DNA of 64,000 bases from Escherichia phage vB_EcoM_G2540-3, in sequence record MK327944.1; one strand, written 5' to 3'. Position numbers and translations under genes: made by a program. How positions within the stretch are numbered: position 1 is the stretch's first letter; every line of letters starts with the position of its first letter. Of the stretch, positions 1 to 64,000 are shown piece after piece. The notes beneath the pieces were generated by a model. The model did not search any database. It was not told the DNA's origin and was given only the letters and a program-made list of their open reading frames with translations.

Positions 1-1
1 A

Positions 2-676
2 ACTGAAATGGCAGATGAAATTAATAAAGATATTCTACAGTCTTTGATTACAGTATCAAAACGCTATAAAGTTACAGGAATTACTGATACCGGATTCATT
101 GATTTGAGTTATGCATCTGCACCTGAAGCTGGTCGTTCATTATACCGAATGGTGTGTGAAATGGTTTCACATATCCAGAAAGAATCAACTTACACAGCAA
201 CGTTCTGTGTTGCTTCAGCTCGTGCCGCCGCGATTCTTGCTGCATCAGGTTGGTTAAAACATAAACCAGAAGATGACAAATATCTTTCACAAAATGCCTA
301 CGGGTTCTTAGCTAATGGTTTACCGCTTTATTGTGATACTAACAGCCCATTAGATTATGTAATCGTTGGTGTGGTAGAAAATATTGGCGAAAAAGAAATT
401 GTTGGATCAATTTTCTATGCTCCGTATACAGAAGGTCTTGACTTAGATGACCCTGAACATGTAGGTGCATTTAAAGTTGTAGTTGATCCAGAAAGTTTGC
501 AGCCATCTATCGGTTTATTAGTTAGATATGCTTTATCTGCAAATCCTTACACTGTAGCAAAAGATGAAAAAGAAGCAAGAATAATTGATGGTGGAGACAT
601 GGATAAAATGGCGGGTCGTTCAGATTTGTCTGTTTTATTAGGTGTTAAGCTACCAAAAATTATCGTTGATGAATAA
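2..676 (+). CDS. 24: Head vertex protein gp24, C-terminal part (ORF open to window start)
   Basis: Open frame runs from position 2 with no upstream stop; followed by rnlB as in T4; terminator hairpin immediately downstream. Confidence 0.75.
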   Translation, partial: TEMADEINKDILQSLITVSKRYKVTGITDTGFIDLSYASAPEAGRSLYRMVCEMVSHIQKESTYTATFCVASARAAAILAASGWLKHKPEDDKYLSQNAYGFLANGLPLYCDTNSPLDYVIVGVVENIGEKEIVGSIFYAPYTEGLDLDDPEHVGAFKVVVDPESLQPSIGLLVRYALSANPYTVAKDEKEARIIDGGDMDKMAGRSDLSVLLGVKLPKIIVDE

Positions 677-681
677 AACAA

Positions 682-707
682 AGGGACCTTTCGGTCCCTT
701 TTTATTT
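682..707 (+). terminator. Intrinsic terminator (hairpin agggacctttcggtccct plus T-run) between 24 and rnlB
   Basis: GC-rich inverted repeat followed by TTTTT; A-run on the other side so may act bidirectionally. Confidence 0.6.
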
Positions 708-1710
708 AACTTACCAATTCAATCCAAGCCGGACGAAGTACATCTTGTACCATTTTAACTAATTCCTTTTTAACCAAAGAAGGATTATCTGCTTGAGTTA
801 GAGTAATACCTTCACGAGAAGTTTCTTCCAAAATATCTTGAACAGTTAGTCCCATCACCTTTCCAAAATCCTTTGGACCAATTTCGCCAATTTTAGAAAT
901 AACGTTATTTACTCGGTTCAGTGTAACGTAACAAGCTAAAATTCCCACCAATTTGTTATCAGCTTCTGACAGTTCAACTTTAGCTTTAATAGGTTTATCA
1001 GACTTTTTCTTTTCGCTAAATTTAGAGTTCTTGCATTTAATCGCTACGCGATTGCCATTAGGCATCCAAGAAGGATAACAAGGTTTCAATACATATCCTT
1101 CAGCAGTAAATACTTCGCCTTTTGCTTCGGCATTCCAGACGCATTTATTTGCATCAACTAATCCAGCATGGTCTACTGTAAAATTATAATCTTGGACGAC
1201 AGAATCTAAATCATTTGGCAATTTAATAAGCTCTTCAAATTTACCGCGACCCAAAAGTGGAGCCATTTTAAATTTAAATGTATTACAGAATGATTCCATC
1301 ATATAATCATCGACATAAGTCACATCACCACTTTCGGTAGTAACAATAATGTCAAATACATAAAAATCTTTATCACCATAATCGACATTCTTCTGAATGC
1401 CAGGTCCAGCGAATTCGCCAAAGACTTGATAAAATACAACTGCCGAAGTTTCCATAATATCTTGTACTGCTTTAATGGAATCAGCGTAATTCTTTAGAAT
1501 AATTTCATACCCAAAGAAATCTTCAGCAGGAAGAATCGGTCCAGTACGTTTAGCACAAGTTGCTTTATCACGCTCAATAATCAATGAAAAGTTTGTACCG
1601 TGAATCTTTTCACGAGCTACCCATTCGCCACCAGTCAATCCTAAACTGTAAAGTTTTTCAATGAATTTAGAATTGTAATGATTTTCAAGACTGCTATACT
1701 TTTTAAACAT
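706..1710 (-). CDS. rnlB: RNA ligase 2 (Rnl2)
   Basis: 334 aa, N-terminus [20 protein letters not shown] with ligase KIHGTN lysine motif; matches T4 Rnl2 length and position. Confidence 0.93.
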
Positions 1711-1719
1711 AATTAATCC

Positions 1720-1998
1720 TCAGAATGTAATTTCTAACCAATCACCATCACGCTGATCACTATTGACTTTAAAGCTAAATCCTTCTTTTCTCAGCCAATT
1801 ACCAATTTCTTCAGTAATCAATTTATCACGAGCAGTACAATAATAACTAAAATATGTTTTACCTTGTTCAGCTGCTTTATTAGCAAGTTCCGAAAAATCT
1901 TTAATAAAACACTCTAGCTTAAACTGTTTGCTTTTAAGTGCTTTTTCGCGTAATTGATTAGCAAAAGATTCATTTTCATAAAGATCATACTGTTCCAT
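1720..1998 (-). CDS. Conserved hypothetical protein (T4 24.2 position)
   Basis: 92-aa ATG ORF, tightly packed downstream of rnlB neighbourhood. Confidence 0.55.
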   Translation of the reverse strand: MEQYDLYENESFANQLREKALKSKQFKLECFIKDFSELANKAAEQGKTYFSYYCTARDKLITEEIGNWLRKEGFSFKVNSDQRDGDWLEITF

Positions 1999-2200
1999 TT
2001 TTCACCTTTTTATTAATATGTCTTTTTCTATAGACAACTTTTTCTCGAGTCTCAAATTTATTCTTAGCAGTCATAGCTCGAGCCCATAATACAGCCACTT
2101 CTTTCGCCTGTAAGTTCAATTCACGAGCAATTTCAATGAATGACTTTCCAGACTCATGGAGTGTAAACACCACAACCTCAGTTCTCATAATCAATCTCAT
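1985..2200 (-). CDS. Conserved hypothetical protein (T4 24.3 position)
   Basis: 71-aa ATG ORF overlapping next gene. Confidence 0.5.
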   Translation of the reverse strand: MRLIMRTEVVVFTLHESGKSFIEIARELNLQAKEVAVLWARAMTAKNKFETREKVVYRKRHINKKVKNGTV

Positions 2201-2257
2201 GTTATCGAGTTGATGCCATTATATACATCGTTTTCTGATTGTGTTTTGTGTGCTTTC

Positions 2258-2285
2258 AAAATGAAGAAAGGGGCCGAAGCCCCTG
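2258..2285 (-). terminator. Intrinsic terminator downstream of hoc (aggggccgaagcccct)
   Basis: Hairpin followed by T-run on minus strand. Confidence 0.55.
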
Positions 2286-2288
2286 AGA

Positions 2289-3707
2289 TTATGGATAGGT
2301 ATAAATGATACCAGTTTCTAAAGCAGTTTTATGAATGATGTATCCATTGCGCGATTCTTGAACATCAACTTCTGGATAGTCTTTCATCATCTTCTGAAGA
2401 GTGTAACGATGCAGGTAGTATTTACTATCTGGATCTTCAGTTTTCCAATCTTTACCTTCTTCAGTCATTTTTTGGATTTCATCCATAACCCACCAACCGC
2501 ACCAGATATAAGCTGAGCTACGATGTGGAAGAGGATGAACATAAGGTAATTCACCTTCTGGTTCCGGAGCAACTTTATCAGTCACTTGAACTTGACCTGT
2601 GGCTTTAACTGTTTTACTATCATAGTCAGTTGCTGTAACGACAGCAGTAACTTCAATAGTTTGACTTCCAATAGATGAGGTATCAACAGTATATACGTTA
2701 GTTGACCCTTCCACAGGAGAAGAATCTTTCTTCCATGAGTAAGTAATTTGTGCTGCTTCAGGTGCGCCATTAACATTAGCAGTAAATGTAGCCGAAGCAT
2801 CTTGCTGAACATTAATAGAAGGAGGAGTCAATGTAACCTGTGGATTCATTGTCTTCTTATTAACTGTCAATGATACTTCATTGGAAGTAACTTCCTTTTC
2901 ATTATAATTTTCTGCAGTTACTTGGGCTACGCATTTAATTCTTTTTACTCCACTTGTAGTTGGAGTATAGTTAAATGTAGAGTTAGTTTCTCCACCAACT
3001 TGTGAATCATCTACATACCACTGATACGTAGCAGACGCTCCGTCAGGTTGAGAAGCTAATGCAGCAGTAAATTGAACCGGGGTTCCAATTACTCCAGCAG
3101 CAGGACTAGCAGGAGTTACTGCCAAGGTAGTTGTCTGTGTCTTTTTATTAACTGTCAATGATACTTCATTGGAAGTAACGCTCAGTGCATCATAATCTGT
3201 CGCAGTTACTTGAGCTACACACTTAATTTTTTTAACTCCGCTTGTAGTAGGAGTATAATTGAATGTAGCAGAAGTTGCTTCGCTCACAGGAGAACCGTCA
3301 ACGTACCATTGATACGTAGCAGATGCGCCCGATGGCTGTGAAGCTAAGGCAGCAGTAAATTCAACGGCTGTTCCGATTACTCCTTCTGGAGGACTATTAG
3401 GAGTTACAGCTAAAGTAGTTGTCTGTGTTTTATTTTGAACTGTAATAGTTGTACTAATTTCAGCTGTTTCAGCTTCAGAATCAGGAATAGTATTTGTTGC
3501 AACTACCTTAATAGTCTTTTGACCAGCAGGTCCTTTTAATACATAATCAAAAGTTGCTGCTGATCCTTCTTGGGGAGCATTATCTACGCTCCAAGCATAG
3601 GTAATAGTTCCACCTCCAGTTTCACCACTGGGTGTAGCAGTAAACTGCTTGGTTTCATCAATAACCCCTGTTGGTGTTTTAGGAGTTATATCAACTGTAA
3701 AAGCCAT
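2289..3707 (-). CDS. hoc: Highly immunogenic outer capsid protein Hoc with tandem Ig-like domains
   Basis: 472 aa with repeated Ig-like modules (…TYQWYVD…FNYTPTTSGVK.IKCVAQVTA…); position between rnlB and inh as in T4. Confidence 0.85.
   Translation of the reverse strand: MAFTVDITPKTPTGVIDETKQFTATPSGETGGGTITYAWSVDNAPQEGSAATFDYVLKGPAGQKTIKVVATNTIPDSEAETAEISTTITVQNKTQTTTLAVTPNSPPEGVIGTAVEFTAALASQPSGASATYQWYVDGSPVSEATSATFNYTPTTSGVKKIKCVAQVTATDYDALSVTSNEVSLTVNKKTQTTTLAVTPASPAAGVIGTPVQFTAALASQPDGASATYQWYVDDSQVGGETNSTFNYTPTTSGVKRIKCVAQVTAENYNEKEVTSNEVSLTVNKKTMNPQVTLTPPSINVQQDASATFTANVNGAPEAAQITYSWKKDSSPVEGSTNVYTVDTSSIGSQTIEVTAVVTATDYDSKTVKATGQVQVTDKVAPEPEGELPYVHPLPHRSSAYIWCGWWVMDEIQKMTEEGKDWKTEDPDSKYYLHRYTLQKMMKDYPEVDVQESRNGYIIHKTALETGIIYTYP
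2858..3433. repeat. Two tandem ~288-bp repeats (approx 85-90% identical) inside hoc encoding duplicated Ig-like domains
   Basis: Motif ttattaactgtcaatgatacttcattggaagtaac recurs at 2858 and 3146; protein shows two near-identical 96-aa modules. Confidence 0.8.
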
Positions 3708-3716
3708 AAGTTATCC

Positions 3717-4397
3717 TTATTTTAATGTTACGAAAGAAGAATTGCGTGTTTCACGAATTAGAACTGATCCGTCACGATTAATGTAGTAAATTAAGCTAAA
3801 TAAGGTTTGGTGTGCCGACGCGTGTTCAAAACTAGTTGGGTGAGATTTCCAATCCGGAGTTTCAGCAATCCACTGGTAAATCCACCAAGGAACCGTGCAA
3901 AATCCTGGATTTTTTCCAATCAACTGAAGATTCGGGCTAAAGTTTTCTGGAAGAGTGAATACAGACGGCTTTTCAGATTCAATAATCTCAGCTACAGCCT
4001 GTTCGAATTTTTCTTCAACAAAAGGAGTATCTTCAATCAAAACATCGATATTTTCAGGAATTTTATCCGTTTCTACTACTTCAATTTTAATGTCAGATTT
4101 AACCGGAGAATCAATCAGAAGTGCTGCTTCTGGATTGACTTCTTCATCGTCATATTTTAACCCCTCTGCGGCATCAGCAGCATTTATTAAGTCTTTAATA
4201 GATAACCCATCAGTCTCTGGCATAGGTTCACTAGCGAGCTTCTGGAGGGCTTCTTCAATATCAATAACGATATTATCAAAAGATTTATTCTTTTTGACCT
4301 TTATACCAAACTGTTCAGCATATTCAGCTAATTTAGCCTTAGCTTCTTTATTATCATCAAGAGCCTTCAGCTCTGCAATATAATCTTTATCTATCAT
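3717..4397 (-). CDS. inh: Inhibitor of prohead protease (Inh)
   Basis: 226 aa, same length and position as T4 Inh next to hoc. Confidence 0.75.
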   Translation of the reverse strand: MIDKDYIAELKALDDNKEAKAKLAEYAEQFGIKVKKNKSFDNIVIDIEEALQKLASEPMPETDGLSIKDLINAADAAEGLKYDDEEVNPEAALLIDSPVKSDIKIEVVETDKIPENIDVLIEDTPFVEEKFEQAVAEIIESEKPSVFTLPENFSPNLQLIGKNPGFCTVPWWIYQWIAETPDWKSHPTSFEHASAHQTLFSLIYYINRDGSVLIRETRNSSFVTLK

Positions 4398-4446
4398 AAT
4401 ATTTCCTCAGTATAAATATAGATATATTTATTACTCGGAAAATAGT

Positions 4447-5064
4447 ATGTACCACTTTGTATATGAAACAACAAATCTAATAAATGGTAAAAAGTATATA
4501 GGAAAACACTCTACTGATGACTTGAATGATGGTTACCTTGGTTCCGGTAAGGCAATTCAGCAGGCTATAAAGAAATATGGTGAAAACAATTTCTCTAGAA
4601 CAATACTAAAAGAGTTTAAAACTTCCGAAGAAGCGTACATGTATGAAGAAGAAATTATAACTCCTGAAATAATAAAAAGCAAAAATTATTATAATATGAA
4701 ACCTGGCGGAATTGGTGGAATTGTTATGACTACAGAGGTTATAGCAAAGATGAAAGAATCTTCCGCTAAGAGATTTGAAAACTCACCGGGCACGGTATTA
4801 GGTACAACTTGTTACACTAATGGAACTAAAAATATTTTTATTAAGCCTGGAGAACTTGTTCCAGAAGGATTTGTAAAAGGGATGGTTCATCCTAATAGAA
4901 AGTCCAGAAAAGGATGTAAAGTCAAACCGACTACCACAGGAACTTTTTGGGTCAATAATGGTGCAATAAATAAATTAATACAACCAGACGGTATTATTCC
5001 CGACGGATTTATTAAAGGTCGTCTCATGAAAAGAGATTCTAAAGGCAAATTTAGTAAGGCATAA
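4447..5064 (+). CDS. segE: GIY-YIG homing endonuclease, SegE-like
   Basis: N-terminal GIY-YIG module (YHFVYETTNLINGKKYIGKHS…); located between inh and uvsW exactly where T4 segE lies. Confidence 0.8.
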   Translation: MYHFVYETTNLINGKKYIGKHSTDDLNDGYLGSGKAIQQAIKKYGENNFSRTILKEFKTSEEAYMYEEEIITPEIIKSKNYYNMKPGGIGGIVMTTEVIAKMKESSAKRFENSPGTVLGTTCYTNGTKNIFIKPGELVPEGFVKGMVHPNRKSRKGCKVKPTTTGTFWVNNGAINKLIQPDGIIPDGFIKGRLMKRDSKGKFSKA

Positions 5065-5066
5065 TT

Positions 5067-6575
5067 ATGGATATTAAAGTACATTTTCACGACTTCAGTC
5101 ATGTACGCATCGATTGTGAAGAGAGCACGTTCCACGAATTAAGAGATTTCTTTTCGTTTGAGGCCGATGGATATAGATTTAACCCTCGCTTCAGATATGG
5201 CAACTGGGATGGACGAATCCGTCTTTTAGATTATAATCGTCTTCTTCCGTTTGGCTTAGTCGGGCAAATTAAAAAGTTCTGTGATAACTTTGGCTATAAA
5301 GCCTGGATTGACCCGCAAATTAACGAAAAAGAAGAATTATCAAGAAAAGATTTTGATGAATGGCTTTCTAAATTAGAAATCTATTCAGGAAATAAAAGAA
5401 TTGAACCGCACTGGTATCAAAAAGATGCAGTGTTCGAAGGATTAGTTAATCGTCGTAGAATTCTTAATCTTCCAACATCCGCAGGTAAATCTTTAATTCA
5501 AGCTTTGCTTGCACGTTATTATTTGGAAAATTATGAAGGTAAAATTCTTATCATTGTTCCAACAACTGCTCTGACAACTCAGATGGCTGATGACTTCGTC
5601 GACTATCGTTTATTCAGTCATGCAATGATAAAGAAAATTGGTGGCGGAGCATCAAAAGATGATAAATATAAAAATGATGCACCAGTCGTTGTTGGTACAT
5701 GGCAAACTGTAGTTAAACAACCGAAAGAATGGTTCTCACAGTTTGGAATGATGATGAATGATGAATGTCATCTTGCTACAGGAAAAAGTATTTCATCTAT
5801 CATATCAGGTTTAAATAACTGCATGTTCAAATTCGGTTTGTCTGGTTCATTACGTGATGGCAAAGCCAATATCATGCAGTATGTTGGAATGTTTGGTGAA
5901 ATATTTAAGCCAGTAACGACTTCTAAATTAATGGAAGATGGACAAGTAACTGAGCTAAAAATTAATAGTATTTTTCTTCGCTATCCAGATGAGTTCACTA
6001 CTAAATTAAAGGGAAAAACTTATCAAGAAGAAATAAAAATTATTACTGGGCTCAGTAAAAGAAATAAATGGATCGCTAAATTAGCTATTAAGCTTGCGCA
6101 AAAAGATGAAAACGCTTTTGTCATGTTTAAACATGTATCACATGGTAAAGCTATTTTCGATTTAATTAAAAACGAATACGATAAAGTTTATTACGTATCA
6201 GGGGAAGTTGATACAGAAACCCGCAATATAATGAAAACCTTAGCTGAAAACGGTAAAGGAATAATTATAGTAGCTAGTTATGGTGTATTTTCTACTGGTA
6301 TTTCAGTTAAAAATCTGCATCACGTTGTTTTAGCACACGGTGTTAAATCAAAAATCATTGTATTACAAACAATCGGTCGTGTATTACGTAAGCATGGTTC
6401 TAAAACAATCGCAACAGTCTGGGACCTCATAGATGACGCGGGTGTAGTTTCTAAATCAAAAACATCTTCTAAAAAATACTCGCATTTAAACTATCTTTTA
6501 AAACATGGACTTGATCGTATTCAGCGTTATGCTGATGAAAAGTTTAATTATGTGATGAAAGAGGTTAAACTTTGA
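5067..6575 (+). CDS. uvsW: UvsW RNA-DNA/DNA helicase
   Basis: 502 aa, SF2 helicase motifs (LNLPTSAGKS Walker A, DECH box); N-terminus MDIKVHFHDF. Confidence 0.92.
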   Translation: MDIKVHFHDFSHVRIDCEESTFHELRDFFSFEADGYRFNPRFRYGNWDGRIRLLDYNRLLPFGLVGQIKKFCDNFGYKAWIDPQINEKEELSRKDFDEWLSKLEIYSGNKRIEPHWYQKDAVFEGLVNRRRILNLPTSAGKSLIQALLARYYLENYEGKILIIVPTTALTTQMADDFVDYRLFSHAMIKKIGGGASKDDKYKNDAPVVVGTWQTVVKQPKEWFSQFGMMMNDECHLATGKSISSIISGLNNCMFKFGLSGSLRDGKANIMQYVGMFGEIFKPVTTSKLMEDGQVTELKINSIFLRYPDEFTTKLKGKTYQEEIKIITGLSKRNKWIAKLAIKLAQKDENAFVMFKHVSHGKAIFDLIKNEYDKVYYVSGEVDTETRNIMKTLAENGKGIIIVASYGVFSTGISVKNLHHVVLAHGVKSKIIVLQTIGRVLRKHGSKTIATVWDLIDDAGVVSKSKTSSKKYSHLNYLLKHGLDRIQRYADEKFNYVMKEVKL

Positions 6576-7264
6576 ATTATAAATTAATATATGATAATTT
6601 AATTAATAGAGCCCAAAATCGGGCTCGCCTTAATGGATACACTGAAACACATCATATAATTCCTAGATGTATGGGTGGTACAAATGATAAGTGTAATTTA
6701 GTAGAACTAACGGCTGAAGAACATTTTATAGCCCATAAACTTTTAGCTAAAATTCATCCAAACCATTACGGTATAATTAAAGCTGTTATATGTATGGGGA
6801 TGAATTCAAATACTCATGAAAGACACGTTAATAAATCTTACGCATGGGAACGTCGTAAAATGGCAGAACTTCAATCCGGCGAAGGTAATCCATTTTACGG
6901 AAAACACCATACGGAAGAACATAAACAATATATGTCAAAACTCATGAAAAGTCGTCCAATTACATGGGGAAATAAAATTAGTAAAACTAAAAGAATGAAC
7001 CCAACGAAATGGACTGAAGAAGCTAAAAGATTACATTCAATCAATCAATCGGGTAAAAATAACGGCATGTATGGAAGGAAACATTCCGCTAAATCTATTC
7101 AGAAAATTAAAGATAACATGCCAGATAATTCAGGAGCTAATAACCCAGCTGCTAAACCTATAGAAGTAAATGGTGTTAAGTATAAATGTATGAAAGATGC
7201 TTCTAAAGCTACTGGATTATCAATGTACAAACTAAGAATACTTAGAAAAACAGTTAATTTATAA
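6572..7264 (+). CDS. HNH homing endonuclease, MobE-like, apparent TTG start overlapping uvsW stop
   Basis: HNH motif HHIIPRCMGG…NLVELTAEEHFIAH; N-terminus nearly identical in pattern to MobE at 33443-34177; repeated NUMOD-like G.HH..E/KH motifs. Confidence 0.8.
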   Translation: MNYKLIYDNLINRAQNRARLNGYTETHHIIPRCMGGTNDKCNLVELTAEEHFIAHKLLAKIHPNHYGIIKAVICMGMNSNTHERHVNKSYAWERRKMAELQSGEGNPFYGKHHTEEHKQYMSKLMKSRPITWGNKISKTKRMNPTKWTEEAKRLHSINQSGKNNGMYGRKHSAKSIQKIKDNMPDNSGANNPAAKPIEVNGVKYKCMKDASKATGLSMYKLRILRKTVNL

Positions 7265-7289
7265 GGGCTTCGGCCCTTTGGAGAAAAAG

Positions 7290-7520
7290 ATGTTACTAAA
7301 ATTTAAACAATTTCTTTATGAAGCTTCTATTGATGAATTTATGGGTAAAATTGCCTCTTGTCAAACATTAGAAGGTTTAGAAGAACTTGAAGCTTATTAT
7401 AAGAAAAGAGTCAAAGAAACTGAATTAAAAGATACTGATGACATCTCTGTGAGAGATGCTTTGGCAGGAAAAAGAGCTGAATTAGAAGATTCAGACGATG
7501 AAGTAGAAGAAAGCTTTTAA
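7290..7520 (+). CDS. uvsW.1: UvsW.1 small protein
   Basis: 76 aa from ATG at 7290 with SD ggagaaaaag; the track ORF begins at an upstream TTG. Confidence 0.75.
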   Translation: MLLKFKQFLYEASIDEFMGKIASCQTLEGLEELEAYYKKRVKETELKDTDDISVRDALAGKRAELEDSDDEVEESF

Positions 7521-7575
7521 ATTAAAAAAGGCCCAACCAAAAAGGAAGGGCCAAAACTATAGACTAAAGGTCACA

Positions 7576-7743
7576 CTATAGCAAAAGTTGTGTTTCATTT
7601 AATTGTTCTTCCGAACTTTCTGAAACTGGTAGTTCTTTAATGTAATTATAGCAAGGCCCAGGATGTACAGGACCTTTGTCTGTTTCAACAACCAATGCAG
7701 AATCAATTGGAGTTTTACAGACAACACAAATCTTATCTGACAT
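7576..7743 (-). CDS. Small Cys-rich protein (uvsY.-2 position), 55 aa
   Basis: Hand-translated ATG ORF MSDKICVVCKTPIDSALVVETDKGPVHPGPCYNY…; below the 60-aa track cutoff. Confidence 0.5.
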   Translation of the reverse strand: MSDKICVVCKTPIDSALVVETDKGPVHPGPCYNYIKELPVSESSEEQLNETQLLL

Positions 7744-7866
7744 GATTGTCTCCTCTGAATTATATATCTATTTATAACCCCATCTTAAAACGCATTTCTT
7801 GTACACGCTTTAAACATGCTTCCATTTTTGCTAAAAGTCTAAATACTTCTTTATAATTTGTCATAT

Positions 7867-8094
7867 TTACCCCATATCTCTCATATGCATATTAATGCCC
7901 ATATCTTTAGAATAAAAATATTCATCAAGATATCCGGCAAATTTTCCTTTAATATAAAGGACATCTTCACCACACGGGTGGTCGGCCAGGATACGAATAT
8001 CCTGACGCTTGAGATTATACTTTTTCATTAAGAATTGAATTTCCGTTTCAAATTCTTCTTCATAATTAAAAGCATCATCAATGCTATATCTCAC
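7867..8094 (-). CDS. Conserved hypothetical protein (uvsY.-1 position)
   Basis: 75-aa ORF directly downstream of uvsY; start codon appears to be GTG overlapping the uvsY stop. Confidence 0.55.
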   Translation of the reverse strand: MRYSIDDAFNYEEEFETEIQFLMKKYNLKRQDIRILADHPCGEDVLYIKGKFAGYLDEYFYSKDMGINMHMRDMG

Positions 8095-8507
8095 TATTTT
8101 CCAGCCTCAAATGCCCGCATGTCTTGAATATGCTTAATAGCAAATCCGCGTGATTTAATAGCATCAAGAGCTCCGCTACAGAAATCTAATAAAATCCCCC
8201 AATACTGTAACGAGGTATCAACCTTTAAAACATCCTTATCAGCTGATAGAACTGTCTTCATTTCTGATTTCTCGTAACGATCCATACTAAATTCATCACC
8301 ATCTCCTCGTCCCGAGTAGTAGTCTAATTTAGCTTTAAGAGCAACTTTTTTCTGTGCTTCAATTCTAAGCATTTCCTTTTTAATACTTGAATGCTTATTA
8401 AGCCATTTACTATATAACATCACATTATTAGCTGCTTCATATTGTAATTTAGTCGAATCTATAAACACATCTTTCTTCAATTCTTCTTGAAGATCTTCTA
8501 ATTTCAT
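8094..8507 (-). CDS. uvsY: UvsY recombination mediator
   Basis: 137 aa; N-terminus MKLEDLQEELKKDVFIDSTKLQYEAANNVMLYSKWLNKH near-identical to T4 UvsY. Confidence 0.95.
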   Translation of the reverse strand: MKLEDLQEELKKDVFIDSTKLQYEAANNVMLYSKWLNKHSSIKKEMLRIEAQKKVALKAKLDYYSGRGDGDEFSMDRYEKSEMKTVLSADKDVLKVDTSLQYWGILLDFCSGALDAIKSRGFAIKHIQDMRAFEAGK

Positions 8508-8573
8508 ACTGTTCTCTATTCAATTGTTATTGGATGGACTTAGATTCATTATACCACGTTTATACGTGAAGCA

Positions 8574-8972
8574 TTATACTCTATTACTGGAAGCCAGTTG
8601 CAGTTTTATCTGCTCAATATCATCAGGGTTATCAATGACCGAAAAGCGTATTTCTACTATCAGAGTATAATCATCATAAACCGGTATTACATTAACTGCT
8701 AATTTATCAATACGTGGCTCATAGTTTCTTACTGCGCTTTCGATGTTACGCTCAACCGTATCAGCAGTAAGAGGAGTCATATTTTCAAAAAGCTGATCTG
8801 ATAAATCACATCCAAATTCAGGGTCAAACGGTCTTGAACCTTTTCTGGTTGTAATAATTCCTAAAAGGCTATTTTTAATTGACCTTAATCCAAGAGATCT
8901 GGAAACGTCTTTGTCCCAGTCCATTTTCATTTCTGGGTCGATGTCAGAATAAAGCTTATTAATATTTGCCAT
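8574..8972 (-). CDS. 25: Baseplate wedge protein gp25
   Basis: 132 aa, T4 gene order uvsY-25-26. Confidence 0.9.
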   Translation of the reverse strand: MANINKLYSDIDPEMKMDWDKDVSRSLGLRSIKNSLLGIITTRKGSRPFDPEFGCDLSDQLFENMTPLTADTVERNIESAVRNYEPRIDKLAVNVIPVYDDYTLIVEIRFSVIDNPDDIEQIKLQLASSNRV

Positions 8973-9598
8973 TATAGTAACTCAAAGAATTCTTTGAGTC
9001 CTCTTATTACATGAGCGTGAGTTTTTCCACACTCTGGACACTTAATTGGAACAGCCAAATAAACAGTAGGCTTTAAAAGCATATCTTTTATAGCTACAAT
9101 ATCTGACTCTGTGATGATAGAGTATAAATCTTCCAGTTCTTTTTCATTTAAGTCTTCAACTGGAATGCTTTCCCCGTTAGCATGAATCGTTTCTATGCAT
9201 GATACTATCATGTGGGCTATATTTTTATCATCAAAAATTTTAGGGTATCGGAATTTAATTTTAATGTCACCTAGTGTATACCAGAGGTCTTCTGGTGCAT
9301 CTATTTGTGTATGTAATAGATTTATATGGGTTGGTATTTCAGTTCCACAGGTGCACTTCCAGGAGTTTTCGTGATTAACTTCTCCAAGAGAATGCGCCCA
9401 TAAATGAATCAGTAATAGTTCTGATTCTTGGCGGTTTAAATCTTTTGCATTTGTACAGTCTTTGATTAGCTTTTTAACAATCTCTTCTACTGAACCATTC
9501 TTTTTAGCAGTAATAAGTTCTAGATATTCTTTAAGCGTGAATGCGCGACAATTGATTATTTTAGAACCAACTCTCACATCAAATTTGTATTCATACAT
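8972..9598 (-). CDS. 26: Baseplate hub protein gp26
   Basis: 208 aa, adjacent to 25, divergent from 51. Confidence 0.85.
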
Positions 9599-9624
9599 AT
9601 TTTAGCTCCTTTATTTATCATATT

Positions 9625-9632
9625 TATAAATA
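9625..9632 (+). promoter_or_regulatory. T4 late promoter box TATAAATA upstream of gene 51 (region also reads TATAAATA-like on minus strand for gene 26)
   Basis: Exact TATAAATA about 18 nt upstream of the 51 ATG with SD aaaggag. Confidence 0.6.
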
Positions 9633-9649
9633 GAATAAAAGGAGCATCT

Positions 9650-10402
9650 ATGGCAAACATTATTCGTTGTAAATTACCAGATGGTGTTCATCGTTTTAAA
9701 CCATTTACGGTAGAAGATTATCGAGATTTTTTGTTAGTTCGAAACGATATAGAGCATCGGTCACCACAAGAACAAAAAGAAATAATTACTGATTTAATTG
9801 ATGATTATTTTGGAGACTATCCGAAGACTTGGCAACCATTTATATTTTTGCAGGTATTTGTAGGGTCAATAGGTAAAACTAAAGTACCAGTCACATTTGT
9901 ATGTCCAAAATGTAAAAAAGAAAAGACAGTTCCATTTGAAATATATCAAAAAGAATTAAAGGAACCTATTTTTGATGTAGCTAATGTTAAAATTAAATTA
10001 AAGTTTCCTTCTGAGTTTTATGAAAATAAAGCAAAGATGATTACTGAAAATATTCATTCTGTTCAAGTAGATGAAATGTGGTATGATTGGAAGGAAATTA
10101 GTGAATCGAGTCAAATAGAACTTGTTGACGCCATCGAGATAGAAACATTAGAAAAAATTCTCGATGCAATGAATCCTATTAATTTAACATTGCACATGTC
10201 GTGTTGTGATAAGTACATTAAAAAATACACTGATATAGTAGATGTGTTTAAGCTATTAGTTAATCCAGATGAGATATTTACTTTTTATCAAATTAATCAC
10301 ACGCTTGTAAAAAGTAATTATAGCTTAAATTCAATAATGAAAATGATTCCTGCCGAGCGCGGATTCGTATTAAAACTGATTGAGAAGGATAAACATCAAT
10401 GA
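9650..10402 (+). CDS. 51: Baseplate hub assembly protein gp51
   Basis: 250 aa, Cys-rich, position. Confidence 0.85.
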
Positions 10403-11571
10403 GTATGTTACAACGTCCTGGATATCCAAATCTCAGCGTTAAATTATTTGAGAGTTATGACGCTTGGAGTAATAATAGATTTGTTGAATTAGCTGCTACT
10501 ATTACCACATTAACTATGCGTGACTCTCTTTATGGTCGAAATGAAGGAATGCTGCAGTTTTATGATTCTAAAAATATCCACACAAAAATGGATGGAAATG
10601 AAATAATTCAAATTTCTGTAGCTAATGCAAACGATATTAATAATGTTAAAACACGAATTTATGGATGCAAGCATTTTTCCGTGTCAGTAGATTCAAAAGG
10701 CGATAACATCATTGCTATTGAATTGGGAACTATTCATTCTATAGAAAATCTTAAATTTGGTAGACCATTTTTCCCTGATGCAGGTGAATCTATAAAAGAA
10801 ATGCTTGGTGTCATTTATCAAGACCGCACATTATTAACTCCAGCAATAAATGCTATAAATGCTTATGTTCCTGATATTCCATGGACTAGCACATTTGAAA
10901 ACTATTTGTCATATGTAAGAGAAGTTGCTCTAGCGGTAGGAAGCGATAAGTTCGTATTTGTATGGCAAGACATCATGGGAGTTAACATGATGGACTATGA
11001 TATGATGATAAATCAAGAACCATATCCAATGATTGTAGGTGAGCCAACTTTAATAGGTCAATTCGTCCAAGAATTGAAATATCCATTAGCATATGATTTT
11101 GTTTGGTTGACTAAATCAAACCCGCATAAACGTGATCCAATGAAAAATGCTACTATCTATGCTCATTCATTTTTAGATTCTTCACTGCCAATGATTACTA
11201 CAGGAAAGGGTGAAAACTCTATTGTGGTGTCAAGGTCAGGTGCTTATTCTGAAATGACTTATAGGAATGGATATGAAGAAGCTATTCGTCTTCAAACTAT
11301 GGCACAATATGACGGCTATGCTAAATGTTCTACTGTCGGTAATTTTAACTTGACTCCTGGTGTTAAAATTATTTTTAATGATAGTAAAAACCAATTTAAA
11401 ACAGAATTTTACGTTGATGAAGTTATCCATGAATTATCCAATAATAATTCAGTAACTCATCTATATATGTTCACTAATGCAACGAAACTGGAAACAATAG
11501 ACCCAGTTAAGGTTAAAAATGAATTTAAATCTGATACTACCACTGAAGAAAGTAGTTCTTCCAATAAGTAA
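10399..11571 (+). CDS. 27: Baseplate hub protein gp27
   Basis: 390 aa, T4 order 51-27-28-29. Confidence 0.9.
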
Positions 11572-12052
11572 TAAAGAAGTTTCTATTCCTAAAATGGGTC
11601 TTAAACATTATAACATTTTAAAGGATGTTAAAGGTCCTGATGAAAATTTAAAACTTCTTATTGATTCTATTTGTCCGAATTTATCACCGGCAGAAGTTGA
11701 TTTCGTTTCTATTCATTTATTGGAATTTAATGGAAAGATTAAATCTCGTAAAGAAATAGATGGTTATACTTATGACATTAATGATGTTTATGTGTGCCAA
11801 AGATTAGAATTTCAATACCAAGGAAATACATTTTATTTTAGACCTCCTGGAAAATTTGAACAATTTTTAACGGTGAGCGATATGTTATCCAAATGCTTGC
11901 TTAAGGTCAATGATGAAGTTAAAGAAATTAATTTTCTTGAGATGCCAGCATTCGTTTTAAAATGGGCAAATGATATTTTTACAACTTTAGCAATTCCTGG
12001 CCCTAATGGTCCAATAACCGGAATTGGCAATATTATTGGATTATTTGAATGA
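11519..12052 (+). CDS. 28: Baseplate hub distal protein gp28
   Basis: 177 aa, overlaps 27 end. Confidence 0.85.
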
Positions 12053-13821
12053 AAAAGCCACAAGAAATGCAAACGATGCGTAGAAAAGTTATTTCAGATA
12101 ATAAACCAACACAGGAAGCGGCTAAATCCGCTTCTAACACTTTATCTGGACTTAACGATATATCTACGAAATTGGATGATGCTCAAGCTGCTTCTGAATT
12201 AATTGCTCAAACTGTTGAAGAAAAATCGAATGAAATAATTGGAGCAATTGACAATGTAGAAAGCGCAGTGAGTGATACTACTGCTGGTTCTGAGTTAATT
12301 GCTGAAACTGTCGAAATTGGCAATAATATTAATAAAGAAATCGGTGAATCGCTCGGAAGTAAATTAGATAAATTAACGAGTTTACTCGAGCAAAAAATCC
12401 AGACAGCCGGAATTCAACAAACAGGAACTAGTTTAGCTACGGTTGAAAGCGCTATTCCTGTTAAAGTTGTTGAGGACGATACAGCTGAATCCGTGGGTCC
12501 TTTATTACCAGCTCCTGAAGCAGTTAATAATGATCCTGATGCTGATTTTTTCCCTACCCCTCAGCCAGTTGAACCTAAACAAGAATCGCCAGAAGAAAAA
12601 CAGAAAAAAGAAGCATTTAACTTAAAATTATCTCAAGCTTTAGATAAATTAACAAAGACTGTTGATTTTGGATTTAAGAAATCTATTTCAATTAGTGATA
12701 AAATATCAAGCATGTTATTTAAGTATACCGTTAGTGCTGCTATTGAAGCTGCTAAAATGACTGCAATGATATTGGCTGTTGTTGTTGGAATAGATCTGTT
12801 GATGGTTCACTTCAAATATTGGTCAGATAAATTTTCGCAGGCATGGGATTTGTTTAGTACAAACTTTACCAAATTCTCTAGCGAAACCGGAACGTGGGGT
12901 CCTTTATTACAGAGCATCTTTGATTCTATTGATAAAATTAAACAACTTTGGGAAGCGGGAGATTGGGGTGGATTGACAGCAGCTATTGTTGAAGGACTCG
13001 GAAGTGTTCTTTTTAATTTAGGTGAACTTATTCAATTAGGTATGGCTAAATTATCTGCTGCAATTCTTCGAGTCATTCCTGGTATGAAGGATACTGCTGA
13101 TGAAGTAGAAGGAAGAGCATTAGAAAATTTCCAAAATTCTACTGGAGCATCTCTCAATAAAGAAGACCAGGAAAAAGTTGCAAATTATCAAGATAAACGA
13201 ATGAATGGAGACCTTGGTCCGATAGCAAAAGGATTAGATAAAATTGCTAATTGGAAAACTCGTGCATCTAATTGGATTCGTGGAGTTGATAATAAAGAAG
13301 CACTAACTACTGACGAAGAGCGTGCGGCAGAAGAAGAAAAATTAAAGCAACTTTCACCTGAAGAAAGAAAAAATGCTTTAATGAAGGCTAATGAAGCCCG
13401 TGCCGCAATGATTCGCTTTGAAAAATATGCTGATTCAGCTGATATGAGTAAAGACTCAACGGTTAAATCAGTTGAAGCTGCCTATGAAGACCTTAAAAAA
13501 CGGATGGATGACCCGGATTTAAATAATTCACCGGCAGTTAAAAAAGAACTTGCTGCTAGATTTTCTAAAATTGATGCTACTTATCAAGAGCTCAAGAAAA
13601 ATCAGCCTAATGCCAAACCTGAAACTTCTGCTAAATCACCAGAAGCGAAACAAGTCCAGGTGATTGAAAAGAACAAAGCACAGCAAGCTCCTGTTCAACA
13701 AGCATCTCCTTCAATCAATAATACTAATAATGTTATTAAGAAAAATACTGTCGTTCATAATATGACACCCGTAACGAGCACGACTGCTCCTGGTGTATTT
13801 GATGCGACTGGAGTTAATTAA
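12049..13821 (+). CDS. 29: Tail tape-measure / baseplate hub protein gp29
   Basis: 590 aa. Confidence 0.9.
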   Translation: MKKPQEMQTMRRKVISDNKPTQEAAKSASNTLSGLNDISTKLDDAQAASELIAQTVEEKSNEIIGAIDNVESAVSDTTAGSELIAETVEIGNNINKEIGESLGSKLDKLTSLLEQKIQTAGIQQTGTSLATVESAIPVKVVEDDTAESVGPLLPAPEAVNNDPDADFFPTPQPVEPKQESPEEKQKKEAFNLKLSQALDKLTKTVDFGFKKSISISDKISSMLFKYTVSAAIEAAKMTAMILAVVVGIDLLMVHFKYWSDKFSQAWDLFSTNFTKFSSETGTWGPLLQSIFDSIDKIKQLWEAGDWGGLTAAIVEGLGSVLFNLGELIQLGMAKLSAAILRVIPGMKDTADEVEGRALENFQNSTGASLNKEDQEKVANYQDKRMNGDLGPIAKGLDKIANWKTRASNWIRGVDNKEALTTDEERAAEEEKLKQLSPEERKNALMKANEARAAMIRFEKYADSADMSKDSTVKSVEAAYEDLKKRMDDPDLNNSPAVKKELAARFSKIDATYQELKKNQPNAKPETSAKSPEAKQVQVIEKNKAQQAPVQQASPSINNTNNVIKKNTVVHNMTPVTSTTAPGVFDATGVN

Positions 13822-13829
13822 GGAATAAT

Positions 13830-14924
13830 ATGGCAATTGTTAAAGAAATAACTGCTGATTTAATTAAAAAGTCTGGTGAGAAAATTTCAGCCGGACAGAG
13901 TACTAAATCAGAAGTAGGAACTAAAACATACACTGCCCAGTTTCCAACTGGGCGTGCTAGTGGTAATGACACTACAGGGGACTTCCAGGTAACAGATCTA
14001 TATAAGAATGGATTATTATTTACTGCATACAATATGTCATCTAGGGATTCTGGAAGTCTTAGATCGATGAGATCTAACTACTCTTCTTCATCTTCGAGTA
14101 TTTTACGTACAGCTAGAAACACTATTAGTAGTACAGTATCAAAACTATCAAATGGATTAATATCAAATAATAATTCAGGAACAATAAGTAAAGCTCTTGT
14201 CGCAAACATTCTTTTACCGAGATCTAAATCTGATGTTGACACATCATCACATAGATTTAATGATGTTCAAGAAAGCCTTATCAGTAGAGGCGGAGGTACT
14301 GCTACTGGTGTGCTAAGTAATGTTGCTTCAACCGCAGTATTTGGGGCACTGGAAAGTATAACACAAGGTATAATGGCTGATAATAATGAACAGATTTATA
14401 CGACAGCCAGAAGTATGTATGGTGGTGCTGAAAATAGAACTAAAGTGTTTACATGGGATTTGACTCCACGTTCAACAGAAGATTTAATGGCTATTATTAA
14501 TATCTATCAATATTTTAACTATTTTTCTTATGGTGAAACAGGTAAATCTCAATACGCTGCTGAAATAAAGGGGTATTTAGATGATTGGTATCGTTCTACG
14601 TTAATTGAACCTTTATCTCCGGAAGACGCAGCTAAAAATAAAACACTATTTGAGAAAATGACAGCAAGTTTAACGAACGTTCTAGTAGTTTCAAACCCGA
14701 CAGTTTGGATGGTGAAAAACTTTGGCGCAACATCTAAGTTTGATGGAAAAACGGAAATATTTGGTCCATGCCAAATACAGAGCATTAGATTTGATAAAAC
14801 CCCTAATGGTAACTTTAACGGATTAGCTATTGCTCCAAACCTCCCTAGTACATTTACTCTCGAGATTACTATGAGAGAAATTATCACGTTAAACCGTGCT
14901 TCTTTATATGCGGGGACTTTTTAA
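13830..14924 (+). CDS. 48: Baseplate-tail tube junction protein gp48
   Basis: 364 aa. Confidence 0.85.
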   Translation: MAIVKEITADLIKKSGEKISAGQSTKSEVGTKTYTAQFPTGRASGNDTTGDFQVTDLYKNGLLFTAYNMSSRDSGSLRSMRSNYSSSSSSILRTARNTISSTVSKLSNGLISNNNSGTISKALVANILLPRSKSDVDTSSHRFNDVQESLISRGGGTATGVLSNVASTAVFGALESITQGIMADNNEQIYTTARSMYGGAENRTKVFTWDLTPRSTEDLMAIINIYQYFNYFSYGETGKSQYAAEIKGYLDDWYRSTLIEPLSPEDAAKNKTLFEKMTASLTNVLVVSNPTVWMVKNFGATSKFDGKTEIFGPCQIQSIRFDKTPNGNFNGLAIAPNLPSTFTLEITMREIITLNRASLYAGTF

Positions 14925-15889
14925 TGTATTCTTTAGAGGAATTTAATAATCAAGCAATAAACGCAGATTTCCAACGTAATAATATGTTTAGCTGCGTTTT
15001 TGCAACAACTCCATCAACTAAAAGCTCTTCGTTGATAAGTTCAATTAGCAACTTTTCTTATAATAACTTGGGCCTAAATTCAAATTGGTTAGGATTAACT
15101 CAAGGTGATATTAATCAGGGAATTACCACGCTAATTACCGCTGGCACACAAAAACTAATAAGAAAATCAGGAGTCAGTAAATATCTTATTGGTGCCATGA
15201 GTCAACGTACTGTCCAGAGTTTATTAGGCTCATTTACAGTCGGTACATATTTAATCGATTTCTTTAATATGGCGTATAATTCATCTGGATTGATGATATA
15301 TTCTGTAAAAATGCCAGAGAATAGATTATCCTATGAAACTGACTGGAACTATAATTCTCCTAATATTCGTATAACTGGGAGAGAATTAGACCCTTTGGTT
15401 ATTTCATTTAGAATGGATTCAGAAGCTTGTAACTATCGTGCAATGCAAGACTGGGTTAACTCCGTTCAAGACCCAGTAACTGGACTACGTGCTTTGCCGC
15501 AAGATGTCGAGGCAGATATTCAGGTTAATCTTCATTCTCGTAATGGATTGCCTCATACTGCGGTGATGTTCACCGGATGCATTCCAATATCAGTGAGCGC
15601 TCCTGAGTTATCGTATGATGGAGATAACCAAATAACTACATTTGATGTTACTTTTGCGTATAGAGTGATGCAGGCTGGAGCAGTTGATAGGCAAGCTGCG
15701 CTTGAATGGCTTGAATCTGCTGCTATAAATGGTATTCAAAGCGTTCTCGGAAATAGTGGAGGTGTTACTGGACTATCTAATTCGCTTTCACGACTCAGTA
15801 GATTAGGTGGAACTGCAGGAAGCATTTCAAACATTAATACTATGACAGGAATTGTCAATTCGCAAAGTAAAATATTAGGAGCAATATAA
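14924..15889 (+). CDS. 54: Baseplate-tail tube initiator gp54
   Basis: 321 aa. Confidence 0.88.
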   Translation: MYSLEEFNNQAINADFQRNNMFSCVFATTPSTKSSSLISSISNFSYNNLGLNSNWLGLTQGDINQGITTLITAGTQKLIRKSGVSKYLIGAMSQRTVQSLLGSFTVGTYLIDFFNMAYNSSGLMIYSVKMPENRLSYETDWNYNSPNIRITGRELDPLVISFRMDSEACNYRAMQDWVNSVQDPVTGLRALPQDVEADIQVNLHSRNGLPHTAVMFTGCIPISVSAPELSYDGDNQITTFDVTFAYRVMQAGAVDRQAALEWLESAAINGIQSVLGNSGGVTGLSNSLSRLSRLGGTAGSISNINTMTGIVNSQSKILGAI

Positions 15890-15893
15890 CAAT

Positions 15894-15923
15894 GGGGACC
15901 GAAAGGTCCCCATATTTTTATTT
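15894..15923 (+). terminator. Intrinsic terminator after gene 54 (ggggaccgaaaggtcccc plus T-run)
   Basis: Perfect hairpin followed by tttttattt. Confidence 0.65.
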
Positions 15924-16208
15924 ACGGAATGAAATGAAAGCAGCAACTGAAGCAACTAAACTGTCTTCAATATAAACTTCAATTTTTACCGGAGCTTCTG
16001 ACTCAAATTTACCTGTTACTACACCCTGAAAAATACTTTCAGTCTGTTCTGGCTTTGAAAAATTTTCAGAAGGAAAAATTCCAAACTTTTTATCTGTTCC
16101 GAAAATTTTGATAAATTCATCATAAACTGCTTCATTAAAAGCATTATCAGCAGGAATAACGCCTTCAACTACAAGTTCTTGACCTAAAAAGCGTAAAGAA
16201 GATTTCAT
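15918..16208 (-). CDS. Hypothetical protein (alt.-3 position)
   Basis: 96-aa ATG ORF with SD gagga; preceded by promoter/leader cassette identical to the one upstream of alc. Confidence 0.6.
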   Translation of the reverse strand: MKSSLRFLGQELVVEGVIPADNAFNEAVYDEFIKIFGTDKKFGIFPSENFSKPEQTESIFQGVVTGKFESEAPVKIEVYIEDSLVASVAAFISFRK

Positions 16209-16209
16209 T

Positions 16210-16262
16210 TTGTGTTCCTCATGTTATGTCAGTAAGACTACTATAACACAACACGAGGGACT
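16210..16262 (-). promoter_or_regulatory. Early-promoter-like cassette (GTTTAC…TATAGT) with leader and SD; 53-bp identical copy of 29508-29560
   Basis: Minus-strand reading gtttacaagtccctcgtgttgtgttatagtagtcttactgacataacatgagg; identical at both loci. Confidence 0.55.
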
Positions 16263-16626
16263 TGTAAACTACATTTTGAACTTTTTAGTACGCGTAATAG
16301 GCATGCGTCGATTTTATACTGTTTCATTGTTTGAAGAGCAGTATCAAAAACAGCATTAATGACACCAATTGGATTTCCACCCAAGTTTTTAAGCTTAACT
16401 AATGATAGTTTCTCATTAACACCTATCATTACGATATGCATCATTTTATCGCCCGGCTTAACGTTTTATTCGTATCACCGCCAGAGGTGTATGTACAAAA
16501 TCTAAATCCAGGAAGCACGCTTTCTTCGCCGGCTTGAATAGCAAAAATTTGTGGTATTTTATGCTTAGGATTTAAGTTAACAACCGGCGCCGAAGCGCCG
16601 TCAAATAATTCTGTAATAAGTTCCAT
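16241..16626 (-). pseudogene. Decayed partial copy of the alt 5' end (Alt N-terminal ~130 aa, internally frameshifted)
   Basis: Two ORFs (61 and 67 aa) in different frames that align with Alt residues ~2-62 and ~64-130. Confidence 0.6.
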
Positions 16627-16629
16627 GAT

Positions 16630-18739
16630 TTATCCTTGAACGAACTTGTAAGGCATGTTTGCAATATCTATGCAAGACGCAATAATTCCAAGAGATGATT
16701 CTACTTTCTGTTTAACATTTGATGAAACAAATGATGCAAAGTCAACTCTATCTTCTATATCACCTGTCATTGTAACCAATTCACCAGTTTCCATTAAACG
16801 GTCACCGTCATAGATTACCGATTCGGTGAGTTCTTCTGTGGTCATAACTTCAGCTTGAATAAGCTTGTTGTTAGTTCTAACTGTTCCATCGTTGTAAGAT
16901 GCATCGGTTATTTTATTAACTTTGACCATTAATCCACGTGGCAAAATGACTTCCATTTCATTTGAAGGCGCTAAACTTCCACCGGGTAAAACAACATTGA
17001 CCTTATCAGCCCCAGTAATAACCCGCTAAACTTCCACCGGGTAAAACAACATTGACCTTATCAGCCCCAGTAATAACCCATCCAATTCCAACTAAATTAT
17101 CGCTAGAATTTACTAGTCCTTCATCAGTTTTATCAATAGAAACACTTAGACGCTTTTCGTCTGGTAAAACACCTATAGATGAATCAGTCATCCAAGTACC
17201 AAAAATATTTGGATATAATGATGTTGACACAAAGTTTCTAAAATAAAAAACTCGATTTTTTACCATTGCTTCATATATTGAAGGTAACATTCGTTGTGAA
17301 CGATACAAAGTAATACCTTTTGGTAATCGTTCACCATTTTTAAAGGCTGAATCTAAATTATCAATGGCTTGTTCTATTTCAGGTGCTGTTAAAATACTTG
17401 TACGCTCATCTGGATTATATAATCCCAAAAGAGCATTATTTATGTCTACATATCCTGAACCTACATATTCACGAATTCCGCGTTTTTGCGCTGGTGTGTA
17501 TTTAGATGAATCTTTATTTTCGACTATAGGATGTAATGACCATCCAGCGGTAAGAGCATATCCACGTAATTCTCTTCGAATAATCTTTGTTTTTATTGCA
17601 TTCCAAGAATTTTGCACTAACTCATTATTCGCAGCGTCTTGATTTAAATGCGAATGTCTGTTAATATTTCTTTCAAACCAGGCACCTTTATATTTTTCTA
17701 AAGTATCATCGACGATAGAAGCAATAGTTTCTAAAGTTTTTATTGAAGTAATAGATTCTTTTCGTAATTTTTCTAAAGCTTTATTTTTTATTTCTGCATT
17801 AATAATGGATTCTTTATCTTCAGGAATTATAGAAGCTTCTCTGAATGCCATCCCAGCTGTAACACTGCTAAGAGCATTCTCTAGTGCAAATCCTGAAGTA
17901 GAAATTACCGTTAATTCATTAGAATCAGAAATTAAAGGCGCGTCCGCTGGTTTATTTAATTCTGCCGCTGAAGCCTCAAATTTTTGAAACATCGGTGTTT
18001 CAAATCTAGAAGATTCCAATGACTGACTTTGTGCAATTGCTCTACGGGAAATTTTAACTTTAACGATTACAGCTTGGTCAGAACGTTTATCATTTTCTTG
18101 TGCAATAGATGCTGCAATTGCCTCATTTTTAGTTACTTGAGCTCCAGTATCTTTATTGATATAAACATCACCGACCTTCGATTCAACTTTAGTAAAGAGC
18201 TCGGTACTAATTTCCGGAACCCCTGGAATGTCTTCTAGTGATACATTTTTGCGATGTATAAGAATATATGCATACTTTTTATCATAATCCCAGAGTTCCT
18301 TAAGAAGGACGTATCTGCCACCTGAACGACTACGGATAAGTCTATCAGCAATAACTTGAATTTGTCGAGCTTGGCCAGCAGTTTTAGACTTAAGAATACG
18401 AAGCATACAAGCATCAATTTTATACTGACGCATTGTTTGCATTGCAACAGTAAAAACCGAATTGATATAATTAATTGGGCTTGGACCAAGACCTTTCAAT
18501 TTAGCAATTGAACCTTTAGCGGTTAATGTAAAAGGAACAATATGCATCATTTTATCGCCCATCTTTAAATCACGATTAGTATCACCTCCAGATGTATAGG
18601 TACATAAACGAAAGCCTGGTTGTTCAATTGCGTCATCAACATGAACTGAAAAAATTTGCGGTATTTTCTTCTTTGGATTTAAGTTTGTAATCGGAAGAGT
18701 AGTATCTTCGTCAAATAATTCTGTAATTAGTTCCATCAT
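16630..18739 (-). pseudogene. alt: ADP-ribosyltransferase Alt, interrupted by a 55-bp tandem duplication (577-aa N-part plus 108-aa C-part in shifted frame)
   Basis: Removing one 55-bp copy restores one continuous ~684-aa frame (…VVLPGGSLAPSNEMEVILPRG…), close to the 682 aa recalled for T4 Alt. Confidence 0.8.
16970..17079. repeat. Perfect 2 x 55-bp direct tandem repeat
   Basis: gctaaacttccaccgggtaaaacaacattgaccttatcagccccagtaataaccc occurs twice back to back (16970-17024 and 17025-17079). Confidence 0.9.
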
Positions 18740-18749
18740 ATCCTCTCTA

Positions 18750-18780
18750 GTGTTTATTCTATTTATAAAATTAAAGGCCC
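18750..18780 (-). terminator. Intrinsic terminator upstream of alt (aaaggcccgaaggccttt)
   Basis: Hairpin followed by T-run on minus strand. Confidence 0.55.
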
Positions 18781-18788
18781 GAAGGCCT

Positions 18789-18977
18789 TTAGTAATCTAG
18801 TGGTAAGAGAGTACGATATATTTCAAACTTTGGTCCTTTTTCATAGGCATCAAATGTTTCTGTGAATTTATTATAAGCGTATGCATCTACAAATTCGAGA
18901 ATGACTTGTGATACAGAAGTAGAAACATCTCCACCTTCTTTTTGAGCAATGACAATTGTTTCTAAGTAAGCTTTCAT
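18789..18977 (-). CDS. Hypothetical protein
   Basis: 62-aa ATG ORF overlapping the ligase stop by 4 nt (ATGA coupling). Confidence 0.5.
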   Translation of the reverse strand: MKAYLETIVIAQKEGGDVSTSVSQVILEFVDAYAYNKFTETFDAYEKGPKFEIYRTLLPLDY

Positions 18978-20437
18978 AGACCAGTTACCTCATGAAAATC
19001 ACCAAATACATCTTCGAACGTATTAGCTTTAGTTTTATCTTCGCGTAAACGAATCGCAATCGGAAGAAATAATTTAACGTAATCAGTGCGGCCATCAGAT
19101 TTTAACCAACCGTTGCATTCGCACTCTAGAATTTTTCCAATATAATAATTTTGGTTTTCCATAATGCGAGTACGGTCAAGTTCATGCGATTTTACACCGG
19201 CTTTATCTTTTAAGCCTGAACCAGCATTTACCTTAATTTTTCCACACTCTGACTCAAGAATAAATCCACCTGCTTTAGTAGGGTCTTTACGGTGAGGATA
19301 AATTCCTACAATTTTTAAATCAACATCAATTACTTCTTTAAATTTATAGAGATTTTTTGAACGAGCATTTTCCCATAATCCATCGATATTTTTGAGAATA
19401 ATACCTTCAAGACCTTGGTCAATATACTTTTTATAAATTACCTTAGCTTCATCTAGGTTATTTACTACCTGGTTTTCAATTAAAATTACTTTATCATAGC
19501 CTGATGTCATTTGTTCTAGTTTAGAAAAACGTACATCATATTTCAAACGAAATGCAGGAAGACCGTATATTTCTACCAACGGAACATAATCCCAGACCTG
19601 AAACTTCATGCATTGAGCTTCTTTTTCAGAAATGGTTCCCTTTAAAGATTTATTGGCGATGCCATTAGATGCAGTACGTGATTCAGCTACTTCTGTGAAG
19701 TCTTTAACTTTACTGTTTTCAGGATGAGCATCAAAAAGAAAATCTAGGCCTTCTGGCTCCTTTTTAACTTGCTCATGGTATACCAATTCGCCATCAATTA
19801 ACACGCCTTCTGGATGAATCTGGCGGGCTTCAGCGGTCATTTTGATTAATTCTTCCTTAAGAAGATCTAATCCTAGATATTCATTACCGGCTCGTGATAA
19901 AAGACGAACATCATCTAATTCATCACCTCTGACTTCGGCAAAGCACCGAGCCCCATCAGCTTTTAACTGGGCAAAGGCTGGAAATTTGATATTCTTATTA
20001 ATGCCTTTTTCATCATAAGAACTTGCAAGCATTTGAGGTTGTTCAGGAATTAAACCTGGCCAAACTTTGTTTGCAATAGATACTGAAGCACCACATTCAA
20101 GGTCTCGCATCATCACTCGACGCAAAACTTCAACATCATCTTTTTTACCATCGGTGATATATCCAGATAATTCCTCAATTGCCGCATTTCCGGTCAATTT
20201 CCGAGTAGCTAACGTGAATTCAATGAAGTCAAGCATATCGGTAAGAGTCAACATTCCAAAACTCTGGGTAGCAATACCAGGTTTAGGCCATTTCTTAATA
20301 TAATACTGCAACCCACGAGAATAAGTCAGACGATATACTCGTTTAAGCAATTCATTATCTTTATTCTTTTCAAGAATTGCTTGCTTCTGCTTAGTTGAAC
20401 CAATAGATGCTATTTCGTTCAGAATTTTAAGAATCAT
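18974..20437 (-). CDS. 30: ATP-dependent DNA ligase
   Basis: 487 aa, adenylation motif KADGARC; N-terminus MILKILNEIASIGSTKQKQAILEKN as T4 ligase. Confidence 0.95.
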   Translation of the reverse strand: MILKILNEIASIGSTKQKQAILEKNKDNELLKRVYRLTYSRGLQYYIKKWPKPGIATQSFGMLTLTDMLDFIEFTLATRKLTGNAAIEELSGYITDGKKDDVEVLRRVMMRDLECGASVSIANKVWPGLIPEQPQMLASSYDEKGINKNIKFPAFAQLKADGARCFAEVRGDELDDVRLLSRAGNEYLGLDLLKEELIKMTAEARQIHPEGVLIDGELVYHEQVKKEPEGLDFLFDAHPENSKVKDFTEVAESRTASNGIANKSLKGTISEKEAQCMKFQVWDYVPLVEIYGLPAFRLKYDVRFSKLEQMTSGYDKVILIENQVVNNLDEAKVIYKKYIDQGLEGIILKNIDGLWENARSKNLYKFKEVIDVDLKIVGIYPHRKDPTKAGGFILESECGKIKVNAGSGLKDKAGVKSHELDRTRIMENQNYYIGKILECECNGWLKSDGRTDYVKLFLPIAIRLREDKTKANTFEDVFGDFHEVTGL

Positions 20438-20703
20438 TATTTATCCTTCAGAGTTTGATTTACAGTTCTATTATAAATCAATTCATCATTAAGCTCAGGC
20501 AAAGACTTATGATATGTAGTTCTAACTTTATTTCCTTGCATCCAGTGCTTGACGTAAATGAAACCTTGCTCTACACATTTTTTAAAAATTCGTTCGTCTT
20601 TTTGAGCTCGGAATTCTGGATTGCATCTAAAAAATTGATTTACGTGACCGTAATCACGTGTAGTATTACCTTCATTTTCATAAATAGTGTGAACAACAAA
20701 CAT
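20437..20703 (-). CDS. Hypothetical protein (30.1 position)
   Basis: 88-aa ORF. Confidence 0.6.
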   Translation of the reverse strand: MFVVHTIYENEGNTTRDYGHVNQFFRCNPEFRAQKDERIFKKCVEQGFIYVKHWMQGNKVRTTYHKSLPELNDELIYNRTVNQTLKDK

Positions 20704-21542
20704 TAGAATGCTCCTTGGAAAATATTATCACCACAAGTAGGTCTATTATACAAATACTCTATACCGCCGGGTTTAATATAGTTCCATGTCTGAAACGGAT
20801 GCGTCTGATATGGATGATATAGATGATTATAAGGATTAAATCCAGGAGTTCTCCAGGTAGTGTTCCAAGGAAAAGAATCGTTTTTAATCATCTTTTCAAT
20901 TACATCTTTTATAGCTTTTTCACTATCAAAACTTTCTTTATTTTCCTTTGGTGAAAAAAGCTTATTCTCTACATCGTTCCATGTATAAACTCGCTGAGCA
21001 GTTTTTGGAATACTGTCACGTTCCCCTCGAGCCATCCAATAAACAGGAACACTTAATATTTCACTCGCGTGGTCGCAGTGGTGAGCGAGATCGTCAATAT
21101 AACAAATTACGTTATATTTCTCTTTTGCCTTTTTGAACAACTCTTCTTTTGAAGAATCATGACCACACATCAGTACTTCTGAGAAGGCACCAGGAAAAAG
21201 AGCATTCAAATTAAATTGACGATTCAGCAGAGCGTCAATAGAATCACCCAGTGCTGTAACAGCTACAAAATTATAATCTTCTTTTAATTTGTTAATTACA
21301 CACAGGGCATCTTTATATGGCGACAAGTAACGAATAAAATCTGAACGATTGTATTTTTCAATTAGCTTAACGCCAAGTTCTTCATCACAATTAAAAAGTT
21401 TACCAGGAGAAATAAATTTCTCATCTTGGATCATTTTTAAAATATGTTCTAACGGAAGATTATATTTCTGAGCAAAATAAGGAAGGCCTGATTGCCAGCT
21501 TAAACATACTCCATCAATATCAGTTAAAATAGTAGGCTTCAT
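20703..21542 (-). CDS. HAD-superfamily phosphatase-like protein (30.2 position)
   Basis: 279 aa with N-terminal DxDGV motif (LTDIDGVC). Confidence 0.65.
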   Translation of the reverse strand: MKPTILTDIDGVCLSWQSGLPYFAQKYNLPLEHILKMIQDEKFISPGKLFNCDEELGVKLIEKYNRSDFIRYLSPYKDALCVINKLKEDYNFVAVTALGDSIDALLNRQFNLNALFPGAFSEVLMCGHDSSKEELFKKAKEKYNVICYIDDLAHHCDHASEILSVPVYWMARGERDSIPKTAQRVYTWNDVENKLFSPKENKESFDSEKAIKDVIEKMIKNDSFPWNTTWRTPGFNPYNHLYHPYQTHPFQTWNYIKPGGIEYLYNRPTCGDNIFQGAF

Positions 21543-22003
21543 AGAGAGTCTCTTAATAGGTTTAACACATCAATAAATTCAGCTTCGGTTAGTATTGTAT
21601 CATCTTTTGTTAGACCACTAGCCATGCTGTGCTTCAAAACTTTTCCTTTCGAGGCTAGTAATGCATCACGAAAGCCCTTGTTTTGAATCGCTGCTTCAAA
21701 ATATGCATTTGTGTATAATTCTTTCCACGCCGGGGAGTATCTTGAAAACGGAACTCCGAGCCAGAAGAGGGTCCCACGGTCCTGAGCTCTTGCATAAGAC
21801 CTTCCAGCTTGCTGTGCGGCAAGCCCGGATAACCCAAATATACGACGTTGTTGTTCAACATTTTTCACCTTACACCCTTGGAGGAATCCTTCGAGACCTC
21901 CAAATTGAATACCATCCATGACGAAAGGCCATTGGGCGAAATTACTTAATGCACATGATGGCCACCTAAAATTGCTTCTAATCTCTAACTCAGACATTTT
22001 CAA
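21539..22003 (-). CDS. YbiA/NADAR-like protein (30.3 position); likely true ATG start near 21997
   Basis: Motif CALSNFAQWPFVMDGIQFGGLEGFLQGCK resembles YbiA/NADAR core (FSNFAAWP…DG…); first track codon is TTG. Confidence 0.6.
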   Translation of the reverse strand: MKMSELEIRSNFRWPSCALSNFAQWPFVMDGIQFGGLEGFLQGCKVKNVEQQRRIFGLSGLAAQQAGRSYARAQDRGTLFWLGVPFSRYSPAWKELYTNAYFEAAIQNKGFRDALLASKGKVLKHSMASGLTKDDTILTEAEFIDVLNLLRDSL

Positions 22004-22196
22004 TGCTTATAATTTCAACATCAGCCCAATGACCATAGCAAGGAAGACGAAATTCAACTGGCCAGTTAGGGTCCTTTTCTAATATAATAGACTCAACTCG
22101 TGGTTCTTCACGTTCATCAGTATATGGATTTTTATCTGTTACTTTATATGTGACCTTAATGTACTGAATTCCAAAAATCTTATTAATTATATTCAT
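21990..22196 (-). CDS. Hypothetical protein
   Basis: 68-aa ATG ORF in operon-like array. Confidence 0.5.
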   Translation of the reverse strand: MNIINKIFGIQYIKVTYKVTDKNPYTDEREEPRVESIILEKDPNWPVEFRLPCYGHWADVEIISIENV

Positions 22197-22390
22197 ACTA
22201 ATTCCTTTAATCCGTAGATAGGAGATAATTCATCACCCATACGAAGGTCTTCATTTCCATCTACCCAGGAAACAATATAAGCCTCTTTTATTTGAATACC
22301 ACTCCATTTAAATGGAGGTAGAACCTTAGAAATTAATCCAGGTATACCAACTCCCTTTAATTCAACAGTTTGACCTAAAAAGAATTTCAT
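22193..22390 (-). CDS. Hypothetical protein
   Basis: 65-aa ATG ORF. Confidence 0.5.
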   Translation of the reverse strand: MKFFLGQTVELKGVGIPGLISKVLPPFKWSGIQIKEAYIVSWVDGNEDLRMGDELSPIYGLKELV

Positions 22391-22677
22391 TAGAACCTCA
22401 TCTGAAAACCGTGCGATTTAACATTACCGCCGCCAATATCAGAAATGTTAATTTCACGCGCAATTGAAGGGTCAATGTCAATTTCGCGATTGAGTTTAGT
22501 GATAGCTAAAGTATCACGCCCATTTACAGTACGGAACTCTAGAGGACAAACCACATTAACGTAGTTTTTAATCGATTCACTGGTAGGTTGCAAATGAGCA
22601 GGAAGGTCTTTAGGCGCCTTAGAAAAAACCACTTCACAGAAGTTTTTACGAGTATCAAAATAAGTAGTCATAAACAT
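22390..22677 (-). CDS. Hypothetical protein
   Basis: 95-aa ATG ORF. Confidence 0.5.
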   Translation of the reverse strand: MFMTTYFDTRKNFCEVVFSKAPKDLPAHLQPTSESIKNYVNVVCPLEFRTVNGRDTLAITKLNREIDIDPSIAREINISDIGGGNVKSHGFQMRF

Positions 22678-22718
22678 AGTATTTTCCTCAGCAAGGGGCC
22701 GAAGCCCCTCATTTTATT

Positions 22719-23084
22719 TTAAATATCAAATTCGTTAAGAACTACATCAAAGATTGCTTCAAGATGCTCAGGTTTAGCTCTATTACTCAGAATATGACGA
22801 ATCCAAGTTTTAACCAGAAGCTTGCGATTAACGCCATTCCAGCAAGGATGAGTCCCTAAATCGCGTTGACGAAAATCATCATCCAAAGCAATTTTGAAGT
22901 TGGAACCTTCCATTGTGATTGAAACCGTGATGCCATTTTCAAATCGCATATAAACGTAGTTAGGAGTCATATACTGTTCAATTTCGCATACTGATCCATT
23001 TTGATGTTTCCAAAGGCAGATAGTATCAATAGAACCTGCAATACCATTAGAAACATATTTACGTTCAAAGTTGATGTAGTTCAT
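22719..23084 (-). CDS. Hypothetical protein
   Basis: ATG at 23084 with SD ggaga (track ORF begins at upstream TTG). Confidence 0.5.
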   Translation of the reverse strand: MNYINFERKYVSNGIAGSIDTICLWKHQNGSVCEIEQYMTPNYVYMRFENGITVSITMEGSNFKIALDDDFRQRDLGTHPCWNGVNRKLLVKTWIRHILSNRAKPEHLEAIFDVVLNEFDI

Positions 23085-23151
23085 TTTATTCTCCAAGATG
23101 TTTAATTGCGGTACAGGTATATAATATCATATCCTGTACCAAAGTAAACAA

Positions 23152-23484
23152 TTATTTTACTACTTTCCAATGCTGCATGTCAAGTTTACCAACTTTTTTC
23201 ATCTTCTCAATTAAGCGTTCGGCACGTTGGCGAGCTGTAACATAATACCATTCACCTAATTCATTTTGTTCAATTTTTCCAACGATTACTGTATTCAATT
23301 CATAAATCCAACCAGTAAAGAAATTATGAACTTGAATTGTAAAGGTGAAATCTGTTCCCATACCTTCTGTTGTTTCTACTTCAATAATATCACCTTCAAC
23401 TGCCATTAAAAACCACATAGTTTCATCATATTTACCATTGAAGCATTTAGTTTTAACCGCAGCGTTCAGATTAATCGTTTTCAT
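23152..23484 (-). CDS. Hypothetical protein
   Basis: 110-aa ATG ORF. Confidence 0.5.
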   Translation of the reverse strand: MKTINLNAAVKTKCFNGKYDETMWFLMAVEGDIIEVETTEGMGTDFTFTIQVHNFFTGWIYELNTVIVGKIEQNELGEWYYVTARQRAERLIEKMKKVGKLDMQHWKVVK

Positions 23485-23557
23485 TTTATTCTCCTTTGTT
23501 TGTGTAAGATAATACTATCACAAAGGAACCATACTGTAAACAACTTTGTGCAATCTT

Positions 23558-23590
23558 TGGAAAATAAAAAAGGACTCCCGAAGGAGTCCT
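23558..23590 (-). terminator. Intrinsic terminator (aaggactcccgaaggagtcctt plus T-run) downstream of the basic small protein
   Basis: Perfect hairpin, T-run on minus strand. Confidence 0.6.
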
Positions 23591-23594
23591 TAAC

Positions 23595-23771
23595 TTATGC
23601 TTTCTGCTTACCAAAACGAGAAGCATCATCTCGAAGAACCGCACGTGCTCGGCGCATGATCTTCTCAACAGTTTGATTGATACGAGAGTTCGACCCACGC
23701 TTGTAACCAGCGCGTTTAGAATCACCAACTTTCTTTTCAACTGCTTTCTTTGCTTTAGCTTGTTTTGCCAT
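23595..23771 (-). CDS. Small lysine/arginine-rich protein (30.9 position)
   Basis: MAKQAKAKKAVEKK… 58 aa from ATG at 23771 with SD aaagag; followed by terminator. Confidence 0.55.
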   Translation of the reverse strand: MAKQAKAKKAVEKKVGDSKRAGYKRGSNSRINQTVEKIMRRARAVLRDDASRFGKQKA

Positions 23772-24016
23772 TATAAATTCTCTTTTAAATGAAAATGCAG
23801 GACTTATTGGCATTGCCTGCGCAAGCCCTCAAGGGGAACATAGGTTTTTGGATATTTAACGACCAGGATAACCATAAACCCGTCATCATTCACATTCAAG
23901 AGGTACACCATAAAACTGCCGGGGTCTTAAAACTATAATGATTCGCAAATCATTAATCAGACAGTTCGATGGCTCCTCGATTTTAGCTCACACTAAGGCA
24001 GTGACTCTCCAATAAA

Positions 24017-24265
24017 TTACTTCAGTGTTACCACAAAGTGACGAACTGCTTTTCGTGCAGCAGAAGCCAAAGGCTTAGCATATTTAAGTTCATCTTTTTC
24101 CTGAAGCTCAGCAGCTAATGCAGTTTGAGCAGGATTTAGATGTTTGAAATAACGCAGGATTTCAAGAGCTTCGGCTTCAACATCAATAGATGCGCCATAG
24201 TTTTCGTGACCATTATTCCATGCGTTTCGTTGCAGTTCAAGAGCGTGTTGTAATTGTTTAATCAT
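24017..24265 (-). CDS. rIII: rIII lysis-inhibition accessory protein
   Basis: 82 aa, MIKQLQHALELQRNAWNNGHENYG…, position next to gene 31. Confidence 0.85.
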   Translation of the reverse strand: MIKQLQHALELQRNAWNNGHENYGASIDVEAEALEILRYFKHLNPAQTALAAELQEKDELKYAKPLASAARKAVRHFVVTLK

Positions 24266-24412
24266 TTAAAAATTCTCGTTAGAGATTAAAACTCGGTAGT
24301 CACGTTCTTCTGAATTTCATCTTCTTTCGACAGATCTCTCAGTTGTAGACTACCACGTAGAATTGTTCGGTTAACTTATTATTCCGACACCCAATTCATA
24401 TTATTATTTATA

Positions 24413-24748
24413 TCACTTATAAAGACATGGAATAGCTTTATAGTGGCAAGTGACGAATTTTTGTTTAATTTCTTTTGGCTGCTTAAGACCCAGAGCTACA
24501 AAAGGATGCGGAACGTTTCGAATTTGACCAACTGGAAGAGAAGTCAAATCACCAACTTCACAAAAACCTTCAGGAACATCATGACCGACAGAGTGAATTA
24601 CACACAGTTCAGGAACTTCACCTTGAACACGTTTACCGATAATAAGTCCTGATTCTGTAACTTCTTCATCACCGGCTTGTGCAGGTTCAGAAACTAAAAT
24701 AACATATTCACCTACAGCACGAATTGGTAGCTGTTGTACTTCAGACAT
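24413..24748 (-). CDS. 31: Co-chaperonin gp31 (GroES analogue)
   Basis: 111 aa, [22 protein letters not shown]…. Confidence 0.9.
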
Positions 24749-24804
24749 CGTTTTTCCTTTTTGTTAACAGATGAATTAATAATAACAAATAATTCTTAAA
24801 GCAT

Positions 24805-25113
24805 TTATTTACCAATAAATTGAAGCAAATGCTCAACTTTCATACCATTAACGGAAATCAATTTGTCAATAGAAAAACCTCGCCATGCACCAAGCTCAAC
24901 ATCAAATACTGGAATCATGTCAGTAGATTCTTTCCGAGTAGATTCAGTCAATTTGCCAGTTTGCATGGTTGGCATAAAGTCTGCATCACGAGTACCTTTC
25001 ATAGTACGAATAGTACCGTCAGACTTTTCAAAAACTACGTTTGAAATACCCATGGACAATTTAGTTTTTAAAATTTCGCGAATTGCTACTTTCTGCTCAG
25101 TTGTCAGTTTCAT
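24805..25113 (-). CDS. Hypothetical protein (31.1 position)
   Basis: 102-aa ATG ORF. Confidence 0.55.
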   Translation of the reverse strand: MKLTTEQKVAIREILKTKLSMGISNVVFEKSDGTIRTMKGTRDADFMPTMQTGKLTESTRKESTDMIPVFDVELGAWRGFSIDKLISVNGMKVEHLLQFIGK

Positions 25114-25350
25114 TTATTTACCTATCACAGTTTTAATATGAGTTGTTCCACGTTCTTTAAGGGTGGAAAGTAATTTTTGGCATTTTTCTAAATCAGATTT
25201 CCAACTATATGGTCTATCAATACTAGTCCAATCAGTTTTATAATACTGTTTCCATTTAGAGAAAAAATATTTCTTATACTCTACAGCAAATGAGATGTTC
25301 TCATTAGAATAAGAACTAATTGCTGTGAGCTTTACCAAACGAAATTTCAT
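25114..25350 (-). CDS. Hypothetical protein (31.2 position)
   Basis: 78-aa ATG ORF. Confidence 0.5.
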   Translation of the reverse strand: MKFRLVKLTAISSYSNENISFAVEYKKYFFSKWKQYYKTDWTSIDRPYSWKSDLEKCQKLLSTLKERGTTHIKTVIGK

Positions 25351-25931
25351 TATTCACCACAGAATTCGTTGATATTTTCCCAGTTTAACTTATTCAAGTT
25401 TTTCTTAGGAACATTAAACACTTCAATACCTGCATTTCGCAGAATATCATCCCAACCAGGTTTATTTTTATCGTATGTTTCACAATAAACCAGCTTTTTA
25501 ATTCCAGATTGAGCTATTGCTTTTGCACAATCTGGGCAAGGAGAAAGTGTTACATACATAGTAGCACCTTCAATAGAAGAACCATTTCGTGCAGCAAACA
25601 AAATTGCATTTAGTTCAGCATGAATTTCATTTTTAGATGACCATTCCGAGTGAGCACTACGATGTTCTTTCGCCAAGACAAAACGATCAGTTGAACCAAA
25701 TGATACGCATTCAGGCTTATGGCCTTGAATGATAGTATGTTTAGGCTTATTCAACAACCATCCTTGCTCAGCAGCATAATCACAACAGTTCACACCTCCT
25801 GCGGGTGAACCATTATACCCAGTAGAAATAATACGTCCATTCTTTTCAATTACTGCTCCTACCTTCCAGGAGCAACATTTTGATTCCTGCGATACTAAAT
25901 ATGCAATTTGAAGTACTGTACTCGCTTTCAT
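25350..25931 (-). CDS. cd: dCMP deaminase
   Basis: 193 aa, zinc-binding motifs HAELNAI and PCPDCAKAI. Confidence 0.93.
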   Translation of the reverse strand: MKASTVLQIAYLVSQESKCCSWKVGAVIEKNGRIISTGYNGSPAGGVNCCDYAAEQGWLLNKPKHTIIQGHKPECVSFGSTDRFVLAKEHRSAHSEWSSKNEIHAELNAILFAARNGSSIEGATMYVTLSPCPDCAKAIAQSGIKKLVYCETYDKNKPGWDDILRNAGIEVFNVPKKNLNKLNWENINEFCGE

Positions 25932-26266
25932 TTCATAATCACCAGATAAGCAGATTTAGTAGTTTCAACACGATAAATTTCGTGACGAAGTTTAGTTATA
26001 CTTTTAATAACAGAACTAATTATATTCTGCCCATCTTTAAAGCGGTTTTTCTTATCAATAAAAACTGCGCCAGTCATCTTTTTGTGAAGCTCAACTGGAT
26101 ACTTCGTCACAATAATAGCATCATACACAGAAGGATGAATACTATTCACCAGAGTATCATTCATTAAAGTTATTCTAATGAACTTTGCTGTTTCAGAGTC
26201 AAGCGCTCTATGATCACCAGTATCATTTTCAAGACAATTATCAATTATATCAGTTAAATTCATCAT
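25928..26266 (-). CDS. Hypothetical protein (cd.1 position)
   Basis: 112-aa ATG ORF. Confidence 0.5.
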   Translation of the reverse strand: MMNLTDIIDNCLENDTGDHRALDSETAKFIRITLMNDTLVNSIHPSVYDAIIVTKYPVELHKKMTGAVFIDKKNRFKDGQNIISSVIKSITKLRHEIYRVETTKSAYLVIMK

Positions 26267-26502
26267 AGTACGCCATACACCCTTTGTGCTTCAACTAATC
26301 CATCAAAATCCAATTTGAGATGTGTTATTTGATCACCATCACCTGGATTCACAATTACTAATACTGAACGAGGAGTTTCGGTAATAACACGAACCGATGT
26401 TTCAGGAAATCGTTCAGAAACCTTATTTACTAATTCCTGTGCAAATAGTTTAACTTTTTCTTGGAATTCTTTAACAGTAATTGGTTTTTCACTTAGCAGC
26501 AT
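26263..26502 (-). CDS. Hypothetical protein
   Basis: 79-aa ATG ORF. Confidence 0.5.
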   Translation of the reverse strand: MLLSEKPITVKEFQEKVKLFAQELVNKVSERFPETSVRVITETPRSVLVIVNPGDGDQITHLKLDFDGLVEAQRVYGVL

Positions 26503-26563
26503 TTTGTTTTCCTCATTTGTTTGGTAGAGCTATAATATCACAACTCTACCGTAAAGTAAACTA

Positions 26564-26839
26564 TTAAATCGCTTTGAATTCCGCAGTTTGAGATTCAAAG
26601 CGAATGTCGCCTTTGATAACTAACTCAGCATCAAGACCGAATACAACAATGATATGCGCGGAACCTGGATACAGCGTAATGGCAACAGAATCCACCTGGT
26701 CTGGAAGCAAAGTGTTCAATACATGAGTCACTTGAGCGTGGATTCGAAGCTCAGCTGCATTATCAAGTTTTTCAAACATATTATTAGCTATAATTTGGCT
26801 AAACACTACTTCTACGATTTTAGAGTAAGTCGGAAACAT
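26564..26839 (-). CDS. Hypothetical protein
   Basis: 91-aa ATG ORF. Confidence 0.5.
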   Translation of the reverse strand: MFPTYSKIVEVVFSQIIANNMFEKLDNAAELRIHAQVTHVLNTLLPDQVDSVAITLYPGSAHIIVVFGLDAELVIKGDIRFESQTAEFKAI

Positions 26840-26903
26840 ATTTACCTCACATAATTTTCTTCAAGCCAATTAATAATATCCCAAGTTTCATGGTGCAAAG
26901 CCA

Positions 26904-28129
<1,226 letters not shown>

Positions 28130-28132
28130 TTA

Positions 28133-28363
28133 TTATTTCTCAACCAATGATTGAATATAATCATGCAGGTCTTTAGATGCTTTACCCCACTTATTTTGGT
28201 ATTCATTTTTAAGATTAGCCCGAGATTGAGCTAATAAAACATCATTAGTTGGAGGTAAAGATTCTAATCGCTGAATCTGGCGTCCATAAATCATTGCAGC
28301 CATCTCGGATTCATAAATCAATCCTTTGAGATGTTCAAATTGATGCCATGAAATCATTTGCAT
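28133..28363 (-). CDS. Hypothetical protein
   Basis: 76-aa ATG ORF. Confidence 0.45.
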   Translation of the reverse strand: MQMISWHQFEHLKGLIYESEMAAMIYGRQIQRLESLPPTNDVLLAQSRANLKNEYQNKWGKASKDLHDYIQSLVEK

Positions 28364-28653
28364 TTATCCTCTTTTAACTCTTGACGATAATAACATATCA
28401 TAGTTTTCTGATCATGTACATATCGTTTTACATCATTAAGCCAAATGCGAAATTCCTGGGAATCTTCAAATGGCATACCGACCCAAGCTTTACCATCAAT
28501 AACTTTAACTTGCCAGGATAGTTTAGCTTCATCGTATGACTTTATTTGTACTGGCCAATTAGGATGAACTGTTTCTTTCTTTACTTCTAGAGGCTTTGTC
28601 GAACAACCAACTAGAAGACCAATAGATAATATTACTGCTGATAGTCTAATCAT
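28354..28653 (-). CDS. Outer-membrane lipoprotein, probable o-spanin (pseT.2-like)
   Basis: Signal peptide with lipobox LLVGC; immediately downstream of a membrane-anchored coiled-coil protein. Confidence 0.6.
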   Translation of the reverse strand: MIRLSAVILSIGLLVGCSTKPLEVKKETVHPNWPVQIKSYDEAKLSWQVKVIDGKAWVGMPFEDSQEFRIWLNDVKRYVHDQKTMICYYRQELKEDKCK

Positions 28654-29003
28654 TTAGAAAGGTCCTGGATGTCTTCTGCGAACTTGTTGAAGGAGTTGTT
28701 GATTTGTTTTTCAACCAATCCTGGCTTATGAGCCACCACATCCGCCTTCTTTGCGTCTTTGCGCAGTTTTTCATTTTCACGCTCAATAGCAGCAATTGCC
28801 TCACGATTTTTATTATTCATCGCATCAATATAATTATACTGAATTCGCAAATTATTTAATGCTAAAGCGTTTTCATTGGCCGTTTTTGTAATTTCTACAA
28901 CAGACGTTTCTAATCTTTCAATTTTATTTTTTAAAATTAAAGAAGTTCCGCCCAATGCAATTACAATTAATAACAAGCCTGCTGTCGTATTACTTAATTG
29001 CAT
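28650..29003 (-). CDS. N-terminally membrane-anchored coiled-coil protein, probable i-spanin (pseT.3-like)
   Basis: N-terminal TM helix (GLLLIVIALGGTSLIL) followed by charged helical region; 4-nt overlap with the lipoprotein gene. Confidence 0.6.
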   Translation of the reverse strand: MQLSNTTAGLLLIVIALGGTSLILKNKIERLETSVVEITKTANENALALNNLRIQYNYIDAMNNKNREAIAAIERENEKLRKDAKKADVVAHKPGLVEKQINNSFNKFAEDIQDLSK

Positions 29004-29500
29004 AAAGTTTTAATAACCTCTATAATATCGTCTTGAGAAAGACCGTTAATTAAAATATGATGTTCAGCCGGAGATTTAGAAATTTTAAAGCATGCCTCAA
29101 CATCTTCTGCCATATCCGATGCGCTACGATTTGGATTACTAATCCCAAGGCGGTGTTTTCCCGTCAAAGGATTAACGATGATATAGCATTTACAACTATT
29201 GATATGAACATTAGGCTGAGTCTGATTAATGAACACTTCACAATCATACTTAGCGAGTTGATTTTCTAAAAAGACTTTCATCTCTTCAACCGCATCAGGA
29301 AGCATATCACGGGCTTGCTCAAGACGACGATTTCGATATTCTTTAATGGTCGTTTTCCGCTTGACTTGCTTAGCTAAATCTTTCTTAAGATCGGTGATAT
29401 ATCCAACTCGACGATTTCCTTTGAATACAGAAATCCCATCTGTAGTATCACCGTATGCTTCAACGACCATTTCAGTAGTAATAAGTTGTAAATCCATCAT
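28994..29500 (-). CDS. alc: Alc, inhibitor of host transcription
   Basis: 168 aa at the T4 alc position between pseT region and rnlA. Confidence 0.7.
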   Translation of the reverse strand: MMDLQLITTEMVVEAYGDTTDGISVFKGNRRVGYITDLKKDLAKQVKRKTTIKEYRNRRLEQARDMLPDAVEEMKVFLENQLAKYDCEVFINQTQPNVHINSCKCYIIVNPLTGKHRLGISNPNRSASDMAEDVEACFKISKSPAEHHILINGLSQDDIIEVIKTLCN

Positions 29501-29507
29501 AAAGTCC

Positions 29508-29560
29508 TCATGTTATGTCAGTAAGACTACTATAACACAACACGAGGGACTTGTAAACAG
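29508..29560 (-). promoter_or_regulatory. Early-promoter-like cassette upstream of alc; identical to 16210-16262
   Basis: Same 53-bp sequence including -35 GTTTAC, -10 TATAGT and SD gagga. Confidence 0.55.
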
Positions 29561-29561
29561 C

Positions 29562-31149
<1,588 letters not shown>

Positions 31150-31176
31150 AATAAAATGGGCCTTGCGGCCCACTCC

Positions 31177-31679
31177 TTAAAAGTATTTTTTAAAACTCAT
31201 CATAACTTTATCATCAACATCATTATCAATCTGTGCAACAAGGTAAGATGACAGTTCTACTTCTTGTGGCGCGGATTGAACATTATCAGAATTAAGATAT
31301 TCACGAATCCAAGGATATGGATGTTTAACCGGAGCATCGGTAATTGGGCATGGAAGACCGCACTGTTTCATACGAGATACAGTTAAGTAATCAATAAAGC
31401 TCCACATGCTATTTGTATTTAATCCAGGAACATCACCATCTTTAAATAAATGAACTGCCCAATCTTTTTCTTGGCGGTTAACTTCCATGAAAATATCAAC
31501 TGCTTCTTGTTCACACTCTTGAGCAATTTTAACCCATTCATCGCCATCAGTGCCAAGTTGAAGTTGACGAATAATATATTGAGTGCCTTTAAGGTGAAGC
31601 TGCTCATCACGTGCAATGAACTTCATAATCTTGGCATTACCTTCCATGATTTCCATATTCTTGTGGAAGTTAAAGGTAC
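31177..31679 (-). CDS. nrdB: Ribonucleotide reductase small subunit NrdB, exon 2
   Basis: Continues R2 sequence …(C)TFNFHKNMEIMEGNAKIMKFIARDEQLH…; 3' splice site inferred after G at 31680. Confidence 0.7.
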
Positions 31680-32770
31680 CGTTATGTTCGATTGAGCTCG
31701 CTAATTCTCAACCCGTTCTCTTATGAACTGCTACATATTACTATGCAGACCAGACTATATCACAATCCCAGAGGGATTCTCCCCATTTCGAGTCGCTTGA
31801 CCCTACGTCCGAAGACTAGTCGTTGAACCTTGCTTTGCAATTGTCGCCGTGCCATCGTTTATATGTTGATGGTGATAAATCTTTCTTATCACAATATGGA
31901 CAATTCAATTGAATTCTATTTGGATTTAATTTACATCTGTCATTATGTTTTAGATAAAATCCAGGACCTTTACCAATGTGACCGCAGAAATCACATGTGA
32001 TTTCTTTTTGTGCAGGATGGGTCCCGTTCTTAACCATTTCTAATGTTTTTGCTGATGTTCTTTTCTTATGGTCTTCTGACAAGAAATGATGTGAACTGTC
32101 ATTTACCCGTTTTGATTGAGTTTCTGACTGCATTTTACCACCGCAAAATACATGAGTACCTTCTTTTATAGCTGCAATATTGCGTTCTTTAACTTTTGCA
32201 ATATGCTCAGCTTGTTGAAAATTATGTATACCTAATGCAACTCTATTTAAATTAGATTTACGCTGTATTTCACCGTCTAAAAGATGAAATGTACCATTTT
32301 CTATCTTAGATTTAATAGAGGCAATATTTTTAGCTCGTACTTCAGGGATATTAAAAATCTGGATTTCTCTAGATTTTGCGGCTTTAGAAGCTAATTCAGA
32401 AATTTCTTCAGGAGAATATTTCATTCTAAGCTTTATAGCATGACAAGCCTGGTAATCTTTTTGAGCTAAATGTATATCATAATGTTCCTGTATAGAAAGG
32501 CACATCAAATTATCTAAATCATTATTTTCACGGTTACCGTCTTTATGATGGATTTCGTATGTTCTTCCATCGGAATCTTTAGGTATAGGTCCGTTAGCAT
32601 CTATCCAAATTTTTCTATAGTTCAATTGTGCATCCTCTTAAAAGTATAATCATATTTATATTATACTAATTAAAGGTGCAAGCAAAACCTTGGCTGCTAG
32701 TTTTCCTATAAAGGACTTTCCAGCAATTAAAGGAGTTTTCGATAAACGTTACCGTTTAAAGGCGCATTTT
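31680..32770 (-). mobile_element. Group I intron in nrdB (about 1091 bp) carrying I-TevIII
   Basis: nrdB frame interrupted by an in-frame stop right after …FYVSFA; exon 1 ends in U, intron ends in G, junction restores a Cys codon as in other R2 proteins. Confidence 0.65.
31816..32625 (-). CDS. I-TevIII: Intron-encoded HNH homing endonuclease I-TevIII (full length, apparent TTG start)
   Basis: 269 aa, HNH motif EIHHKDGNRENNDLDNLMCLSIQEH, C-terminal Zn-finger-like CxxC pairs; inside nrdB intron. Confidence 0.8.
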   Translation of the reverse strand: MNYRKIWIDANGPIPKDSDGRTYEIHHKDGNRENNDLDNLMCLSIQEHYDIHLAQKDYQACHAIKLRMKYSPEEISELASKAAKSREIQIFNIPEVRAKNIASIKSKIENGTFHLLDGEIQRKSNLNRVALGIHNFQQAEHIAKVKERNIAAIKEGTHVFCGGKMQSETQSKRVNDSSHHFLSEDHKKRTSAKTLEMVKNGTHPAQKEITCDFCGHIGKGPGFYLKHNDRCKLNPNRIQLNCPYCDKKDLSPSTYKRWHGDNCKARFND

Positions 32771-33446
32771 ACGCAAAAGATACATAAAAACGAATAGCTT
32801 CTAAGGCATTAATAACGTGTAAACAGAGGTAAAGAGACTTCATTAAAGCACGTTTAGCTTCGGCTTCTTGTTTAATAGCTCGGTTTAAACGAAAGTCGGC
32901 ATCAGGAGATTCTTTAGCTAGTTCTACAAATTCTTTAGCATTTTCCCATTCACGGGTTTTAACCAAGACATCATCATAATAACGTCCAATGGACTCAGCG
33001 CGTTTCATAATATCTTCATCTAATACAATCTCATCAAATACCTTTGATGGGTCAGTATAAAGATTTCGCATGATATGAGTATATGAACGGCTGTGAATAG
33101 TTTCACTAAAAGTCCATGTAGCAACCCATGTATCAAGACTTGGGTCTGAAATTAATGACATAAGTACTGCAGACGGTGCACGACCCTGAATGCTATCCAA
33201 AAGTGATTGATACTTCAGGTTATTAGTAAAAATATCTTGCTGATACTGAGGAAGCTTGTTAAATTGTGCAGCATCCATCATTAAGTTTACTTCTTCAGGA
33301 CGCCAGAAAAATGACAACTGCTTTTCGGTTAAATCTTCAAAAACTTTATGACGTTGAATATCATAACGCGCAATACCAAGACCTGAACCAAAAAACATAG
33401 GTTCTTTTAAAACATCAACTGGATTTGTATTAAAAACTGTGCTCAT
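32771..33446 (-). CDS. nrdB: Ribonucleotide reductase small subunit NrdB, exon 1
   Basis: MSTVFNTNPVDVLKEP… through …ALEAIRFYVSFA; start ATG at 33446 overlapping mobE stop. Confidence 0.75.
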
Positions 33447-34177
33447 AAATTTTTCCTCTTTAAAATTCTGCCGTGTTTCCAACCTGGCGGTATAATATCA
33501 TCTTTACCTATAAGCGTGCATTCACTTCCATTATTAATCCATTTCTTACCGCGGATTCCTTTATAATCTCTTGGTTTTATTTTGTCAAACTTTGCATCAA
33601 GTTGATATGACCATCTAAATCCATAAGCATATTGAAATTTACCCTCGGCACAATATTTGATATTTGACCCGTTTCCATTAACTGACCGGGACGCTGCCGC
33701 AATAGAGTGAAAGGTTTCTATGAAATCCCCATCTAATGAGAATTTATGTATTTCTACAGATGGGCACGCATATCTATTCACGTTAGATACATGCTGTTTA
33801 GTTTCGTTTTTATGATGCTTGCCTAGCATCCCTTTAGGATGAGGATTATTTTTCCAATATTTCTTAAAGAACTCAGAATTAGCTTTAGCAAATAATTTTC
33901 TGTGTAAGCTGTACAATCTGTTATTAATTCTATTGCCAGCTTTATCTGTTGCCATTAACGTTAACGCAGAGGCAAGACCAAAATGGCCTTCATTTATCTT
34001 ACATAGTAATAGATGAGCTATAAAATGTTCTCTGGCTGTTAATTCAACTAAATTTTCCTTATCATCAGAACCTCCCATACATTTAGGGATTATATGATGT
34101 GTCTCTTTATATTCTAGTAAAGATTCCCGAGCCTGAGCTCGGGAAATTAGGTCGTTATAGATTTTTTGATAATTCAT
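33443..34177 (-). CDS. mobE: HNH homing endonuclease MobE
   Basis: 244 aa, HNH motif HHIIPKCMGG…NLVELTAREHFIAH; sits between nrdA and nrdB as T4 mobE. Confidence 0.85.
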   Translation of the reverse strand: MNYQKIYNDLISRAQARESLLEYKETHHIIPKCMGGSDDKENLVELTAREHFIAHLLLCKINEGHFGLASALTLMATDKAGNRINNRLYSLHRKLFAKANSEFFKKYWKNNPHPKGMLGKHHKNETKQHVSNVNRYACPSVEIHKFSLDGDFIETFHSIAAASRSVNGNGSNIKYCAEGKFQYAYGFRWSYQLDAKFDKIKPRDYKGIRGKKWINNGSECTLIGKDDIIPPGWKHGRILKRKNL

Positions 34178-36441
34178 TACAATTTACACGCTGCGCAATC
34201 ATCGGCTTTTGGAGTTTCTATTTCATAATCATCAGTACCAGAACCATCGCGGGTATTATGATAATAGAAATTTTTAATGCCATAATACCATCCGTATAGC
34301 ATGTCATCAATCATTATTGACATTGGAACCTTTCCTTTTGGAAAAATCTGTGGGTCATAATATGTATTCGCTGAAGCTGATTGACACACCCATTTCAGCA
34401 TAATAGCTACCTGCGTAAGATAAGGTTTATTACCTTTCTTAGCTAATTTCCACGTATAATCATATAGGTCTATGTTATGCTCAATATTGGGCACGACTTG
34501 ATTAAAGGAACCCTCTTTTGATTCTTTAACAGAGACTGGTCCACGTGGAGGCTCGATACCGTTTGTACTGTTAGAAACTTGGGAAGATGACTCACATGGC
34601 ATAAGTGCTGATAATGTGCTATTACGGATGCCAAAGAGCTTAAGGTCTTCCCGCAGCGCCGACCAGTCACAAACGTATTTTGGAGCTGCGATTTGGTCAA
34701 TCTTTTTATTGTACCAGTCGATAGGTAATTCGCCTCGAGACCAACGAGTGTCTGAATAATATTCGCAAGGTCCTTTTTCTTTGGCGAGCTTAATGGATGC
34801 TTTAATGAGTCCATACTGTAATCTCTCAAATAGTTCATGTGTTAAATCGTTAGCATCTTCATAAGAAGCAAAGTTACTTGCCAGCCAAGCTGCATAGTTA
34901 GTAACACCTACACCAAGGTTTCGACGCTTTTTAGCTTTTTCTGCTTCAGGAACTGGATATCCTTGGTAATCCAAAAGATTATCAAGAGCACGAACTTGAA
35001 CTTCTGCTAATTCATTAATTTTATCTTGGTCTTGCCAATCGAAGTTATCCAGCACAAATGCAGATAACGTGCACAATCCAATTTCAGCATCAGGACTATT
35101 CACATCATTTGTTGGAATAGCAATTTCACAGCACAAGTTACTCTGACGAATAGGTGCCTTTTCACGAATAAACGGAGTATAGTTATTCGTATTATCAATG
35201 AACTGTACATAAATTCTTGCTGTTCCTGAACGTTCAGTCATGAGCAATTCAAATAGTTCACGGGCTTTAATACGCTTTTTACGAATATTAGGGTCTTTTT
35301 CTGCTGCTTCGTATAATTCACGGAAACGGTCTTGGTCTTTAAAATAAGAATAATAAAGCTCTCCACCCATTTCATGTGGACTAAACAAAGTAATGTAATC
35401 GTTCTTTCCAAAACGTTCCATCATCAAATCATTCAGCTGGACACCATAATCCATATGACGGATACGGTTTTCTTCTACGCCTTTGTTATTTTTCAAAACG
35501 AGAAGATTTTCAACTTCCAAATGCCAAATAGGATAATAAGCAGTAGCAGCGCCGCCACGAATTCCGCCCTGTGAACATGATTTAACAGCAGTCTGAAAAT
35601 GTTTCCAAAAAGGAATAACACCAGTATGACGCACTTCACCTGTGCCAATCTTAGAACCTTCGGCACGAATCATACCAACGTTAATGCCGATTCCAGCTCG
35701 CTTGGAGATATATTCAACAATTGAAGCAGAAGCTTTGTTGATAGACTTCAGCGAATCACCTGCCTCAATAACAACGCATGAACTAAACTGTCGAGTTGGA
35801 GTACGACATCCAGCCATAATAGGAGTTGGCAGTGAAATCTGTCGAGTAGATACTGCTTCATAAAAACGAATAACATGTTTTAATCTGTCAACAGGTTCAT
35901 CTTGATGCAATGCCATTCCAATAGTCATAAATGCAAACTGCGGAGTTTCATAAATTTGACCAGTGGTTTTATCTTTAACGAGATATTTTTCTTTTAATTG
36001 CATCGCTCCGGAATAAGTAAATTCCATATCCCGCTCGTGCTTAATTTTTGATTCTAAAAATGTAATTTCTTCTGCAGAATATTTTGACAACAATTCAGGG
36101 TCGTATTTACCTTCATTTACACAGTAAGAAATATGGTCAATAAATGAACGTGGTTCATATTGTCCATAAACATGCTTACGAAGAGCAAACATTAAACAGC
36201 GTGCAGCTACATATTGATAATCAGGCTCTTCAACCGAAATAGAATTCGCAGCAGCCTTAATTACAATGGTTTGAATGTCATCAGTGGTCATTCCATCACG
36301 GAGATATGATTTAATATTTTCATATAATTCATAAGGATCTACAGATGTTCCTTCAGCTGCCCAAGATAAAACTTTAATAATTTTTTGCGGGTCAAAGCTT
36401 TGAGAAACACCACTACTTTTGATAACATTAATTAATTGCAT
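34177..36441 (-). CDS. nrdA: Ribonucleotide reductase large subunit NrdA
   Basis: 754 aa, N-terminal ATP-cone, catalytic NLCCEI motif. Confidence 0.95.
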   Translation of the reverse strand: MQLINVIKSSGVSQSFDPQKIIKVLSWAAEGTSVDPYELYENIKSYLRDGMTTDDIQTIVIKAAANSISVEEPDYQYVAARCLMFALRKHVYGQYEPRSFIDHISYCVNEGKYDPELLSKYSAEEITFLESKIKHERDMEFTYSGAMQLKEKYLVKDKTTGQIYETPQFAFMTIGMALHQDEPVDRLKHVIRFYEAVSTRQISLPTPIMAGCRTPTRQFSSCVVIEAGDSLKSINKASASIVEYISKRAGIGINVGMIRAEGSKIGTGEVRHTGVIPFWKHFQTAVKSCSQGGIRGGAATAYYPIWHLEVENLLVLKNNKGVEENRIRHMDYGVQLNDLMMERFGKNDYITLFSPHEMGGELYYSYFKDQDRFRELYEAAEKDPNIRKKRIKARELFELLMTERSGTARIYVQFIDNTNNYTPFIREKAPIRQSNLCCEIAIPTNDVNSPDAEIGLCTLSAFVLDNFDWQDQDKINELAEVQVRALDNLLDYQGYPVPEAEKAKKRRNLGVGVTNYAAWLASNFASYEDANDLTHELFERLQYGLIKASIKLAKEKGPCEYYSDTRWSRGELPIDWYNKKIDQIAAPKYVCDWSALREDLKLFGIRNSTLSALMPCESSSQVSNSTNGIEPPRGPVSVKESKEGSFNQVVPNIEHNIDLYDYTWKLAKKGNKPYLTQVAIMLKWVCQSASANTYYDPQIFPKGKVPMSIMIDDMLYGWYYGIKNFYYHNTRDGSGTDDYEIETPKADDCAACKL

Positions 36442-36757
36442 AAGTCCTCAACTTGAAAATCGTCTTTAAACAATCGGTTAACTATATGAGCTATTATATC
36501 ACCATGACACGGCTTTGGTTTACATGTGCATCCTAGCCTCATTCCACGTAAAGGCTCTAAATGTGCTTTAGTTATTTCTCCGGATTTAATTCGACGTATA
36601 AAATCTTTTTTGAATAATTCAATGGCAGCCTCCCGGCTGCCAGCATCTTTACCGACGTAATTTCCCAAAATGTACCACGGTGAATATTAACATCAAAGTC
36701 GGATTTATATTTATTCACTACCTGGCATAGACGGCCCGCGCGGTGATAATTCGTCAT
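36432..36757 (-). CDS. DUF4326-like protein (nrdA.1 position), reading frame split by apparent 1-nt frameshift
   Basis: ATG-initiated frame [31 protein letters not shown] and a -1 frame continuing [18 protein letters not shown]…[16 protein letters not shown] together resemble one DUF4326 protein; junction at a G-run. Confidence 0.5.
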
Positions 36758-36974
36758 ATTGTTTTTCCGTTAAAACAGTAATATCATAGTAACAATCTGA
36801 AGAAGTTTTAACTGTAGAAATTTTATTATCAAAATACTCACGAGTCATTTTATGAGTATAATATTTTTTGCCATAAATGATAATAGGCTGATTTGGTCCT
36901 GGAACTTCTAATTCACTTGGGTTAGGAAGTGTAAAAAGAACTACACCAGAAGTATCTTTAAATCGTAAAATCAT
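36711..36974 (-). CDS. Hypothetical protein (nrdA.2 position)
   Basis: 87 aa from ATG at 36974 with SD gagga; track ORF starts at upstream TTG. Confidence 0.5.
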
Positions 36975-36997
36975 ATATCCTCGCAATTAAATTAAAA

Positions 36998-37309
36998 TTA
37001 TACCGCCATTTTTCCTTTCAAGACACCGTGGGACTGATAATCTTTGAGAACGAAATCTTTAGGCCTGAGTTTAAGAACATATTCCAATTGTTCTTTAGTA
37101 GAAAGATAACGGAATTTATAAGGCAATCCGCCTATTACCAGTTCACAAAGCTCTTTAGGTTCACGACGCAAAATTTCTTTGCACTGTTCTACATGATTCA
37201 TATAGATATGAGTATTACCACCAGAAAATATCAAATCTCCTGGAGTAAGATTACACATCTTAGCTACAATATGAACTAACGCAGCATATGATGCAATATT
37301 AAACGGTAG
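36998..37309 (-). CDS. td: Thymidylate synthase, exon 2
   Basis: Begins LPFNIASY… immediately after intron 3' end …AUG; C-terminal TS sequence. Confidence 0.9.
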   Translation of the reverse strand, partial: LPFNIASYAALVHIVAKMCNLTPGDLIFSGGNTHIYMNHVEQCKEILRREPKELCELVIGGLPYKFRYLSTKEQLEYVLKLRPKDFVLKDYQSHGVLKGKMAV

Positions 37310-38325
37310 CATTATGTTCAGATAAGGTCGTTAATCTTACCCCGGAATTATATCCAGCTGCATGTCACCATGCAGAGCAGACTATATCTCCAACTTGTTA
37401 AAGCAAGTTGTCTATCGTTTCGAGTCACTTGACCCTACTCCCAAAAGGGATAGTCGTTAGGCATTTATGTAGAACCAATTCCATTTATCAGATTTTACAC
37501 GATAAGTAACTAATCCAGACGAAATTTTAAAATGTCTAGCTGCATCTGCTGCACAATCAAAAATAACCCCATCACATGAAATCTTTTTAATATTACTAGG
37601 CTTTTTACCTTTCATCTTTTCTGATATTTTAGATTTAGTTATGTCTGAATGCTTATGATTAAAGAATGAATTATTTTCACCTGAACGATTTCTGCATTTA
37701 CTACAAGTATAAGCAGAAGTTTGTATGCGAACACCGCACTTACAAAACTTATGGGTTTCTGGATTCCAACGCCCGTTTTTACTTCCGGGTTTACTGTAAA
37801 GAGCTTTCCGACCATCAGGTCCAAGTTTAAGCATCTTAGCTTTAACAGTTTCAGAACGTTTCTTAATAATTTCTTCTTTTAATGGATGCGTAGAACATGT
37901 ATCACCAAACGTTGCATCAGCAATATTGTATCCATTAATTTTAGAATTAAGCTCTTTAATCCAAAAATTTTCTCGTTCAATAATCAAATCTTTCTCATAT
38001 GGAATTTCTTCCAAAATAGAACATTCAAACACATTACCATGTTTGTTAAAAGACCTCTGAAGTTTTATAGAAGAATGGCATCCTTTTTCTAAATCTTTAA
38101 AATGCCTCTTCCATCTCTTTTCAAAATCTTTAGCACTTCCTACATATACTTTATTGTTTAAAGTATTTTTAATCTGATAAATTCCGCTTTTCATAAATAC
38201 CTCTTTAAATATAGAAGTATTTATTAAAGGGCAGTCCTACAATTTAGCACGGGATTGTCTACTAGAGAGGTTCCCCGTTTAGATAGATTACAAGTATAAG
38301 TCACCTTATACTCAGGCCTCAATTA
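37310..38325 (-). mobile_element. td group I intron (1016 bp) carrying I-TevI
   Basis: 5' end reads UAAUUGAGGCCUGAGUAUAAGGUGACUUAUACUUG… after exon …CUUGGGU; 3' end …AUG; length 1016 nt as recalled for T4 td intron. Confidence 0.9.
37457..38194 (-). CDS. I-TevI: Intron-encoded GIY-YIG homing endonuclease I-TevI
   Basis: 245 aa, MKSGIYQIKNTLNNKVYVGSAKDFEKRWKRH… with C-terminal Zn finger and HTH. Confidence 0.95.
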   Translation of the reverse strand: MKSGIYQIKNTLNNKVYVGSAKDFEKRWKRHFKDLEKGCHSSIKLQRSFNKHGNVFECSILEEIPYEKDLIIERENFWIKELNSKINGYNIADATFGDTCSTHPLKEEIIKKRSETVKAKMLKLGPDGRKALYSKPGSKNGRWNPETHKFCKCGVRIQTSAYTCSKCRNRSGENNSFFNHKHSDITKSKISEKMKGKKPSNIKKISCDGVIFDCAADAARHFKISSGLVTYRVKSDKWNWFYINA

Positions 38326-38874
38326 ACCCAAGAAAACATCTACTGATCGTTGATACCACTGAAGGTCAAGATAACCATTACGCACATTAAACTGATAGAA
38401 CATATGACAGGGCGGTAATGCCATCTGCTTGAGTTCAGCTGGATTCCATGCCGACACAATTTGACGTCTATCATTGGGAAATGTTTTAATACGATTAACA
38501 ACTTCTACAATTTGATCTACACCACCAAAATCACGCCACTGTTTTCCGTAAATTGGACCAAGTTCACCGCTATGATAACCTAAGTCTTTGGCCTGGTTTT
38601 CGTAGTTTTCATCCCAAATTGTTTTTCCTGCAATTAAAGATCCATGAGTACGTTGACGTAAATCATTTACGTTAGTACTTCCTGATAAGAACCACAATAA
38701 CTCAGAAATACACGCATTCCAGGCGAGCTTCTTGGTTGTTACTGCAGGAAAACCTTTAGTTAAATCCCAGCGCAATTTAGTACCGAACAAAGCAATTGTT
38801 CCTGTGCCTGTTCGGTCATCAGTTTCATAGCCATTTTCAAAAATGTCTTTAATTAAATCTTGGTATTGTTTCAT
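38326..38874 (-). CDS. td: Thymidylate synthase, exon 1
   Basis: MKQYQDLIKDIFENGYETDDRTGTGT… through …QRSVDVFLG; catalytic PPCH motif. Confidence 0.92.
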
Positions 38875-38918
38875 TTAGTACCTTATATAAATTATAATAC
38901 ATTTTATGAAGCTAATAA

Positions 38919-39266
38919 TCAATACGGTTTAGCATCAAATTTTCTTTCAATTTCAGGCGTGAAATATAATTCTTTACCGCGTTTGGAAAAGCGACCAATA
39001 ATATGATAATTATTCTCATCAAACGTAATATTGCCAATATCCATAGCTTTCAACCAAATATCGATATTTCTGTCAAGCTTTATATCAAAATTCCAATACG
39101 GAGAACTATTACCGAAAATACTACAAGCGGATTCAGTGAAACAGCTGCTATAAATCTTGTCTTTAGGAACTACTAATTGATAGACGCCTTTAATAAACTG
39201 AGGACCCTGCCATTTTGGTTGTTTCGCGTCTTTTTCTAATAGAATAGGGTAATAATTAAAATTCAT
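38919..39266 (-). CDS. Hypothetical protein inserted between frd and td
   Basis: 115 aa from ATG at 39266 (track start is GTG); no similarity recognised; frd and td are recalled as directly abutting in T4. Confidence 0.5.
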   Translation of the reverse strand: MNFNYYPILLEKDAKQPKWQGPQFIKGVYQLVVPKDKIYSSCFTESACSIFGNSSPYWNFDIKLDRNIDIWLKAMDIGNITFDENNYHIIGRFSKRGKELYFTPEIERKFDAKPY

Positions 39267-39286
39267 ATTTTCCGCCACGCGTTATT

Positions 39287-39874
<588 letters not shown>

Positions 39875-40117
39875 TCAAAACCCCCTTTCAATAAACCATT
39901 CAGTGGCTTTATTAGCATCAAAGAATAATTCTTCATATGTCTTTTCTTTGTTTTCAAAGACTGTCACACAAACACGTTGACATTCTCCACAGTATTCTTC
40001 TGACATGCTCAAAGCGTCAGAAAACATTTCATTAAATTCATTTAAATCAGGATTATGCAATGCGTTAAAAATTGCATAATCGAATTCATCATTCATAAAT
40101 TCAAATACAAAAATCAT
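39875..40117 (-). CDS. Hypothetical protein (frd.1 position)
   Basis: 80-aa ATG ORF. Confidence 0.5.
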   Translation of the reverse strand: MIFVFEFMNDEFDYAIFNALHNPDLNEFNEMFSDALSMSEEYCGECQRVCVTVFENKEKTYEELFFDANKATEWFIERGF

Positions 40118-40125
40118 ATTATCTC

Positions 40126-40461
40126 CTAATATAAAGGATCGGGAATATATCCACTGGCTTTAATCATTTTAATTAACGTTAACATTCCTTTATTAACTGC
40201 TTGTGAGATTTCATTAAAAACTTCATCACTAAAAAGTTCTAACACGCCCTTCTGAACTTTTAATTTACAACCAACAATTTCGTCATCGCCTATAGTAAAT
40301 TCGTTTCCGCCAATTCCACCGAAAAACTTAATTACGCCAGTTAACTGTCTTCCACGAGAATATGGGTCGTGTGATAAAGTAATATGAGTCACCCCAGGTA
40401 CAGTTTTAAATTGGCAGCGAATGTTTACTTGTGAAATTCCAGTTACGTGAATGTCAGACAT
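40126..40461 (-). CDS. Hypothetical protein (frd.2 position)
   Basis: 111-aa ATG ORF. Confidence 0.5.
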   Translation of the reverse strand: MSDIHVTGISQVNIRCQFKTVPGVTHITLSHDPYSRGRQLTGVIKFFGGIGGNEFTIGDDEIVGCKLKVQKGVLELFSDEVFNEISQAVNKGMLTLIKMIKASGYIPDPLY

Positions 40462-40471
40462 AATATTTTCC

Positions 40472-40714
40472 TCAGACAGACTTTTTCACAATTTTCCAAT
40501 CAGCTTTAAACTGTTCAACGTCAGAGTGGTAAATCCAGAATCCTGCGCTTTCTCCATCTTCATAAAGAGGGCATCCATCGCATTCATCTTCCCATCCCAT
40601 ATCACGTAAAAGTTGTTCAGCTTTTTCAACAAGTTCAGAATCTTTACCGATGATATTAAAATACCATTTACCTCTAGCTTCTGAATCTTTAATGCTCTGA
40701 CGTTGTAATCTCAT
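40472..40714 (-). CDS. Hypothetical protein (frd.3 position)
   Basis: 80-aa ATG ORF. Confidence 0.5.
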   Translation of the reverse strand: MRLQRQSIKDSEARGKWYFNIIGKDSELVEKAEQLLRDMGWEDECDGCPLYEDGESAGFWIYHSDVEQFKADWKIVKKSV

Positions 40715-40717
40715 TTT

Positions 40718-40768
40718 ATTCTCCTTAGTTGATAGGGTAATAGTATCACACTACTACCCTTCTGTAAA
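40718..40768 (-). promoter_or_regulatory. Early-promoter-like element (GTTTAC … TA-rich -10) upstream of frd.3
   Basis: Minus-strand aaaaagtaGTTTACagaagggtagtagtgtgatactattaccc with upstream A-tract. Confidence 0.45.
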
Positions 40769-41149
40769 CTACTTTTTGAAAGTTTTTCGCAAAAGTTCAA
40801 TGATTTCATCTACATTGTTTTCGTCAACAATGCAGTGAATTTTTGTTACGCCAGAAATCTTGTCTTCGACTTCATCTTCTTCAGAAGTCGGTTCTTTATA
40901 CTCACGAAAACAATGAAATTCGTCTTCACAAATTTCTAAAAGTCTATCTTTGAGGTAAAAATGTTTTCCATTTGCGCATTCAATGTGTTTTACTGCTTTA
41001 TATCCATTAGCGACGGAAACTTCTTTAACTTCAAACCATCCGCCATTATCTCGAATAGCTTTAACTATTGATGAATTAGAACGTGGGCTATAATTAATAA
41101 ATGTATCAATAAGTCTTGGAACAAGTTCATACTTTCTACCAGTATACAT
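40769..41149 (-). CDS. Hypothetical protein
   Basis: 126-aa ATG ORF between frd.3 and gene 32 neighbourhood. Confidence 0.5.
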   Translation of the reverse strand: MYTGRKYELVPRLIDTFINYSPRSNSSIVKAIRDNGGWFEVKEVSVANGYKAVKHIECANGKHFYLKDRLLEICEDEFHCFREYKEPTSEEDEVEDKISGVTKIHCIVDENNVDEIIELLRKTFKK

Positions 41150-41192
41150 AATGTTTCCTCATTTTGATAGGGACTTGATAGCCCCTTGATAA

Positions 41193-41420
41193 TTATTGTT
41201 CAATCAGTCCCATATAAAATTCTGCGTCTTCAGAATCCATGCCATCACAATATTCATTAGCCATAAAGCGGGTGAGGTCTTCAAGAGGACCTTCAATAAC
41301 GATTTGAATACTCCAAAACTTAGAATCTTGTACGCTTGTGATACTAAGTTCAGGATAACGATTACGAATAATTTCTTCAATATATTCAAAATCAACGATG
41401 TCAATATCAACTTTAGCCAT
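41193..41420 (-). CDS. Hypothetical acidic protein
   Basis: 75 aa from ATG at 41420 ([13 protein letters not shown]…) with SD agagga downstream of promoter-like element. Confidence 0.5.
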
Positions 41421-41439
41421 ATTATTTTCCTCTTTAATC

Positions 41440-41545
41440 ATCAGCAGTATTGCCGATAGTTGTATAGTACCATGGAATGACAAGGATGTAAACCGTTTTG
41501 TGAAAAAATTTTTGAAATAAAAAGGGGACCTCTAGGGTCCCCAAT
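41440..41545 (-). promoter_or_regulatory. PeSL-like cassette: terminator hairpin (ggggaccctagaggtcccc) after gene 32 plus early-promoter-like element; shares a 36-bp identical core with 58300-58335
   Basis: gtaaaccgttttgtgaaaaaatttttgaaataaaaa identical at both sites, each followed by a GC hairpin. Confidence 0.5.
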
Positions 41546-41564
41546 TAATTAGTAATATAATCTA

Positions 41565-42473
41565 TTAAAGGTCATTCAAAAGGTCATCCAGGTCTGTGTC
41601 ATCAGCACTAGATGAACTGCCAGAGCTTGAGCTCATAAAATCATCTTCAGTTTTTGTTTTGAAGTCATCAACATTGAATGCATCCAAATCATCAGCAACT
41701 TTATCGGCTTTCTTAGCGGCAGTTGCTGCGGCACCACCCATAGCAGCAGTTCCCATAACTTGACTGAACTTAGTGCTCAGTTCTTCAAACGATTTGAATT
41801 TATCTTTAGAAGTCATTTCAGAAAGGTCAACCATTTGTTCGAACAGTTCTTTCTGGAAAGATTCATCATCAATGTTTGGAATCGCAGATTGATTCAGGAA
41901 TTTAGATTCATCGTAGTTACTAAAACCAGAAACTTGTTTAACTTTCAGTACAAAGTTAGCACCTTCCCACGGACAAGTTACATCAACCGGAGTTTCACCC
42001 ATTTCAACATCAACTGCAATCATTGCATTGATTTTATCCCAGATTTTCTTACCAAAACGGTATTTAAATACTTTACCTTCATTTTCTGGAGCAGCTGGGT
42101 CTTTTACTACAAGAATGTTAGCCCAGTAAGAAGTTTTGCGTTTAACAAGACCGTACTCTTTATTGTCAGTGTTATACAAATCATTTTTACTGATGTACTG
42201 ACATACTGGACAAGAATCGTAATCACCGTGGGTAGATGAACAGTTTTCAATATACCATTTACCATTTTTCTTGAAACCGTGATTTACAAGAATTGCGAAT
42301 GGTGCTTGTTCATCATTTTTAGACGGAAGAAAACGAATTACTGCTTGACCGTTACCCGCATTGTCGAGTTTCAGTTTCCACTCGCCTTTATCTTCAGAAG
42401 AAAAACCACCTTTATTTCCAGCCAGTTTAGCCATTTGTGCAGCGAGTTCAGCAGTAGATTTACGTTTAAACAT
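41565..42473 (-). CDS. 32: Single-stranded DNA-binding protein gp32
   Basis: 302 aa, [51 protein letters not shown]…, acidic Ser-rich C-terminus. Confidence 0.96.
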
Positions 42474-42573
42474 TTTTATTTCCTTTTTTAATTTAATTAA
42501 CAGTTGGTGCTATGACGATGTATGACCTCATAGCTGGTCAGTGAGATAATTATAATCTATTTATAATAAGCAA
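42474..42573 (-). promoter_or_regulatory. Gene 32 leader: late promoter TATAAATA and AU-rich translational operator
   Basis: Minus-strand …gcttattataaatag… and uuaaauuaaaaaaggaaauaaaaAUG directly upstream of the 32 start. Confidence 0.55.
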
Positions 42574-43227
42574 TTAATACTTGCAAGATTTCACAGTTTC
42601 AATGAAAACACTTTTAGCTTTCTGTGAATCAATATTTAAAATTTTTCTATAAGCTTTTAACTTTATAGAATAATTATTCCAGACTAAATTATCAGTCTGT
42701 TCATCATGTTTATCAATTATATTTAAAAACGAATCAAGCAAGATAAACGTCTCAAACGAAATTATATTCGATTGAAGTAGTTTAAAAATATAACTTGATT
42801 GAACTTTTGGATTATACTCAAAGATTTCTTTAAAAGCAGAAACTTCAACTTTTTTACTAAAATAATAAATGTTGCGAATATCTTCTTCAAACTTAAATTT
42901 AATTTGCTTTAAGCGTCCGATATATTCACGATAAAACACAAGTGCATCAGCGTCAGAGATGTCACCAATCCAAGCATCCTGGTTAGCAACAAGATTGCTT
43001 ATAAAGATTAAAGCAAGTTCCTTTAATTTATATTTTTCTGATAACTTCTGGAAAAAATACTTATCCCTTCGCTTTTGATAAGCGGCATCAGACACCCGCA
43101 TGCACCAATTATACTTAATTACATCATACTTTCCATTCATATGTTGTTTTATCATTAAGTATAATTTATAAACTGATTTACCATCAATGTATCTTTCACC
43201 ACCAGCAGGCATGCGGAGTTTAATCAT
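42574..43227 (-). CDS. 59: Helicase loader gp59
   Basis: 217 aa, MIKLRMPAGGERYIDGKSVYKLYLMIKQH…. Confidence 0.9.
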   Translation of the reverse strand: MIKLRMPAGGERYIDGKSVYKLYLMIKQHMNGKYDVIKYNWCMRVSDAAYQKRRDKYFFQKLSEKYKLKELALIFISNLVANQDAWIGDISDADALVFYREYIGRLKQIKFKFEEDIRNIYYFSKKVEVSAFKEIFEYNPKVQSSYIFKLLQSNIISFETFILLDSFLNIIDKHDEQTDNLVWNNYSIKLKAYRKILNIDSQKAKSVFIETVKSCKY

Positions 43228-43562
43228 AGTAGAAAATCTAATGTATTAGTTTTTTCACAACGAACAACAGAAGGACGTAAAAGATTTTCGTCAATAGCTT
43301 CTGACTGAATTTTTTCAATTATACCCGAAGGAATAAATTTAGCAAATTGAGTTTCAGGAATAGAATTTTCTTCCAAGAATGCTGTTGTAGCTTCAAGATA
43401 ACTCATTCCAAATTCTTCTACCATTTTTTCAATAATAAATCCATTTTCTTGGCGGTCAAGAAGTTTTGCTATTTCATCCTTTTCTTTCTTAATTGAAAGT
43501 TCTTTTTCTGAAAGACCGGTCTCATCGACCGGACGAATATCATTTAGAGAAAACTGTGTCAT
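43224..43562 (-). CDS. 33: Late transcription co-activator gp33
   Basis: 112 aa from ATG at 43562 (MTQFSLNDIRPVDE…); track ORF starts at TTG. Confidence 0.8.
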   Translation of the reverse strand: MTQFSLNDIRPVDETGLSEKELSIKKEKDEIAKLLDRQENGFIIEKMVEEFGMSYLEATTAFLEENSIPETQFAKFIPSGIIEKIQSEAIDENLLRPSVVRCEKTNTLDFLL

Positions 43563-43809
43563 AAAGTTCAACTACCTCTTCAGTTTCAGCTTCAAACACA
43601 TCACGGTTATCTTTATGATACAAAGCTAATAGACGATTAAACATCTTACCATCAACGCCAAGTTCATCTTTAGCACGAATTCGAATATCTTTAATCAATT
43701 CATTATAACCGGAAATTTTCAGTTTATGGTCAGATGCTTCTTTGATAAATTTAGCCAAGTCTTCGCCATGGATAGCTTCATCAAATTCGACCATTTCTTT
43801 TTTAGCCAT
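43540..43809 (-). CDS. dsbA: Double-stranded DNA-binding protein DsbA
   Basis: 89 aa, position between 33 and rnh. Confidence 0.75.
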   Translation of the reverse strand: MAKKEMVEFDEAIHGEDLAKFIKEASDHKLKISGYNELIKDIRIRAKDELGVDGKMFNRLLALYHKDNRDVFEAETEEVVELYDTVFSK

Positions 43810-43817
43810 TATTCACC

Positions 43818-44735
43818 TCAAAATTCATTAATGCTATTAGTTAATTTAGAAAGACCCGCTTTTACAAAATATGAATAAATTTTGCCACGCGGTGGTAATT
43901 TATATGAATTATAGTAATTCACAATGTTTGAAGCAATATTATCAGGAATATAATCAAAATCAATTAGAACTAAATTTTCTTTGTATCGATTGTATTCAGA
44001 TTCGGTGAGAAGCACCTTAGCTTGCTCACGGTCATTAGCAATAGCTTCAACAATAGAGGTTTTCATTGAAGGAGTTCGTTCACCTTCAACTCTAGTAAAC
44101 CAAAAGTCAGATCGTACTTTAACTGAAGCAACGTTATCCTTTTTGTCGCCTTTAAGGATTTTAGTCATGCAATCAATTTCAGCAGAACCGCTTTTAATTT
44201 TAACCCATTTCTTATGCATCGGTGACCATTGCTTAACATTTGGATATTTGTGAAGTTGAGTAAAGTCACCATCCGACGAAATGATTAAAATCTTATGTCC
44301 TTCTAAAGAGAATTTTTTAACAAGAACAGCAATGTGGTCATCCGCTTCATACTTATCAATATCCATAACAATGTATGGCATATAAGCTTTTAATTCATCT
44401 ATAACTTTATGACTGGATTCAAAATAACCTTCCCAGTCCCAAGTAGATTCTTCTCGTGCTTTTCCACGGTTTTTCTTGTAATAATACGCGAAATCACGAC
44501 GCCAATATCCAGATTTCGCGTTATCAATACACAGTACAATTTTAGTGTATCCAAGCGTTTTTGCTTTTTTGACATTAAACTTAATTGAGTTCAATATCAA
44601 ATGACGAACCATCGATAAATTAATTTTTTCTTTATCTGGGAAGTTTACCAGAGCAGTTGAAAGAGCAATTTGACTAAAGTCAATAAAGCAAATTCCTTCT
44701 TTGTAATCTTCATCCAGCATCATTTCTAAATCCAT
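43818..44735 (-). CDS. rnh: RNase H (5'-3' exonuclease, FEN family)
   Basis: 305 aa from MDLEMMLDEDYKEG…; position before tail-fibre gene 34. Confidence 0.88.
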   Translation of the reverse strand: MDLEMMLDEDYKEGICFIDFSQIALSTALVNFPDKEKINLSMVRHLILNSIKFNVKKAKTLGYTKIVLCIDNAKSGYWRRDFAYYYKKNRGKAREESTWDWEGYFESSHKVIDELKAYMPYIVMDIDKYEADDHIAVLVKKFSLEGHKILIISSDGDFTQLHKYPNVKQWSPMHKKWVKIKSGSAEIDCMTKILKGDKKDNVASVKVRSDFWFTRVEGERTPSMKTSIVEAIANDREQAKVLLTESEYNRYKENLVLIDFDYIPDNIASNIVNYYNSYKLPPRGKIYSYFVKAGLSKLTNSINEF

Positions 44736-44797
44736 ATGAACCTCGTTCAATTAGTGAGATTTCTATTATATACTATCTAAATCTTAAAGTAAACAGG

Positions 44798-44805
44798 TAT
44801 AAATA
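44798..44805 (+). promoter_or_regulatory. T4 late promoter TATAAATA for gene 34
   Basis: Exact TATAAATA about 35 nt upstream of the gene 34 ATG. Confidence 0.65.
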
Positions 44806-44839
44806 CTTATTATTGAAAACACAATAGGAGCCCGGGAGA

Positions 44840-47800
44840 ATGGCCGAGATTAAAAGAAAGTTCAGAGCAGAAGATGGTCTGGACGCAGGTGGCGATAAAA
44901 TAATCAACGTAGCTTTAGCTGACCGTACCGTAGGAACTGACGGTGTTAACGTTGATTACTTAATTCAAGAAAACACAGTTCAGCAATATGATCCAACTCG
45001 TGGATATTTAAAAGATTTTGTAATCATTTATAATAATCGTTTTTGGGCAGCAACGGATAATATTCCAAAACCTGCTGGAAATTTTAATAGAATTCGTTGG
45101 AAAGCATTACGTACTGATGCCGTATATACAACCGTATCATCTGGACCATATCAATTAAAATCCGGAGAAGCAATTTCAGTAGATACATCAGTTGGCAATG
45201 ACATTGAGTTTACTTTACCACCTTCTCCGCTTGATGGAGAAACCGTAATAATTCAAGATATCGGTGGAAAACCTGGCATAAATCAGGTTAAAATAAATTC
45301 TTCAAATCAGAGTATTGTCAATTTTAGAGGTGAACAGGTACGTTCAGTTTTAATGACTCATCCAAAGTCACAGATGATATTCATTTTTAATAATCGTTTG
45401 TGGCAAATGTATGTTGCTGATTATAGCAGAGAAGCTGCGATTGTTACTCCATCGACTGCGTATCAAGCACAATCTAATGATTTTATCGTACGTAGATTTA
45501 CTTCTGCTGCACCAATTAATGTTAAACTTCCGAGATTTGCTAATCATGGCGATATTATTAATTTCGTTGATTTAGATAAACTGAATCCACTTTATCATAC
45601 AATTGTTACTACATACGATGAAACGACTTCAGTACAAGAAGTTGGAACTCATTCCATTGAAGGCCGTACATCGATTGACGGTTTCTTGATGTTTGACGAT
45701 AATGAGAAATTGTGGAGATTGTTTGACGGGGATAGTAAAGCACGTTTACGCATTATAACAACTAATTCAAATATTCGTCCAAATGAAGAAGTCATGGTAT
45801 TTGGCGCGAATAATGGAACAACCCAAACAATTGAACTTCAGCTTCCGACTGATATTTCTGTTGGTGATACTGTTAAAATTTCCATGAATTACATGAGAAA
45901 AGGACAAACAGTTAAAATCAAAGCTGCTGGTGAAGATAAAATTGCTTCTTCAGTTCAATTGCTGCAATTCCCAAAACGTTCAGAATATCCGCCTGAAGCT
46001 GAATGGGTAACAGTTCAAGAATTAGTTTTTAATGGTGAAACTAATTATGTACCAGTTTTGCAACTTGCTTATATAGAAGATTCTGATGGAAAATACTGGG
46101 TTGTACAGCAAAACGTTCCAACAGTTGAAAGAGTCGATTCTTTAAATAATTCTACTAGAGCAAGATTAGGCGTAATTGCTTTAGCTACACAAGCTCAAGC
46201 AAATGCTGATTTAGAAAATTCTCCACAAAAAGAATTAGCAATTACTCCAGAAACGTTAGCTAATCGTACTGCTACTGAAACTCGCAGAGGTATTGCAAGA
46301 ATAGCAACTACTGCTCAAGTAAATCAGAACACCACATTCTCTTTTGCAGATGACCTTATCATCACTCCTAAAAAGCTGAATGAAAGAACTGCTACAGAAA
46401 CTCGTAGAGGTGTTGCTGAAATTGCTACGCAGCAGGAAACTAATACAGGTATCGATGATACTACAATCATCACTCCTAAAAAGCTTCAAGCTCGTCAAGG
46501 TTCTGAAACATTATCGGGTATTGTAACTTTTGTATCTACTGCAGGAGCTACTCCAGCTTCTAGTCGTGAATTAAATGGTACAAATGTTTATAATAAAAAC
46601 ACTAATAATTTAGTTGTTTCACCTAAAGCTTTGGATCAGTATAAAGCTACTCCAACGCAACAAGGCGCAGTAATTTTAGCAGTTGAAAGTGAAGTAATTG
46701 CTGGACAAAGCCAAGAAGGATGGGCAAATGCGGTTGTAACACCAGAAACGTTACATAAAAAGACATCAACTGATGGAAGAATTGGTTTAATTGAAATTGC
46801 TACGCAAAGCGAAGTTAATACAGGAACTGATTATACTCGCGCAGTCACTCCTAAAACTTTAAATGACCGTAGAGCAACTGAAAGTTTAAGTGGTATAGCT
46901 GAAATTGCTACGCAAGTTGAATTCGACGCAGGCGTCGACGATACTCGTATCTCTACACCATTAAAAATTAAAACCAGATTTAATAGTACTGATCGTACTT
47001 CTGTTGTTGCTCTATCTGGATTAGTTGAATCAGGAACTCTCTGGGACCATTATACCCTTAATATTCTTGAAGCAAATGAGACACAGCGTGGTACACTTCG
47101 TGTAGCTACACAAGTTGAAGCTGCTGCAGGAACATTGGATAATGTTCTAATAACTCCTAAAAAGCTTTTAGGTACTAAATCTACTGAAGCACAGGAAGGC
47201 GTTATTAAAGTTGCAACTCGGTCTGAAACTGTAGCTGGAACGTCAGCAAATACTGCTGTATCTCCAAAAAATTTAAAATGGATTGTGCAGAGTGAACCTA
47301 CTTGGGCAGCGACTACTGCGATAAGAGGTTTTGTTAAAACTTCGTCTGGTTCAATTACATTCGTTGGTAATGATACAGCTGGTTCAACACAGCCATTAGA
47401 ATCATATGAGAAAAATGGTTATGCAGTATCACCATATGAATTAAATCGCGTATTAGCAAATTATTTGCCATTAAAAGCAAAAGCCGTAGATAGTAATTTA
47501 TTAGATGGTCTAGATTCGCTCCAGTTCATTCGTAGGGACATTGCACAAACAGTTAATGGTTCACTAACCTTAACCCAACAAACGAATCTGAGTGCCCCTC
47601 TTGTATCATCTAGTACTGCTACATTCGGTGGATCAGTTTCAGCAAATAGTACATTAACTATTTCTAATACTGGAACGGCAACTCGTCTGATTTTTGAGAA
47701 AGGACCTCAAACTGGAACAAACCCGGCTCAAACGATGACAGTCAGAGTGTGGGGAAATCAATTTAGCGGGGAATCAGACACAACACGTTCTACCGTATTT

Positions 47801-48709
47801 GAAGTTAGTGATGAAACGTCTAGTCATTTTTATTCTCAGCGTAATAAAGCTGGAAATATAACATTTAATATCAACGGTACAGTAACACCGATAAATGTTA
47901 ATGCTTCAGGAACATTGAATGCAAATGGTGTAGCAACATTTGGTAATTCAGTCACTGCAACTGGTGAAATTATTTCTCGAAGCGCAAATGCTTTCCGTGC
48001 TATTAACGGAAATTATGGTTTCATTGTTCGCAATGATGGATCAGTAACGAATTTTATGCTTACTGCATCGGGTGATCAGACTGGTGGATTTAATGGATTA
48101 CGTCCAGTATCAATTAATAATCAATCTGGTCAGGTTACAATTGGTGAAAGCTTAATCATTGCAAAAGGTGCTACTATAAGTTCAGGCGGTTTAACTGTTA
48201 ACTCGAGAATTCGTTCTCAAGGTACTAAAACTTCTGATTTATACACTCGCGCACCAACATCTGATACAGTAGGATTCTGGTCAATTGATATTAATGATTC
48301 AGCCACTTATAATCAATTCCCTGGTTATTTTAAAATGGTTGAAAAAACTAATGAAGTGACTGGTCTTCCATATTTAGAACGTGGCGAAGAAGTTAAATCT
48401 CCTGGTACATTGACTCAGTTTGGTAACACACTTGATTCACTTTACCAAGATTGGATTACTTATCCAACGACCCCAGAAGCACGTACCACTCGCTGGACAC
48501 GTACATGGCAGAAAACCAAAAACTCTTGGTCAAGTTTTGTTCAGGTATTTGACGGAGGTAACCCTCCTCAACCTTCAGATATAGGAGCGATCCCATCTGA
48601 TAATGGAATAATAGGTAATCTTACTATTCGCGATTTCTTGCGAATTGGTAATGTTCGCATTATTCCTGACCCAGTGAATAAAACTGTTAAATTTGAGTGG
48701 ATTGAATAA
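44840..48709 (+). CDS. 34: Long tail fibre proximal subunit gp34
   Basis: 1289 aa, same length as T4 gp34; repetitive …ETRRGIA.IAT… motifs. Confidence 0.93.
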   Translation: MAEIKRKFRAEDGLDAGGDKIINVALADRTVGTDGVNVDYLIQENTVQQYDPTRGYLKDFVIIYNNRFWAATDNIPKPAGNFNRIRWKALRTDAVYTTVSSGPYQLKSGEAISVDTSVGNDIEFTLPPSPLDGETVIIQDIGGKPGINQVKINSSNQSIVNFRGEQVRSVLMTHPKSQMIFIFNNRLWQMYVADYSREAAIVTPSTAYQAQSNDFIVRRFTSAAPINVKLPRFANHGDIINFVDLDKLNPLYHTIVTTYDETTSVQEVGTHSIEGRTSIDGFLMFDDNEKLWRLFDGDSKARLRIITTNSNIRPNEEVMVFGANNGTTQTIELQLPTDISVGDTVKISMNYMRKGQTVKIKAAGEDKIASSVQLLQFPKRSEYPPEAEWVTVQELVFNGETNYVPVLQLAYIEDSDGKYWVVQQNVPTVERVDSLNNSTRARLGVIALATQAQANADLENSPQKELAITPETLANRTATETRRGIARIATTAQVNQNTTFSFADDLIITPKKLNERTATETRRGVAEIATQQETNTGIDDTTIITPKKLQARQGSETLSGIVTFVSTAGATPASSRELNGTNVYNKNTNNLVVSPKALDQYKATPTQQGAVILAVESEVIAGQSQEGWANAVVTPETLHKKTSTDGRIGLIEIATQSEVNTGTDYTRAVTPKTLNDRRATESLSGIAEIATQVEFDAGVDDTRISTPLKIKTRFNSTDRTSVVALSGLVESGTLWDHYTLNILEANETQRGTLRVATQVEAAAGTLDNVLITPKKLLGTKSTEAQEGVIKVATRSETVAGTSANTAVSPKNLKWIVQSEPTWAATTAIRGFVKTSSGSITFVGNDTAGSTQPLESYEKNGYAVSPYELNRVLANYLPLKAKAVDSNLLDGLDSLQFIRRDIAQTVNGSLTLTQQTNLSAPLVSSSTATFGGSVSANSTLTISNTGTATRLIFEKGPQTGTNPAQTMTVRVWGNQFSGESDTTRSTVFEVSDETSSHFYSQRNKAGNITFNINGTVTPINVNASGTLNANGVATFGNSVTATGEIISRSANAFRAINGNYGFIVRNDGSVTNFMLTASGDQTGGFNGLRPVSINNQSGQVTIGESLIIAKGATISSGGLTVNSRIRSQGTKTSDLYTRAPTSDTVGFWSIDINDSATYNQFPGYFKMVEKTNEVTGLPYLERGEEVKSPGTLTQFGNTLDSLYQDWITYPTTPEARTTRWTRTWQKTKNSWSSFVQVFDGGNPPQPSDIGAIPSDNGIIGNLTIRDFLRIGNVRIIPDPVNKTVKFEWIE

Positions 48710-48717
48710 GAGGTATT

Positions 48718-49833
48718 ATGGAAAAATTTATGGCAGAGTTTGGACAAGGATATGTCCAAACGCCATTTTTATCGGAAAGCAATTCAGTAAGATATAAAAT
48801 AAGCATAGCGGGTTCTTGCCCGCTTTCTACTGCGGGGCCATATGTTAAATTTCAGGATAATCCCGTTGGAAATCAAACATTTAGTGCAGGTCTTCATTTA
48901 AGAGTTTTTGACCCTTCTACGGGAGCATTAGTTGATAGCAAGTCATATGCTTTTTCTGCTTCAAACAATACAACATCTGCCGCTTTTGTTAGTTTCATGA
49001 ATTCTTTGTCAAACAATAGACTTGTTGCTATATTAACTAGCGGAAAGGTTAATTTTCCTCCTGAAGTGGTATCTTGGTTAAGGGGAGCAGGAACTTCAGT
49101 TTTTCCATCAGATTCAGTATTGTCAAGATTTGACGTATCATATGCTGCTTTTTATACTTCTTCTAAAAGAGCTATTGCATTAGAGCATGTTAAACTAAGT
49201 AATAGAAAAAGCACAGATGATTATCAAACTATTTTAGATGTTGTATTTGATAGTTTAGAAGACGTCGGAGCGACAGGATTTCCAAAAAGAACTTATGAAA
49301 GTGTCGAGCAATTCATGTCAGCAGTTGGTGGAACTAATAACGAAATTGCGCGATTGCCAACTTCAGCTGCTATAAGTAAACTTTCTGACTATAATTTAAT
49401 TCCTGGTGATGTTCTTTATCTTAAAGCACAGTTATATGCTGATGCTGATTTACTTGATCTTGGAACTACAAACATATCCATTCGTTTTTATGATGCATCA
49501 AATGGATATATTTCCTCGACCCAAGCTGAGTTTACTGGGCAAGCTGGGTCTTGGGAATTAAAAGAAGACTATGTAGTTGTTCCAGAAAACGCCGTAGGAT
49601 TTACGATATATGCACAAAGAACTGCTCAAGCAGGTCAAGGCGGCATGAGAAATTTAAGTTTTTCTGAAGTATCAAGAAATGGCGGCATTTCAAAACCTGC
49701 CGAATTTGGCGTCAACGGTATTCGCGTTAATTATGTCTGTGAATCGGCTTCACCTCCAGATATAATGGTACTTCCTACACAAGCCTCTTCTAAAACTGGC
49801 AAAGTGTTTGGACAGGAATTTAGAGAAGTTTAA
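48718..49833 (+). CDS. 35: Long tail fibre hinge protein gp35
   Basis: 371 aa. Confidence 0.88.
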   Translation: MEKFMAEFGQGYVQTPFLSESNSVRYKISIAGSCPLSTAGPYVKFQDNPVGNQTFSAGLHLRVFDPSTGALVDSKSYAFSASNNTTSAAFVSFMNSLSNNRLVAILTSGKVNFPPEVVSWLRGAGTSVFPSDSVLSRFDVSYAAFYTSSKRAIALEHVKLSNRKSTDDYQTILDVVFDSLEDVGATGFPKRTYESVEQFMSAVGGTNNEIARLPTSAAISKLSDYNLIPGDVLYLKAQLYADADLLDLGTTNISIRFYDASNGYISSTQAEFTGQAGSWELKEDYVVVPENAVGFTIYAQRTAQAGQGGMRNLSFSEVSRNGGISKPAEFGVNGIRVNYVCESASPPDIMVLPTQASSKTGKVFGQEFREV

Positions 49834-49837
49834 ACTG

Positions 49838-49865
49838 AGGGAGCCTTCGGGTTCCCTTTTTCTTT
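49838..49865 (+). terminator. Intrinsic terminator after gene 35 (gggagccttcgggttccc plus T-run), overlapping late promoter TATAAATA (49865-49872) for gene 36
   Basis: Hairpin plus T-run; TATAAATA box immediately follows. Confidence 0.6.
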
Positions 49866-49895
49866 ATAAATAATATTAAAATAAAGGGGCATATA

Positions 49896-50546
49896 ATGGC
49901 TGATTTAAAAGTAGGTTCAACTGTAGGTGGATCTGTCATTTGGCATCAAGGAAATTTTCCATTGAATTCAGCCGGTGACGATGTACTCTACAAATCATTT
50001 AAAATATATTCAGAATATAATAAACCGCAGGCAGCTGATAACGATTTCGTTTCTAAAGCTAATGGTGGTACTTACACCGGTCCAATTACTATTAATTACG
50101 GGGTAAATAGTTATCTTCAATTAAGTAATAATGAAACCCCCATCCGAATTCGTTCTGGTGGCGGCACTGGTAATACTCTTGTAGTTGGTGGCTCTTCTGG
50201 CGGTATTAGTTTTAGACCAGCAGGTAGTGAAATCACTACTGGACAAATTACTATTACGCCAGAAGGTTTGACAACATTTACCAAAGCTGTAACGGCTCCA
50301 TCTGTAACTGTTACATCTACTCCTTCCGCAGCATCTGATGTTACTCGCAAAGATTATGTTGATGGAGCAATAAATACTGTTACAGCAAATGCAAACTCTA
50401 GGGTATTACGCTCTGGAGACACTATGACAGGAAATTTAACTGCGCCAAACCTTTTTTCACAGAATCCTGCATCTCAACCTTCACACGTTCCACGATTTGA
50501 CCAAATCGTAATTAAGGATTCTGTTCAAGATTTCGGCTATTATTAA
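49896..50546 (+). CDS. 36: Long tail fibre distal connector gp36
   Basis: 216 aa. Confidence 0.85.
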
Positions 50547-50554
50547 GAGGACTT

Positions 50555-53503
50555 ATGGCTACTTTAAAACAAATACAATTTAAAAGAAGCAAAACTGCAG
50601 GTCAACGTCCTGCTGCTTCAGTATTAGCCGAAGGTGAATTGGCTATAAACTTAAAAGATAAAACAATTTTCACAAAAGATGACTCAGGCAGTGTTATAGA
50701 ATTAGGTTTAAAATATGGAGGAACAATTGATGGTTCTTTAACTGTTAATGGAAATATAATTGGAAATTTAACAGGTAACGCTGCAACTGCAACGAAATTA
50801 AAAACAGCACGAAAAATTAATGGTATATCCTTTGATGGGTCAAAAGATATCACGCTAACTCCATCTGACATAAATGTCAATAGCACAACGTTTATAAAAA
50901 ATAATGGCGAATTACCTGTTGATGCTAATTTAGATACGTATGGGCCTGTTGAAGAATATCTTGGAGTTTGGTCGAAAGCAACTTCAACCAACGCTCAACC
51001 AGCAAATAAATTTCCAGAAGAAAATGCTGTAGGTGTGCTAGAAGTATTTGTGGCCGGTCAATTTGCTGGTACTCAGAGATATACAACTAGATACGGAAAT
51101 GTTTATATTCGTTCCTTGACTGCTACATGGAACGGAGTAAACGGTCCGTGGAGTGCGTGGCGAAATATTCAATCTGGTACTCGTCCACTGTCAACAACGA
51201 TTGATCTTAATGATCTAGGAGGCGCTGAACACCTTGGTTTGTGGCGAAATAGTTCAAATTCCATTGCTACCTTTGACAGAAATTTCCCAGAAGAAGGATC
51301 GTCCGCTCAAGGACTTTTAGAAGTATATGAAGGTGGAAACTATTCTCGCACACAGAGATATACGACCAGATTTGGTGTTGTTTATACTCGTTGTCTTGCT
51401 GCTGCGTGGGATGCTTCTGCGCCTAAATGGGGACCTTGGCAACAAGTCGGTAATGTCACACCGGCGACTTTCTATGACGGAGATCTGAATGATTTTAAAA
51501 CTCCTGGGTTATATAATATTTTAGGCACTGATGCCGTTATTAACTGTCCTACCGGTGAAGGTTTGCCGACTGTTATTGTTGGTTTGCTGGAAGTTAAACA
51601 GCGTGCTTCTGGCGGTGCTATTTTCCAAAAATTTACTACTGCCGGAACGGGTGCAACTACTCGCGATCGTATTTTTGAGCGTGCATATACTGGTGGTGTG
51701 TGGGGTGCATGGAACGAAGTATATACATCTTACTCTCTGCCAATTACTTTAGGTATGGGTGGTATTAAAACTCAATTAGCGGAGCTAGATTGGCAAACAT
51801 TTGATTTTGTTCCTGGTAGTATGTTTAGCGTTCCTTTGAACAAAATAAAGAACATGCCAGCTAATATGAATTGGGGCACGATTGACGGAAACTTAATTAT
51901 GTTTTCTGTTGGTCCTAGCGAGCACACCAGCACAGGACGTACTGTTCAGGTTTGGCGTGGAACTGTATCCCAGACAAACTATCGTTATTTTGTCGTTCGT
52001 GTGTTCGGTAATTCTGGAAATAGAACTTGCACAGTTCGCCGTGTTGTTCTTGAAGATGGATCACATACTTGGACTGCTCAACAAAACTTTAGGGGATTGT
52101 TGAATATCACTGCTGCTGTTAATCTTGGTGCTAATCAGAAAATTTCACTTGCTCCAGGAGCATATATTCAAGCCCCTGCTAGCGGTTCTGGTTCTAATAC
52201 TTACGCGAATCAGAATACTACCATTGCACCATTATATCAGGCCATTGACGATTCAAATAAAAACCAGTTTGCGCCAATTGTTAAACAGAAAAACACTGTA
52301 ACAAATATTACTATGGCTTCTGGTATGGATATTGCTAGTTCAGAATATCGTATCGTTGCTCAGGGTGATTTATCCGCTACTGGAACTACAGCCACTAAAT
52401 TAGCTACATGGCGTTTCTTGCCGTCTGGCCGATTCATGTCACAAAGCCGAGTTTATGCTGGCGCAGCATTCTTGAACACTGATGGTAACATTGCTGGTTC
52501 AATCTGGAAGAAATACAACGATGCAACCAATTTAGATGCTGCCTTGAATACTCGCCTAGGTAAAGGCGGTGATACGATGACAGGTCGGTTAACAATCAAT
52601 GCACCTAATGATTCTATCGTATTATCAACAACTGCTAGTAATTCTTTGCATATTCGCGGTGACATAGACGGGACTGGTAACTGGTATATTGGCAAGGGTG
52701 GTGCTGATAATTCGCTAGCATTTTATAGCTATGCTACTCAGGCGGCAGTACATATCACAAACAATGGTGAGATTTCGCTAAATCCACAAAATATCGCAAT
52801 GGTTAACGTTAACCGCGATCGTGTACACATTAACGGTTCTGGATGGATTGCTAGACAACCGGGTGATTGGGGCAACCAATGGCGAGTAGAAGCTCCATTA
52901 TTCGTCGATCATGGTTATGTTTCACAGGATTGTTATTATCCAATTATTAAAGGAAGAAGTGTAATCACCAATCAAGGGTTTGTAACTGCCGTCGATCTTG
53001 GTATTCGTCGTGTCCCTAACAATTGGGGGCAAGCAATTATTCGTGTTGGATCTGCAGAGGCATCGCCAGCGGCTGAACACCCTAACGCGGTATTTGAATT
53101 TCATTACGACGGTACTTTCTATTCTCCTGGTAATGGTAACTTTAACGATGTGTATATTCGTTCCGATGGTCGTCTTAAGATTAATAAAAAAGAGCTAGAA
53201 AACGGAGCACTTGAAAAAGTATGTCGACTGAAAGTTTATATTTACGATAAAGTTAAGTCTATTAAAGACCGTAGTGTTATTAAACGTGAAGTTGGTATTA
53301 TTGCTCAGGACCTTGAAAAGGAATTACCGGAAGCTGTATCTAAAGTTGAAGTTGATGGATCTGATGTTCTGACAATTTCTAACTCTACAGTGAATGCTCT
53401 TTTAATTAAGGCTATTCAGGAAATGAGTGAAGAAATTAAAGAATTGAAAACGCCTCTCTTTACTAAAATTGCTCGCAAAATTAGTAAATATTTTAAATTC
53501 TAA
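50555..53503 (+). CDS. 37: Long tail fibre distal subunit gp37 with C-terminal intramolecular-chaperone-like domain
   Basis: 982 aa; C-terminus …[36 protein letters not shown]… resembles autoproteolytic chaperone modules of phage fibres. Confidence 0.88.
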
Positions 53504-53539
53504 CAACAAGGGGGAAATGCCCCCTTTGGAGTATAAATT

Positions 53540-54319
53540 ATGGCAGTAGTTGGAGTTCCTGGCTGGATTGGAAGTTCAGCCGTAAATGAAACGGGTCAGC
53601 GCTGGATGAGTCAAGCAGCTGGTCAATTAAGATTGGGTGTTCCTTGCTGGATGAGTCAATTTGCAGGTCGCTCAAGAGAAATTATTCATACACTTGGAGC
53701 AGACCATAACTTCAATGGTCAATGGTTCCGAGATAGATGTTTTGAGGCAGGTAGTACACCTATAGTGTTTAATATCACTGGAGATTTAGTATCATATTCT
53801 AAAGATGTTCCTTTATTCTTCATGTACGGAGATACACCGAATGAATATGTTCAGTTGAATATACACGGCGTAACGATGTATGGACGTGGCGGTAATGGCG
53901 GTAGCAATAGTCCTGGTTCAGCTGGAGGTCATTGTATTCAAAACGATATTGGTGGGAGACTAAGAATTAATAATGGCGGAGCTATTGCTGGAGGCGGCGG
54001 CGGCGGCGGCGGCGGCAACAGGGGTAGACTATCCTTTGACGGCGGAGGCGGTCGTCCATTTGGCGCTGGTGGGTCTTCCTCTCATATGAGTGCTGGTGCA
54101 ACCAGCGGCACTATTTACGCTCCGGGTGCAGGATCTGTCGGTGAGGGGTCTCTTAGTGCATATACAGGCGGGAATGGCGGTGAAGTTGGCTCCGCAGGAG
54201 GTAGATGTAATACTCACGGTACCGGTACAGAATATGACGGCGGTGCTGCTGGTTATGCCGTCATAGGGTCTACACCGACATGGCAAAATGTTGGAGCAAT
54301 ATATGGTCCAAGAGTATAA
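53540..54319 (+). CDS. 38: Receptor-recognising adhesin gp38, T2-type, with glycine-rich motifs
   Basis: 259 aa; conserved N-terminus [43 protein letters not shown]…, C-terminal Gly-rich segments. Confidence 0.85.
53993..54016. repeat. (GGC)8 trinucleotide tract encoding poly-Gly inside gene 38
   Basis: ggcggcggcggcggcggcggcggc read directly. Confidence 0.85.
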
Positions 54320-54349
54320 TTTGAATAAATATCCTTAAAAGGAGGGTCT

Positions 54350-55006
54350 ATGGCAGCACCTAGAATATCATTTTCGCCCTCTGATATTCTGTTTGGTGTT
54401 CTAGATCGCTTGTTCAAAGATAACGCTACCGGGAAGGTTCTTGCTTCCCGAGTAGCTGTCGTAATTCTTTTATTTATGATGGCGATTGTTTGGTATAGGG
54501 GAGATAGTTTCTTTGAGTACTATAAGCAATCAAAGTATGAAACATACAGTGAAATTATTGAAAAGGAAAGAAATGCACGCTTTGAATCTGTCGCCCTGGA
54601 ACAACTCCAGATAGTTCATATATCATCTGAGGCAGACTTTAGTGCGGTGTATTCTTTCCGCCCTAAAAACTTAAACTATTTTGTTGATATTATAGCATAT
54701 GAAGGAAAATTACCTTCAACAATAAGTGAAAAATCACTTGGAGGATATCCTGTTGATAAAACTATGGATGAATATACAGTTCATTTAAATGGACGTCATT
54801 ATTATTCCGACTCAAAATTTGCTTTTTTACCAACTAAAAAGCCTACTCCCGAAATAAACTACATGTACAGTTGTCCATATTTTAATTTGGATAATATCTA
54901 TGCTGGAACGATAACCATGTACTGGTATAGAAATGATCATATAAGTAATGACCGCCTTGAATCAATATGTGCTCAGGCGGCCAGAATATTAGGAAGGGCT
55001 AAATAA
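54350..55006 (+). CDS. t: Holin T
   Basis: 218 aa, N-terminal TM segment VAVVILLFMMAIVWY, large periplasmic domain. Confidence 0.92.
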   Translation: MAAPRISFSPSDILFGVLDRLFKDNATGKVLASRVAVVILLFMMAIVWYRGDSFFEYYKQSKYETYSEIIEKERNARFESVALEQLQIVHISSEADFSAVYSFRPKNLNYFVDIIAYEGKLPSTISEKSLGGYPVDKTMDEYTVHLNGRHYYSDSKFAFLPTKKPTPEINYMYSCPYFNLDNIYAGTITMYWYRNDHISNDRLESICAQAARILGRAK

Positions 55007-55279
55007 TTATTTGTTCGTATACATTTCTAGATATCGATATACACCCTCAAAACCCTCGTTGAATTCATCGATGAGGGTTTTCTTATCTTCTTGAGTTAAT
55101 TCAGAAACAATTTTACGAAATGAATTCTGATTTAACTTTCTACCTTCATGCGTTACTCCAATCTCATTAAGAAATGCAATAAAATTAGCACGATTCTCAA
55201 CAATATCTTCTCTGGAAAATTTAATCAAAATAGATGCAACAGTAATAATTTCACGAACTGTATCAATGTTTTTATTCAT
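55007..55279 (-). CDS. asiA: Anti-sigma70 factor AsiA
   Basis: 90 aa, MNKNIDTVREIITVASILIKFSREDIVENRANFIAFLNEIG…. Confidence 0.93.
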   Translation of the reverse strand: MNKNIDTVREIITVASILIKFSREDIVENRANFIAFLNEIGVTHEGRKLNQNSFRKIVSELTQEDKKTLIDEFNEGFEGVYRYLEMYTNK

Positions 55280-55291
55280 TAACTATACCAC

Positions 55292-55444
55292 TCAATTAGT
55301 TGACTTTGTTATAATATCATCAGACGCTTGATTTGTAAACTGGTCTGTGTTATTTTCTTCAAAAATTTTTTCTACGAATTCCTTGAACGACTCGCGTTCC
55401 TGAGCTACATTATGCTCGATTACCTTTTCAAGATTATGACTCAT
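55292..55444 (-). CDS. Small hypothetical protein, 50 aa
   Basis: Hand-translated ATG ORF MSHNLEKVIEHNVAQERESFKEF… abutting the arn stop. Confidence 0.4.
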   Translation of the reverse strand: MSHNLEKVIEHNVAQERESFKEFVEKIFEENNTDQFTNQASDDIITKSTN

Positions 55445-55719
55445 TCGAAATAATCTTCAATTTCGTAATCATGGACATAAATCATTATAGTTTTTAATAC
55501 ATCATCAATGCTTTTTCCTGGAGCTGGAATTACGTAAAAATATCCTGCTTTTGAGAGGTCTTTATAAGTTCCAATCAAGAAATCATTATTCTCAAGATGT
55601 AACTCTTCAACTAATTCATTGACAATTGAATGGTATAGGTTTGGTAGAAACTTATATAGCTTTTCTAGAATATCAATTTTGATTGTGTATTGAACCACGG
55701 GCTGAGAATCAATAATCAT
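55441..55719 (-). CDS. arn: Probable Arn (anti-restriction, McrBC inhibitor)
   Basis: 92 aa at T4 arn position upstream of asiA; acidic. Confidence 0.6.
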   Translation of the reverse strand: MIIDSQPVVQYTIKIDILEKLYKFLPNLYHSIVNELVEELHLENNDFLIGTYKDLSKAGYFYVIPAPGKSIDDVLKTIMIYVHDYEIEDYFE

Positions 55720-55802
55720 AGACCTTCCCCTTATGTTTCTGTTTGCGATTAGATTCTTTAAACGCTTTCTTCTTATCCTTATGAACAGAAGCTTTATTAA
55801 AA

Positions 55803-56021
55803 TTATGCTTTGCGACTAAATTGTTCATAGTGCTGAATTACCTCTCTTAAACATTTGCATGTGAATGAAAACTTTTTAGCTACACCACATTCAAATATAT
55901 GTTCTCTTAAATCGCGTGTATCGGTATATCCCATCTCAACAATAAAATGCCGTATTAGATTTTTATCTTTATCGTTGAGAGAATTAAAATAATCGGATTT
56001 TGAATTAATTTCCCTGGCCAA
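55803..56021 (-). CDS. Hypothetical protein (apparent TTG start coupled to upstream stop)
   Basis: 72-aa ORF, Cys-containing. Confidence 0.4.
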   Translation of the reverse strand: MAREINSKSDYFNSLNDKDKNLIRHFIVEMGYTDTRDLREHIFECGVAKKFSFTCKCLREVIQHYEQFSRKA

Positions 56022-56301
56022 TTTGAATCACCTTCAGTTGGCGTTTTAGCTCTTTTATCATCTCTTCGTTCATCGCAATATAAAGATCGCGTAAAGCAAG
56101 TTTTAGCATTCCATTTACTGGATAACTAAATGGACATACATAATCTTTTCCTACGAGCTTTTTAGTGAATTCCATATCACAGAACTGAAATGCCGGTTCA
56201 TTTGTATAAATTCCCCAATTAGTTGACATCATTTTATTGGCATATTCCAACGCCTGGATTTGATTCTTAATTCCATCAATTTGAAACTTTTTAATATTCA
56301 T
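56005..56301 (-). CDS. Hypothetical protein
   Basis: 98-aa ATG ORF. Confidence 0.5.
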   Translation of the reverse strand: MNIKKFQIDGIKNQIQALEYANKMMSTNWGIYTNEPAFQFCDMEFTKKLVGKDYVCPFSYPVNGMLKLALRDLYIAMNEEMIKELKRQLKVIQIGQGN

Positions 56302-56768
56302 TAGTAAAGGTCCTCAGAGTAAAGTTCTTTTTCACTACCACCACGTTCAATACGCACTTGTCCAGCGTAAGTTGCAATAATCATTGCTTCTTCACGTGTC
56401 CAGTAATTGCTATACTGGTCAATAAATCCTTGGTCTTCACCACAAACATGGTCTGATACAAGTTTATCACTTACCTGGTCAAGAACTTCAGCCATATCTT
56501 TAGAATAATGACGAGCACCAGGAATAACCAGAGTCCCACCATCTTTTAACTTAAAGCGGTTGGCTGCACACACAATTCGACGTTGATATTTTTCATTATT
56601 GTTCCAATGAGCTACTTGCCAACAGATTTCAGGAACCTCTTCTAAAACATCCTCTTCCGTATATTCGGTGTAGTCGCCATAGGCCTGTAATTTAGCTGCT
56701 AGACTTTCTGGAGTTTCACGTAATAAAGCCAGGTCTAATAATTCAAGACGCTCTTTGAAGGTTTTCAT
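56301..56768 (-). CDS. Hypothetical acidic protein
   Basis: 155-aa ATG ORF. Confidence 0.55.
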
Positions 56769-56922
56769 TTGGTTTCCTCAACACTTTTAATTTTTTTATA
56801 GCTTGTTTAGAACTTTCAAAGCATTGACAATATACTCTTACCGCATCAAACTGGTTGGCCGCTTTAAGATGGACTACACCTTCGCCGTTATAAAATTCTA
56901 CGACAATTTTAAATGTTTTCAT
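56743..56922 (-). CDS. Small hypothetical protein, 59 aa
   Basis: Hand-translated [34 protein letters not shown]… with ATGA coupling to upstream gene. Confidence 0.4.
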
Positions 56923-57248
56923 TTAAACCATCCTTTAATACGTTGCCATAAAGTTTTCTGTTGAGCTTTGTTAACACCAATTGAGCGAATAACTGGTTGA
57001 GATTCATGGAATTCTTTATAATCAGCAAGGTAAATTTCGTAAGCTGAATCCATAAAGGAACTTATAGCTGCCATGAAATTATTGCGAATACCTACTGGAG
57101 CATCTTTACTTTCACGAATAATCATGTATTTGCCAGTCTTAATCTTTACAATAGTTCCAAGATAAGCCCCATGGTACCAGATGTCCCACCCCTCCTGAGT
57201 GGGTTCTGCACAACGACGAAGTTCATTGACAATTTCTAACTTGTTCAT
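56919..57248 (-). CDS. Hypothetical protein
   Basis: 109-aa ATG ORF directly downstream of motA. Confidence 0.5.
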   Translation of the reverse strand: MNKLEIVNELRRCAEPTQEGWDIWYHGAYLGTIVKIKTGKYMIIRESKDAPVGIRNNFMAAISSFMDSAYEIYLADYKEFHESQPVIRSIGVNKAQQKTLWQRIKGWFK

Positions 57249-57258
57249 TATTTATTCC

Positions 57259-57894
57259 TCACAGTTCAGATGCTACAGTGATTACAGCTTCAATGTTTTC
57301 TGCCGAGCGTTTAATGTCAAGATACACATTACCGTTTTTAGCGATTTTACATGACATTCCGATGTCAGTAAATTTCTGAATATGATGTTCCATCATTTTG
57401 TATCCAAAAATTCGCATATTTCCATTGTTGTTAATTTCAAAATTACGAATTCCGTGAGTGCGTTTTTCTAAAATAGCGAGATAGTTACTGCGGTAAGTTT
57501 CAACCTTTTTAAGAACAAATCCATTTTCATCTAAAAGTTTTAACATGAAGTCTTTATCTTCTTCCATATCAGAAGTAATTTCGCGAGCTTTACGAGTTGC
57601 TCGTTTTTTCAGCAGTTCCGGAGCGTTTTCCTGTGCGTATAAAGTTGCTGCATTTGAAATAATATCCTGAGCTTCACCAGTAATGATTAATCCATCACCA
57701 GATTTCTCCACCAGGCCTTTTTTAATCAATACCCCAATATTACTATTAACTACTGCATTACCTAAATCTGGATGCACCTCACGAACTTCTGCAGCTGTAA
57801 TGAAATCTTTCTTAGCAATGGTAATTAAAATCGCAGCAGTTTTTTCATTCAGAATATCGTTAGAAGCTTTGATGATGTAAGTTACTTTAGACAT
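57259..57894 (-). CDS. motA: Middle transcription activator MotA
   Basis: 211 aa, MSKVTYIIKASNDILNEKTAAILITIAKKDFITAAEVREVHP…. Confidence 0.93.
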   Translation of the reverse strand: MSKVTYIIKASNDILNEKTAAILITIAKKDFITAAEVREVHPDLGNAVVNSNIGVLIKKGLVEKSGDGLIITGEAQDIISNAATLYAQENAPELLKKRATRKAREITSDMEEDKDFMLKLLDENGFVLKKVETYRSNYLAILEKRTHGIRNFEINNNGNMRIFGYKMMEHHIQKFTDIGMSCKIAKNGNVYLDIKRSAENIEAVITVASEL

Positions 57895-57899
57895 TTTAA

Positions 57900-57955
57900 T
57901 CTCCGTTTCAGTTCATTTATTTGATAGGTCTATAGTATCATGTTTAAAGCAGAAG
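57900..57955 (-). promoter_or_regulatory. Early-promoter-like element upstream of motA
   Basis: Minus-strand aaaaagtGTTTACttctgctttaaacatgatactatagacc. Confidence 0.45.
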
Positions 57956-57999
57956 TAAACACTTTTTTGCACTCTTTTTCAAGAGCTCTAATAAAGTAC

Positions 58000-58227
58000 T
58001 TACTTAATGTTCAGATTACGAACTTCGATTTCGTCTTCATGGGCAAAATCAAACTGTTTGAATTCTGTGTCACCTTTAAATTTAAAAATCATTGTGAAGA
58101 AAGTCAGAACACCAGGTTTTTCTTCACGAACTCCACAGATATCATATTCAATACCATCTACAACCAGTTTGTTAGCAGTCAGAGCATTTTTAGCTTTAAC
58201 GATTTCGTTTTCGATTTTAAATTTCAT
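58000..58227 (-). CDS. Hypothetical protein (motA.1 position)
   Basis: 75-aa ATG ORF. Confidence 0.5.
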   Translation of the reverse strand: MKFKIENEIVKAKNALTANKLVVDGIEYDICGVREEKPGVLTFFTMIFKFKGDTEFKQFDFAHEDEIEVRNLNIK

Positions 58228-58254
58228 TTTTTGTATCTCCGGGTTGTTTGTTTC

Positions 58255-58360
58255 AGTTCATTTATTTGATAGTTGTATAGTACCACAGTATGCTTTGGTT
58301 GTAAACCGTTTTGTGAAAAAATTTTTGAAATAAAAAAGGGAGAGCCTCGGCTCTCCCTAA
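58255..58360 (-). promoter_or_regulatory. PeSL-like cassette: terminator hairpin (gggagagccgaggctctccc plus T-run) and early-promoter-like element
   Basis: Shares 36-bp identical core with 41491-41526. Confidence 0.5.
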
Positions 58361-58362
58361 AA

Positions 58363-58512
58363 TTACTGCATGACTGTGATAACTGTCATGATAACACGTT
58401 GAATTCCGAACGCAAGAAGACCTCCTGCTACGGCAGGAACAACACCTAAACCCGCCAGTAAAATGCCACCAGATACTAATGCAGCGCTTGTGATACCAAT
58501 GAATGGACTCAT
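58363..58512 (-). CDS. Small hydrophobic membrane peptide, 49 aa (ac/52.1-like position)
   Basis: Hand-translated MSPFIGITSAALVSGGILLAGLGVVPAVAGGLLAFGIQRVIMTVITVMQ; ATGA overlap with gene 52 stop. Confidence 0.45.
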   Translation of the reverse strand: MSPFIGITSAALVSGGILLAGLGVVPAVAGGLLAFGIQRVIMTVITVMQ

Positions 58513-59837
58513 TTGATTTCCTCTAAATCTTTGGTGTATTCTGTAACTACATCAGTAGTTTTCCAATATTCGTTTTCTTCTTTTTTGGCTTTAGCTTCTT
58601 CAGCAAGTTTCTTTGCTTCGTCGGAAGTCATATGAAAAATGTTCATTCCAACTAGTTTATCAACATAAGAAGAATACATATCGATTTTCGAAAGTTCTTC
58701 GGTCAGTTCTTTGCGAGTTTTACCCTGTACAACGATTTCACCTGAAATTACTTTCTTAATGAAATGTGCCTTGGCAAAGGCTAAACGAAAAGCTGATTCA
58801 GTTTCTTTGATTTTGTTATCAATTCGTTTTTGGACATAAGTTTTACGAACTTCAACAAAGTCTTTAATTAAATCAACTACGTTATCGTAAACTTGCAGCT
58901 TTCCTTTCTCATTAATGACTGTAATATTTTGGGAACGACGCTCAATCAACCCGAAGTCTTTCATGATTTTTGCATGGCGTTCTTCTTCGTTATCACTCAA
59001 AGCGTATTCTTTGCGGAATTTAACTTTAAAGCCAAAGCCATGCTCACCACAAGCATCATCCCACGTAATGAAGCCTTTATCTTCAAGTGGGTCTAAGATT
59101 TTACTCACATAAGTTTCACGATCATACTTATACGGAATCTCAGTGATATGCATTTGAGTTCGTGAAGTAAACTTATATGTTCCACGAATTTCATATTGTC
59201 CATCAATTTCAACGACTTCACCACGAAATTCTGGGAATTCTACCTTCGGTTTAGTTACTTTCTTTCCTTGAAGAGCTTGCAGTACAGCTTTCTTAACAGA
59301 AGAAACACTATGAGGAAGAATGTAAGTTGCATAACCAGTTGCAATACCGGAAACGCCATTAAGAAGAACAGTAGGAATAATAGGCAAATAGAAAGCAGGC
59401 GGAATGTGTTCTTTATCTTGATGTACCGGAGCATATTCAGTATCTTTATATACGTTATAGAAATTTTTACTTACACGAGCAAAAATATAACGACTTGCCG
59501 CTGCTTTTTGAACAGTACGAGAACCAAAGTTTCCTTGACCGTCTAACAGAGGAAAGTTATTATTCCAAGTGTTAGCCATCAAAGCACCTGCGTCTTGCGC
59601 AGAGTTTTCACCATGATGATATCCAAGGTCCGCTACACCGCCTGCGATAGAAGCGAGTTTGTGAAACTTATCTTTATTTCCTCGTGCCAAATCAAGAGCT
59701 CGAGCAATAACAAATCGTTGAACTGGCTTAAATCCGTCAATCATATTTGGAATGGCACGATTTTCAACCGTGTACATAGCATAAGCCAATGCTTCATTAT
59801 CAATGATACTTTTTAAATCGCGATTATTCAGTTGCAT
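58509..59837 (-). CDS. 52: DNA topoisomerase II medium subunit gp52
   Basis: 442 aa, topo IIA DNA-cleavage-domain homology. Confidence 0.92.
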   Translation of the reverse strand: MQLNNRDLKSIIDNEALAYAMYTVENRAIPNMIDGFKPVQRFVIARALDLARGNKDKFHKLASIAGGVADLGYHHGENSAQDAGALMANTWNNNFPLLDGQGNFGSRTVQKAAASRYIFARVSKNFYNVYKDTEYAPVHQDKEHIPPAFYLPIIPTVLLNGVSGIATGYATYILPHSVSSVKKAVLQALQGKKVTKPKVEFPEFRGEVVEIDGQYEIRGTYKFTSRTQMHITEIPYKYDRETYVSKILDPLEDKGFITWDDACGEHGFGFKVKFRKEYALSDNEEERHAKIMKDFGLIERRSQNITVINEKGKLQVYDNVVDLIKDFVEVRKTYVQKRIDNKIKETESAFRLAFAKAHFIKKVISGEIVVQGKTRKELTEELSKIDMYSSYVDKLVGMNIFHMTSDEAKKLAEEAKAKKEENEYWKTTDVVTEYTKDLEEIK

Positions 59838-59841
59838 AAAT

Positions 59842-59982
59842 TTACCATACTAGTGAATGTAGTGCCATAATAACATCAGAAATGAAAAGCACGACTTGAA
59901 TTAATCCGAACATTACTCCATAATATAGTGCTACTAATAAAGTAGCAAGGGCTAATGAATAGCCCAAGATTTTCTTAATCAT
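59842..59982 (-). CDS. Small hydrophobic peptide, 46 aa
   Basis: Hand-translated MIKKILGYSLALATLLVALYYGVMFGLIQVVLFISDVIMALHSLVW. Confidence 0.4.
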   Translation of the reverse strand: MIKKILGYSLALATLLVALYYGVMFGLIQVVLFISDVIMALHSLVW

Positions 59983-60133
59983 TAGTAGATAACAACACAA
60001 ATGTTAAATATGCACACATACCCTGGGCTAAAGCTTGTGAAAACACACTGCTAGCATCGATACAGATAGTTAAAACACATGCTACTATCCAACAAATAAA
60101 TGAAATAACTCCTAATAATTTTGCGATATTCAT
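59975..60133 (-). CDS. Small Cys-rich hydrophobic peptide, 52 aa
   Basis: Hand-translated MNIAKLLGVISFICWIVACVLTICIDASSVFSQALAQGMCAYLTFVLLSTND. Confidence 0.4.
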   Translation of the reverse strand: MNIAKLLGVISFICWIVACVLTICIDASSVFSQALAQGMCAYLTFVLLSTND

Positions 60134-60220
60134 ATTTTCCTCACTGGCGTCCGAAGACGCCTTTAGTTTTAAGATTATTACGATAGAACTGCATCACGTG
60201 TTCGTTGTGGAAATTACTCA

Positions 60221-60679
60221 TTAATATGCCTGCAAAACGAATTTAAAATTATCAGCCAACATACGGTTCATTTCTTCAAGTGTTTGATACTCAGAATGAT
60301 GATTACGAGTAAACGCTAAAGCTAACTGTCCTTTTCCAAATCCCGTCGTCAGAGGTTTCATCTTAGAAGCAAGCAGATAAAATACTGTGTATGGAACATT
60401 GTTATTTGCAATAGTACGTGCAAGCTGAGACCGACGTTGACGAATATGACTTAGAACTGCACTGAATCCTTGCTTAGAACGCTGATTACCTACATAAAAT
60501 CGTGCAGACACACATGGATTACTAAATGGACGACCATCTAATTTACTTACTAAAAAATAAAATCCAGGTTTAGATAAAATATCTTTATGCGGAGTTCCCA
60601 AAAACCATTCACCGCCCTTGATTGTGCCAATAACAGTAGCGCCTGCATTATTCAGATCAGTAACAGTCATGTATTTCAT
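60221..60679 (-). CDS. ndd: Nucleoid disruption protein Ndd
   Basis: [35 protein letters not shown]… from ATG at 60679 with SD gaggaaa; track ORF starts 16 codons upstream. Confidence 0.88.
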
Positions 60680-60739
60680 ATTAATTTCCTCTAAATTATT
60701 TTCTACTCCAAGGCCGCGTGTATTCATGCGGCCATTAAA

Positions 60740-60955
60740 TTAATCGTCGCAGTCGACGCTCAATTCCCAAAACTCTTCTACGGTATAAGTTTCAGTATCA
60801 TTTTCAATACAGAAACGTTCATTACTGTTATTTGCTAAAGTAGCGTTAACTGTCATTTTCTCGCTGGTGCTCTTAAGAGGTGAAATACGAATTAACTGAT
60901 CACCACTATCCAAGCAAAAAATTTCACCAACTTTTACATCTTTAAAGATTTTCAT
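60740..60955 (-). CDS. Hypothetical protein
   Basis: 71-aa ATG ORF. Confidence 0.5.
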   Translation of the reverse strand: MKIFKDVKVGEIFCLDSGDQLIRISPLKSTSEKMTVNATLANNSNERFCIENDTETYTVEEFWELSVDCDD

Positions 60956-61070
60956 AATTCACCTCAAGGAGTATAAAATCCAAATGCAGTTGTTGACCAT
61001 CCCATCCAATATGGAAAATTTGCGCCAATGTAAAACATAAGAATATAAAACCAACCACTCAGCAAATTCA

Positions 61071-61268
61071 TCATTTTACACCATTCCAAATTGTTTCAAC
61101 CACGGATTTTAAACCATTTTGATGAATATCCATTCCGACTACCGTCATCAAATAAATTCCAACTACAACTGAACCTAAGGCAAAAATCAGCATGAAAATG
61201 AATAAAGCCGGAAAAATATTATCGAAAAACCATTCAATAAATGTAAAAGCACTGCGTTTACGCTTCAT
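61071..61268 (-). CDS. Small membrane protein, 65 aa
   Basis: ATG at 61268 with SD gaggaaaat; hydrophobic core FPALFIFMLIFALGSVVVGIYLMTVV. Confidence 0.45.
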   Translation of the reverse strand: MKRKRSAFTFIEWFFDNIFPALFIFMLIFALGSVVVGIYLMTVVGMDIHQNGLKSVVETIWNGVK

Positions 61269-61275
61269 ATTTTCC

Positions 61276-61389
61276 TCACATAAATCCAAAGTAAACGTTT
61301 AATACATCAATCATTAAAACGATTGGGAATATACTCAAAACTATTAGTATTATAACTACATTCCATATAGCTTTAACAATCTTTTTCAT
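61276..61389 (-). CDS. Small hydrophobic peptide, 37 aa
   Basis: ATG at 61389 with SD ggagg downstream of promoter-like element; MKKIVKAIWNVVIILIVLSIFPIVLMIDVLNVYFGFM. Confidence 0.4.
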   Translation of the reverse strand: MKKIVKAIWNVVIILIVLSIFPIVLMIDVLNVYFGFM

Positions 61390-61394
61390 TTTCT

Positions 61395-61445
61395 GTTCCT
61401 CCGTAGTTGATAGGGTAATAGTACCACGGAAGAACAGTCTTGTAA
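61395..61445 (-). promoter_or_regulatory. Early-promoter-like element
   Basis: Minus-strand aaaaaagttGTTTACaagactgttcttccgtggtactattaccc. Confidence 0.45.
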
Positions 61446-61454
61446 ACAACTTTT

Positions 61455-61553
61455 TTAAAAATATTCGTAATAAATGTGAATACCAATCACTACTGCCGAA
61501 ACTTGTGCAACCCACCATGCACACGCAATAAGTACAGAATTCAAAATTTTCAT
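61455..61553 (-). CDS. Small hydrophobic peptide, about 32 aa
   Basis: Hand-translated MKILNSVLIACAWWVAQVSAVVIGIHIYYEYF. Confidence 0.3.
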   Translation of the reverse strand: MKILNSVLIACAWWVAQVSAVVIGIHIYYEYF

Positions 61554-61632
61554 AATAACCTCATCACAAAAGTAAATGTTAAACAAATTACTGGAATACT
61601 AATTAACCAAACAAAACACCAACATAATGAAC

Positions 61633-61896
61633 TCATAGTTCAATCTCAACGATTTCCAAGTGTTTTTGTTTTATTGCCTTTTTAACACAATCATGGACTA
61701 AATATGACCATGAATCATTATATTCTCCATTAACTAATCGTTGGAGATCTTCACGTGATGATAAGTAAGGTTGATCTGATTCCCATTTTGATAAAAATAC
61801 TGCAGTAAAAATATCTCCTTCATCTGTAGTTGAAGTCGTAAATGCAATAAATTCACCGGTAATTTTATGTTTAGCGTAATAAAATTTAAATTTCAT
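61633..61896 (-). CDS. Hypothetical protein, 87 aa
   Basis: ATG at 61896 with SD ggagg (MKFKFYYAKHKITGEF…); track ORF extends upstream over a promoter-like element. Confidence 0.5.
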   Translation of the reverse strand: MKFKFYYAKHKITGEFIAFTTSTTDEGDIFTAVFLSKWESDQPYLSSREDLQRLVNGEYNDSWSYLVHDCVKKAIKQKHLEIVEIEL

Positions 61897-61899
61897 TTT

Positions 61900-61960
61900 T
61901 ACTCCTCCGTAGCTGATAGTTGTATAGTACCACGGTCCTTGTGGTATGTAAACTGTTTTG
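61900..61960 (-). promoter_or_regulatory. Early-promoter-like element
   Basis: Minus-strand …cacaaaacaGTTTACataccacaaggaccgtggtactatacaac…. Confidence 0.45.
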
Positions 61961-61970
61961 TGAAAATTTT

Positions 61971-62528
61971 TTAAATGGAAAGATACCATCCATTGTAGTT
62001 GCTTTTTCTTACAACCTTACGAAGGTCTTCTCTGTCACCGATGAACTTCGGAGTGTACTGGATAACACCTGGATGAATTTCTTTAGTGTTGAATATAATT
62101 ATACAGTCAGCGACTTGATGATTTAGAATGGGCCCTAGATTTATTCCAGAACCGTATGGATACTCTCCGCTGCATCCTGTTGTTACAGAAATCCAACGTG
62201 AGCCAGTTTGATGTGTCTTAACTTCTACACGAAGCCCACAGTATTTTGGATGTGCTAAAACATCCCACGCGTATGTATATGGATCATCGACATCTTCTTG
62301 ACCTTTATTAACATACCCGCTTAGCCAATCTGCTACAAAAAACTCTGCGTATACAGCAATACGACATCTTTCAATAACTTCTGCTTTATCCTGGTTCGGG
62401 TTTTGTTTTAAAGAGTATCTTGCAGTATCAGCAATTTTGACCTTCATTTCGCTAGTCAAGTCACTGTTCGATAGGGTAAATGTCGGAATCTGAAATAGTC
62501 TCTGTAAACCCGGATTCGTTTTCTGCAT
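61971..62528 (-). CDS. denB: Endonuclease IV DenB
   Basis: 185 aa at T4 denB position upstream of ndd region, ATG with SD aaggaaag. Confidence 0.7.
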   Translation of the reverse strand: MQKTNPGLQRLFQIPTFTLSNSDLTSEMKVKIADTARYSLKQNPNQDKAEVIERCRIAVYAEFFVADWLSGYVNKGQEDVDDPYTYAWDVLAHPKYCGLRVEVKTHQTGSRWISVTTGCSGEYPYGSGINLGPILNHQVADCIIIFNTKEIHPGVIQYTPKFIGDREDLRKVVRKSNYNGWYLSI

Positions 62529-62790
62529 TTAGACTTTCCTTTTTACCACTGAGATAAGCGTTATATACTTTAAGAGTGCCGTAATAAATTCGGTCATTTT
62601 CATCTAAAGACTCGCGGTCAAGTTCATCGAGCTCCTTTTTATCCATGACTATAACATCATTACAGTAAAGAAACCCAAGTTTTTCGTGACCAAACTCAAA
62701 TTTATTACAGTACACAATATTAGCGTGATGATTTCCGTGCAGTTTAATCTCTTTTATGTCGGAATCACCGATATTCATACAATAAATCAT
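62461..62790 (-). CDS. Hypothetical protein (denB.1 position)
   Basis: 109-aa ATG ORF with SD aaggaaaa; 3' end overlaps denB start by 68 nt in another frame. Confidence 0.5.
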   Translation of the reverse strand: MIYCMNIGDSDIKEIKLHGNHHANIVYCNKFEFGHEKLGFLYCNDVIVMDKKELDELDRESLDENDRIYYGTLKVYNAYLSGKKESLNAENESGFTETISDSDIYPIEQ

Positions 62791-62804
62791 AATTTTTCCT
62801 TAAA

Positions 62805-62825
62805 ACAAAAGGGCCGAAGCCCTTA
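62805..62825. terminator. GC hairpin (agggccgaagccct) flanked by A/T runs
   Basis: Inverted repeat read directly; same hairpin motif recurs at 63041-63058, 22691-22710, 2269-2284 and 7264-7277. Confidence 0.45.
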
Positions 62826-62827
62826 TT

Positions 62828-63022
62828 TTATTTGAATTGTGCAATTCTTTTCTCTAGACATTCAGCATAAGATTTCATTGAGATAAACTGCGAAAGTAAC
62901 AGTTCTTGCTCAACTGCATTAACTGTTAGAAACTTTGTGCTTTCTAAAAATTTGCTCAGTGCATTAATTTTTAGCATTAATTGATCGTATTCTTCTTTTA
63001 CTCGTGCTTGATAACCTAACAT
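62828..63022 (-). CDS. Hypothetical protein
   Basis: 64-aa ATG ORF between rIIB and denB region. Confidence 0.5.
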   Translation of the reverse strand: MLGYQARVKEEYDQLMLKINALSKFLESTKFLTVNAVEQELLLSQFISMKSYAECLEKRIAQFK

Positions 63023-63050
63023 AATTTTCCTTAGTTAAGGGCCGAAGCCC

Positions 63051-63989
63051 TTATTTAAATTGTTCAGTAACGTCTTCAACTACTTCGTATTGACAGGTAC
63101 GCATTTTAGCATCGTTGTAATCAATCGGAATTGATACTACATCGCGAGGATGTACTTTAACTTTTACAACTCGGCTGGTTGAACTGCCAAAGTGACGAAT
63201 ATAAGATTTAGAACACACATGCAAACCACGAGAACAAGTTTGTGTATCATCGTCATTCACACGAGTACGTGGCATTTTAACTACTTTACCAGGGCTGTTA
63301 TCAAAAGTATTTGAATGACAGTCAAAGTAATTGCTGCGAACTACTTTCCAAGCATAGAAGTAGCCGTCTTCTGTAATTTCAATATCGTTTGCTACCAAGA
63401 AATCAAAGAGTCGAGATACTGCTTTTTGGCTTGGGTTTTCCAGCAGATTTTCCAAGAACGGAAAATAAAATTCAAAGTTTTCGCCTTTTTCCATCGAATC
63501 AAGAATACGATCAACTAAACCAGACCGCAATTCAATATTTTGATAGAACAAACTTCCACCTTCAATCCGAACATCACCGGAAATATATTTTTCAACAGCG
63601 CGACGAACGTTAATTTTTTGCGCTGCTTCTTCCAATTTATCTGCAACAAGCAGATTAAGAATTTCCTGGAAGTTTGAATGTGTATTAGGAGTTGCGTTAT
63701 AAGTTACGCCATCAACGGTAATTGAAATGAATTTTTTAGATGCATTCCAAATAATGTCAGATTTAGCAACTGGAGCAATAACTGTATCGTTATTAACTTT
63801 AACTGTAATATCACCGCTAATGGTAACTTTAGAGCGTTCAGCTTCTTCAGCATTTTTCAAAACACGACGGATTGTGTCAACCGATACACCTTGCCAATCA
63901 GCCAATTCCTGTTGGGTATAATTACCACTTGAATACAGTTTAACAATTTCAGCTTGTTCGTTTTTGGTCAGGCATTTAATATTGTACAT
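63051..63989 (-). CDS. rIIB: rIIB protein
   Basis: 312 aa, MYNIKCLTKNEQAEIVKLYSSGNYTQQELADWQGVSVDTIRRVLKN…. Confidence 0.95.
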   Translation of the reverse strand: MYNIKCLTKNEQAEIVKLYSSGNYTQQELADWQGVSVDTIRRVLKNAEEAERSKVTISGDITVKVNNDTVIAPVAKSDIIWNASKKFISITVDGVTYNATPNTHSNFQEILNLLVADKLEEAAQKINVRRAVEKYISGDVRIEGGSLFYQNIELRSGLVDRILDSMEKGENFEFYFPFLENLLENPSQKAVSRLFDFLVANDIEITEDGYFYAWKVVRSNYFDCHSNTFDNSPGKVVKMPRTRVNDDDTQTCSRGLHVCSKSYIRHFGSSTSRVVKVKVHPRDVVSIPIDYNDAKMRTCQYEVVEDVTEQFK

Positions 63990-64000
63990 AATTTTCCTTA

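Follow-up and report, generated by a model that had tools for sequence, protein, structure and literature searches.

Around the gene ndd in Escherichia phage vB_EcoM_G2540-3 (MK327944.1; the 64,000 nucleotides analyzed here are called the window) lies a run of very small reading frames, most of them encoding hydrophobic peptides. Two questions arise: are these frames genes, and what might such peptides do for the phage? A sequence-only reading had described at least six open reading frames (ORFs) of 30 to 65 residues between gene 52 and denB, in a region where T-even phages keep host-takeover and exclusion functions. Its observation is confirmed by our analysis, and its interpretation is partly supported.

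Small early genes near gene 52 and ndd

The window comes from a Tequatrovirus, with 99.5% identity to phage vB_EcoM_C2-3. Gene 52 and ndd lie in the flagged stretch, which is a non-essential early block of this T4-like phage with every gene on the minus strand (Table 1). Nine small ORFs were found, namely, eight hydrophobic ones of 28 to 65 residues and the hydrophilic, 26-residue stp, which alone departs from the earlier description of the set as membrane peptides; seven fall within the size range first given, and two are shorter. Gene order across gene 52, ndd, and denB is identical to that of T4 (NC_000866, T4p263-T4p275), and strand, overlaps, and PHROG/Pfam families are likewise shared; the T-even context first assigned is correct. 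The T4 counterparts are motA.1, 52.1, ac, stp, ndd.2, ndd.2a (with ndd.3), ndd.4, ndd.5, and ndd.6, at 96 to 100% amino acid identity. The small ORFs are therefore known, each being already annotated in T4, with functions mostly unsolved. The comparison with T4 ac and stp that had been suggested gave a match at every residue apart from one inserted Thr in Ac. Unlike T4, the window has an intact 65-residue ndd.3-ndd.2a frame, a 37-residue ndd.4, the extra Thr in Ac, and three additional genes nearby (orf75, orf87, and orf109). The position between gene 52 and denB holds for all but motA.1, which gene 52 separates from the rest, and only Ac and ndd.6 qualify as the Cys-rich peptides of which there were said to be several.

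Table 1. Features of the flagged stretch. H19, best 19-residue Kyte-Doolittle hydropathy; SD, Shine-Dalgarno site; dN/dS, in-frame value; T4, residues identical to the T4 protein.
Feature	Position	Strand	Description	H19	Start	dN/dS	T4	Family
Early-promoter motif	58277-58306	-	forms PeSL-like unit with hairpin after motA.1					
Intrinsic terminator hairpin	58337-58358	-	after motA.1; 9-pair stem, 6 G-C pairs, then T run					
motA.1	58363-58512	-	49 aa, Gly-rich	2.26	SD GAGGA; ATG overlaps gene 52 stop (ATGA)	0.07	48/49	phrog_3487
gene 52	58509-59837	-	topoisomerase II medium subunit; flanked by micro-ORFs				440/442	
52.1	59842-59982	-	46 aa; ends 4 nt before gene 52	2.35	no SD; ATG overlaps ac end by 8 nt	0.32	45/46	DUF7396, PF24129, 81.9 bits (cutoff 27)
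ac	59975-60133	-	52 aa, 4 Cys	2.74	SD GAGGA	0.30	51/51 + one Thr	phrog_2501; PF26944 in Ac homologs
stp	60141-60221	-	26 aa, hydrophilic	-0.85	one base shared with ndd stop	0.09	26/26	PF08133, 75.3 bits (cutoff 25)
ndd	60221-60679	-	nucleoid disruption protein (context)				148/151	
ndd.1	60740-60955	-	71 aa, soluble, acidic (context)				68/71	phrog_2183
ndd.2	60964-61074	-	35/36 aa, aromatic-rich	1.17	ATGA overlap	0.14		phrog_4135
65-aa ORF (T4 ndd.3 + ndd.2a as one gene)	61071-61268	-	65 aa	2.71	SD GAGGA	0.07		DUF7248, PF23906, 71 bits (cutoff 27)
ndd.4	61276-61389	-	37 aa	3.06	SD GGAGGA	0.61 (only 5 variable sites, uninformative)	36/37	phrog_3098
Early promoter	61418-61447	-	GTTTAC, 15 nt, TGG, TACTAT; predicted to drive ndd.4 and downstream genes					
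ndd.5	61455-61553	-	32 aa	2.18	ATGA overlap + GAGG	0.07	31/32	phrog_5011
ndd.6	61550-61636	-	28 aa, Cys/Trp-rich, 3 Cys	2.33	ATGA overlap	0.17	27/28	phrog_8851
orf87	61633-61896	-	87 aa, soluble				not in T4	phrog_2390
T4-type early promoter	61924-61953	-	upstream of orf87					

The T4-type early-promoter motif occurs eight times in the window, where 0.01 occurrences would be expected, and each occurrence is on the minus strand. Such elements had been described as interleaved with the small ORFs; one does lie inside the stretch, ahead of ndd.4, and is nearly invariant in 18 relatives, but the second lies just upstream. Host RNA polymerase would read the small genes from these promoters in the first minutes of infection as two transcription units, one comprising orf87-ndd.6-ndd.5 and the other running from ndd.4 via ndd, stp, ac, 52.1, and gene 52 to motA.1, with the terminator at its end. 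Some ORFs would be translated from a Shine-Dalgarno site of their own and others by coupling of stop and start codons; the sites first credited to the set as a whole are present in five or six ORFs, and the remainder of the nine are translationally coupled. In the first unit, ndd.6 is joined by stop/start overlaps to both ndd.5 and the leading gene, orf87.

That the region is hyperplastic, as the sequence-only reading held, is documented: promoter-stem-loop (PeSL) cassettes have shaped it, and Comeau et al. 2014 (PMC4122927) show the exchange of ndd.4/.5 in a figure as an example. Among relatives of the window, orf75, orf87, and orf109 come and go; ac has two widely divergent allele types, and three are found for orf87, a gene absent in T4, T2, and RPN226. 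The window promoter motif fits the T4/PST PeSL consensus TTTACW-N17-TAYWAT (PMC2839356; PMC4122927), the variable orf75 and orf87 lie directly behind such promoters, and orf75 is flanked by a terminator hairpin and a promoter. Unlike the published cassettes, however, the window has a clear stem-loop beside a promoter only at 58277-58358, with at best 4-bp repeats near the promoters at 61418 and 61924.

Small genes under purifying selection

Frames this short could be chance products of AT-rich intergenic DNA that are never translated. In keeping with that idea, a clear Shine-Dalgarno site is absent in three of the ORFs, and mass spectrometry missed the peptides, all of which are entered as "NA," i.e., undetected, in a T4 time-course proteome (PMC9697503 Table S2). 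A search for a public ribosome-profiling data set for T4 found none. However, when we required a Shine-Dalgarno match of at least 4 bases and an H19 of at least 1.6, five ORFs qualified, against a mean of 0.06 and a maximum of 2 in 1000 dinucleotide shuffles, and the antisense strand yielded none under the same requirements. The other three hydrophobic ORFs start via stop/start overlaps.

Comparison with relatives bears on the same point. Among 18 Tequatrovirus sequences, each small ORF was intact in 16 to 18 of the 17 to 18 that cover it, and third codon positions took most of the substitutions. For most genes, only the annotated frame gave a dN/dS well under 1 (Table 1), the other two giving about 1 or more. 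Few sites vary in ndd.6, 52.1, and ndd.4, and for these one or both of the other frames gave a value that was undefined or did not exceed the in-frame one. Between genera, dN/dS was 0.26 to 0.53, with synonymous sites saturating. In five relatives, ATA replaces the first ATG of ndd.2, and therefore the start that is conserved is the second ATG, at 61071. Peptide motifs are also kept across genera, including LF-x-(S/A)-(D/R)-V ... W in 52.1, WC..W..IP.IC in ndd.6, and MKK..K.IWN ... IFP.VLMIDV in ndd.4, and ac and stp are backed by genetics. All the small ORFs have PHROG families; Pfam families additionally cover stp, 52.1, ndd.2a, and ac. T4 RNA-seq classes all of the small genes as early (PMC9697503 Table S2), and the T4 deletion sa-delta-9, which spans 52.1 through denB, leaves the phage yield at about half of normal (PMC6071114). 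These data show that the small ORFs are genuine genes under purifying selection, transcribed early and dispensable in laboratory hosts; the selection analysis refutes untranslated chance ORFs for practical purposes, and we give that explanation practically no weight.

Possible actions of the membrane peptides

Ac is the only small membrane peptide here with direct evidence of an effect. It is the acriflavine-sensitivity determinant: infected or Ac-expressing cells accumulate acriflavine, expression of Ac sensitizes cells by 3 logs, deletion of ac from T4 or a G38R substitution confers resistance, and a variant with the additional Thr is still sensitive (bioRxiv 10.1101/2025.06.30.662393). The same preprint proposes that Ac blocks AcrAB-TolC efflux, a mechanism repeated in PMC13250531. 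The window encodes the form with the additional Thr and keeps G38.

Stp, although encoded in the same block, is soluble and not a membrane peptide. It inhibits the EcoprrI restriction enzyme, and in prr+ hosts this unleashes the PrrC anticodon nuclease. The earlier statement that the peptides have no assigned function was thus wrong for ac and stp, both of which lie inside the interval.

For the block as a whole, we consider it reasonably likely that it is an early-gene block whose membrane peptides modulate host membrane machines, Ac via AcrAB-TolC, with Stp standing apart. Each hydrophobic peptide of 28 to 65 residues would insert into the host inner membrane; there the peptides would bind and modulate host machines non-enzymatically, in the manner of AcrZ and other small bacterial membrane proteins, and jointly they may remodel envelope physiology for the benefit of the phage. 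The hydrophobicity and charge layout of the peptides count for this account. The 65-residue ORF, for example, has a basic N terminus, one membrane segment, and an invariant C-terminal tail, GLKSV..(I/L)WNG; ndd.4 and ndd.5 each have a single membrane segment. We infer membrane insertion, as well as partner binding for the seven peptides besides Ac. Specific partners are argued for by the invariance of motifs in 52.1, ndd.2a, and ndd.6, which goes beyond mere hydrophobicity. AlphaFold2 monomers of 52.1 (pLDDT 96) and Ac (pLDDT 74) are each one continuous helix of 44 to 48 residues and therefore do not tell a hairpin from a single span; an ESMFold model of Ac has two helices (bioRxiv 10.1101/2025.06.30.662393).

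Bacterial small membrane proteins offer a functional analogy. The 49-residue AcrZ binds AcrB and tunes its substrate preference. Like AcrZ, MgtS, and MgrB, the window peptides are small, have a hydrophobic helix, and may bind a large membrane complex; Ac is proposed to act on the very pump that AcrZ binds. The window peptides differ in being phage encoded and expressed early, and Ac is proposed to block export, whereas AcrZ tunes substrate preference; Ac gave no alignment with AcrZ. Among phage proteins, T4 Imm, Sp, rI, and rIII resemble the window peptides in being small, non-essential products of early or delayed-early genes that reside in the membrane or periplasm and alter the host envelope. 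However, the window ORFs showed no sequence relationship to these four, and exclusion or lysis inhibition is not known to map to any of the window ORFs. The T4 genome review notes "three clusters of predicted membrane proteins," and the present cluster is one that the T4 literature explicitly recognizes. With the sa-delta-9 deletion, infection no longer stimulates phospholipid synthesis (PMC6071114), a phenotype that is not assignable to the peptides because 13 genes, including denB and ndd, are removed.

The peptides could instead be mainly weapons or targets in conflict, counteracting or triggering membrane-located abortive-infection or defense systems or acting in Imm/Sp-like superinfection exclusion, without tuning housekeeping machines. 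The setting speaks for this, since they adjoin stp, whose product counters restriction and also triggers PrrC, and the region is one of documented cassette exchange, with its divergent ac and orf87 alleles. Moreover, most loci outside Tequatrovirus had no detected ndd.2, ndd.5, or type-A ac (there were a few weak matches), and 8/8 records of the laboratory strain T2 have ac, stp, and ndd.2a disrupted by nonsense or frameshift lesions, as would fit functions needed only on natural hosts. Yet 52.1, ndd.4, ndd.2a, and ndd.6 are conserved across genera with invariant motifs and at low dN/dS, unlike typical arms-race genes, no defense system is known to rely on any of the peptides, and Ac, the sole one studied, points to a housekeeping pump. 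We regard the conflict explanation as unlikely, though it is the strongest competitor to modulation of host machines.

Far less probable is that the peptides are membrane-damaging toxins, of the type I toxin or holin-like kind, that depolarize or permeabilize the inner membrane for host shutdown, with acriflavine uptake a by-product of leakiness. In size and hydrophobicity they do resemble Hok/Gef and TisB, and Silver's original reading of ac, as cited in the preprint, was increased permeability (bioRxiv 10.1101/2025.06.30.662393). The short, Cys-containing ndd.6 shares the strings SSL-WC and (V/I)CLT with the Hok membrane segment, which it weakly resembles (pairwise E = 0.001). However, this resemblance has no profile-level match behind it: ndd.6 has no Pfam match, and its HMM scores of 1 to 6 bits barely exceed those of composition-matched shuffles. 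Unlike Hok, ndd.6 also lacks a periplasmic Cys-containing domain and an antisense RNA context. In addition, the phage needs an energized membrane for about 25 minutes, which T4 rII and other genes preserve, and Ac expression without drug was not reported to be lethal (bioRxiv 10.1101/2025.06.30.662393).

Membrane ORFs flanking gene 52 and the ndd.3/ndd.2a split

A minor new point is that membrane micro-ORFs flank gene 52 in most Ndd-containing relatives. An ORF of the 52.1 family ends 1 to 11 nt before gene 52 in 41/44 loci that also contain Ndd, and 39/44 have a small membrane-type ORF that overlaps the gene 52 stop or directly adjoins it; these 44 loci include many near-identical genomes and represent about 10 independent lineages. 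The ORFs at the stop fall into at least seven unrelated sequence families, and hence the position is conserved without the sequence. Placement of this kind could mean that 52.1, along with whichever peptide is coupled to gene 52 at its 3' end (here motA.1), is an accessory subunit or membrane tether of gp52, unrelated to the other peptides. The hydrophobic stretch of 52.1 contains an invariant polar Ser-Asp, and gp39 and gp52 were reportedly placed in membrane fractions in the 1970s. In distant T4-like phages (gp52 42 to 63% identical), however, a membrane ORF was present upstream in only 4/40 and downstream in 1/40, and so gp52 works without flanking membrane ORFs. Furthermore, no 52.1-like segment fused to a larger protein was found among 1.84 billion representatives, and sa-delta-9 phage lacks 52.1 yet grows, while gene 52 mutants show a DNA-delay phenotype. 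We judge a role as gp52 accessory or tether to be improbable.

A second minor new point concerns the T4 reference itself. The split of the 65-residue frame into ndd.3 and ndd.2a occurs only in the original T4 sequence records and is probably a reference-sequence error.

Small ORFs around gene 52 and ndd

Eight of the nine small ORFs clustered around gene 52 and ndd encode hydrophobic peptides of 28 to 65 residues, with a best 19-residue hydropathy of 2.2 to 3.1, the aromatic-rich ndd.2 (1.17) excepted; the ninth, stp, is hydrophilic. We considered whether these might be chance reading frames. Under strict criteria combining a Shine-Dalgarno sequence with a membrane-type segment, five ORFs were observed, compared with a mean of 0.06 in dinucleotide shuffles and none on the antisense strand. 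The 52.1, ndd.2 and ndd.6 ORFs are without a good Shine-Dalgarno sequence, and each begins at an ATG overlapping the stop codon before it, as is usual in T4 for coupled translation.

In an alignment of 18 Tequatrovirus sequences, the start, frame and stop of every small ORF were kept in 16 to 18 of the 17 to 18 genomes that covered it. The Nei-Gojobori dN/dS ratio of these sequences in the annotated frame was 0.07 for motA.1, ndd.5 and the 65-aa ORF, 0.09 for stp, 0.14 for ndd.2, 0.17 for ndd.6, 0.30 for ac and 0.32 for 52.1, while in the two other frames it was approximately 1 or more in most genes. Both ndd.6 and 52.1 have few variable sites, and one off-frame value for them was low or undefined. 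With five variable sites only, ndd.4 gave a ratio that is uninformative at the present depth, but the gene is conserved in other genera. Cross-genus dN/dS values were 0.26 to 0.53 despite saturating synonymous sites. These substitution patterns indicate that all nine small ORFs are under purifying selection, the case for ndd.4 being made by its cross-genus conservation, and the selection data exclude chance reading frames as an explanation.

By megablast, 4.4 kb around the ORFs aligned end to end with hundreds of Tequatrovirus genomes, collinear at 97 to 99%, the closest match being Escherichia phage vB_EcoM_C2-3 (99.5%). Gene order and orientation from motA to denB are the same as in the annotated T4 reference, and the products of the nine small ORFs are 96 to 100% identical to the T4 proteins over their full length. 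A comparison with T4 ac and stp had been proposed by the sequence-only reading, and Stp proved identical to its T4 counterpart, while Ac matched at 51 of 51 residues and has one inserted Thr. A PHROG family was found for every peptide; in Pfam, 52.1 matched PF24129 (DUF7396; 81.9 bits against a cutoff of 27, positions 1 to 46 of 46), the 65-aa ORF matched PF23906 (DUF7248, Ndd.2a; 71 bits against a cutoff of 27, residues 6 to 63), and stp matched PF08133 (75.3 bits against a cutoff of 25, positions 1 to 26 of 26). As judged from these alignments, the nine small ORFs are the orthologs of T4 motA.1, 52.1, ac, stp, ndd.2, ndd.2a, ndd.4, ndd.5 and ndd.6.

The sequence-only reading was therefore correct that small genes are present here, as T4 orthology, purifying selection and the excess over shuffles all attest, and its placement of them in a hyperplastic region agrees with Arbiol 2010 and Comeau 2014. 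They are already known, as annotated T4 genes, and its description of the peptides as lacking assigned functions does not hold for two of these genes, which have assigned roles. Relative to the existing annotation the finding brings nothing new, and its practical value is confined to three points: the gene models, the selection evidence and the flanking of gene 52 by membrane micro-ORFs.

Genes and transcription signals from motA to denB in the window
Feature	Position	Strand	Remarks
Early-promoter variant	57932-57960	minus	14-nt spacer; before motA
motA	57259-57894	minus	
orf75	58000-58227	minus	75-aa gene, not in T4; PHROG 10955
Early promoter	58277-58306	minus	before orf75
Terminator hairpin	58337-58358	minus	strong; after motA.1
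motA.1	58363-58512	minus	48/49 residues as in T4
Gene 52	58509-59837	minus	topoisomerase II medium subunit
52.1	59842-59982	minus	45/46 residues as in T4
ac	59975-60133	minus	51/51 residues as in T4
stp	60141-60221	minus	26/26 residues as in T4
ndd	60221-60679	minus	
ndd.1	60740-60955	minus	
ndd.2	60964-61074	minus	35/36 residues as in T4
65-aa ORF	61071-61268	minus	equals ndd.3 + ndd.2a; 39/40 residues as in T4 over the part annotated in T4
ndd.4	61276-61389	minus	36/37 residues as in T4
Early promoter	61418-61447	minus	before ndd.4
ndd.5	61455-61553	minus	31/32 residues as in T4
ndd.6	61550-61636	minus	27/28 residues as in T4
orf87	61633-61896	minus	87-aa gene, not in T4; PHROG 2390
Early promoter	61924-61953	minus	before orf87
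denB	61971-62528	minus	

Gene models, transcription signals and cassettes

The window and 16 of 18 relatives carry a single 65-aa ORF in place of T4 ndd.3 and ndd.2a (positions 4933-5129 of the T4 reference locus, L001). The split in T4 is due to one G missing after ATGAA, a gap confined to the original T4 records (X75802, AF158101 and NC_000866). Five T4 stocks sequenced independently have the base, as do about 480 other genomes, which makes a reference error the probable cause of the split. The 42-aa ndd.4 of T4 starts at a T4-only change from ACG to ATG inside the Shine-Dalgarno region (61389-61410), and all other genomes support a 37-aa ndd.4. In five relatives ATA replaces the first ATG of ndd.2, so the conserved form is that of 35 aa. 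The practical value here lies in cleaner models: a single 65-aa ndd.2a, a 37-aa ndd.4 and a 35-aa ndd.2. The 65-aa ORF is interrupted by a nonsense codon in just one of the 18 aligned Tequatrovirus genomes, the single T2 record. Residue 103 of Ndd (about 60370-60375) is Leu in the window (FYLLASK) and Pro in 17 of 17 relatives (FYLPASK).

Eight copies of the T4 early-promoter motif GTTTAC-N15-TGN-TANNAT, all on the minus strand, were found in the window, where 0.01 would be expected. The sequence-only reading had placed early-promoter-like elements among the small ORFs; early promoters are indeed present, but only the one before ndd.4 lies within its interval, 58363-61636. From the positions of the promoters and the terminator, the genes therefore fall into two units, orf87-ndd.6-ndd.5 and ndd.4 through motA.1, and the latter would be read through as one transcript. 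The promoter, leader and Shine-Dalgarno site of ndd.4 are nearly invariant among relatives.

The promoters before orf75, ndd.4 and orf87 fit the PeSL promoter consensus TTTACW-N17-TAYWAT (PMC4122927). A clear stem-loop, the terminator hairpin, adjoins the first of these, and none that was convincing lay beside the other two. Directly behind PeSL-type promoters are orf75 and orf87, genes that differ between relatives by presence or absence or by allele. Both the hyperplasticity of the region and its promoter-stem-loop cassettes have been described (Arbiol 2010, PMC2839356; Comeau 2014, PMC4122927), the exchange of ndd.4/.5 between T4 and PST being a figure example in the latter. Together with its leader, orf75 shows 98.7% nucleotide identity to its counterpart in a phage of another genus (locus L010) in which MotA is 48% and Ndd 62% identical. 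Such identity despite the divergence of MotA indicates that orf75 was recently transferred between genera as a cassette.

Several minor features were observed in the same interval. The orf75 gene lies between the terminator hairpin with its early promoter and a second stem-loop and promoter (58000-58358 region). Three allele types of orf87, mutually only 53 to 57% identical, occur among genomes that are otherwise 92 to 99% identical, and the gene is absent from T4, T2 and RPN226. A 109-aa ORF that is not in T4 (62461-62790; PHROG 2237) shares 68 nt with the start of the 185-aa denB frame, and because of this overlap several annotators start denB at an internal Met (158 aa). On the mRNA, a perfect UUCG-tetraloop hairpin (GGCGUC-UUCG-GACGCC; 60146-60161) is located in the last stp codons just before the ac Shine-Dalgarno sequence, and the spacer between ndd.1 and ndd holds another hairpin, rich in G+C, at about 60695-60720. 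A search of the interval for noncoding RNA gave no Rfam match at the gathering score and no tRNAs.

Ac, Stp and the peptide families of other genera

Because its 26 residues are 100% identical to those of T4 Stp, for which the T4 annotation and established literature provide a function, Stp of this phage is expected to inhibit EcoprrI and activate PrrC in prr+ hosts. Ac belongs to phrog_2501 (E = 3.7e-25), and PF26944 was found on all eight clusters of Ac homologs. Expression of Ac has been reported to make E. coli three logs more sensitive to acriflavine, whereas T4 without ac is resistant; the Gly38-to-Arg substitution (G38R) confers resistance, and an Ac with an extra Thr, as in phage PP01, remains sensitive (bioRxiv 10.1101/2025.06.30.662393). 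The Ac of the window retains G38 and is of the +Thr form. A block of AcrAB-TolC has been put forward as the mechanism, as a proposal only, in the same preprint (bioRxiv 10.1101/2025.06.30.662393), and a 2026 PNAS paper repeats this model (PMC13250531). We also considered Ac as a homolog of AcrZ and found no alignment between them.

Two very different allele types of ac occur within Tequatrovirus, the T4 type and the RB51/RPN226 type (loci L040 and L047). The latter resembles the versions in other genera and shares with the T4 type only W15, T22 and an SV.SQ..AQ motif. In T2 (loci L041 and L129), ac carries a nonsense codon at Ser11, of which annotators keep only a 13-aa "ac," and Stp has an altered C terminus. 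All eight T2 genome records, including that of the wild type, are identical across the 261-nt ac-stp query; escape mutation was rejected as the origin of these lesions. The Pfam domains of Stp and Ac are combined in a metagenome-derived protein of 81 aa (P0017), which is probably a gene call reading through the 7-nt stp-ac spacer.

For a wider comparison, we gathered 36 loci around Ndd homologs of 46 to 99% identity. Four of the peptides recur in other genera with invariant motifs, namely, 52.1 (LF-x-(S/A)-(D/R)-V ... W), ndd.4 (MKK..K.IWN and IFP.VLMIDV), the 65-aa ORF (C-terminal GLKSV..(I/L)WNG) and ndd.6 (WC..W..IP.IC). In the 65-aa ORF the tail is fixed, the membrane segment variable and the N terminus basic, which suggests an N-in, C-out anchor that would present a periplasmic tail. 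Outside Tequatrovirus, type A ac, ndd.2 and ndd.5 could not be detected in most loci, a few weak matches apart, and other genera have different two-segment peptides between ndd and gene 52.

Several peptide families were linked by blastp-short without composition correction. Paralogy among them (the Ac types, 53-aa GVWVP, 57-aa FERL, 52.1, motA.1, ndd.4, ndd.2a and others) was rejected: in profile-profile comparison (hhalign, 36 family pairs) all probabilities were below 7%, which gives no support for a tandem paralog array between ndd and gene 52, so the blastp-short links are compositional. All matches of 52.1, Ac and ndd.2a in word-indexed searches were proteins of T4-like phages. Identification of ndd.6 as a Hok/Gef type I toxin was likewise rejected as unsupported; the match to Hok was a gapped pairwise one only (E = 0.001), no Pfam match was obtained at E values up to 1, and the ndd.6 HMM scored Hok-family sequences at 1 to 6 bits, marginal relative to shuffles.

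Predicted membrane peptides and the flanks of gene 52

In T4, the transcripts of motA.1, 52.1, ac, stp and ndd.2 to ndd.6 are classed as early, and in the T4 time course Ndd and Ndd.1 were detected but the small-ORF proteins were not (Wolfram-Schauerte et al., PMC9697503, Table S2). We found no T4 ribosome-profiling study in the literature, and these genes are not named in the main texts of the CRISPRi-ART and HIDEN-SEQ papers. In the sa-delta-9 deletion, 52.1 through denB are lost; the phage still gives about half the normal burst, and the postinfection stimulation of phospholipid synthesis is abolished (Kutter et al., PMC6071114); the same authors call the products of ndd.1 to ndd.6 unknown (PMC6071114). 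Because denB and ndd are deleted too, the phospholipid phenotype is not assignable to the peptides.

The best-supported reading is that these would be early-expressed, nonessential inner-membrane peptides that act by binding host membrane complexes. Ac with the efflux pump would be the only worked example, and for seven of the eight we infer both membrane insertion and partner binding; Stp is a soluble neighbor with a different, known target. Alternatively, the peptides may function primarily in conflict, anti-defense or exclusion, or they may be membrane-damaging toxins. In AlphaFold2 monomers modeled with no membrane or partner, 52.1 (pLDDT 96) and Ac (pLDDT 74) each came out as a single long helix, which is not decisive between a single helix and a hairpin. 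These microgenes have been in the T4 map for some thirty years, most without a function, and constitute a ready set of candidate phage small membrane regulators. If Ac blocks AcrAB-TolC, its neighbors may act on other membrane machinery of the host, for example lipid synthesis, secretion or defense effectors, which would be relevant to phage therapy combined with antibiotics and to small-protein biology.

A further explanation concerns 52.1 and motA.1, which might serve as a topoisomerase tether. We compared the flanks of gene 52 (58363-59982) in 44 loci and in 40 more distant ones (all from L004-L048 and L081-L128). The 44 represent roughly ten lineages and are not 44 independent cases. A 52.1-family ORF ends 1 to 11 nt before gene 52 in 41 of the 44, and in 39 of the 44 the gene 52 stop codon is overlapped or abutted by a small hydrophobic ORF from one of at least seven unrelated sequence families. 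Gene 52 may be flanked on both sides by translationally coupled membrane microproteins, upstream by 52.1 (DUF7396), whose sequence is conserved, and downstream by a peptide that overlaps the stop codon and is conserved in position but variable in sequence (motA.1 in this phage); that they hold the phage topoisomerase at the inner membrane or regulate it there is, in our estimation, very improbable. Were it true, the adjoining ac would place a blocker of drug efflux in one early operon with an acridine-sensitive enzyme and link both to the membrane. A literature search for the T4 topoisomerase at the membrane gave nothing usable. Among 1.84 billion representatives, a profile search revealed no "Rosetta stone" fusions of 52.1 and only nine 52.1 clusters, all of about 46 aa or misstarted. 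In 40 distant T4-like loci used as a control (gp52 42 to 63% identical), a membrane ORF was present upstream of gene 52 in four and downstream in one; compared with the 44 loci, these counts show the flanking to be specific to the enterobacterial T-even lineage.
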